NCBI GenBank assembly: GCA_019358935.1 | Contig: JAHHIK010000072.1 | Coordinates: forward strand, 1-41,775 | Origin: Tolypothrix carrinoi HA7290-LM1 | GTDB taxonomy: Bacteria; Cyanobacteriota; Cyanobacteriia; Cyanobacteriales; Nostocaceae | Direction of reading: 5' to 3' | Length of the DNA: 41,775 nucleotides | In this document: positions 1-41,775 of the stretch, piece after piece | How positions within the stretch are numbered: position 1 is the stretch's first letter | Layout: each line of letters starts with the position of its first letter | Program-made: the position numbers and the translations under genes | Notes under the pieces: generated by a model | The model's database searches: none | What the model was told of the DNA's origin: nothing | What the model saw: the letters and a program-made list of their open reading frames with translations, nothing else

Positions 1-1305
<1,305 letters not shown>

Positions 1306-1410
1306 TTTCAGATCTCCTTATTTATACCTATTTTCTGTAACGATGCTTTTAATAAAACCCCTGGTGTTGATTGCTTCCCTTAAACGTCGGGAAACCACTC
1401 AATTGAGCTG

Positions 1411-1433
1411 CCCGACTTCTAAGAGAAGTCGGG
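1411..1433. repeat. Intergenic palindrome CCCGACTTCT-AAG-AGAAGTCGGG (REP-like hairpin)
   Basis: Perfect 10-bp inverted repeat with 3-nt loop in the divergent promoter region. Confidence 0.7.
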
Positions 1434-1668
1434 GATCTCAGGATTGGGACTAGAAAGTCAAATAAAGCACAATTTGCGCGAAAAATAGTATTAAAGAATT
1501 TTTAGCTTAATTGTAAGTTTAAAGAAGTTAAGTGAATATTTTGTGAAGTCGGCAGTTAAAATCAAACAGTAGCGCTACCAACACATTTAACAAAAGTTAG
1601 ATTTGTCAGAAATATTTTCAATAAATATACTTCTCCCGACAGATGCAATAATAAATAAGTATTTATAA

Positions 1669-3576
1669 ATGAAGATTTTGCTAGTAGAGGACGATCAAGC
1701 AGCTGCTGAAGTGTTAAAGAATATTCTGACGCATCAGCATTACACAGTCGATTTGGCTGATGATGGTGAAACTGGACTGTCCCTTGCCGAAATGTTTGCT
1801 TATGACTTAATTTTGTTAGATCTTATGTTGCCAAAGCTGGATGGTCTAACGTTTTGCAGACAGCTACGCGCTCAAAAAAATGATACGTCGATTCTGCTTT
1901 TGACAGCTTTGGACAGTAGCACAAGCAAAGTTATTGGGTTAGATGCTGGAGCTAATGATTATGTTGTTAAGCCTTTTGAAGCTAATGAGTTATTAGCTCG
2001 GATACGTGCATTGGTGCGTCGAAAAACTCCAGCTCTCTCTTCAGTAATAGAGGCAGGAAATGTCAGGCTTGATTCTACTAGTTCTAAAGTGACCTGCAAT
2101 GGACAAATTTTGCCTTTGACTGCTAAGGAATATGCTTTACTAGAGCTGTTTATGCGTAACAGTCACCGGATATTTAGTCAAGAAACTTTGCTCGATTATC
2201 TCTGGTCATCTGAAGAAATGCCTTTAGCGAATACTGTCAGAGCGCATATCAAAGCTTTACGGCAGAAATTGAAGCAAGCTGGAGCGGATGATTTGATTGA
2301 GACAGTCCACGGACAGGGGTATCGGCTGAAATTACAGCAAAATGGGCATTCTCAAGTTAAGCTTTCTGCTGCAACAGCGCTTGATATTCAACCAACACAA
2401 GTCGATGCGACAGTAGTAGAGCGATACCAACCACAATTATCCTCAGCGCTGGCTGACATTTGGAAGCGATTTCAGCCCAAGTATAGCGATCGCATCACAA
2501 GTTTAGAACAAAATATAACGCCGCTGCTTGCAGGTACGCTAACTGAAGAACAAGCACAACAAGCACAAGCATCAGCGCACCAGCTAATCGGATCGCTGGG
2601 TAGCTTTGGTTTTCTTGAAGCGTCACGTCTGTCTCGTGAAATTGAAAAAATTTTTCGAGCTGGAGTAAAACAAAGTCGAGTTGAAGTTGAACGTCTTTCT
2701 CAATTGCTTGTAGCGTTGCGGCAAGAATTGGAACGACCAGTGACAATTGCACCAGATGCTCGAGCGAAGCGCTGCCTATGGCAGCGCTTCGCTAACATTA
2801 AGCAACAACCCTACTTGTTAATTGTCGATTTGGATGTGCAACTAAGTCAGCAATTAATACAGGAAGCTGCAATCTGGGGAATTCAGGCTTTAGTTACGAC
2901 ATTAACTTCAGTTAGAGAAGCGATCGCCCAAAAATGCCCGGATGTGGTATTACTCGATTTGGGCTTTTCTAACTCTATTGAAAGTGGCTTAGAACTGTTA
3001 GCAGAACTGACCACTAATAATTGGGATGTACCCGTGCTGGTATTTTCGGCAGTTGAAGACTTTGCCAATCGGCTAAAAGTAGCTCGTCTGGGGGGACAAA
3101 TTTTTTTGCACAAACCTGTACTTCCTGCCTCTGTAATAGCAGCAGTTATCCAGGTGCTACAGCGGTCTGACATTGTTCACGCAAAAATTATGGTTGTGGA
3201 CGACGATCCCCAGATGTTGAACATTTTACGCAGTTTACTAGAGCCTTGGGGATTCGAGCTAACGCTGCTAGATGACTGCGCGAGCTTTTGGCAGACATTA
3301 AACGCATTTAACCCGGATTTGCTGATTTTAGATGTGGAAATGCCATTAAGCGGTATTGAGTTATGCCAAGTGGTGCGAAACGATTTATACTGGAATCAGT
3401 TACCCGTGTTATTATTATCACATCACAAAGATGCAGAGACAGTGAATCGGGTATTTGCTGCGGGTGCAGATGATTATCTGAGTAAGCCAATCCAGGGACC
3501 GGAATTAATTGCTCGTATAATGAATCGGCTGGAACGCACAATTATTTTGAATAGCGCAAGTTCTATAAGAAGATAA
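1669..3576 (+). CDS. Multidomain response regulator REC-OmpR wHTH-HPt-REC-REC (RcaC-like)
   Basis: MKILLVEDD/ILLDLMLP/YVVKPF receiver; LTAKEYALLELF...IETVHGQGYRL winged helix; HPt motif AHQLIGSLGSFG; two further receivers (VLLDLG..LHKPV; MVVDDD..LILDVEMP..YLSKP). Confidence 0.92.
   Translation: MKILLVEDDQAAAEVLKNILTHQHYTVDLADDGETGLSLAEMFAYDLILLDLMLPKLDGLTFCRQLRAQKNDTSILLLTALDSSTSKVIGLDAGANDYVVKPFEANELLARIRALVRRKTPALSSVIEAGNVRLDSTSSKVTCNGQILPLTAKEYALLELFMRNSHRIFSQETLLDYLWSSEEMPLANTVRAHIKALRQKLKQAGADDLIETVHGQGYRLKLQQNGHSQVKLSAATALDIQPTQVDATVVERYQPQLSSALADIWKRFQPKYSDRITSLEQNITPLLAGTLTEEQAQQAQASAHQLIGSLGSFGFLEASRLSREIEKIFRAGVKQSRVEVERLSQLLVALRQELERPVTIAPDARAKRCLWQRFANIKQQPYLLIVDLDVQLSQQLIQEAAIWGIQALVTTLTSVREAIAQKCPDVVLLDLGFSNSIESGLELLAELTTNNWDVPVLVFSAVEDFANRLKVARLGGQIFLHKPVLPASVIAAVIQVLQRSDIVHAKIMVVDDDPQMLNILRSLLEPWGFELTLLDDCASFWQTLNAFNPDLLILDVEMPLSGIELCQVVRNDLYWNQLPVLLLSHHKDAETVNRVFAAGADDYLSKPIQGPELIARIMNRLERTIILNSASSIRR
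2763..2793. repeat. SDR-like palindrome inside the response regulator coding sequence
   Basis: AGCGAAGCGCTGCC-TAT-GGCAGCGCTTCGCT, a perfect 14-bp stem, read in frame as AKRCLWQRFA in the HPt-REC linker. Confidence 0.7.
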
Positions 3577-3611
3577 TTTCGTCTTCACTTGTGTCAGTGG
3601 GAAATTTACAA

Positions 3612-4566
3612 ATGGTAAATCAACCATCGTCTGATTACGATAGTCCTTGGAAAGAAGCGTTAGATGTATATTTTGAAGCTTTCATGGAATTATGTTTTCC
3701 GGAAATTCATGGTGATATTAATTGGTCAAGAGGCTATGAATCCTTAGATATTGAGTTACGAGAAGTAGTAAGAGATGCTGAAACAGGAAATCGATTGGCT
3801 GATAAATTGGTAAAAGTTTGGCTGAAGGATGGGCAAGAAGTTGTTGTGTTGGTACACATAGAAATCCAAAGTCAAGTAAAGTCAAACTTCGCTAAAAGGA
3901 TGTATATTTACAATCATCGCTTGTTTGATAGATATGACCAAGAGATTATCAGTTTGGCTGTGTTGGGAGACGATCAAACATCTTGGAGACCAATAAGTTA
4001 CGAATATTCACGTTGGGGATTCCAAAGTAGTTTGCAGTTTCCAATGGTGAAGTTATTAGACTACCAACAGCGATGGAGTGAGTTGGAAATTTCTTCTAAT
4101 CCTTTTGCTGTGGTAATTATGGCTCATTTAAGTACTTTAGAGACGAATGGTAATCCCCAGCAACGATTACAATCACGCATTAAGCTTAGTGCGAGGACTT
4201 TACGAGCGCGGCTACACTAGAAACCAGATATTGGAGTTGTTCCGACTAATTGAATGGATGATGGTGTTACCGGAACCTTTGGAGATTAGCTTTAAAGAAG
4301 AATTAAGACGAACTCAGGAGGAAAGAAGAATGCCATACATTACAGGTTTTGAACGGGATGGAATGGTTATAAATGCTCGCGAGTCGGTAATTGATGTTTT
4401 AGAGACGCGGTTTGAAGTGGTACCGTCCGAGTTGAGTAATCGTCTTGAGGAAATTAAGGATATTACTGTACTCAAAAGGTTACTCAAACAGGCTATTACT
4501 ATAGTTTCTGTGGAGGAGTTTGAGCGGTTGCTGGATGAAATAGCATCACAAAATCTGTCAGATTAA
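3612..4566 (+). pseudogene. Frameshifted Rpn/YhgA-like (PD-(D/E)xK, DUF4351-type) putative transposase/nuclease
   Basis: DYDSPWKE..LADKLVKV..LVHIEIQ..RMYIYNHRLFDRY in ORF 3591-4220 continues as LSLVRGLYERGY..LFRLIEWMMVLP..MPYITGFER in ORF 4147-4566; one extra base near 4173-4180 splits the frame. Confidence 0.8.
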
Positions 4567-4612
4567 ACTGCCGCAGGGGATTTTAACTACTTTGTGTTCT
4601 CGTCCCCCATTA

Positions 4613-4722
4613 CCTCGTTACTAGACTAGAGCCTAGTAACGCAGTCTGCGAGGCGGAGCCTCGACTATAATTAATGGAGGCACCGACCATAATGCATTCC
4701 CATACAGAGTATGGGAACGAGG
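4613..4722. mobile_element. ~110-bp structured REP/MITE-like element between convergent genes
   Basis: Ends CCTCGTT...AACGAGG; internal hairpins CGTTACTAG/CTAGTAACG, CGAGGC-GGA-GCCTCG and TTCCCATAC-AGA-GTATGGGAA. Confidence 0.65.
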
Positions 4723-4769
4723 AAAAACGGATCGAAGCTGATATCCTGAGCAAATAATTTTCGATGGAT

Positions 4770-5159
4770 TTAACTGCACAATTTCTCAATTTTTACCAAT
4801 AATTCATCAATTTTAACGGGTTTACGAATACAGTCATTTGCACCTGTATCTAATGCTTCTGCCACACAAGCTTCATCAGAACCCGAAACTATCAAAATGG
4901 GAATCTTAGCTGATAAGGGATTCTCGCGGATGCGTCGGGTTACTTCTACCCCGCTCATTCCAGGCATAATTACATCCAGCAGCACGATAGAAGGTGGTGA
5001 GGCTTCAATTTTAGCTAAAGCCAAACTACCATTATTAGCGGTATCAACCTCGTAACCTTCTTCTTCTAAAGCAGTTTTCAATAAAAACAAATTAGCTACG
5101 GTATCGTCCACAGCCAAGATTCGACAACGCTGGTTTGATTGCATAAAGCAAAACCCCAT
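4770..5159 (-). CDS. Single-domain response regulator (CheY-like receiver)
   Basis: ILAVDD, VLLDVIMPGMSG, IPILIVS, IRKPV; true start may be the ATG at 5144. Confidence 0.9.
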   Translation of the reverse strand: MGFCFMQSNQRCRILAVDDTVANLFLLKTALEEEGYEVDTANNGSLALAKIEASPPSIVLLDVIMPGMSGVEVTRRIRENPLSAKIPILIVSGSDEACVAEALDTGANDCIRKPVKIDELLVKIEKLCS

Positions 5160-5371
5160 CAGTCACATGAGGTAAAAATACTAAGGTTAATAAGTTTTTA
5201 TGCTGCCAAACATTTAAATTATTAAATTTTTTCTTTATATATCTTAATCAAACGCCAAAAATACTAGTATTTGCAGACACACAGAATCCATATGTCACAA
5301 ATCCGGCTAGATAGCACCCTGATGATTGTAAACAATTGTTTTTCTTGCTGTGCGATCGCAGAAATAAAGAT

Positions 5372-6277
5372 TTACAAAGTCTTGAATTCTCCTAAGGGGT
5401 TGACTTCAAGCTGTTGTTTCTCGGTTAAACACATAGCAATGCCTTTCTCATAGTATGCAGCTTCGTTGATAAAAATTGGATAAACAGTTGACGATCCTGT
5501 GTAGGCGATCGCCTGACCATCAAAGGTAAGAAAAATCGGCTCGCCGGGATGAAGAGCTTGATAATCTTTAAACTGAAGTTGCGGGTGAATCATCGCTTTA
5601 ATTTCCCCATGCTCGTTTCTAGGGAAATCAATCACCCCCGCATATCGATAAACTGTCAGCGGGCTATTTATATTTTCAATTATACCTTGGTTCCTTCTTT
5701 CTAAATAATCCAAAACTGCGTAAACAAGTGACTCTGTTTTTTGAAATAATTCTGCGTTCAACACAGCTTGAGCCACCGGACCGACTTCAATCGCAAAACC
5801 AAAATCGCACAGAGAACGAAGTAAAGTACTTTCTTGCTCAAGTGGCGTATAACAAACTTTTACCTCTGGATTAATTAAAGTCAAATAAGCAGCCAATTGC
5901 AAAGTAAATGGATGCAGATCGCCTAAAAGAATACTCAACCCCATATTTGAAGTTGTACTGTGCAAATCCACAATTACATCTACCTGAGATTTGCCTTTGG
6001 GTCCGAGCATTTTTTCAATAACTTTTGCCCGCATTGCTTCATAACCAGTAAGTGTTGAATTCTGCAAATCTTGACTGAAAAAGCTGCGATTTAAATCTTT
6101 ATGAATATATCGTCTGCTTTCTTTAAAAGCTTCGGGATTTCCTAATAATGTCAGAGTTTCAAAACTAGGGCGCTTAACTAAGTTTAAGTGCTGCTCAAAC
6201 TTTTTGATCAGGTATACTCCTGTGAACTCATTTCCGTGGGTTCCCCCAACAATTGCTACGCGATTAATTTTGTTCAT
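5372..6277 (-). CDS. Aspartoacylase (ASPA/AstE family)
   Basis: GGTHGNE Zn motif, [31 protein letters not shown]. Confidence 0.93.
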
Positions 6278-6381
6278 ACTGTTGCCACAAATGCTTATTC
6301 TTGTTTTCTTTCCATCACAGTAAACAAAAATGATATTATATGTCCAATATTTTGTTTATTAATAAACTATATTTAAAAGAT

Positions 6382-7287
6382 ATGGAACTTCGACATCTGC
6401 GTTACTTTATCGTTGTGGCTGAAGAATTAAACTTTACGCGTGCAGCGGAACGTTTACACATTGCCCAGCCACCTCTAAGCCAGCAAATACAAGCGCTAGA
6501 AGCTGAATTAAAAGTGCAACTGTTTGAACGTAAAAAACGCCCGTTACAGTTAACGGCAGCAGGACAAGTTTTGTTAACAGAAGCGCGTTTGGTTTTTGCG
6601 ACTGTTGAACGGGCAATAATTTCGACAAAAAGAGCCAGTCGTGGTGAGATTGGACGCTTGGTGGTGGGGGCTAATAGCTCGATCGCTAATAGTGTTTTAC
6701 CAGATATTTTGCGAGTTTTCCGCTCGCGCTTTGGTGATGTAGAATTGGTTTTGCGCGAACTAACTTCTAGAGAGCAAGTGCAAGAGTTGCGATCGCGTGT
6801 AATTGATGTTGGTTTTGATCGGCTACCGAATGAAAATGAGAATGAATCTGATTTGAGTTTTTTGCCGATTTTACAAGAATCTTTGGTGATTGCTTTACCC
6901 GAACAACATCCTTTGGCAGACCAACTTCAAATTCCACTTAAAGCTTTAGCTGACGAACCTTTTGTATTACCTCCACCTGATTTAGTACCTTCATACAGTC
7001 AAATTATTAATTTGTGTCAGCAGGTAGGATTTACGCCAAAAGTAGTACAACAAGCAACATGGATGATTACTGTATTGAGTTTAGTTGCGGGTGGTGTCGG
7101 TGTGGCATTGCTTCCTGCTAATGCTCAAAATTTAGTCCGAAAGGGAGTTGTTTACCGAGAAATCCAAGGAGAAAATTTGACGCGACAGCTAGCTGTGATT
7201 TGGCGACGCGATGATTCATCTATAATTTTGCGCGAGTTTATTGCAGTAACAAAGGATATAGCGCATTGGGTAATGGGTAATGGGTAA
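6382..7287 (+). CDS. LysR-family transcriptional regulator, divergent from the aspartoacylase gene
   Basis: MELRHLRYFIVVAEELNFTRAAERLHIAQPPLSQQIQALE HTH and a substrate-binding domain ending VAGGVGVALLP; start placed at ATG 6382, not 6340. Confidence 0.95.
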   Translation: MELRHLRYFIVVAEELNFTRAAERLHIAQPPLSQQIQALEAELKVQLFERKKRPLQLTAAGQVLLTEARLVFATVERAIISTKRASRGEIGRLVVGANSSIANSVLPDILRVFRSRFGDVELVLRELTSREQVQELRSRVIDVGFDRLPNENENESDLSFLPILQESLVIALPEQHPLADQLQIPLKALADEPFVLPPPDLVPSYSQIINLCQQVGFTPKVVQQATWMITVLSLVAGGVGVALLPANAQNLVRKGVVYREIQGENLTRQLAVIWRRDDSSIILREFIAVTKDIAHWVMGNG

Positions 7288-7404
7288 TGGGGAATGGGGA
7301 ATGGGTAATGGGGAGTGGGGAGTGGGGAGGGGGGAATGGAAAAAACGCTTTACCACGTTCCCAATTCCCAATTACCAATTAGCAATTACCAATTAGCAAT
7401 TACC
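7265..7404. repeat. Inverted heptamer STRR arrays (TGGGTAA/TGGGGAA ... TTACCAA/TTAGCAA)
   Basis: G-rich heptamers at 7265-7340 and complementary heptamers at 7358-7404; could fold into a long hairpin after the lysR gene. Confidence 0.85.
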
Positions 7405-7601
7405 ATAAATCCTACCTATATACTTGACGTTTATCCCATTAGATAGAAGATAAAGTTAATTATAAAAGTTAAGTTAGTTACAAAATTAATTAACAGAAAA
7501 ATAGTTGAAAACAGCTTTTGCTGTAAATTTGTGTTGTCAATTTTGGTTAATTAAATTAATAGTTTAACAGTTGAAGAAGAAACTTTTGGAGTTTTGTCAT
7601 C

Positions 7602-8117
7602 ATGAGTAAAGCTGAAGAAACTAAGACTAACACCGGTTCTAAACGGGGATTTGGAGATTTAGGAGTATTGATTGCTTTATCACTGTTAGCAGCAATGTTT
7701 CGGGGATGCAATTTTAGTCAACCGGAAACAACTCCGGCTTCCAAGCTGGTTAATACATCGGAAATTACTTATAATCCAGACCAATTTATGTATAGAACTG
7801 TGACTATTAGAAGTAAAGCGCTTGATAAAGTCGGTCTAGCTTCTTTCACAGTTAAAGATAAGCAATTATTCGACAGTGAACCGATTGTAGTTGTGAATGC
7901 TTCAGGTGTGCCTTTCAATCTACCCGCAGACAGAAATATAGAAGTTCAAGTTACAGGTTCGGTTCGCAGATTGAACATTCCCCAAATTGAGCGCGACTAT
8001 AATTTGAACTTGCAAGATGAATACTATAAAAAGTATATCAATAAACCTGCGGTTATTGCTCAGGAAATTAAGGTAGTACCGCAGCAAAATCAAATCACTC
8101 AAAGTATAAAGCAATAA
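7602..8117 (+). CDS. Hypothetical protein, probable lipoprotein
   Basis: GGAG RBS upstream; hydrophobic stretch ending in GC; soluble beta-rich domain (YRTVTIRS...IEVQVTGSVR). Confidence 0.7.
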   Translation: MSKAEETKTNTGSKRGFGDLGVLIALSLLAAMFRGCNFSQPETTPASKLVNTSEITYNPDQFMYRTVTIRSKALDKVGLASFTVKDKQLFDSEPIVVVNASGVPFNLPADRNIEVQVTGSVRRLNIPQIERDYNLNLQDEYYKKYINKPAVIAQEIKVVPQQNQITQSIKQ

Positions 8118-8132
8118 CTTTAACTTTACAGG

Positions 8133-8316
8133 CATTGGGTAATGGGTAATCGGTAATCGGTAATGGGTAATCGGTAATGGGTAATCGGTAATGGAAAAAG
8201 CTTTTTATTCCTTGTCCCCCTTGTCCCCACACCCGTCGCCCCTTGTCCCCACACCCGTCGCCCCACACCCGTCGCCCCTTGTCCCCACACCCGTCGCCCC
8301 TTGTCCCCTTCCCCCT
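8133..8316. repeat. Composite STRR block (GGTAATC/GGTAATG heptamers, then CCCTTGTCC and CCCACACCCGTCGC units) between convergent genes
   Basis: Tandem units visible at 8133-8194 and 8211-8316. Confidence 0.85.
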
Positions 8317-8321
8317 CTTTT

Positions 8322-11018
8322 TCATGTATCGGTTTTGAATGTATTAACAGAGTCTTCTAATTGCAATGTTACTTGTTGTGTTTGTTGCAAAGAGTTAAAC
8401 ACCATGTAAGATGAATTTGCAGTGTGTTCTGAAGCTGCGGCAAGATGTTGCATCTTTGAAGCGATCGCACTCGAACTTTGTGCTTGAGATACGGTTGCAT
8501 TCTTAATCGACTCCGCTAAATCATCAATTTGGCGAGATACTTCTAAAATCTGCCCCAGGTTATGCTTGGCATCTTTAATTGTATTTGCTTTTTCTAGCAC
8601 TTCCCTAGTTTCTATTTGTATAGTTTTGACGACTTCGCTAGTTTCTATTTCGATGTTTTCTAGCATTTGTTGAACTTCTTTCGTCGCTTCTGCACATTGG
8701 GCTGCTAATTGACCAATTTGTTCTGCCACTATCGTAAAGCCTCGACCTTCTTTGCCGACCCACGCAGTATCAATATTCGCGTTGATGGCTAACAAGTTAG
8801 TTTGCAAGGCGATTTGCTTAATCAACGAGACAACGAAGGCAATTTTTTGCGAAGATTCTCCCAGACGCTTCACTTTATTTACTTTTTCTATTACTGTGTG
8901 TTGTAAATTAAAGATACTTTGTACAGTATTATCGATTGCGGCTTGGGTTGTTGCTGCTGTATCTGAAGTTTTGTTGGCAATTTCTGATAGTTGGCGGGCA
9001 TCATCTGCTACTGTTTGAATAAATAAATTGATTTTATTTACTTCTTCTAAGGTGTAATTAATTTCTTCTGCTTGTGTCAAAGCTTGATTCGCCAATTGCT
9101 GAATCACACCTGAGTTTTCATCAAGGGAAATATTTACTTGATAAGCAGCAAGTTTTACTTGATTGACAATCTGCCGCAGGTTGTGAATAATCGTATTAAA
9201 AACATCAGCGACTACCCCCACTTCACCGACGAGATTTTCTGCACCCACAGTTAAATTGCCTTTCGATGCTTCTTTAACGTTGATGAGAAGTTCTAAAAGT
9301 TGGCAATGCATTGCTTTTTGACTAAGCTTTAATTCTTCTTCTGCTTGCTTGCGTCGGGTAATGTCAGTTTGCACCCCAATATAATTGATGACTTGTCCGA
9401 ATGAATCTCGCACTGGAGAAATCGTTAATTCAGACCAATATGGTGTTCCATCTTTGCGGTAATTCTTAATTACTACCTGGCATTCTAAAGAGTTGCGGAC
9501 TGCATGACGCAATTGTTCAATAGTTGCGGGGTCGGTATCGGGTCCTTGCAAAAATCGGCAATTGCGTCCAACCGCTTCTTCGGGTGAATAGCCTGTGATG
9601 GTTTCAAATGCCGGATTGCAAAAGATAATCGGATTGTCGATCGCTCGCGGGTCGGTGATGATGATAGCATTGCTAGCGGCGGCAATGGCGCGATCGCGAA
9701 GCCGCAATACTTTCTGCGACTGCTGAAACTCATTTAAAAGACTCGCTTGTTCTAAAGCGATCGCGACTTGAATTGCTAAGTGTCTGACTAAATCAATTTC
9801 AAACTTTTGCCAATGCCGAGGTTGAGAACATTGGTGGACACACAATATGCTGATAAGCTGATTGTTAATAATAATCGGTGCAACTAAATTCGCTTTGATT
9901 TGAAAGTCTTCTAGAATCTGGCAGTGGCAATTTGTATAACCTGTTTCCTTAATGTTGTCGGTGGCTCGAACTTCACCACTTGTGTACATTGCAATGTAAT
10001 CTTCTCTAAAGGGTTCATGGACTGTTTTGCCGATGGTTTTGAGCCAACCCTCTGCTACCGATTCAGCAACGATGGTGCCACTCCAGTCAGGATGAAAGCG
10101 ATAAATAACTACGCGGTCTGATTTTAATGCTTGGCGAATTTCGTTGACGGTGGTGTAAAGAACATCTTCTGATTTGAGCGATCGCCTAATTTGCAAGGTA
10201 ATCTCTGTAAATAGTTGCGAACGTCTCGCTTCTGCTTCTTGTTTTTCTAAAAGCTTAACTTGCTGTGTCAATCGCCGATCGACAAATGAAGTCAGCAGCG
10301 CGAAACCTAAAATTACAAAGGTGGCAATGCCAATACTAACAGCTAACCAGGTGATTCCATTTTTCATCGCCCCGGTTGCAATTGCTTTTGGGTTGGTGGG
10401 TGTGAAGCGAACTGCCGCCATTCCAGTGTAATGCATCCCGGCGATCGCCAATCCCATAATCAGCGCACCGAAGATTCTTGCTAAGAGCGCAGATGTACTG
10501 GTTTGCGTGCGTAGTTGAAAGGCGACAGATAACGCTACAATTGAGGCACTAATGGCGATCGCTATCGAAACTGCAAACAGCAAGAAATTATACGTTGTGT
10601 TTGCTTCCATCCGCATTGCGGACATGCCGATGTAGTGCATTGAGGCGATGCCAATACCCATCAGGATACCGCCCATAATCAATTGCCACAAGCTCAAAGT
10701 TGGGCGACTCGCCAAAAAAAGCGCTCCTGCGGAGGCAATAATCGCAGGTAATATTGACAGCAACACCGTCAATATGTCATATGTCATCGGTATCGGTAGA
10801 CTGAATGCTAACATGGCGACAAAGTGCATCGACCAAATACCGATGCCCATAACAATTGCCCCACCAATCAACCAAGCGGTTTTTGCCCAAGATATGGCTG
10901 CTGTTACCCGTCCTGCCAAATCCAAAGCAGTATATGCGGCTAGGACGGCGATCGCTATCGAAAGCGATATAATACGCGGGTCGTAGCTGCTGCTTATAGC
11001 TACATCTGCCGTCAGCAT
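8322..11018 (-). CDS. Methyl-accepting chemotaxis/phototaxis receptor: MHYT + cyanobacteriochrome-type GAF + LOV + HAMP-like + MCP signalling domain
   Basis: MHF/MHY/MHYT motifs in transmembrane helices; GAF DRVVIYRF..AESV..TNCH..KANLVAPI..HQCSQPRHW; exact LOV motif GRNCRFLQG; QTNLLAINA..GRGF..VA; RBS GAGGT precedes ATG at 11018. Confidence 0.92.
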   Translation of the reverse strand: MLTADVAISSSYDPRIISLSIAIAVLAAYTALDLAGRVTAAISWAKTAWLIGGAIVMGIGIWSMHFVAMLAFSLPIPMTYDILTVLLSILPAIIASAGALFLASRPTLSLWQLIMGGILMGIGIASMHYIGMSAMRMEANTTYNFLLFAVSIAIAISASIVALSVAFQLRTQTSTSALLARIFGALIMGLAIAGMHYTGMAAVRFTPTNPKAIATGAMKNGITWLAVSIGIATFVILGFALLTSFVDRRLTQQVKLLEKQEAEARRSQLFTEITLQIRRSLKSEDVLYTTVNEIRQALKSDRVVIYRFHPDWSGTIVAESVAEGWLKTIGKTVHEPFREDYIAMYTSGEVRATDNIKETGYTNCHCQILEDFQIKANLVAPIIINNQLISILCVHQCSQPRHWQKFEIDLVRHLAIQVAIALEQASLLNEFQQSQKVLRLRDRAIAAASNAIIITDPRAIDNPIIFCNPAFETITGYSPEEAVGRNCRFLQGPDTDPATIEQLRHAVRNSLECQVVIKNYRKDGTPYWSELTISPVRDSFGQVINYIGVQTDITRRKQAEEELKLSQKAMHCQLLELLINVKEASKGNLTVGAENLVGEVGVVADVFNTIIHNLRQIVNQVKLAAYQVNISLDENSGVIQQLANQALTQAEEINYTLEEVNKINLFIQTVADDARQLSEIANKTSDTAATTQAAIDNTVQSIFNLQHTVIEKVNKVKRLGESSQKIAFVVSLIKQIALQTNLLAINANIDTAWVGKEGRGFTIVAEQIGQLAAQCAEATKEVQQMLENIEIETSEVVKTIQIETREVLEKANTIKDAKHNLGQILEVSRQIDDLAESIKNATVSQAQSSSAIASKMQHLAAASEHTANSSYMVFNSLQQTQQVTLQLEDSVNTFKTDT

Positions 11019-11837
11019 GATTATTAACCTCAACTAAATAATTTTATCAAGTTTTATTTGACTTTTTTTTGGTTTTTGAACTTTTTTTAGGAATCAGCAA
11101 CTAGGGCTTCCATAATTTTTCTTTTTATTTTATAATGGTTTGTAAAATAAATACACGTCCCAGCTTCATCAAGAGTAGATATTATTTATTAGAGCGATTT
11201 GTCAACTAATTTGAACCTTAGGCAAACACAAATATAATTCCAGCAGAGAATAGCAAGCAGATTTCTGCGGTACAAGTTCAGAAAATTTCCCATCAGAGGC
11301 ATAGATAGCACTTTGTGCAATAATGTTTTGGGAGCCAAATCACTTCAATACGATCTGCCTCGCTACCAGTGCAGAAAGCGGAACTTAAGTTGAGGCAAAC
11401 ATCTTCAGGATCTTTTTTTGCCCTAGTCAGGCGTTTCCCCAATTGATATTTGTGTTTATTGATTTATTTTTGCACAGCCGCTTTTTGCCCAAAATTTCCA
11501 CAGACAATTTCAGATAAGAGAGTGACTCTTTCATTTTATTATTTTTTTGGAACATTTTCCATGTTGTCAATTAAAAAACAATTATCAGACTTTTGATAGA
11601 CAAATTAGCTTGCTTTGAATTTCTCTATACTTGAGAAGCGCGAACTGAGTGTTTTATGATATTTACGTATTGGTATACTATAGTAATTGAAGCAAAGATG
11701 TCAGGCTATAAGTTGGATAAATATTGGCAAAAAAAATAAGCGTAAAAATCTAATTAAAGCCGAAGTAGAAAGTACAGATTGTATCATTTTAAACAATATT
11801 GTGTAATTTTAAGCAAACCTTCCTTCAAGAAAAACTA

Positions 11838-13271
11838 ATGACACAAACATTTTTGAGCGATCGCTATCGGATTATCAGCATACTTGGAACTGGTGGATTT
11901 TGTGAAACATTCTTAGCCGAAGATACGCAAATGCCTTCGGGAAGAACTTGTGTAATTAAACAACTCAAACCAGTTGCCAACAACCCTCATATTCACTACT
12001 TAGTACAAAGACGATTTCAAAGAGAAGCTGCCATTTTAGAAGAATTGGGAGGAGTAAGCAAGCAAATTCCCACGTTGTACGCATACTTTCAAGAGGACGA
12101 TCAATTTTACTTAGTACAAGAATGCGTTAGCGGAGAAACCCTGAGCCAAAAAGTCAAACAAAGCGGGTGTCTGAAAGAAAGCGAGGTACGCTCAATTTTA
12201 ATAAGTCTGTTAGAAGTGCTGGAATATGTGCACAGCAAAGGCATAATCCATCGCGATATTAAGCCAGACAATATTATTCTGCGATCCAGCGATAACAAAC
12301 CAGTTTTAATTGATTTTGGCGCTGTGCGAGAAACGATGGCAACAGTGGTAAATTCCGAAGGTAATATTAGCAGTTCCATCGTCGTCGGTACACCAGGGTT
12401 TATGCCAAACGAACAAGCTGCCGGACGTCCGGTTTTTGCCAGTGACTTGTATAGTTTGGGACTAACAGCTATATATTTACTGATGGGAAAAATGCCAGAA
12501 CAATTGGCAACAGACTCCTACACTGGCGAGAATATTTGGGATCGGCAAATTGTCAGTCCAAGTTTGGCAGCGGTATTAGATAAAGCAATTCGGTTTGATG
12601 TTAGAGAACGCTTTCCCAGTGCAAAAGCAATGCTGAATGCTTTGCAGAATATGACAAATTCCCTTCCCCAAAAAACACCTACTTTTTTTCAACAGCCTTC
12701 GGAAAGTATTCCTGTTACTTCCGAGTCTGCAATTCAAAGCAGCAAACAAAACGCTATTTTTATCGGCAGTATTTTAGTTGCAGGTGTAGTAATGGGTGCA
12801 TCTGTAATTATTGGTCTTTTGCTGACAAATTCTCCTCAACCAGAGGGATATAAACAAGCGACATCTTCGCTATTGACAAAACCACAAGTTGGCGAAGCGT
12901 CATTACCATCAGCGAATAGAAATTCTCAAATAGCGTCATCGGAATCCGCAATTATTAACAGCGCCAATCTGCCTAATTATTTTCATTTCATCGCAGATTC
13001 TACCTTTCCAAATCTGCAAACTGCGGTTGAGCAAATTAAGACTTTACAAGTGGCAGGTTATCGTCAGCCAGGAGTATTTTGGATACCAGATTATCCAAAT
13101 CTGTCAGATAAACGTTCATTTGTAGTTTATGCAGCCACATTTAGCGATCGCCCCAGTTGCATCAACTTCCTGAAAAATTATGGAAAAGTCAATCCGGGAG
13201 CGTATTGCGGCTTCGCTAGCAAAGATCCACAGGCACCGTCTGATAAAGTGTATTACCAGGAATTACAGTAA
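11838..13271 (+). CDS. Pkn2-type Ser/Thr protein kinase with a TM helix and a C-terminal SPOR-like extracytoplasmic domain
   Basis: LGTGGFC loop, VIK, HRDIKPDN, DFG, GTPGFMP.E, SDLYSLG; TM AIFIGSILVAGVVMGASVIIGLLL; ATG at 11838. Confidence 0.93.
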   Translation: MTQTFLSDRYRIISILGTGGFCETFLAEDTQMPSGRTCVIKQLKPVANNPHIHYLVQRRFQREAAILEELGGVSKQIPTLYAYFQEDDQFYLVQECVSGETLSQKVKQSGCLKESEVRSILISLLEVLEYVHSKGIIHRDIKPDNIILRSSDNKPVLIDFGAVRETMATVVNSEGNISSSIVVGTPGFMPNEQAAGRPVFASDLYSLGLTAIYLLMGKMPEQLATDSYTGENIWDRQIVSPSLAAVLDKAIRFDVRERFPSAKAMLNALQNMTNSLPQKTPTFFQQPSESIPVTSESAIQSSKQNAIFIGSILVAGVVMGASVIIGLLLTNSPQPEGYKQATSSLLTKPQVGEASLPSANRNSQIASSESAIINSANLPNYFHFIADSTFPNLQTAVEQIKTLQVAGYRQPGVFWIPDYPNLSDKRSFVVYAATFSDRPSCINFLKNYGKVNPGAYCGFASKDPQAPSDKVYYQELQ

Positions 13272-13357
13272 AAATATCCGATAAACATCTATCTTAAGGA
13301 AGAATTGCTTAGATGGCAATTTCAACTCCCCTAACTATTAGTTGGGGGAGAAACATT

Positions 13358-13471
13358 CGTAGAGACGTTTTGCCCGGTCGTAGAGACGTTCCGTCCGGTC
13401 GTAGAGACGTTCCGTCCGGTCGTAGAGACGTTCCGTCCGGTCGTAGAGACGTTCCACTGGAACGTCTCTAC
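13358..13471. repeat. Four 21-nt tandem half-REP units followed by one complete REP-like palindrome
   Basis: CGTAGAGACGTTCCGTCCGGT x4 (first copy variant), then GTAGAGACGTTCCA-C-TGGAACGTCTCTAC. Confidence 0.9.
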
Positions 13472-13483
13472 TTGTTTTTTCGC

Positions 13484-13577
13484 GTTTACCGAACCTGTAA
13501 TTTTCAGTTTACCGCACCTTTATTAGCCTGATATTTATATTCGGTAATCATCCTTAATTAAGTGACAAAAACCGAAT
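13484..13577 (+). promoter_or_regulatory. Putative heat-shock regulatory motifs (GTNCGG/K-box-like) upstream of hspA
   Basis: Direct repeat GTTTACCGAACC (13484) and GTTTACCGCACC (13507), whose reverse complements contain GTTCGG/GTGCGG; inverted pair ATTCGG (13539) and CCGAAT (13572). Confidence 0.45.
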
Positions 13578-13653
13578 TTGCCATCTTTTCTTTACTAATA
13601 CTATGAGATTAAAGCAATGAATTAAATCATCAACCAAAGAGGCAAAAAGTAAT

Positions 13654-14103
13654 ATGTTAGTTCGTTACAACCCCTGGCAAGAACTCAATACCTTAGAACG
13701 TCAAATCAACCGCATGTTTGCAGATACCAAAGTACCCTCCGCAGTGTTTGAAAAAGGATTAGTCATTCCCGCTGCTGAGTTGCAAGAAACATCAGACGCG
13801 CTTCTTTTGAAGGTAGAAGTTCCCGGAATGAACGCGAACGATTTGGATGTGCAAGTCACAGAAAATGCAGTTCACATCAGCGGTGAGCGCAAATCAGAAA
13901 CCAAAACTGATGACAAAGGTCGTACTGTGACCGAGTTTCAATATGGCAAATTCCAGCGCGTAATTCCTTTACCTGCTCGCATTCAAAACACTAACGTTAA
14001 GGCAGAATACAAAGATGGTATTTTGAATCTGACACTGCCGAAAACCGAACAAGAAAAGAACAAAGTCGTCAAAGTTAACTTAGAGCAAAATTCTGCTGGT
14101 TAA
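13654..14103 (+). CDS. hspA: Small heat shock protein (Hsp20/alpha-crystallin)
   Basis: MLVRYNPWQE, PAAELQET..EVPG, ISGERK, GKFQRVIPLP, AEYKDGILNLTLPK. Confidence 0.93.
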   Translation: MLVRYNPWQELNTLERQINRMFADTKVPSAVFEKGLVIPAAELQETSDALLLKVEVPGMNANDLDVQVTENAVHISGERKSETKTDDKGRTVTEFQYGKFQRVIPLPARIQNTNVKAEYKDGILNLTLPKTEQEKNKVVKVNLEQNSAG

Positions 14104-14154
14104 TTGATGATGTTTTACTTTCCTTGCACAGTAGGTTAATTTAACCTAATTTAT

Positions 14155-14186
14155 GCCCGGTTGCGTAAAAGCATCCGGGCTTTTTT
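14155..14186 (+). terminator. Rho-independent terminator of hspA
   Basis: GCCCGGTTGC-GTAAAA-GCATCCGGGC followed by TTTTTT. Confidence 0.85.
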
Positions 14187-14203
14187 CGTAGTCAGCGTTT
14201 CAA

Positions 14204-14328
14204 CAATACGGTTCGGTTAAGATAGCCTTCACCGTGAACGGTGAGGCTATAGGAACCAAGCCTGCCTTCGCAGGCTTTGTCTGTGTAGCCCCAGGCTGAA
14301 GCCTGTGGGCTATAACCGAACCGTAGTA
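14204..14328. mobile_element. 125-bp MITE with ~18-bp terminal inverted repeats and a 10-bp target-site duplication
   Basis: Left TIR CAATACGGTTCGGTTAAG, right TIR TATAACCGAACCGTAGTA; AGCGTTTCAA flanks both ends (14194-14203, 14329-14338); three internal hairpins. Confidence 0.9.
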
Positions 14329-14402
14329 AGCGTTTCAACGCTTAAGAAAGCACACACGAGTGCTTACTACAATAAAGATATATAGTTTGCACTTTAATAG
14401 AG

Positions 14403-15431
14403 ATGAAAGACGAAAATTTAAATAAGAAAAAGGGTAAATCTCTCCCCCCGAAGCTGATTATTAAGCTGGGAAAGTTTGTCTGGACGACTCTTTGGCATAT
14501 GATGATGTCGAAACTCGCACCACGCAATAAGTCGGGAGAGTATATTCGTCCTAACAGTCAGTTTAGAAGTTTTGTTGGCAAAGAAGACGGAAATTTGTAC
14601 CCACCAGCAACAGGACGCTATCATCTTTATGTTGGCATGAGTTGTCCTTGGGCGCATCGAACTTTGGTAGTGCGATCGCTTAAGAAACTTGAAGATGTAA
14701 TATCAGTATCTATCGTCTTTCCTTCACCAATCGAAGGGGGTTGGGTGTTCAACCAAGAAGAACAAAATTGTCGCACACTTGCTCAATTGTATGAGCTAGC
14801 AGCACCAAATTACACCGGACGCTCTACAGTTCCGGTGTTGTGGGATAAAGAAACGAAAACTATCGTTAACAATGAGAGTGCAGAGATTATTGTCATGCTG
14901 AACTCTGAATTTAACGACTTTGCCAAAAATCCCACACTAAATCTTTATCCAGAGGAATTAAAAGAAAAAATTGACTGGTGGAATGAGAAAATTTATCACT
15001 CAGTTAACAATGGGGTGTATCGTTGCGGTTTTGCCCAAACTCAAGAAGCTTACAATCAAGTTTGTAATGAATTGTTCGCCACTTTGGATGAAATTGACGC
15101 AGCACTTTCAACAAGTCGATATCTTTGCGGTGATAATGTCACATTAGCGGATGTTCGTTTATTTACGACATTATTCCGCTTTGATAGTGCGTATTACGGT
15201 TTGTTTAAGTGCAACCGCCGGCGAATTCAAGATTATCATAATTTGGGAGCTTATTTACGTGATATGTATCAGCTTCCCGGTATTGCTGACACCTGCGATG
15301 TGGAAAGTGTGAAGCAAGATTATTATGGCAACCTTTTTCCGCTCAATCCTGGTAGCATTATTCCTGCTGGTCCTGATATGTCGTGTCTCTTAGAACCACA
15401 CAATCGCGGTATGATTGGGAAAGCAGAATAA
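14403..15431 (+). CDS. Glutathionyl-hydroquinone reductase (GST Xi/omega class, YqjG/ECM4-like)
   Basis: CPWAHR active site, TVPVLWDK, IVNNESAEI, VNNGVYRCGFA, ADVRLFTTLFRFD, NPGSIIPAGP. Confidence 0.93.
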   Translation: MKDENLNKKKGKSLPPKLIIKLGKFVWTTLWHMMMSKLAPRNKSGEYIRPNSQFRSFVGKEDGNLYPPATGRYHLYVGMSCPWAHRTLVVRSLKKLEDVISVSIVFPSPIEGGWVFNQEEQNCRTLAQLYELAAPNYTGRSTVPVLWDKETKTIVNNESAEIIVMLNSEFNDFAKNPTLNLYPEELKEKIDWWNEKIYHSVNNGVYRCGFAQTQEAYNQVCNELFATLDEIDAALSTSRYLCGDNVTLADVRLFTTLFRFDSAYYGLFKCNRRRIQDYHNLGAYLRDMYQLPGIADTCDVESVKQDYYGNLFPLNPGSIIPAGPDMSCLLEPHNRGMIGKAE

Positions 15432-15450
15432 AGTGGAAGTCTCAACAATC

Positions 15451-15577
15451 GCCAAGGATTTTAATCCTTGGCTAAGAGCGAAAGTCGTCTAAAGACGACT
15501 ACAAATGGATTGAGTAGCAACGCACCATCCCAGATGTTCGGTGCGTTCTTGTCGTTTGGTCTATGACGCACCCTACC
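15451..15577. repeat. Cluster of REP-like hairpins between the GST and vapB genes
   Basis: GCCAAGGATT-TT-AATCCTTGGC; AGTCGTCT-AA-AGACGACT; AACGCACC...GGTGCGTT ending in GACGCACCCTAC. Confidence 0.7.
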
Positions 15578-15615
15578 AGATTAAAGCCAATATTGGTATC
15601 GAGCAAAAATCTCAT
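15499..15615 (-). pseudogene. vapC: Truncated vapC (PIN toxin) stub
   Basis: ATG overlaps the vapB stop (ATGA, 15612-15615) and reads MRFLLDTNI, the PIN-domain N-terminal motif, then runs into REP-derived sequence and stops after 38 codons. Confidence 0.75.
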
Positions 15616-15839
15616 TCCAGTTCTTCTCTCATTTGCAATGGCTGTTCTCTGGTTGACATAAAATCATCAGAGAAGAGATTTAAGCTATCAAATAATGTTT
15701 GCCAAGGATTTTCTTTGGAAATTAAAACAACAGCATTACCTATTTTTTTAATGTAAACTTCCGAGCCTTGAAACTGGAATTCTTTGGGTAAAATCACTGT
15801 TTGATTATCGCCATTCGTTATTAATTGAGCCGTGTTCAT
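15612..15839 (-). CDS. vapB: VapB-type antitoxin (AbrB/MazE/SpoVT fold)
   Basis: MNTAQLITNGDNQTVILPKEFQFQGSEVYIKKIGNAVVLI...FSDDFM..REQP; GGAG RBS. Confidence 0.88.
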   Translation of the reverse strand: MNTAQLITNGDNQTVILPKEFQFQGSEVYIKKIGNAVVLISKENPWQTLFDSLNLFSDDFMSTREQPLQMREELE

Positions 15840-15976
15840 TTTTTAGTCTCCTAATTAAGGTAGTTTCACTTCACAGATAGTTAGTCCCTTATAAATTTAA
15901 TGATTACAAATTAAAAATTTAGTTGTACATTATCTTTAATTTTACATTAGATTGAAATCTAAGGCGGGTGAGAAAA

Positions 15977-17074
15977 CTACCTCAATGTGCGAAAGATGAC
16001 ACGTCCTAGAGAATCTTCTTGGTTGATTCGCGCATACACCCGCAGACAGGTTAACACTTCTCCGGGTGTACCACCGCAATCTAGTTGTAAGTCATCTTTG
16101 GAAAAAGCACAGATATCAGCATAAAGTCCGGATAATTGGCGAATTCGCACATCATAACCTGCGTTATTTGCTTTATCAGCTACTTTTTTCAGGATGCGTC
16201 GCGATTCTTGTTGCAGTTTTCCCCACCAAGAGTAGCGTTCAGCTGGAGGAACGAATATAAGGGAATGTATTGCTTCGTCGATATCAATCCAAGCACGCAG
16301 AGTTAATAAGGGATATGCATTTTCTTCGGCTTTTTGGATGCGTTGAAAGCGATCGCTTAAAGCTTCAATATATTGGTTACGCTGTTCTGGTTTTGAATGC
16401 AAAGATACAACATCAAAGCTAAAAACGCTCTTTAAAGCATGATGTAAATTCGGTTCAATGTCGATAAGTTTTATCAACAAAATCACCATAGATGCAAGTA
16501 GATGCATATCACTCGATTCTTGTCCATGAGTAATTTCATAATTTAAAAGTTCTTTTTGAGACAACTGCAAACCTTGGACATTGATACTACCGCTGAGTCC
16601 TGGGTAAATGACTTCATCGCGGATAAAAGGAAGTTGGCATAAGTTTGAATTATCCTCAATAGCACCAGCCTCTTGAGCAAGATTCAAAGCATGTTGACGC
16701 CAATATCTAGCTATATCCTCAGGAATTCTTAACAGCTTTCGTTGAATTTCGTTCCACAAATCTGAGTCAGTCTGGCTTTGAAGTGGCGAATTTCCTAAAT
16801 ATAAAGCTAGCTCTTTATCGGCATCAAATTCATCGCGGAGGCGTGTTAGTTTTAACTCATTTGTGGACGTGATATTATTTAAAGGCGCGACGGTTGAAGG
16901 TTGCAAAAGATGAGAAATTTCTTGCAGCACTTCGTCGCATATTTTCGCTCCTGGGTCGTCAGATAATTCTGCTTGAGCTTTTTTAAGAGAAGCTTCTAGC
17001 CCGTACAAGCTAAACCGCAATAATCGGGCTAATTCTGAGTTTTCTATTGACAATAGTCGGCGTAAGTGCTGCAT
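15977..17074 (-). CDS. Hypothetical protein, third gene of the dynamin/Hsp70 operon, with a GrpE-like C-terminus
   Basis: 365-aa helical ORF 13 nt downstream of the Hsp70-like gene, AGGAG RBS; C-terminal PGEVLTCLRVYARINQEDSLGRVIF resembles the GrpE beta-domain (inference). Confidence 0.75.
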   Translation of the reverse strand: MQHLRRLLSIENSELARLLRFSLYGLEASLKKAQAELSDDPGAKICDEVLQEISHLLQPSTVAPLNNITSTNELKLTRLRDEFDADKELALYLGNSPLQSQTDSDLWNEIQRKLLRIPEDIARYWRQHALNLAQEAGAIEDNSNLCQLPFIRDEVIYPGLSGSINVQGLQLSQKELLNYEITHGQESSDMHLLASMVILLIKLIDIEPNLHHALKSVFSFDVVSLHSKPEQRNQYIEALSDRFQRIQKAEENAYPLLTLRAWIDIDEAIHSLIFVPPAERYSWWGKLQQESRRILKKVADKANNAGYDVRIRQLSGLYADICAFSKDDLQLDCGGTPGEVLTCLRVYARINQEDSLGRVIFRTLR

Positions 17075-17087
17075 AAACTCCTAACTA

Positions 17088-20000
17088 TTAATGAATGCCA
17101 CAAAATGGATCGCGTTCTTTATCAACTTCGTTGGGTTGTAATTCTAGTTCAGCGCGAAAAACACATCCTTCTTGTTTGAGACATTCTTCATTTGTTGATG
17201 TCCAGTAAGGGACTTCACCGGCGTGCATCCGGAGAATGCCTTTGTCGTCAAGTGTGACATGATATTGGCAAGGATAATCTGTTGTTATTTCTGGTTTGCT
17301 GAGTGAGCCAATTCTTATCCATTTTTTGCTATTTGTTTGGGCATCTGTTTGATAAATATAGAAGGTGTGCTGACCGTTTTGGGGAAAGGGAGGTAAGGGT
17401 TTACTGATTAAACCGGTTCCTGTTTCTTGTAAGCGATCGCGAAGCGGACGCTGTTGTGCAGACTGATCGGAATTAGGCTGGGCAACATACGTGCGATCGC
17501 GTACATAACGAAATTCTTTAATAGATTTACTATCATCGTTTTCTGCCACAAATACCAAATGATAAGCATCTGGTTGATCGACTGTTGCTGACTCGATAAC
17601 ATTGACAGCAATATCACCATTATTCAGCTTTTTATTAGGACGTTCAATCGCAATATTCCAATTCAATTTCCCATCAGAAAATAGCTTTGAGCTTTCCGCA
17701 GTGGGGAAATGCGCTAATATTGCTATTCCCACATCAATACCAGGAACATCAATTAAATAATGAGGATTTCCTCGACACAGCAAGACGTTAAATTGTAGTG
17801 TTTGGTCAATTTCAAATTGAACTTTGATTTTTTTGAGAAATTCTGGTTCTTCTATCTTCAATTTCTCCATCAAACTTTTGCCATCAAAGCTACCCCAAAG
17901 CCGTAAATCTCCATCTTCATAATCTTGACGATAGATGATGTTGCTTAGTTGTATCCCTTGCCAATTGGTGCGAACTTTCGCTACAGATTCCCCATCAGCT
18001 AATTGATAAAGTTCTTGTCCAGCTTTAAATATTGGTAGCAATTCGTTGCTTTGAGTTTTGCGTTTGAAGTTGCAAGGCAAATAATAAAATAAATTTTTGA
18101 CATCTATTTCTAATTGATTCGCTCCCTTACGCAGCAATTGTTTAGATTCTTCTGGATCGAATCTGAGTCTTCGCAATTTTTCGGCATAGCAAGCACCGGC
18201 AGAGGTAGCTAATTTGGTAAACTCTAAAACAAAAGTAATTCGCTCTGGATTCCAGACAAAATATTGTGATTTACTAAACTCCTGGTAAATTTCTTGCTGC
18301 ACTAAATCAAGATTGCAAGTTTTCCCAGATAGAATTAACCAATCAACTTTTTGTCCGCTACTTAGCAAGCGACTTTCCATCAATCCTTTAGCGATACCAA
18401 TTGCTTCTTTAATTGCTGTAGTTGCGGTTCTTTCAAATTGTTGACTGTCTAAGGTGACGTTAATATTATGAGCATTTTGAATGTTGAATTTAATGCAACT
18501 TTGTGTTAATAATTCCGAGATTTGTTGCTCGGAAACAGTGAAAGTTAAAGTAGAACCCTCTGCTGGTGACTTTTGACCTAATTTGAGTTTGGCAGCTTCT
18601 GCATGTTCCCAAAGCGCGTAAAATGTTTGTAAGCGTTGGGGTGCTTGTTGCCAACGAGTAGGTAACACTTTCTCAGCAGTATCTAAAGCATCTTTGTAAG
18701 CTGCGTCACCTTCAGGATTTTCTTTATCTACACATTTCAAAAGACTGCCGCTTTTAAATTTTCCTTGTTCTAAAAAGCGCTCGTTTAATTCCGAGTTAAT
18801 TAAATCTTCTAATTTATCGCTTTCTAAAGCACCGAGAGTAACTGCTGTTAGTAAAGAATCAGCGATCGCTACTTTCAAAAGGCGAAACATTCGCAGTGTA
18901 ATTAACTCTCCACCTAATTGCAAATGTCCAGACGAACCTAACAGCTTGGGAGTAAGTCTATAGTAGCGTCCCCCAAGTCCTCTATCTTCATTATCCGCAA
19001 AAAAGGGAGTTTTATCTTCTAAAGTTAATTCAATTAAAGCTAAATCAGTTGTTCCCCCACCAATATCTAAAACAAGCACATTTTGTGACCATTTATTCTT
19101 TTCTTGATGACAGCGAGTTTTAAAAGATTCAATTCCAATATTCAAATTACCGCCAAACTCTCGCCACAAAAAAAATATCGCCACAGAAACAGCTTCATCA
19201 TAAGCTGTTTGCACATCATCAATACCCAGTTGTTCCACAAGTTCCTTAATTTCCTTGCGAATAACTGGTGGTGCAACAGTTGGATAAGTCACAACTGCCG
19301 TCAACAAATCCCCTTCCGAAAACTTACGTCGTGCGCGTTGTCGATAATCTTCAGTTAACTCAACAAGATGTCCCCAAGCAGCTTGAATTAACTGATTAAC
19401 AGTAATTGTAGTTTCTTCGCCATCTAAAATAACACCAAAAGACCGCTCTTGACCAAAATATCTTTTAGGTGAATGATGAAACTTGCTAATAATTTCCTTT
19501 AAAGAACCGCTAGTTCCTTGAGCGATCGCCTTTTTTCTATTATCTCTCGCTTCTCTCCCCATCTTCAATTTCAAAGCATCCAAACTAGAAACTTCCAACT
19601 CACTAGGAATCTCCGTATCTCGACGGTCAATATCTAACACTACCGGAATGAGATTTTGCGACTCTAAAGTAGGAACGCGAAACACCTCATGATATATTTG
19701 ATAAAGTTTTTTGCTCACAGCACGACGAAAGCGATCGCTAGTTCCCAAACATAATTCAATTTGGCGAATCGCTTCTAAAAATCGCTCTTTGTTATCACTT
19801 TCAAAAACTTCACTTAACTGACTTGGTTCTATTTCCAGATTTTTGCTAACTTCCGCGATGAACTTATCCCAATCACTCGCGCTGATATCTGGTAAAGCAA
19901 TTGTAGCCGGAGAACTCAACCATTGCGCCAAGCGATCGCGCAAACGTAACTCTTGTTCTCTCGGCAGAATTTCGGCGATAGGAACTTCAATCGGGTCGAA

Positions 20001-20159
20001 TAATGTGACCGTAGAATTTGATGTGCCAAAATCTACCGCAAACCATCCGGGAAATCTTTTTTTTGGCTTCTCAGTTTTGTTGTTAAGTTGTTCAAAATTC
20101 ATTGTTAATAATTCGGTAATTTCTTTGACGCTATTATTGTTGGATTGGAAAAGGTTCAT
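17088..20159 (-). CDS. Large divergent Hsp70/actin-fold ATPase (SrfB-like)
   Basis: Phosphate-1 AVDFGTSNS, connect-1 YDEAVSVA, phosphate-2 VLDIGGGTTD, GGELIT, AEAAKLKL, adenosine ILSGK, connect-2 KLATSAGA; no canonical DnaK substrate-binding domain. Confidence 0.88.
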   Translation of the reverse strand: MNLFQSNNNSVKEITELLTMNFEQLNNKTEKPKKRFPGWFAVDFGTSNSTVTLFDPIEVPIAEILPREQELRLRDRLAQWLSSPATIALPDISASDWDKFIAEVSKNLEIEPSQLSEVFESDNKERFLEAIRQIELCLGTSDRFRRAVSKKLYQIYHEVFRVPTLESQNLIPVVLDIDRRDTEIPSELEVSSLDALKLKMGREARDNRKKAIAQGTSGSLKEIISKFHHSPKRYFGQERSFGVILDGEETTITVNQLIQAAWGHLVELTEDYRQRARRKFSEGDLLTAVVTYPTVAPPVIRKEIKELVEQLGIDDVQTAYDEAVSVAIFFLWREFGGNLNIGIESFKTRCHQEKNKWSQNVLVLDIGGGTTDLALIELTLEDKTPFFADNEDRGLGGRYYRLTPKLLGSSGHLQLGGELITLRMFRLLKVAIADSLLTAVTLGALESDKLEDLINSELNERFLEQGKFKSGSLLKCVDKENPEGDAAYKDALDTAEKVLPTRWQQAPQRLQTFYALWEHAEAAKLKLGQKSPAEGSTLTFTVSEQQISELLTQSCIKFNIQNAHNINVTLDSQQFERTATTAIKEAIGIAKGLMESRLLSSGQKVDWLILSGKTCNLDLVQQEIYQEFSKSQYFVWNPERITFVLEFTKLATSAGACYAEKLRRLRFDPEESKQLLRKGANQLEIDVKNLFYYLPCNFKRKTQSNELLPIFKAGQELYQLADGESVAKVRTNWQGIQLSNIIYRQDYEDGDLRLWGSFDGKSLMEKLKIEEPEFLKKIKVQFEIDQTLQFNVLLCRGNPHYLIDVPGIDVGIAILAHFPTAESSKLFSDGKLNWNIAIERPNKKLNNGDIAVNVIESATVDQPDAYHLVFVAENDDSKSIKEFRYVRDRTYVAQPNSDQSAQQRPLRDRLQETGTGLISKPLPPFPQNGQHTFYIYQTDAQTNSKKWIRIGSLSKPEITTDYPCQYHVTLDDKGILRMHAGEVPYWTSTNEECLKQEGCVFRAELELQPNEVDKERDPFCGIH
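17433..17500. mobile_element. 60-nt in-frame insertion flanked by duplicated HIP1 sites (SDR5-like)
   Basis: GCGATCGC at 17433 and 17493, exactly 60 nt apart; the insert starts GAAGCGGACGC and is GC-rich relative to the gene. Confidence 0.65.
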
Positions 20160-20185
20160 GTTTGTAGGGAGTTTGGATTAGGAGA

Positions 20186-20356
20186 AACGAACCGCAGAGA
20201 CGCAGAGAGCGCAGAGGAAAGAGAAAAAGAGATATAATTAACCTAATTATTGAACTAATTATTCTCTCCTCTTTTCCTCCTCTGTGTCGCGCCAGTCGCC
20301 TCAACGGGGGGGAACCCCCGCACGGCGCTGGCTTCTCTGCGTCTCTGCGGTTCGTT
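20186..20356. mobile_element. MITE-like element with perfect 23-bp terminal inverted repeats and an embedded SDR-type unit
   Basis: AACGAACCGCAGAGACGCAGAGA ... TCTCTGCGTCTCTGCGGTTCGTT; internal unit CGCCAGTCGCCTCAACGGGGGGGAACCCCCGCACGGCGCTGGCT at 20290-20333. Confidence 0.8.
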
Positions 20357-20377
20357 AAAAAACTTCTTTTTCACCAC

Positions 20378-22936
20378 TTAAATCGAATTGCTCTCAAAGT
20401 TAGCAATATCTAAAAGAATCTGCAACCAAGTAGGAATTTCCGCATTGATTTGCGATTCTTCCGCCGCAATATATCTTAACAACGCTTCCTTTTTAGAAAT
20501 ATTTTGCAAACAAGGAACAATCTGATCCAAAATTCCTTCTAATTCCGCATTAACTTGCTGATTCACTTCACTAACATACTGCACAAGATGTAAACTGGCA
20601 CTAGCAGTAATTTCATCTCGCAGTCGCAGCACTAAAAGTTGGTGGTTAGCGGTTCTGGGGTTACTTTGGCTTCTTTCTGGTGCCCAATCAAAGATTTGTC
20701 CAATGTTGTGTTTATCGTCTTGACGCGCTAGGGGAAACATGTTAGCAGGGACGCTGGTTTTATCTTTGCTACTCACTTCGGAAATTATAGCTTCTTTCCA
20801 TTGATTGGGATCGCATCCTAAAAGTAGTTTGTAAAATAAATCTGCTTCTTCATCACCAAATTTTTGTTGGATATCTTGTTCTTGTTCGGGATGGAGAATT
20901 TCTCGCAAGCGATCGCGTTCTTTGGCTATCTGATTTGATAACTTACTCAATGAGTCTACAACAGCTTGACTCAGGCGATCGCGTGCAAATTCTTCTAGTT
21001 CTTTAATTGTCTTTTCAAATGCCGGATAAAAATCATCGCTTTTGGTAGGAAGGGAACTATTAATTTTATTTTTTCTATCAAATAATTTCCCGGCTGCGCC
21101 TTTAGATTCTGTTAGTGATATCATTCCATTGTTTGCTTTGTTGAAAAGCAAAGTCCACTGACTCCAATTAAGTATTCTATAAGTTAGTTCGTCTTTCACC
21201 ACATCGCTAACTGTAATTCCTCGTTTGTCTTTGAGTGGTTCTTTACCTAATTCTTTTTGGAATTTTCTGTAGGTTTTATCTAAGGTTTCAACGGCAAAGC
21301 GTAAGTCAATAAAAGATTGACTTTCTGCCATTGGTATGCCTTGCTCCTGAATTTCTGCTAAGATGTTTTTCAACTTATCTTGTTGTTGATGCAAAGCATT
21401 AGCAGCTCGACGGGTGTCTTCATAAAGTTGCTTAAAACCGTGAGTAGCTACGTGAGTTTGAATCAATTCTCGCAGTTTGCCAATACCGCCATCTTGAGCA
21501 AAGTAACTCAATTGTCTGCCTAGATGACTGCGTGAATCAGATTCTAACAAACGTTCGCTTAAATGTCCCCATTTTTGTTGCAATCGCTTAGAACGATCTA
21601 AATAATCAGGGTAATCTAAGTTCGCTAAAAACTCTGGTGAACCTGCTTTCACTTTAGTTGAACGTTTGGCTAAATCAGCTAATCCTAAAAGTGGCGATAA
21701 CAGAAGAATTCGCTCTTTTTGGGTGGTAAATGCTGATGCACCGTCAATAGTTGTTTGCAAAACTTTGAGCTTTTGGCAAACGGTGCTTTCTTTTAAAGGA
21801 TTGTGTTCGTCTAAATTATCAAGTTCTCTTTCGCCACCTTCACTTTCTAAAGGTAGTTGATCGAAGCGTCCTACACCAACTAAAATTAAATCTTTCAGGT
21901 CTTGTCCTGGACGCTGTTGCTGCATCATCGTGAATATTTTGTTAGCGCGATCGCTTCCCGGAGATTTGCCATTTAGCAGCACTAAAATTGTCTGTACTTC
22001 TGCCAATTCTCGCAACGATAAAAATGTATCTCTCACCCCCGAATTAGCAGCACCCAATCCGGGAAAATCTAATAAAATAAACTCTGATGTTCCATTCTTT
22101 CCGGAAACATCCCAAATATCTTTTGATATTTTTACCTCAATATCTACGCGGCGAATCAACGGAAAGCTATTTTGTAATAACTTTGCTGGCAATCTTTGAG
22201 GTGCATTTGGTAATCTAATATGCGTTGGCGGTAAATCCTCAAACTTGAGAGTCTGAATCGCCATCGGCTGATCGGCTAGCGTCAGCCCATCGCGGGCGGT
22301 GGTAGCATCAATATCGTAGCGTCTACCAGACATAGCCGCACCATAAGAGTTATAAGCGCGAACAAACAATACCAACTCGCGCAATAGATAACGCAACTCC
22401 AAGTTTTTACTATTGTTCCACGCTTCTTCACACCAGCTAAGGATATCGTTTTGAGTTTTCAGCTTTTCTTGGGGTATCGAAGACAATCCCGCTGCTATTG
22501 TTCTTCGGTTTGCCTCCCCCAACATGAAGCGCAAGCACTCATTCACCTCGTCGTCAGTCAGATACTCGACAGTAAAATTGCCAACTTGCGTAGTTGTAAA
22601 GTCTTCTTGCGGTTTCAGGTGAATGGCGGTAACATTGCCTGTAGTCGGATTTTCACTAATTGGTAAAGCATCTGCGTAACCGATCAAACTGCCTAAAAGC
22701 AAAGTTTTTCCACTGCTGAATTCACCCATCACGCCGATTTTCACACTTGATGTAGCAAGTTGTACAGTTTTCTGTGCCGCTTCCCGCAGGTGAATCAGAC
22801 ACTCATCTAGGCTAGCTGGAACCCAATCTTCTTGTTTTGAAGGCTGCTGCGGTACTGAGTCTATCTTCCGGAGAATCGATTCACCGTACTCTTGAAAACG
22901 ATTCAGTTTTTCTGCTTCCATAGCGTAGTTTTCCAC
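20378..22936 (-). CDS. Dynamin-like GTPase (SrfC/CrfC-like)
   Basis: G1 GEFSSGKT, G2 PTTG, G3 LLDFPG, G4-like GRFD, QDGGIGKLR, then a long helical C-terminal region; start may be the ATG at 22921. Confidence 0.88.
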   Translation of the reverse strand: MENYAMEAEKLNRFQEYGESILRKIDSVPQQPSKQEDWVPASLDECLIHLREAAQKTVQLATSSVKIGVMGEFSSGKTLLLGSLIGYADALPISENPTTGNVTAIHLKPQEDFTTTQVGNFTVEYLTDDEVNECLRFMLGEANRRTIAAGLSSIPQEKLKTQNDILSWCEEAWNNSKNLELRYLLRELVLFVRAYNSYGAAMSGRRYDIDATTARDGLTLADQPMAIQTLKFEDLPPTHIRLPNAPQRLPAKLLQNSFPLIRRVDIEVKISKDIWDVSGKNGTSEFILLDFPGLGAANSGVRDTFLSLRELAEVQTILVLLNGKSPGSDRANKIFTMMQQQRPGQDLKDLILVGVGRFDQLPLESEGGERELDNLDEHNPLKESTVCQKLKVLQTTIDGASAFTTQKERILLLSPLLGLADLAKRSTKVKAGSPEFLANLDYPDYLDRSKRLQQKWGHLSERLLESDSRSHLGRQLSYFAQDGGIGKLRELIQTHVATHGFKQLYEDTRRAANALHQQQDKLKNILAEIQEQGIPMAESQSFIDLRFAVETLDKTYRKFQKELGKEPLKDKRGITVSDVVKDELTYRILNWSQWTLLFNKANNGMISLTESKGAAGKLFDRKNKINSSLPTKSDDFYPAFEKTIKELEEFARDRLSQAVVDSLSKLSNQIAKERDRLREILHPEQEQDIQQKFGDEEADLFYKLLLGCDPNQWKEAIISEVSSKDKTSVPANMFPLARQDDKHNIGQIFDWAPERSQSNPRTANHQLLVLRLRDEITASASLHLVQYVSEVNQQVNAELEGILDQIVPCLQNISKKEALLRYIAAEESQINAEIPTWLQILLDIANFESNSI

Positions 22937-23048
22937 TGACTTAAATTAAACCTGAATTTTATAACATTAAAATCGTTTATCTGTCACATCTGGTATTTTT
23001 ACCAATCCATTTTATATTTTGCTGTGAACTTTGTTTTATCAAACTTGT

Positions 23049-23188
23049 TAGGACTTACGCTTTGTTAAGAGAAAACGAACCACAGAGGGGCAGAGTTCAC
23101 AGCGGAAAGTCTGAGCGGAGGTTTCCTCCGATCAGAACTTTCCAAGAGGGAGGAATGAGGAAGAGAGAGAATTTTTGCGTAAGTCCTA
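23049..23188. mobile_element. 140-bp MITE-like element
   Basis: TIR TAGGACTTACGC / GCGTAAGTCCTA; internal hairpin CGGAGG-TTT-CCTCCG; contains AACGAACCACAGAG, complementary to CTCTGCGGTTCGTT just outside at ~23223-23236; no clear TSD. Confidence 0.7.
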
Positions 23189-23460
23189 TTTTAAACTCTT
23201 TTTCTCTGCGGACTCTGCGTTCTCTGCGGTTCGTTTTCCATTTTGTTTTTCAAAAGAAAGCATCAGAGGAAGACTGTAATCCTTAACTTCAGTGATTTCA
23301 CCATTTATTGATATTGTTAAATCAATTACCACAGTTGTAAATAAAAAGTAGGCAACAAACTAATTTCTAAAAATTTTCTAGACTACAAAACTATACTTAT
23401 CAGATTTACCCCACCAGTAAATTTAAGTAAAAAAGGCAGGTAAAAGTTATCAAATCAATA

Positions 23461-23705
23461 CAACAAAATGAAAAACTATTTCAAAAGAAGGCAGATGCAA
23501 CGCCCAGATTAAAGTGTAAGAGTGGGAAATTGCAACTGGCAAAGTAATTTGGGTACATGGTGCAGATACTTTACTAGCCACAAAACGGCAAAATGTCAAT
23601 ACCTATGAGGCGTTTCTCAATCGCATTCATCCTGAAGAGGAAAACTTGGTGATAAAGGCGTTCGCTTGTTCACCCACCAGATTAACACGTTGGTGCAATA
23701 TCTGA
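23461..23705 (+). pseudogene. Degenerate PAS-domain gene relic
   Basis: Reads QQNEKLFQKKADA, frameshift, QIKV*EWEIATGKVIW...TYEAFLNRIHPEE; the TAA at 23517 sits where PAS_3 domains have W (WEWDI.TG...W; F...IHPED). Confidence 0.6.
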
Positions 23706-23921
23706 AGTAACTAAAAATTAACTTAAATTTATGAAAATCTTAACTTTTGGAGTGTTAACTAAATACTGATTCACTTTTTGCTGCATTGAACCCCTCAAAG
23801 CTTGAAATTTACGAGATTTGGGGGGATTATTTATTTTTCACCACATGTAGATTTATGTAGAGCGGTACGGAAGAGATAATTTTTATAAGGGAAATGCCGA
23901 AAACTGCGGAGATGCCTAAAA

Positions 23922-25982
23922 ATGGATTGCGATCGCTCTATCCTAGATATTACCAACTCCTTCTTACTTCAGGAAGTTGCGCCCAAAGCTAACGAAATAG
24001 ACAGCAACTCACAAGCGCTATATCAAGCACTCCAAGGTTTGGGAAAGTTAAATTTACTAGCGCTACGAAGTGACAAACAAGTTAGTGAAGCGACTTTTGG
24101 CGACTTTCAAGAATTAATAGCCAGATATTCCGGTACTTTAGCTTTTGTGCAAACGCAACATCAAAGCGCGGCAGCAATGCTGATTGCTAGTAACAATGCA
24201 TTAAAACAAGCATACCTTAAGCGGATGGGCAACGGTGAAGTTTTAATCGGAGTCGGTTTCTCCCAATTGCGACGTCAAGGTAAACCCCTAACATTAGCCG
24301 TACCAGTTGCCGGAGGATATCAGTTAGATGGAGTTGTACCTTGGGTAACTGGCTGGAACTTATTTCAAGATTTTATCATCGCTGCGACATTACCTGATGG
24401 TAGTGCAGTTTTTGGTATCGTCCCTTTTGTGCAGACATCTCAAAAATCGAGAGGGGAAATAACATTTACCGCACCAGCACAACTAGCAGCAATGACATCA
24501 AGCAATACCGTATCTGCCACTTTAACTCGCTGGTTCTTACCTCAAGAGCGTGTAGTTTTTATTAAACCACCCGGATGGATTCACGAAAACGATAAAAACA
24601 ACATTTTGCGGGCAACTTTTTTAGCTACAGGATGCGCTTTTGCAGGTTTAGATATTTTGAAAGCAGCTAAAGAGAATAAATCGCTACCTTTTATTAACGA
24701 TGCCTTTGACTCTTTATTACAAGAACTAACTACGTGTCGTACTCTTATTAGAGAAGCGCAGCAAAAATCGATAGGAATAGCAGAACGCTTGCAAATGCGA
24801 GCTTGGGCAATTGACCTAGCAACGCGAATCGCTCACGCAGCCGTTACCGTTTCCAGCGGAACCGCTAATTACATGCATCATCCGGCACAGCGAGTATATC
24901 GTGAAGCATTGGTATTTACGGTAACAGGTCAAACCACCGCAGTTATGGAAGCAACACTTCAGCGGTTGATGAGGAGACAAGGAGACAAGGAGGACAAGGA
25001 GGACAAGGGGGACAAGGGGGACAAGGGGGATTCTATATTTTCCTTTTCTCCCCCCTCTCCCTTGTCTCCCCCCTCCCCCCCTCTCCCTATCCCCCCCTCT
25101 CCCTTGTCTCCCCCCTCCCCCCCTCTCCCCATCCCCCCCTCTCCCTTGTCTCCCCCCTCCCCCCCTCTCCCTATCCCCCCCTCTCCCTTGTCTCCCCCCT
25201 CCCCCCCTCTCCCCATCCCCCCCTCTCCCTTGTCTCCCCCCTCCCCCCCTCTCCCCATCCCCCCCTCTCCCCTTCCCCCCCTCTCCCCCTCTCCCTACTC
25301 GCGTATCATCCATTTAAGTCACATAATTGATACAGATATTCCCCAATGGCAAGGCGACCCTCCTGTAGAATTTGATACTGTGGCGGAAATAGATAAAGAT
25401 GGTTATTATCTGCGGCGTTTCTCTTTGGGGGAACACAGCGCTACTCATATCAATGCACCGAAAAGTTTTCACAACTTTGGTGTGGGAATTGACAAATACC
25501 CTGCCGAGTCGTTGGTTGTATCCGCAGTAGTTATAGATATCCGTGTTAAAACCGCAGTTAATTTTGATTATGTCCTGACTGTTGCGGATGTTCTCGCTTG
25601 GGAAGAAAAATATGGCGAAATTTCCGCAAACAGCTTAGTAATACTGTATACAGGTTGGCAGGATAAATGGCGCGATAAAGATGCATTTTTCAACCAAGAT
25701 GCTGAAGGAAGTCTGCATTTTCCAGGTTTTGGCAGTGATGCTACCCAGTTTTTACTAAATGAACGTCAAATCGCTGGGGTAGGAATTGATACTCACGGAG
25801 TAGATGGGCAAGATACCACCTTTGCCATCAACCGTTTGGTGTTAGAGAAACCGCGTCTTGTGCTGGAGAATTTAACCAACTTAGATCAACTTCCACCAAG
25901 AGGCGCTATGCTGGCGATCGCACCTCTATTATTACAAAATGGTTCTGGTTCTCCCGTCGGCGTGTTGGCTTTATTACCTTAA
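23922..25982 (+). CDS. Acyl-CoA dehydrogenase-like domain fused to a cyclase/kynurenine formamidase-like domain via a repeat-derived linker
   Basis: YQLDGVVPWVTG, HPAQRVYREA (ACAD); IIHLSH..WQGDP, GEHSATHINAP, LYTGW, FPG, GVGIDTHGVD, LENLTNL, GSGSP (cyclase family). Confidence 0.88.
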   Translation: MDCDRSILDITNSFLLQEVAPKANEIDSNSQALYQALQGLGKLNLLALRSDKQVSEATFGDFQELIARYSGTLAFVQTQHQSAAAMLIASNNALKQAYLKRMGNGEVLIGVGFSQLRRQGKPLTLAVPVAGGYQLDGVVPWVTGWNLFQDFIIAATLPDGSAVFGIVPFVQTSQKSRGEITFTAPAQLAAMTSSNTVSATLTRWFLPQERVVFIKPPGWIHENDKNNILRATFLATGCAFAGLDILKAAKENKSLPFINDAFDSLLQELTTCRTLIREAQQKSIGIAERLQMRAWAIDLATRIAHAAVTVSSGTANYMHHPAQRVYREALVFTVTGQTTAVMEATLQRLMRRQGDKEDKEDKGDKGDKGDSIFSFSPPSPLSPPSPPLPIPPSPLSPPSPPLPIPPSPLSPPSPPLPIPPSPLSPPSPPLPIPPSPLSPPSPPLPIPPSPLPPLSPSPYSRIIHLSHIIDTDIPQWQGDPPVEFDTVAEIDKDGYYLRRFSLGEHSATHINAPKSFHNFGVGIDKYPAESLVVSAVVIDIRVKTAVNFDYVLTVADVLAWEEKYGEISANSLVILYTGWQDKWRDKDAFFNQDAEGSLHFPGFGSDATQFLLNERQIAGVGIDTHGVDGQDTTFAINRLVLEKPRLVLENLTNLDQLPPRGAMLAIAPLLLQNGSGSPVGVLALLP
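24972..25296. repeat. Intragenic STRR expansion: GGACAAGGR 9-mers plus five 42-nt C-rich units
   Basis: Encodes [17 protein letters not shown], then (SPLSPPSPPLPIPP)x5; GGAGACAAGG is complementary to CCTTGTCTCC in the 42-nt units. Confidence 0.92.
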
Positions 25983-25984
25983 AT

Positions 25985-26045
25985 CTCACGCAAAGTCGCT
26001 AAGACGCAAAGTGTTCTTCTTTGCGTCTTTGCGCCTTTGCGTGAG
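25985..26045. repeat. Long intergenic inverted repeat (27-bp imperfect stem)
   Basis: CTCACGCAAAGTCGCTAAGACGCAAAG-TGTTCTT-CTTTGCGTCTTTGCGCCTTTGCGTGAG. Confidence 0.8.
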
Positions 26046-26109
26046 CCTATCTTACCCCACACTTGACGACAATTAATAAACAAGGGAAACTTAATACAAA
26101 AAGTCACGT

Positions 26110-27594
26110 ATGACCACGCTAACTTGCTGCAATTACATCGACGGTCAATGGTTGAGTGCTACACAGACACTCTTAAGTCGCAACCCAACCAATAACGAAA
26201 TTGTCGCTACTTTTCCCCGTTCTGATTCAGCAGATGTAGATGTAGCGATCGCATCTGCTCGTAAAGCTTACCGCAGTTGGCGACAAGTTCCCGCACCGGC
26301 TAGAGCCGAATATATTTTTCGCGTTGGGGAATTGTTACTTCAGCATAAAGAGGAATTGGCACAGTTAATCAGTCGGGAAATGGGTAAAGCGATAACAGAA
26401 GCGCGGGGAGATGTGCAAGAAGGTGTAGACTGTGCTTTTTACAGCGCTGGGGAAGGACGACGACTTTTTGGACAAACTACACCTTCAGAAATGCCGAATA
26501 AATTCGCGATGACGATGCGGATGCCGATAGGAGTTTGTGCTTTAATTACTCCTTGGAATTTTCCTGTTGCTATTCCTTGCTGGAAAGCTATGCCGGCATT
26601 AGTTTGTGGTAATACTGTCATCCTCAAACCAGCAGAAGATACTCCCGCTTGTGCAACTAAGTTAATTGAAATTTTTCAACAAGCCGGTTTACCTCCCGGT
26701 GTAATTAACTTGGTGCATGGATTGGGTGAAGAAGCGGGTAAAGCTTTAGTTGAACATGCTGATGTTGATTTAGTTTCTTTTACCGGTTCTTCAGAAACCG
26801 GCGCTTTTGTCGGCGAAACTTGCGGACGCACTCACAAGCGCGTCTGTTTGGAAATGGGGGGGAAAAATGCTCAAGTGGTGATGGAAGATGCAGATTTAGA
26901 ATTAGCTTTAGATGGGGCAATTTGGGGTGCATTCGGTACGGCTGGTCAACGCTGTACGGCTACGAGTCGCTTAATTTTACATCGCGATATCAAAGAAAAA
27001 TTTACCACGATGTTGAAAGAGCGTACAAGTAAATTACGCTTGGGTTCTCCCACCGACCCCGATACTGATATTGGTCCGATAATTAATCAAAGGCAACTTG
27101 AACGGGTGAAAATGTATTTGGATATTGCCCGTGAGGAAAATGCAAAGGTGTTAATTGGGGGGGAAATTGCCGACGAGGGAGAATTGAAAAATGGTTACTT
27201 TTTTCAACCAACTATTCTTGATAATGTAACTCCCGAAATGCGGGTTGCGCAAGAAGAGATATTTGGACCAGTTGTGGCATTAATTGAAGTTAGCTCTTTT
27301 GAAGAAGCGATCGCAATCCTCAATGATACAAATTACGGTCTTTCTTCTTCAGTTTACACCCGCGACATCAACCGCGCTTTTGCTGCCATGCGTGATATCG
27401 AAGCCGGAATAACTTATATTAATGGTCCCACAATCGGTGCAGAAGTACATTTACCCTTTGGGGGAGTGAAACAAACCGGCAACGGACACCGCGAAGCCGG
27501 AACTACCGCTTTAGATGTATTTACAGAATGGAAAAGTGTGTATGTTGACTTTTCTGGTAGTTTGCAACGCGCCCAGATTGATAATCGTAGTTAA
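26110..27594 (+). CDS. NAD(P)-dependent aldehyde dehydrogenase
   Basis: [47 protein letters not shown]. Confidence 0.96.
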
Positions 27595-27840
27595 AAGTGG
27601 CAAATTAAGTTTCAACCTCAACTTGATAAAGTGCGGGATTTTGTTCAAATAGGGACACATCAAAACTCTGCGGGGAATGATTCTGCTTCAAGGTTTACAA
27701 CTCTATTTTTGACGCTTTTGGCTTTGGGTTACGAGTGCGCGAAGCGTTTACTCAGTCGGACTTGTGAAGGCGATCGCCTGCTGGTTTTTACGAGGATGCG
27801 ATCGCCTTTTTCTCCACAACAACAGTGCATCTAACTTATC

Positions 27841-28701
27841 ATGGCTAAATCTGCTGACATCAGTACCAAGCGATTAATCAGCCTCGCACCCGAAAATTGG
27901 GTAAAATGGGTAACACAGATTCCCGACATCGTAACCGGCGAAATTCTCAACTCAGAATTCCAATGGATTAGTCGTGAAAGCGATGTATTAATCCGCGCCC
28001 AGAGTCCGCAATATGGGGAATTTCTCGTACTTAACGAGTTACAATTGCGCTACAAGCCAGAAATGCCCAAACGAATGCGGGCTTATGCTGCACTGGCAGA
28101 AGAAAAATATAACCTACCCACCTATCCAGTACTGGTTAATATTCTCAAAGAAAGTGATAGCGAAATTCCCACACGTTACCAATCTGAGTTTGCCGGATTG
28201 CAAGCCCGTCAAGACTACCGCGTAATAAATCTTTGGGAAGTTGATGTGGAAATAGCTTTTCAACAATCAATTTTCTCTTTGCTTCCCTTTGTACCAATCC
28301 TCAAAGGTGGTGCAGAAGAATCTACAATCCAACAAGCTTTGCAAATTCTTCGTGCTAACGAACAATTGAGTCAGTTAGAAACTGTTCTAGCTTTTTTTGC
28401 TACTTTTGTATTAGATAGTGCCTTAGTTCAGCAAATTATGAGGTGGGATATGGCAGTGTTAAGAGAGTCTCCTTGGTATCAGCAAATCTTAAGAGAGGGA
28501 GAAGCACGAGGACAGCAACAAGGACGACGAGAAGAAATGTTGTCTGGTATTGAATTAGGTTTGGAAATAAAGTTTGGGACTGAAGGATTGCAGTTGATGC
28601 CAGAAATATCTCAAATTTCCGATTTGAACCGATTAAAGGCAATTCAGCGAGGTATTTTGACAAGCAATACTTTGGAAGAATTCCGGCAACTCATTTTTTA
28701 G
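27841..28701 (+). CDS. Rpn-family recombination-promoting nuclease/putative transposase
   Basis: SRESDVLI..LNELQLRY..RMRAY (PD-(D/E)xK-like), YRVINLWE, LRESPWYQQILREG. Confidence 0.85.
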   Translation: MAKSADISTKRLISLAPENWVKWVTQIPDIVTGEILNSEFQWISRESDVLIRAQSPQYGEFLVLNELQLRYKPEMPKRMRAYAALAEEKYNLPTYPVLVNILKESDSEIPTRYQSEFAGLQARQDYRVINLWEVDVEIAFQQSIFSLLPFVPILKGGAEESTIQQALQILRANEQLSQLETVLAFFATFVLDSALVQQIMRWDMAVLRESPWYQQILREGEARGQQQGRREEMLSGIELGLEIKFGTEGLQLMPEISQISDLNRLKAIQRGILTSNTLEEFRQLIF

Positions 28702-28769
28702 CCTGCAAATGTAAAAAGTGTATTTTATTCCTATTCTCCATGCCCAATGCCCAATGCCCTACCTACTTA

Positions 28770-29552
28770 TTATTGCCCTAAATAAGCTTGTAAAACTTTC
28801 GGATTAGTTTGAATTTCTGCTGGAGTACCGTCAGCGAGATTTTGTCCTTCAGCGAGAACCCAAACACGATCGCACAACGACATGATTACATCCATATTGT
28901 GTTCGATAATCAAAAATGTCATACCCTCTTCGCGGTTCCAAGTGAGAATGCGATCGCATATATCATCAATCAATCTCGGATTCACCCCTGCTGCCGGTTC
29001 ATCCAACAAAATCAACTTCGGATTGGTCATCAACGCTCTTGCCATTTCCAACAGCTTGCGTTGTCCCCCAGATAATCCACCCGCATAATCTTGCGCTTTG
29101 GCGGCTAATCCTACCTTATCTAGCAAAAACATCGCTCTTTCGCGCAGTTCCTTTTCTTCTTTCGCGACTACGTGCGGTTGCAATTGTACTTGCCAAAAGT
29201 TCTCACCAGTTTGCTTTTGCGCTGCCAACACCACGTTTTCTAACACCGACAACCGCGAAAGTGTCCGCGCTACCTGAAAGGTGCGAATCAAGCCTTGCTG
29301 GGCAATTTTGTGCGGTTGTAGTTGTTGAATTTGCTCACCATCAAAAACCACTCGTCCCTTATCTGGACGGATGAAGTTAGAAAGTAAGTTAAATAAAGTC
29401 GTTTTTCCCGCACCATTCGGACCAATCAACCCGGTAATGCTGCCTTTTTTAACTTGAATTTCTGCCTCATTTACAGCTTTAATTCCACCGAAACTTTTCG
29501 CAAGTCCACTTGCTGCTAGTAAAGGTAATTCTGAAGATTGATTATTTGCCAA
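28770..29552 (-). CDS. natA: Neutral/branched-chain amino acid ABC transporter ATP-binding protein (LivG-like)
   Basis: GPNGAGKTT, RTFQ, LSGGQRKLLE, LLDEPAAG, IEHNMDVI, VLQAYLG. Confidence 0.92.
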   Translation of the reverse strand: MANNQSSELPLLAASGLAKSFGGIKAVNEAEIQVKKGSITGLIGPNGAGKTTLFNLLSNFIRPDKGRVVFDGEQIQQLQPHKIAQQGLIRTFQVARTLSRLSVLENVVLAAQKQTGENFWQVQLQPHVVAKEEKELRERAMFLLDKVGLAAKAQDYAGGLSGGQRKLLEMARALMTNPKLILLDEPAAGVNPRLIDDICDRILTWNREEGMTFLIIEHNMDVIMSLCDRVWVLAEGQNLADGTPAEIQTNPKVLQAYLGQ

Positions 29553-30651
29553 GGGTAAGTTCCTCCTTTTTCCCTAAGATACCTTGAGGACGCCAAACCA
29601 TCAGTACAATCAAAATTAAACCAATTATCATGATGCGAAATGCACCCGCTTGTTCAGTGCTGAGAGCTGGGAAAATATCATCCAAGTATTCACGGGTAAG
29701 GGCATCATAAGCAAAGTAAATTACAGCACCTAAAATCGTACCGATATTATTACCACTCCCGCCCAAAATTACCATAATCCAACAGTCAAAGGTTAGCTGT
29801 GGTTGGAAATTATCAGGATAAATCGCGCTGAGTTGCCATGCAAAGAAAGCACCAGCGATACCAGCGATCGCACCACCCAGCATTAAAGATTGTAGTTTAT
29901 ACCAAAAGACATTTTTACCCAAAGCCTTAGGAATTTCTTCATCTTCGCGAATCGCTTTGAGAATTCTACCCCAAGGCGATCGCACTAAAACTTGCAAGCG
30001 CCAAAATACTAAAGCTAATACTAGCAGTGACGACAGCATCAAACCAGCTTTTGGGTTGTAATCATATAACGCGATCGCTCCAGAAATATAAATTGCGATC
30101 GTCAACAGTGCAAATAAAATTCCCACTCCTAAGTGTGTAGCAAATTCTTGCTTGCTACCTAACTTTTTCGTGCTGCGAATCCAACGCCATAACGAATATA
30201 AAGTTATACCACCCAACAGCGTCAGCAACCCAATCATGATTAATCTAACAATCAAATTAGGCGTTGTAGATAAAGGTATAGTATAACTTTGCACACCAAA
30301 CGCACCAGATACCCAAGTATCACCCACAGGTAAATCCTGGTTATTCACCACCAGGCGAATTAATTCCCCAACACCGATAGTTACAATTGCCAAATAATCT
30401 TCCCGCAAGCGCAGAGTTGAGAAACCAATTACCAAACCTAACAAAGCCGCCAAAACTCCCCCAATTACTGCCGAAATCAACAGCGGAACCCCCTTTAAGC
30501 TTAACAACACAGTTGTATAAGCTCCCAAAGTCATAAAAGCAACATGTCCAAAGTTAATTAACCCCGTAAACCCCCACTGCAAATTCAGTCCCAAAGCGAA
30601 CAAAGCAAAAATAGACGTAGAAATCGCCAAGAAAATAAGATAATCAGCCAT
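29542..30651 (-). CDS. natC: Neutral/branched-chain amino acid ABC transporter permease (LivM-like)
   Basis: GLNLQWGFTGLINFGHVAF, LRLREDYLAIVT, SPWGRILKAIREDE, RPQGILG; overlaps the natA start. Confidence 0.92.
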   Translation of the reverse strand: MADYLIFLAISTSIFALFALGLNLQWGFTGLINFGHVAFMTLGAYTTVLLSLKGVPLLISAVIGGVLAALLGLVIGFSTLRLREDYLAIVTIGVGELIRLVVNNQDLPVGDTWVSGAFGVQSYTIPLSTTPNLIVRLIMIGLLTLLGGITLYSLWRWIRSTKKLGSKQEFATHLGVGILFALLTIAIYISGAIALYDYNPKAGLMLSSLLVLALVFWRLQVLVRSPWGRILKAIREDEEIPKALGKNVFWYKLQSLMLGGAIAGIAGAFFAWQLSAIYPDNFQPQLTFDCWIMVILGGSGNNIGTILGAVIYFAYDALTREYLDDIFPALSTEQAGAFRIMIIGLILIVLMVWRPQGILGKKEELTLGK

Positions 30652-30655
30652 AGTT

Positions 30656-30705
30656 ATTAGTCATCAGTCATTAGTCATTAGTCATTAGTCATTTGTCATT
30701 TGTCA
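30656..30705. repeat. Heptamer STRR (TTAGTCA/TTTGTCA) array immediately upstream of the natC start
   Basis: About seven tandem GTCATTA-like units. Confidence 0.85.
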
Positions 30706-30829
30706 AGAGTTCCCCCTCATCCCCCCCTCCGTTAACCATTGGTATTTTGTGGGAACAATATTACAGGGATAAGTAAGCAGGCAAAAATAAAAAACTTTTG
30801 TAAATAAATGTAAAAATGCTCTTTTCTTC

Positions 30830-31032
30830 TGCCCAATGCCCAATGACGGCAGGTGCTCCACGCAGGTGATCCCCAAGACCGCACAGCCAAACCTATGCCC
30901 AATGCCCAATGCCCAATGACGGCAGGTGCTCCACGCAGGTGATCCCCAAGACCGCACAGCCAAACCTATGCCCAATGCCCAATGCCCAATGCCCCATGCC
31001 CAATGCCCAATGCCCCATGCCCAATGCCCCAT
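30830..31032. repeat. TGCCCAA STRR array containing a 73-bp tandem duplication of an SDR-type unit
   Basis: GACGGCAGGTGCTCCACGCAGGTGATCCCCAAGACCGCACAGCCAAACCTA at 30845 and 30918, embedded in TGCCCAA/TGCCCCA heptamers. Confidence 0.88.
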
Positions 31033-31041
31033 AATTAATAT

Positions 31042-31245
31042 ATGAACTTGCTGCGAATCAGAATACATCATTTAATCGAGCAGTTAGCCGATGATGACCT
31101 CCAAGAGACTTGGAGCGTTATGCACGCTTTATATTGTGACTATTACATGCTCAAAGCCATAGAAGAAGTCAAGCGATCGCACCAACCGTGGGATACCTTA
31201 ACTCATGATGAAGCGCTGCGTCTGTTAATGTTTTTCACTCATTAG
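31042..31245 (+). CDS. Small helical protein, putative antitoxin
   Basis: 67 aa, ends DTLTHDEALRLL as many RelB-partner-like proteins do; directly upstream of a RelE-like gene. Confidence 0.65.
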   Translation: MNLLRIRIHHLIEQLADDDLQETWSVMHALYCDYYMLKAIEEVKRSHQPWDTLTHDEALRLLMFFTH

Positions 31246-31305
31246 CCAGCGTTTTCGTGTCTTGTGTCGGTAAGGAGTCAAAATTTGGTTAAGGTGATGC
31301 TTGCT

Positions 31306-31563
31306 GTGAATCGGGAAGTCCGCTATGCAAAGTCTTTTTTAATAGATTTGAAAAATTTAGAACCGGCTGCCTACCAGCGGGTGTATAATTTTGTGTTTAT
31401 TGAGTTTGCTGACAAATCGCCGCTGCATTGCTTACCAGAATTGCGGCAGCTAGACAGCGACGGCATTTTTCACCGCTTCACCCTGGATAATTATCTCATC
31501 GGCATAGAAATTCGGGGTCAAATCGTCAAATTTTTGCGAGTTGTACCTATGCCGGATGTTTAA
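31306..31563 (+). CDS. RelE/ParE-fold toxin-like protein
   Basis: EVRYAKSFLIDLKNL...HRFTLDNYLIG.....VKFLRV matches the RelE layout; start uncertain (31264, 31297 or 31306). Confidence 0.7.
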   Translation: MNREVRYAKSFLIDLKNLEPAAYQRVYNFVFIEFADKSPLHCLPELRQLDSDGIFHRFTLDNYLIGIEIRGQIVKFLRVVPMPDV

Positions 31564-31569
31564 ATTAAG

Positions 31570-31789
31570 TGGGGATTGGGCATGGGGCAATTGTTTAATG
31601 GGCAATTGTTTAATGGGCATTGTTTAATGGGCAATTGTTTAATGGGCAATGGGAACGTGAGAATAAAGTCAAATCTTTTTCCCATACCCCATGCCCTATG
31701 CCCCATGCCCCATGCCCCATGCCCAATGCCCCATGCCCAATGCCCCATGCCCAATGCCCAATGCCCAATGCCCCATGCCCAATGCCCAA
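31570..31789. repeat. Inverted STRR arrays upstream of pgi
   Basis: GGGCAATTGTTTAAT 15-mers at 31586-31650 and complementary ATGCCCC/ATGCCCA heptamers at 31681-31789. Confidence 0.88.
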
Positions 31790-31875
31790 CACTTAAAACT
31801 GTATAAGACTGAGCAGGGATCGCTATAAGCTTAAACTAAACTTGTTTGTGAAAATCACTTAACTAGAGATTTCCT

Positions 31876-33462
31876 ATGGATGCTACGGCACTTTGGCAAC
31901 GATACCAAGATTGGTTATATTACCACGAAGGACTAGGATTTTATCTAGATATCAGTCGAATGCGGTTTGATGATGCCTTCGTAGAGTCGTTGCAGCCGAA
32001 GTTTGACAAAGCGTTTGCCGATATGGTGGAACTGGAGAAGGGAGCGATCGCCAATCCAGACGAAAATCGTATGGTAGGGCATTACTGGCTGCGAAATCAT
32101 ACTTTAGCACCTACTCCAGCACTTCAAGACGAAATTGTCAACACAACCGAGCAAATCGAAGCATTCGCCGAAAAAGTCAAAACAGGTGGGATTCATCCTC
32201 CTAGAGCACAACGCTTTACTGATATTATCTCCATCGGTATTGGTGGATCTGCCCTCGGACCGCAATTTGTCGCCCAAGCGCTTGCCCCGGATTTCCCACC
32301 TCTAAAAATTCACTTTATCGACAATAGCGATCCGGCAGGTATCGATCGCATTTTGACTCATTTGCGAAACAGTCTTGCCAGCACTTTGGTGTTAGTTATC
32401 TCCAAATCTGGAGGAACACCAGAACCGCGCAACGGTATGATTGAAGTGAAAAAAGCTTACGCCGGACAGAATTTAGACTTTGCTAATTATGCGGTAGCTA
32501 TCACCAGTGCCGATAGCAACCTTGATAAATTGGCAAAATCTGAAGGCTGGATGGCAACCTTTCCCATGTACGACTGGGTAGGAGGACGCACCTCTGAATT
32601 GTCTGCCGTGGGGCTAGTACCTGCCGCATTACAAGGCATCGACATTCGCGAGATGCTAGAAGGTGCGAAAGAAATGGACGACGCCACACGCATTCACGAT
32701 GTCAAAAAGAACCCAGCAGCATTGTTAGCTTTATCTTGGTACTATGCTGGCAACGGACGCGGCGAAAAAGACATGGTTGTCCTACCTTATAAAGACAGTT
32801 TATTTCTATTTAGCCGCTATTTGCAACAGCTGGTGATGGAATCTTTAGGCAAAGAAAAAGACTTAGACGGCAACACTGTTTATCAAGGCATCGCCGTTTA
32901 TGGCAACAAAGGCTCAACCGACCAACACGCTTACGTGCAACAATTGCGCGAGGGCGTGGCGAATTTCTTTGCCACCTTCATCGAAGTTTTGGAAGATCGT
33001 AACGGTGCATCTCCAGAAATAGATCCTGGAGTCACATCAGGCGATTATCTTTCAGGGTTTCTCCAAGGAACTAGACAAGCGCTTTATGAAAATCACCGCG
33101 ATTCGATTACAGTCACCATTCCCCAAGTTAATCCTCGCACAGTTGGGGCGTTAATTGCTTTGTACGAACGCGCTGTTGGTTTTTATGCCAGTTTAGTCAA
33201 CATTAATGCCTACCATCAACCAGGTGTAGAAGCTGGTAAAAAAGCCGCCGCAACCATTCTCGATTTGCAAAAACGAGTCGTGGAAGTGCTGCAAACCGAA
33301 AAAACTCCCCTTTCTTTGCAGGAAATTGCCGAAAAAGCCAACGCATCCGACCAAATTGAGCCAATTTACAAAATTGTGCGTCATCTTGCCGCAAATCAAC
33401 GCGGTGTAGTGTTGCACGGTCATCTTGGGGAACCCAGTAGTTTGAAAATTTCTCTCAGTTGA
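31876..33462 (+). CDS. pgi: Glucose-6-phosphate isomerase
   Basis: [59 protein letters not shown]. Confidence 0.98.
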
Positions 33463-33577
33463 TAGGTGTAGTACTTTAAGCACATTTTGGCAACTTTTGT
33501 CGCGTGTGCAACAATTTTTTATTTTTGGGCATCCTAGATTGAAGAGACTTCAATTTTTAGGATGCTTTTTTTAGGAT

Positions 33578-34024
33578 ATGAAAAACGTGCGATCGCTGGA
33601 AATCCGTCCCCTAGAATCTATCAAAGGAGGGATGACTCACTTTTTTACTCCCCAAGCCAGCCATGAAACAATGCTGGTACAAATTCCTGCAAATACAATA
33701 GATGATTTGTTTGTTCACAAATCGCAAACAGACCAATTATTACTAGTTAAAGGTGAGTTTGTCTTAGTAACTTTAATTAACAAGAAATACCAATATCTTG
33801 CTTTAAGCGAAAATTACCCAGCAGTAGTAACAATTCCACCCGGAGTCTTACATGGAGCAATTAATTTAAGTTCCGAACCATGTGTTTTAGTCAATGCAGT
33901 ATTGCGTCACAGACCAACCCAAGAGCGAGATTATGTAACTCGCGGACGACCCTTTCCTTATGACTTAACAGCAGCAGAAGCCGCTTTAAAGCAACTGCAA
34001 ACAACACAGAAACAACCTGTATAA
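33578..34024 (+). CDS. Cupin-fold protein (dTDP-4-dehydrorhamnose 3,5-epimerase-like)
   Basis: FVHKSQTDQLLLVKG and VTIPPGVLHGAIN cupin motifs. Confidence 0.8.
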   Translation: MKNVRSLEIRPLESIKGGMTHFFTPQASHETMLVQIPANTIDDLFVHKSQTDQLLLVKGEFVLVTLINKKYQYLALSENYPAVVTIPPGVLHGAINLSSEPCVLVNAVLRHRPTQERDYVTRGRPFPYDLTAAEAALKQLQTTQKQPV

Positions 34025-34145
34025 TTAGTAGGGTGGGCAATGCCCACCTGTATATTACTTTAGATATTGCAAATTAATTTATATGAAAAATATAATAATC
34101 CTAAATAAGAGCGTAAAACTCTCTCCTTCCTCTTCCTCTGCTTCG

Positions 34146-34234
34146 CGCCAGTCGCTACAACGGGGGGAACCCCAACGCCAGGTGCCTCAACGGAGGGAAC
34201 CTCCGCACAGCACTGGCTCCGCAACGCGCTGGCT
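34146..34234. mobile_element. Nested SDR-type elements (one inside another), copy 1
   Basis: Outer CGCCAGTCGCTACAACGGGGGGAACCCC...CGCAACGCGCTGGCT interrupted by inner CGCCAGGTGCCTCAACGGAGGGAACCTCCGCACAGCACTGGCT (34176-34218). Confidence 0.75.
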
Positions 34235-34341
34235 TCTCTGTGTCTCTGCGGTTCGTTTTTCAAAAGCCTTTATTTCAAAAATAAAATAAAACTATTAATA
34301 TTGATACTATGAAAATAATGTCAATAGATAGACTTAAAATT

Positions 34342-34659
34342 ATGACAGAATCAACACCAAAACGCTTAGTACGCAGAGGCAGAATATTTCCCGAAATAAC
34401 CATATCACCAGAAGAACTAGCCAAACGTAAAGCCGAAAGAAACGCATTTCATCAACGTTGTCGAGCAATTTTTGAACGAGTGCGTCCCCAATTCATCGAT
34501 AAACACTATGGCTGGTATATTGCTGTTGAACCAGATAGCGGTGATTACTTCATTGATGCAGATATAGAACTAGCAAGCCATAAAGCACGCGATAAGCACC
34601 CAAATGCTGTACACTGTATGTTTTGCCTGAATGAGACTGGAGCCACTGGCACAATATGA
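34342..34659 (+). CDS. Small DUF5678-like protein, copy 1
   Basis: PQFIDKHYGWYIAVEPDSGDYFID...KARDKHP; start set by comparison with copy 2; stop overlaps the protease ATG (ATGA). Confidence 0.8.
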   Translation: MTESTPKRLVRRGRIFPEITISPEELAKRKAERNAFHQRCRAIFERVRPQFIDKHYGWYIAVEPDSGDYFIDADIELASHKARDKHPNAVHCMFCLNETGATGTI

Positions 34660-35018
34660 TACAGGGCATGTTTGGCGATAGAGGGCAGCTATTTTTTGAG
34701 ATTGAATTAATTAGTGTTAATCGGTTCAATCTGCCTGTGGATGCCATGTTGGATACTGGTTTCACAGGCTTTCTGGCTATTAATAAACAAGATTTAGACG
34801 CTCTTAATTGGCAATTTATTCGTGAACAAGAATTGCTCACGGCACAAGGGGAAAGTCTTTTTGAAATCTATTCAGGTAAAATAGTTTTGGATGAACAAGA
34901 GTATGAAATTCCGGTTTTTGCCGGAGATGAAATTATAGAAGTATTGCTGGGTTCAGAGTGGTTAAAAATTCTACCTTTAGTGGTGAATTATCAAGCTGGA
35001 ATATTGACGCTGGGATAA
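34656..35018 (+). CDS. Clan AA (retropepsin-like) aspartic protease, copy 1
   Basis: AMLDTGFTG catalytic motif, flap TAQG, VLLGSEWL. Confidence 0.88.
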   Translation: MIQGMFGDRGQLFFEIELISVNRFNLPVDAMLDTGFTGFLAINKQDLDALNWQFIREQELLTAQGESLFEIYSGKIVLDEQEYEIPVFAGDEIIEVLLGSEWLKILPLVVNYQAGILTLG

Positions 35019-35021
35019 TTA

Positions 35022-35152
35022 TTAGCTAGTTGGTAAGTCGCGGAGAAAATAAAAGCGATCGCTTCTCCAATATGAGCCTTTAATTCGTCCCAAGTAGCCT
35101 GTTAAAGGTGAGGAAAGTTCAATCACTAAGTCATGAACTGTCTCATCTGTTA
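35022..35152 (-). pseudogene. 3'-terminal fragment of a second allele of the DUF1802-like/nuclease gene
   Basis: Reads ..TDETVHDLVIELSSPLTGYLGRIKGSYWRSDRFYFLRDLPTS*, versus HPQEMHEILIELSSPLTGYLGRIKGSDWRSDRFYFLRDLPTS* in the intact gene. Confidence 0.85.
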
Positions 35153-35298
35153 ACACAGAAACAACCTGTATAATTAGTAAGGTGGGCAATGCCGACCTAT
35201 ATATTAATGTAGATAAACTAGCAAATTAATTTATCTAAAAAACTATAGCATTCCTAAATAAGAGCGTAAAACTCTCTTCCTCCTCTTCCTCTGCGTCG

Positions 35299-35387
35299 CG
35301 CCAGTCGCTACAACGGGGGGAACCCCAACGCCAGGTGCCTCAACGGAGGGAACCTCCGCACAGCACTGGCTCCGCAACGCGCTGGCT
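35299..35387. mobile_element. Nested SDR-type elements, copy 2
   Basis: Same 89-nt sequence as 34146-34234. Confidence 0.75.
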
Positions 35388-35449
35388 TCTCTGTGCCTCT
35401 GCGGTTCGTTTAAAAAATAATTATCCCAACTCATATAGAATTATAAAAT

Positions 35450-35479
35450 CTATTGATACTATGAAAATAATATCAATAG
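35450..35479 (+). promoter_or_regulatory. Operator-like inverted repeat upstream of the small-protein/protease pair
   Basis: CTATTGATA-N12-TATCAATAG, ending 10 nt before the ATG; near-identical at 34299-34326 in copy 1. Confidence 0.5.
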
Positions 35480-35489
35480 GCTTAAAACT

Positions 35490-35807
35490 ATGACAGAATC
35501 AACACCAAAACCTGTGGTACGCAGAGGCAGAATATTTCCCGAAATTACCATATCACCAGAAGAACTAGCCAAACGTAAAGCCGAAAAAGATGCATTTCAT
35601 CAACGTTGTCGAGCAATTTTTGAACGAGTGCGTCCTCAATTCATCGATAAACACTATGGCTGGTATATTGCCGTCGAGCCTGATAGTGGTGATTATTTCA
35701 TTGATGCAGATAATATGCAAGCTCACAAAAAAGCCCGCGAGAAGTATCCAAATGCTGACCACTGCGTTTTCTGCTTGAATGAAACTGGAGCCACTGGCAC
35801 CATATGA
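35490..35807 (+). CDS. Small DUF5678-like protein, copy 2
   Basis: Paralog of 34342-34659; ATGA overlap with the protease gene. Confidence 0.8.
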   Translation: MTESTPKPVVRRGRIFPEITISPEELAKRKAEKDAFHQRCRAIFERVRPQFIDKHYGWYIAVEPDSGDYFIDADNMQAHKKAREKYPNADHCVFCLNETGATGTI

Positions 35808-36166
35808 TACAGGGTACATTTGGTGAGAGGGGGCAGCTATTTTTTGAGATTGAATTAATTACTGCTGATAATGTAAATTTGCCTGTGGATGCGATGTTAG
35901 ATACTGGTTTCACAGGCTTTATTGCAATGAATAAACAAGATTTAGACGGTCTTGATTGGACTTATATTGGTCGAGATGAACTGCGAACCGCACAAGGGGA
36001 AAGTTCTTTTGAAATCTATTTAGGTAAAATAGTTTTGGATGAACAAGAGTATGAAATTCCGGTTTTTGCTGGAGATGAAATTACAGAAGTATTGCTGGGT
36101 TCAGAGTGGTTAAAAATTCTACCTTTGGTAGTGAATTATCAAGCTGGAATATTGACGCTGGGATAA
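35804..36166 (+). CDS. Clan AA (retropepsin-like) aspartic protease, copy 2
   Basis: AMLDTGFTG, TAQG, VLLGSEWL; 120 aa as in copy 1. Confidence 0.88.
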   Translation: MIQGTFGERGQLFFEIELITADNVNLPVDAMLDTGFTGFIAMNKQDLDGLDWTYIGRDELRTAQGESSFEIYLGKIVLDEQEYEIPVFAGDEITEVLLGSEWLKILPLVVNYQAGILTLG

Positions 36167-36169
36167 TTA

Positions 36170-37618
36170 TTAGCTAGTTGGTAAGTCGCGGAGAAAATAA
36201 AAGCGATCGCTTCTCCAATCACTGCCTTTAATTCGTCCCAAGTAGCCTGTTAAAGGTGATGAAAGCTCAATTAATATTTCGTGCATTTCTTGAGGATGTA
36301 ATTTAGTAGATGAAATAGCACTAAATGCACCATGTAGAGAATCAACACTCGCTCTTTCAAATCCGGTCTTTTCTAAATAGTTTTTCACTAATTCGATAAG
36401 TTGCGATCGCAAAGCAATCTGTTTTTCTACTTGATTAATATATTCATCAATTTTATTGTCAATTTGTCCTTGTTCTAAATATTGCTTCAATTCAACTAAA
36501 TTTACAGAACCTGGATATTTTGCTTTTAATTCAACTAGCTTTTGTAAAGTCATAGCATTAATAATACTGATTTTAGATATTTGAGCAGATTGTTTAAGTT
36601 GTTTTGTTGGTTGACCAGGACCGATAATCAACCGAACAGCCATCATATAATTTTCTTGAAGATGTCTTTTGCCAATTCGATCCAATTCCTCAACAGTGCG
36701 ATCGGGAATGCTTTTACCAGCCTTACATTCACAAACGAGGGGATAGGGTTGTGAGCAAAATAAGTCTAAACCTCCTGCACCACCTTTATAGTCTTCCTCA
36801 ACTTTAAATCCTAAAAAATTAAGACTTTGACGAGTAATATTTTCAAAATCTGTCCCAGCTTGATAGTTGCTTTTTTTCTCTTCTAGTTCGATGCTGCGAT
36901 CGCCTAATTTAGCAATATCATTTATCCAAGTTAAATTTGAATCAATTTGCTTGACAAATTGCTCACTACTCCAACCTAAAAAGACTTTGATATCTTGTTC
37001 TAATTGTTTAGCTGCTGGGTTGGTGGTAGCAAGGGAAATTAAAGCACTTTGCAATTTTTCTAATTCAGGATGCAGCGGTTGCTGTAAATTTTGTAACTGG
37101 TGTTTGCGGATGTTGAAGAGGCGATCGCTTAACACCGGATTTACGTCAGAAACAGTTATAGGCTGCGGTAAGGCAATAAACTGGCTATTTCCCTTGACAT
37201 TAACTTTAACTGGTTCAGTTAACTGATAAACTCGCAGGTAAGTAAGAAAAATATTGTGCCGTTGGACAAGTATTTCTTGTAAAGCTTCTGTTGTCCAAAT
37301 TGTTAGGTGTGATAAAGCAGCTAATGATTCTGCATTATCTAGAATTTGGCACTGCTCACACGTTGCCCAGGCTTTAATTAAGAAGGTTTCAGTATTTAGT
37401 TCGGCAAGAGAACTTTGGGCAATAGACAATAAACTTGAGTGATAATACCGCTCAACTTGCAGCACATTTCTTGATGCATCTATTGAGCAAAGAGTAAATT
37501 TACGCCCTGGAGCAATAAATTGTTTCGGTATAGCTAAAATTTCTCGTCCTTGCAATAAAGCCTCAATTTCCGGCGCAGGCAAGCACAAAGCGGTACTAAT
37601 CACAACAGAATTATTCAT
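36170..37618 (-). CDS. DUF1802/ASCH-like domain + PD-(D/E)xK (Mrr-like) restriction endonuclease + C-terminal winged-helix-like domain
   Basis: TALCLPAPEIEALLQGR (ASCH/PUA-like start), FLTYLRVYQL; GTDFENITRQSLNFLGF..GGLDLF..LVCECKAG nuclease motif. Confidence 0.8.
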   Translation of the reverse strand: MNNSVVISTALCLPAPEIEALLQGREILAIPKQFIAPGRKFTLCSIDASRNVLQVERYYHSSLLSIAQSSLAELNTETFLIKAWATCEQCQILDNAESLAALSHLTIWTTEALQEILVQRHNIFLTYLRVYQLTEPVKVNVKGNSQFIALPQPITVSDVNPVLSDRLFNIRKHQLQNLQQPLHPELEKLQSALISLATTNPAAKQLEQDIKVFLGWSSEQFVKQIDSNLTWINDIAKLGDRSIELEEKKSNYQAGTDFENITRQSLNFLGFKVEEDYKGGAGGLDLFCSQPYPLVCECKAGKSIPDRTVEELDRIGKRHLQENYMMAVRLIIGPGQPTKQLKQSAQISKISIINAMTLQKLVELKAKYPGSVNLVELKQYLEQGQIDNKIDEYINQVEKQIALRSQLIELVKNYLEKTGFERASVDSLHGAFSAISSTKLHPQEMHEILIELSSPLTGYLGRIKGSDWRSDRFYFLRDLPTS

Positions 37619-39492
37619 TATTCCTTAAATAAATCCTCTGCACCCACACTTACCACATCCGCAGTTGATGCATTTACCTTAGCGTTTCCACTATCTTCAT
37701 CAATGGCATCTTCAGGAATTTGTCCTGATGGATCGCTGAGAATTTCACGGATTAAATAATTATCTATTGCTATCCGCTTTTGCACAATGAAATCCATGAT
37801 TTCCTCTTCCTTTAACTCATAATCTTCACGAGCTTGCAAAACAAACAGAATGGATAAAAGTGGTTTGATATCTCCACTTTTCAATAATACCCATTCTCCA
37901 CCAAGTTGCGGTGACAACAGTTGACTCAAATACTGTTTTGCTTTAGCAGCATTTTTGCTAACTTGCTTAGAACGAATTAAGCAACCACGAGTTAAATCAA
38001 ACTTTTTGTAGTCGATTAAACGGCTCAATGTCGCCTGAACAATCCTCCCGCCAGATTCTTGTAGAATAGCCACACCAATCTTGACAGGTTTTCCATTTTC
38101 TTTACCAACAATTTTAAAGTCAAGATAGCCTTTGTCTGCTGCTTTTGTTTTAACTTCTGTAATTTCTTCAATTTGTACTTGCTCTACAGTTTGACCAATT
38201 AGTGTAGAAAACCCTAACCTAAGGGCTTCAGCAAGTGTGGCTTTATCCTCCATGTAATCATCTATAGTGTTTTCAAGGGCTGCAAGTTCCTTGTCGTAAA
38301 CAGATTCTACTGGATGTTTTTGCGTTATTGTCAGTTCTGAATCGGTGGGAGCTTTAAAGTTGTCTGCACACCATTTCAAAACTTTTCTGACAATTGGTCT
38401 TTCTTTACCCAGTTCTTTTAGTTTTTCTGCATCAAAGGGATATACTGAATGCGGCGGTGTTAATCCCTTTTCGTCATAAAATTCTTTTAACCACTGAGCA
38501 ACTAAAGTTATAACATCCTCGGAATTGAGATATTTTAATTCGAGAATTTTCTCACCAATTCTATCTACAACTGCTTCAGCATAAGACAATGCTTTTACTT
38601 GGTGAACCCAGGTTTCAGCATACATAGCTGTTAACAAAACACCACTTTTAATGCTGTTATATAAGTCTTTAGCTAAACCAGCAGAAACTTGTGCTTTGGT
38701 AAATCCTGCATCACTACATTCAGGGACATCCAATTCATCAAAACAAACTATTATTGGTTTATAACCACCAATTAAGTCAAGAATTTGACGAACTGTGGAG
38801 AAAGATTCCGCTTCTTTATCTTGAGTACTAAGGTTGGCTAAACCCATTGTATCAGCTTTTGATTGGGGTAAGTTTCTGCCAGACAGCCAGTTGATAGCAA
38901 AGGTTTCATAACCAGGATCGGGAGAAAGCGTCCAGAGAATCGCTGTAAGAATGTCAGGATTTTCAATGTCAGGCTTAATTGCAAGTACTTTATCCCTCAA
39001 CACATCAACAACTTTGGGATTTTTAGCCAAGGCTCCCGGAAACTGATTTACTAGTTGCTGAGGTGTGAAGTTTTTGTCATAAGCTTCATTGACTAAAGCA
39101 GCTGCTAATTCTCGCCACTGACTTACACCTTTGCTACCAATTTGTTTAAGGCTAATTGCTAAAGTTTTTAAGAATTCAGTTTTAATTCGGTTTAAATCTC
39201 CACACTCACTCATGTAGACAAACAAGGCACTTCCATCAGCTTGAACGTGGTGGCGAATTCTACTGATGAGGTGGCTTTTACCTAACCCTTTTTCAGCGGT
39301 GATTGTGATACCAACGACTTGCCGCTTTTTGGTGCGAACTTTCTCAATTGCTTCAAAAACAGCGTCCGAAGCATGAGCATTTAAAGAAGGAACATCGGGA
39401 AAACCTTTTCCCCAAATATCTTGGCTTCTAACTACTAAAGGTCTGTCAAATGGGTTATGGTTTTTGATGGCATTAATTAGGTCATTCGTCAT
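37618..39492 (-). CDS. P-loop (AAA+/Orc-Cdc6-like) ATPase
   Basis: NPF N-terminal motif, Walker A AEKGLGKS, Walker B IVCFDELD, AVVDRI arginine finger, YPF; stop overlaps the downstream ATG (TAATG). Confidence 0.88.
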   Translation of the reverse strand: MTNDLINAIKNHNPFDRPLVVRSQDIWGKGFPDVPSLNAHASDAVFEAIEKVRTKKRQVVGITITAEKGLGKSHLISRIRHHVQADGSALFVYMSECGDLNRIKTEFLKTLAISLKQIGSKGVSQWRELAAALVNEAYDKNFTPQQLVNQFPGALAKNPKVVDVLRDKVLAIKPDIENPDILTAILWTLSPDPGYETFAINWLSGRNLPQSKADTMGLANLSTQDKEAESFSTVRQILDLIGGYKPIIVCFDELDVPECSDAGFTKAQVSAGLAKDLYNSIKSGVLLTAMYAETWVHQVKALSYAEAVVDRIGEKILELKYLNSEDVITLVAQWLKEFYDEKGLTPPHSVYPFDAEKLKELGKERPIVRKVLKWCADNFKAPTDSELTITQKHPVESVYDKELAALENTIDDYMEDKATLAEALRLGFSTLIGQTVEQVQIEEITEVKTKAADKGYLDFKIVGKENGKPVKIGVAILQESGGRIVQATLSRLIDYKKFDLTRGCLIRSKQVSKNAAKAKQYLSQLLSPQLGGEWVLLKSGDIKPLLSILFVLQAREDYELKEEEIMDFIVQKRIAIDNYLIREILSDPSGQIPEDAIDEDSGNAKVNASTADVVSVGAEDLFKE

Positions 39493-39556
39493 GGATTTGG
39501 TGTAAATGTGTGTACGAGGAGCAAACAGAAAATTAGCAAAAATTATACAAATGGGT

Positions 39557-40222
39557 TTATGAGTTTAAACGCTTGGCATAGCAGCGTAATCCACTCACTT
39601 CGGTTGTAATTGAATCTTCAATTTTGGCTGGATCGCTGTCTGGCAAACTACCACCTTGTAGTTGCAAAATGTCCTTTTCTTGCATTTCCAACAGCCACTC
39701 ATTGAAATGTTCACGACTGGTGCGATCGCCTATTTCTCTCCTAATTCGATATATCGGCACTAAATCATTCAGGTTATAATCCCGATTCAGCTTGTCGTAT
39801 ACTTCTAGCGTGACTTTCTCAAACTCGTCGTAAGATTTAATTCCACTCTTTACCCGATCGACTGGTACATTTGCACCAGAAGCACCATCCATTTCACCAA
39901 TCCACCTTACCAACGCATTCGCTGCCCAAGTTCCGACAATAGTGCCTTCAAATTTAAAATCAGCACTTTTCAAACCTTGACTCAGCACCTCTAAACCTTG
40001 AGGAGATTCGAGAGTGTAGCCTTTTTTGGAGATAGCGATCGCTCCTTTTTTCTCCAATTCCGCAAAAATGTCTTGAAAATCTGCTATCTTCTTGTCTTTA
40101 GATTTGATGCGATCGTGAAGTTTACCTTTGTTCACTTCCTGCTTTGCTCCTCCCAATTCCCATAAAGCAAGCAGTAGGCGAGTTTGAGCTTGATTTGTCA
40201 TATTTTGTAACTTTTGTGACAC
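39557..40222 (-). CDS. Hypothetical protein with two winged-helix-like domains
   Basis: RLLLALWELGG..FAELEKKGAI..YTL..GLEVL and LVPIYRIRREIG..FNEWLLEMQEKDILQL; first gene of the operon; start may be ATG at 40201. Confidence 0.75.
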   Translation of the reverse strand: MSQKLQNMTNQAQTRLLLALWELGGAKQEVNKGKLHDRIKSKDKKIADFQDIFAELEKKGAIAISKKGYTLESPQGLEVLSQGLKSADFKFEGTIVGTWAANALVRWIGEMDGASGANVPVDRVKSGIKSYDEFEKVTLEVYDKLNRDYNLNDLVPIYRIRREIGDRTSREHFNEWLLEMQEKDILQLQGGSLPDSDPAKIEDSITTEVSGLRCYAKRLNS

Positions 40223-40613
40223 TGTATAAATAATAATCTTTACCAGTATAGTTCTGGCTAAAATCTTTTAACTTTTGGAAAAATACTGAAAAATCTCAAG
40301 ATTGATGAAATTTACGTAGGTGTATTGACACAAAGCGACAACAGCGAATTTTTTGCTTTATTAAACACAAGCAAATATACGAAAATATTTGTTACCAAAT
40401 TAACTACATATTTCTTTGGGATGAATACAAGTTCTCTCAAAGGCAGGATGAAATACTTGCAAAATTTCATCATCATTGCAATCAAACGGTGTAGCTGTGC
40501 TGTTGTAAATAAACGCTTAACGTTTCTTCCATCTGGGAAAAATAACAACAATTTCAACACTGTTTTTGTCACAACACCGCATTTAGATTTCCGCAGGGTG
40601 ATGAGGAAATAAG

Positions 40614-41114
40614 ATGAACACAATATACCCAGAGCGTAAAAGATTTTCGCGTCCATTGGCAATGTTGCTTTCGGCATTGTTAACTGTACCGCTTCTTAGT
40701 AGCTGCGGTGGTGGAGGTTCCCAAAATGCAGCGCCACCCCCACCTGTTGATGATACCGCTGGTAGAACAGTCAACAATTCCGCGCCAGGAAACCAACCTG
40801 AAGCTAAAAAAGGATTATCAACAGAGCAGAAAGTCGCGATAACTTTAGCCGGAGCTGCCGCACTTTACTACCTTTATAACCAGCGCAAAAATGCCCAAGG
40901 TAACGGACCAGAAGGCAAATATTACCTTTCTAAGAACGGACGTGTTTACTACCGCGATGCTCAAAATCGCGCTCACTGGGTAACACCACCTGCGGAAGGA
41001 ATTCAAGTTCCACAGTCGGAAGCGCAACAGTACCGAGACTTCCAAGGTTATAACGGACGTTCCACAGGTCGCACTTTAACAGACGTTGCTCCTCAAGAAG
41101 CTCCAGCATATTAG
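40614..41114 (+). CDS. Hypothetical lipoprotein
   Basis: GAGG RBS, basic N-terminus, hydrophobic core and lipobox LLSSC; YYLSKNGRVYYRD beta-domain. Confidence 0.8.
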   Translation: MNTIYPERKRFSRPLAMLLSALLTVPLLSSCGGGGSQNAAPPPPVDDTAGRTVNNSAPGNQPEAKKGLSTEQKVAITLAGAAALYYLYNQRKNAQGNGPEGKYYLSKNGRVYYRDAQNRAHWVTPPAEGIQVPQSEAQQYRDFQGYNGRSTGRTLTDVAPQEAPAY

Positions 41115-41172
41115 ATAGCCAGAAAAAGACAACAGCAATTAGCACCGCATCAATATAAAAAGGAGATAAATT

Positions 41173-41601
41173 ATGGTAGACGACTTTTTGCGAAAAGCGA
41201 AGGATCTGCTTGTTGGGTCGAACGACGAGCAATATGAGCAAGACACCGATTACCGCGATCGCGAGGTACGTCGATCCAGCGAAGATCCATACGGCGACCC
41301 CGCAGACCAGTACGGTAACGCTATCCCCGCAAGCCAAGACCCCTACGGCGACCCCGCAGACCAATATTACGGCGACGCTATCCCCGCAAGCCAAGACCCC
41401 TACGGCGACCCCGCAGACCAGTATTACGGTAACGCTATCCCCGCAAGCCAAGACCCCTACGGCGACCCCGCAGACCAATATTACGGCGACGCTATCCCCG
41501 CAAGCCAAGACCCCTACGGCGACCCCGCAGACCAATACGGTGATATCCGCCCAGCTAGCGAAGACCCCTACGGCGACCCCGCAGACGAGTATAATCGCTA
41601 A
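41173..41601 (+). CDS. Acidic repeat protein with six DPYGDPAD units
   Basis: AGGAG RBS; 54-57-nt tandem units with synonymous third-position variation, which supports this frame. Confidence 0.82.
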   Translation: MVDDFLRKAKDLLVGSNDEQYEQDTDYRDREVRRSSEDPYGDPADQYGNAIPASQDPYGDPADQYYGDAIPASQDPYGDPADQYYGNAIPASQDPYGDPADQYYGDAIPASQDPYGDPADQYGDIRPASEDPYGDPADEYNR

Positions 41602-41653
41602 CAAAGAGTAATCAGGAGTCAGAATTCAAGCAGGTAAGGTTTTTTACTAGAAA

Positions 41654-41775
41654 CTGACGGGAATTTGAAAGCCCCGGAAGAAGAGGTGCGTAGCACCGTA
41701 TTCTGTGCTTTAGACCGGGGATGAAAAACGACTCGGCAGGATTTATCCTGCTGTGGGTATTTCTTTTGGTTTAGG
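41654..41775. mobile_element. Probable end of an IS200/IS605-family element, continuing beyond the window
   Basis: CTGAC terminus, subterminal stem CCCCGG...CCGGGG, then ATGAAAAACGACTCGGC and hairpin GCAGGAT-TT-ATCCTGC; a minus-strand frame ends PKPKEIPTAG* at 41743. Confidence 0.5.

Follow-up and report, generated by a model that had tools for sequence, protein, structure and literature searches.

The window analysed here, the whole stretch of 41,775 nucleotides from Tolypothrix carrinoi HA7290-LM1, carries on its minus strand three co-oriented open reading frames which code for a winged-helix (wH) protein of 221 aa (39557-40222), an ATPase of 624 aa (37618-39492) and a nuclease of 482 aa (36170-37618). 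This layout agrees with the original prediction, which had also proposed the translational overlap of the last two genes (TAATG; base 37618 is common to the ATPase stop codon TAA, 37620-37618, and to the nuclease ATG, 37618-37616) and the lack of a methylase in the operon; none is encoded within the three genes and a DNA methylase lies near only 1 of 132 loci. Classical type I-III restriction-modification, which demands a linked cognate methyltransferase, was rejected on this count. Six HIP1 octamers (36203, 36403, 36896, 37121, 39722 and 40035; span 36203..40042, no strand assigned) are distributed over the operon, none of them in the ATPase gene. A stray partial copy of the nuclease gene, comprising its last 43 codons (35025..35153, minus strand), is part of a tandem duplication (34328-35123 versus 35476-36271, 715 of 790 bases identical). 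Neither promoters (17 versus 15.1 in shuffles) nor terminators (7 versus 4.3) were counted in excess, and in the single RNA run considered (share 0.06) contigs partly cover the wH and ATPase genes, which cannot show transcription.

Domain architecture of the three proteins

The RcaD/All4300-like wH protein aligns over residues 43-216 with the wH protein of a sister operon (hhalign probability 97.5%, E 6e-12). Since homology to this 282-aa sister protein is restricted to its residues 98-279, the 221-aa protein probably consists of two wH domains. Its profile matches to the winged helices of RIO2 and eS10 are weak (E 0.07-0.4), and the DndG and SspB profiles do not match it.

The ATPase begins with an AAA+ core (aa 1-385; 38338..39492, minus strand; AF2 pLDDT 90) whose model has an ORC/Cdc6/TnsC fold, its best matches being Cdc6/Orc1 2qby (Z 14.7, rmsd 4.0, 242 aligned residues) and TnsC 9g0f (Z 14.0, rmsd 5.0, 267 aligned), with MuB folds also among the structure matches. 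The Walker motifs claimed earlier are borne out by the 109 intact loci, where the Walker A residues G69, G71 and K72 and the Walker B residues F251 and D252 never vary and position 253 is occupied 97 times by E and 12 times by Q; R311 is kept in 107 of these loci and R369 in all of them. The C-terminal part of the protein (37618..38337, minus strand) comprises a REase-like region at about aa 395-590 and an acidic tail of low model confidence (median 34 aa, 29% D+E). A second, inactive REase fold had been suggested here, and this remains likely for aa 395-590 or so: predicted secondary structure (helix-3 strands-helix-strand), the missing catalytic residues (D458 is present in just 46 of 109 loci and ExK is absent) and the description by Rakesh, Aravind and Krishnan (NAR 2024; PMC10853773) all point that way, although the matches of the full ATPase in fold searches were all taken up by the AAA+ domain; the hhalign test for an inactive REase insert against the sister ATPase gave E 0.025. 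The ATPase has no winged helix of its own, and a SeqA-C-like tail (E 6.6e-5, under the Pfam cut-off) was seen in one ATPase, that of L067.

Three modules make up the nuclease, and their folds were assigned from a second structure comparison (Z scores) and not from Foldseek, which returned nothing at E <= 0.001. The N-terminal domain (aa 5-178; 37085..37606, minus strand) matches Pfam DUF1802 at residues 10-174 (E 2.7e-32) and its model resembles CXorf40A 6kir (Z 9.8, rmsd 3.6, 141 aligned), with TRIP4 and a Zymomonas ASCH protein among the Foldseek matches (E 0.005-0.06); the PUA/ASCH fold originally proposed is thus supported at the level of models. The central domain (aa 223-398; 36425..36952, minus strand) is modelled as a PD-(D/E)xK cleavage domain of the FokI/Nt.BspD6I type (Nt.BspD6I 6qnz: Z 15.1, rmsd 3.1, 169 aligned; FokI 2fok: Z 14.1, rmsd 3.0, 150 aligned), and its active site is intact, as predicted, with E259, D285, E297 and K299 invariant in 109 of 109 loci. 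The third module (aa 400-482; 36170..36421, minus strand) is a predicted Cdc6/ORC-like winged helix (Cdc6 wH 7jgr_G: Z 10.7, rmsd 1.7, 81 aligned) which hhalign found unlike every other wH of the operon set. Comparison of the nuclease profiles with those of the ATPase and the wH protein likewise revealed no likeness. The window nuclease does not match Mrr_cat (PF04471); one of five relatives scanned scores 18.2 bits against a cut-off of 21, and Mrr atlas leads stayed below 0.9.

The earlier idea that the N-terminal domain reads modified bases fares less well than its fold. The KEW and RKGGI motifs, found in 11 of 11 aligned stand-alone DUF1802 proteins, are absent from the fused domain. Of its 171 positions no more than 13 reach 95% conservation, and its variation follows that of the ATPase rather than that of its own nuclease domain. 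Motif loss and this partial co-travel with the ATPase therefore weaken the base-reader role.

Distribution and allelic variation

In a phylum sample, 46 of 52 loci have the three genes side by side in one orientation, and an intact trio occurs in 67 of 80 further loci; linkage exceeds chance, and the genes are co-conserved as anticipated. All 80 retained genome loci come from cyanobacterial or unclassified sources, and an ATPase match is present in 25 of the 35 genomes of the host family, Nostocaceae. The setting is chromosomal, with mainly housekeeping neighbours and no defence island, and the position is fixed within genera. In some close relatives the operon is lost or broken: G162 has an empty site, and in G284, of the same genus, two unrelated genes replace the block formed by the C-terminal half of the wH protein, the ATPase and the ASCH domain. 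In L146-L149 the operon is bordered by further ATPase copies, and a pair of nuclease genes is present in L227. Viral contigs, searched with single-protein patterns, and phages gave no match and plasmids a single weak one (24% identity), on which grounds a mobile-element reading was rejected.

The new observation of our study is that the operon forms a mosaic, its inner modules being markedly divergent among close relatives. Within one genus RpoB is 98-100% identical, yet the ATPase core ranges from 24 to 98% identity; 22 ATPase allele classes can be distinguished, and alleles are swapped at the fixed site and shared trans-genus. The N-terminal half of the wH protein tracks the host tree and is monophyletic for that genus, whereas its C-terminal half moves with the ATPase allele, and monophyly of the genus is rejected by AU tests on the ATPase (p 3e-58), on the REase domain (p 2e-33) and on the C-terminal winged helix of the nuclease (p 0.006). 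Distance matrices for 41 loci inter-correlate at r 0.78-0.89 among the C-terminal wH half, the ATPase and the ASCH domain, as against r 0.00-0.06 between these three and the REase domain; the cleavage domain is exchanged independently of the ATPase, and the C-terminal winged helix of the nuclease varies independently too. Once the seven loci of a deep clade are removed, ATPase and ASCH correlate at just 0.48, a value that does not exceed the one for RpoB and ASCH (0.50), so that the docking of the ASCH domain on the ATPase considered below leans on the deep clade. Physical linkage alone could also give joint inheritance.

Across 109 loci, HIP1 sites crowd the module junctions and are all but absent inside the ATPase, where 5 of 81 possible sites are occupied versus 66% in flanking genes; the ATPases of the sister operon show ordinary HIP1 use. 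It is conceivable that HIP1 at module borders helps swapping. Whether HIP1 directs recombination is called an open question in the accessible parts of two sources (PMC13756078; 10.1101/2024.09.10.611283), and the pattern described here provides a well-delimited locus for addressing it.

Relation to known systems

The layout itself is not new. Section 22 of PMC10853773 describes operons of Orc/Cdc6, ASCH-REase and a DndG-like wHTH protein and predicts for them, in one sentence, a role against selfish elements, labelling the ASCH domain as modified-DNA-binding. The operon studied here has the corresponding Orc/CDC6-family AAA+ ATPase, REase fused to an ASCH domain and multi-wH protein, also with no HerA/FtsK. 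It differs in that the paper reports a triple wHTH, whereas our 221-aa protein corresponds to the C-terminal two thirds of its 282-aa sister; in that the neighbourhoods there are mobile, as opposed to swapped alleles at a fixed site; and in that our ATPase is devoid of a C-terminal wH, a Cdc6-like one ending the nuclease instead. The original prediction named no system, which holds insofar as PADLOC has no model for the operon, but not for the layout, already predicted in that paper. Sequence searches of PADLOC, NCBIfam and the PDB yielded no match at the family level, DndFGH and SspFGH included in the case of PADLOC, and a literature search with most subscription papers outside its scope, DUF1802 included, did not find the trio described as a tested system.

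The Orc/CDC6-coupled HerA/FtsK capture systems of PMC10853773 correspond to the RcaD-RcaG sister operon, which is also present in the host genome (G000:C49, L083). The sister operon has a homologous wH protein and ATPase in identical gene order, but its effector is a fusion of a 3'-5' exonuclease, a Cas4-like nuclease and FtsK. An FtsK/HerA domain was found only in this unlinked operon and was absent from the three window proteins and 196 neighbour representatives scanned, so the window operon is not a capture system of that kind. FokI and Nt.BspD6I share the fold of the cleavage domain (Z 14-15), but recognition would here be split off, with an ATPase intervening and no methylase. These enzymes carry wH recognition domains in the same chain and have cognate methylases, and the cleavage domain of FokI by itself shows little sequence specificity. 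Tn7 combines a selector (TnsD/TniQ), an AAA+ adaptor of the same fold (TnsC) and a FokI-like nuclease (TnsA), whereas neither a TnsB-like integrase nor transposon ends were observed here; TnsD-TnsC-TnsA, minus the integrase, is the nearest mechanical analogy.

Proposed function and alternatives

We favour, with slightly more conviction than doubt, a defence that cuts DNA under the control of its ATPase and is subject to diversifying selection. The wH protein would mark a DNA site at which the ATPase would assemble, and this assembly would recruit and switch on a nuclease whose cleavage domain, as in FokI, may have little sequence specificity. The nuclease would be inactive until docked, and its alleles could therefore change without a protective gene. 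The ASCH-fold domain would serve chiefly as a dock on the ATPase, the trigger might be, as a guess, a DNA structure or protein-DNA complex of an invader, which the wH-ATPase pair would sense, and invaders would drive allele diversity through escape or inhibitors, with homologous recombination in conserved HIP1-rich linkers exchanging whole modules. The predicted folds, invariant catalytic residues, linkage, rarity of methylases, patchy presence, allele mosaic and extra ATPase or nuclease copies speak for defence, as do the role predicted for this layout in PMC10853773 and the sister operon, in which the same kind of wH-ATPase pair is joined to a different nuclease effector; the missing PADLOC family match, the housekeeping neighbours and the description of the sister genes RcaD/RcaG as transcription regulators (PMC2799420) speak against it. 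The mosaic points to the parts of the operon that are under pressure.

It is tempting, if doubtful, to go further and regard the operon as a combinatorial immune cassette, an ATP-gated "split FokI" whose three modules (the C-terminal wH half with the ATPase and the ASCH dock; the cleavage domain; the terminal winged helix) would be reassorted among strains through recombination guided by methylated HIP1, the octamer being selected at junctions and purged inside modules, and each combination recognising or evading a different set of invaders. Were this true, the cassette would lend itself to testing what HIP1 does, which is a long-standing question.

Type IV restriction, in which the ASCH-fold domain would flip and read a modified base and the ATPase would only translocate or loop DNA, as McrB does for McrC, is rather unlikely. 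The modelled ASCH fold, the want of a linked methylase and the SeqA-like tail of the L067 ATPase are in its favour, as is the frequency of PUA-fold readers in such enzymes according to the available portion of PMC4738411, together with the label given to the domain in PMC10853773. On the other hand, the fused domain has lost both DUF1802 motifs and is strongly conserved at few positions, ASCH still awaits experimental confirmation as a reader of 6mA according to PMC11037411, and the ATPase matches best ORC/Cdc6/TnsC. The PUA-superfamily type IV enzymes MspJI and VcaM4I, and DpnI, resemble the window nuclease in the fusion of a PUA fold or a C-terminal wH to a nuclease and in the lack of a methylase, but the ASCH domain is here degenerate. 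To our knowledge, all three act without an ORC-type ATPase.

Restriction of unmarked DNA, with HIP1/GATC methylation by unlinked host methylases as the self mark and cutting of DNA that lacks it, is improbable. It would account for the missing linked methylase and is compatible with the cyanobacterial range of the operon, with the L067 tail and with the statement that most cyanobacteria have two methylases which recognise HIP1 (PMC13756078, as far as the accessible text goes), but a fixed self mark leaves the 22 ATPase allele classes unexplained, and in the accessible part of 10.1101/2024.09.10.611283 HIP1 stands outside any native restriction system of Synechococcus PCC 7002, operon status aside. 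A phosphorothioate mark was rejected as a requirement, the trios of G047 and G089 being intact without a dndC match; dndD is near-universal, with 92 of 101 exceeding the cut-off, and its co-occurrence is therefore uninformative.

A housekeeping DNA machine with no defence role, be it a repair complex or an RcaD/RcaG-like transcription regulator, has little probability as well. Beyond the chromosomal location amid housekeeping genes, it draws on PMC2799420, in whose available sections RcaD and RcaG, products of the sister genes, are described as transcription regulators of light acclimation and 5335, the likely wH orthologue, was pulled down from lysate by promoter DNA; yet GST-5335 gave no shift and 7968 also bound control DNA. 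Allele identity down to 24% within one genus and loss or breakage in close relatives, with an invariant nuclease active site, argue against a housekeeping role too. A selfish toxin-antidote cassette or domesticated Tn7-like targeting module, which would persist through the death of cells in which it is lost or mismatched, is very improbable: TnsC/MuB fold matches and trans-genus alleles would suit it, but the loss in G162 is clean, the replacement in G284 partial, no transposase gene is conserved among the neighbours, and matches on mobile elements amount to the one on a plasmid.

Filamentous cyanobacteria often carry the operon, which lacks a PADLOC model; if it serves in defence, it matters for phage resistance and for how hard it is to bring DNA into such organisms. 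A homologue of the nuclease is named in the model strain Nostoc sp. PCC 7120.

Operon layout, distribution and neighbours

The three genes of the original prediction were borne out at their places, together with their motifs and the one-base TAATG overlap at position 37618, the order on the minus strand being winged-helix (wH) protein (39557-40222), ATPase (37618-39492) and nuclease (36170-37618). The operon is flanked in the window by a lipoprotein-like gene on one side and, on the other, by a gene pair present in duplicate that codes for a small protein and a clan AA aspartic protease, the tandem duplication (34328-36271) taking in the tail of the nuclease gene; several more copies of this pair lie elsewhere in the genome, and in many relatives it comes after the operon. 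A small protein of repeated DPYGDPADQY-like units lies at 41173-41601. The operon is real, conserved and unnamed, its layout of wH protein, Orc/Cdc6 ATPase and ASCH-REase having been predicted in 2024 (PMC10853773); the accessible part of PMC12839542 adds nothing further on the trio. New here are a predicted FokI-type cleavage domain, a degenerate reader, a three-module mosaic and a HIP1 (cyanobacterial octamer repeat) pattern.

Genomes with an ATPase match number 52 of 301 in a phylum-wide sample, 25 of 35 in the window's family and none of 165 in eight further families; the closest named homologues of the operon proteins belong to heterocyst formers, Hassallia, Tolypothrix and Nostoc among them. 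Loci retrieved from other genomes number 52, a set leaving out two short contig-end matches; 46 carry all three genes, five have a distant or fragmentary ATPase alone and one is cut by a contig edge. Scanning of species genomes found 479 loci, of which 80 were kept: 67 intact trios, eight cut by contig ends and five deviant, showing an ATPase that is split or short, a nuclease that is truncated or doubled, or additional wH-like ORFs. Neighbours up to three genes away in 132 loci (n=602) formed 224 clusters, with 196 representatives entering the Pfam scan and 28 outside it (24 scanned separately or plainly housekeeping, three too long or containing X, one from the window only). The majority are housekeeping or small toxin-antitoxin genes, and the scanned neighbours of these loci include a single DNA methylase, a type IIG fusion (L076), and a single GmrSD gene (L049). 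Elsewhere in this genome (C51:15772-25918) dndD and a second, weaker dndD-like gene stand about 8 kb apart, a pair recurring in most relatives.

Domain architecture, allele mosaic and proposed mode of action

The nuclease model (pLDDT 88) comprises three predicted domains: an ASCH fold (DUF1802; Z 9.8), a cleavage domain nearest to Nt.BspD6I (Z 15.1) and FokI (Z 14.1), and a terminal Cdc6/ORC-like wH (Z 10.7-11.2). All 109 intact, de-duplicated loci retain the catalytic E, D, E and K. The KEW and RKGGI motifs, present in 11 of 11 stand-alone DUF1802 proteins aligned, are absent from the fused DUF1802. Both forms are encoded in this genome, the stand-alone gene on contig C93 (L137:6641-7231); the latter is highly conserved across cyanobacteria and also occurs in the Deinococcus and Synechococcus controls. 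One locus (L227) has a second nuclease gene in tandem with the first.

Residues 1-385 of the ATPase model (pLDDT 90) match Cdc6/Orc1 (Z 14.7, rmsd 4.0, 242 aligned) and also TnsC (Z 14.0), while the C-terminal part appears REase-like in helix/strand order, without conserved catalytic residues, as judged from predicted secondary structure and alignment. A short acidic tail ends the protein in 108 of the 109 loci, in place of a winged helix; the sole long tail, that of the ATPase at L067:4237-6690, has 192 aa and a SeqA-C-like domain at its end (E 6.6e-5). A second, different ATPase copy adjoins the operon in four loci (L146-L149), and distant relatives without nuclease (L069-L071), of ordinary HIP1 use, are flanked by a membrane-anchored HTH-like gene and a vWA gene.

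Across 41 intact loci, kin among them being non-independent, distance matrices were compared for the C-terminal half of the wH protein (wH-C), ATPase core (residues 1-385), ATPase C-terminal part and ASCH, giving correlations of 0.78-0.89 among these four and of 0.00-0.06 between them and the cleavage domain. The N-terminal half of the wH protein (wH-N) tracks RpoB (0.68). Linkage by itself could produce such joint inheritance, and removal of seven deep-clade loci lowers ATPase-ASCH to 0.48, equal to RpoB-ASCH (0.50), which counts against the mosaic reading; ATPase-wH-C still reaches 0.68. Nine congeneric genomes share 98-100% RpoB identity; among them, identity is 87-99% for wH-N, 24-98% for the ATPase core and 40-98% for both cleavage domain and terminal wH. 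In trees this genus is monophyletic for wH-N, and its monophyly is rejected for each of the other three.

FokI-type domains have little specificity and need tethering. Since no methylase is linked and alleles change freely, the nuclease cannot act as a conventional site-specific enzyme, and is either modification-dependent or gated. On balance we lean towards the ATPase gating the nuclease, because the three genes are kept together, same-fold ATPases in the matched structures assemble on DNA, as this one might, and the reader motifs are lost from the fused DUF1802. Type IV restriction, for which the ASCH fold would serve as reader of modified DNA, is a real rival, albeit an unlikely one given that same loss.

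HIP1 pattern and related systems

Per kb, the 109 loci carry 1.9 HIP1 octamers in the wH gene and 1.7 in the nuclease gene; the flanks have 0.75 and the ATPase 0.02. Counting as possible sites the places where the octamer fits with the protein unchanged, occupancy is 5/81 in the ATPase and 1/20 in the cleavage core, 624/944 in flanking ORFs and 86-95% in junction regions and wH-N; taking a single locus from each ATPase class gives 0/19 for the ATPase, and low-GC genes of this genome reach 65%. Among 242 close, non-independent pairs, 644 of 918 transitions between near-identical and divergent sequence lie no more than 25 codons from a common HIP1 site (expected 26%) and 314 no more than 10 codons away (expected 12%), cause and effect being indistinguishable in this test. 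HIP1 may simply accumulate in stretches recombining often with host DNA; methylated HIP1 is described, in the accessible parts of two reports, as raising integration efficiency and possibly serving gene transfer (10.1101/2024.09.10.611283, PMC13756078). That host HIP1 methylation serves as self mark seems rather improbable.

By profile comparison, the wH protein is homologous to that of a sister, RcaD-RcaG-like operon in the same genome (C49, L083:8116-13786), which encodes a wH protein of 282 aa, an ATPase of 724 aa and an 861-aa fusion of exonuclease, Cas4-like nuclease and FtsK, its ATPases showing ordinary HIP1 use; it also occurs in L150-L157, some with two ATPases. PMC2799420, the source here for RcaD/RcaG, reports that an All4300-like protein, 5335 (279 aa), was captured on promoter DNA from Lyngbya majuscula lysate and that a GST-5335 fusion gave no shift. 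The top match of 5335 is a 217-aa Nostoc punctiforme protein, equal in size to P0318, and the wH protein of the Moorena locus L220 is 278 aa long; from top match and sizes, rather than sequence comparison, we infer that 5335 is an orthologue of the operon wH protein and, therefore, that growing cells produce one member of the operon. A role in regulation or repair, for which the promoter capture could speak and against which the missing shift does, is doubtful.

In the same-genus genome G284 the stretch from mid-wH gene to mid-ASCH is replaced by two opposite-strand genes (124 and 222 aa; L138:7362-10406), for which Pfam and PADLOC searches gave no match. In G162 the site of the operon is empty. 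A selfish cassette is very improbable.
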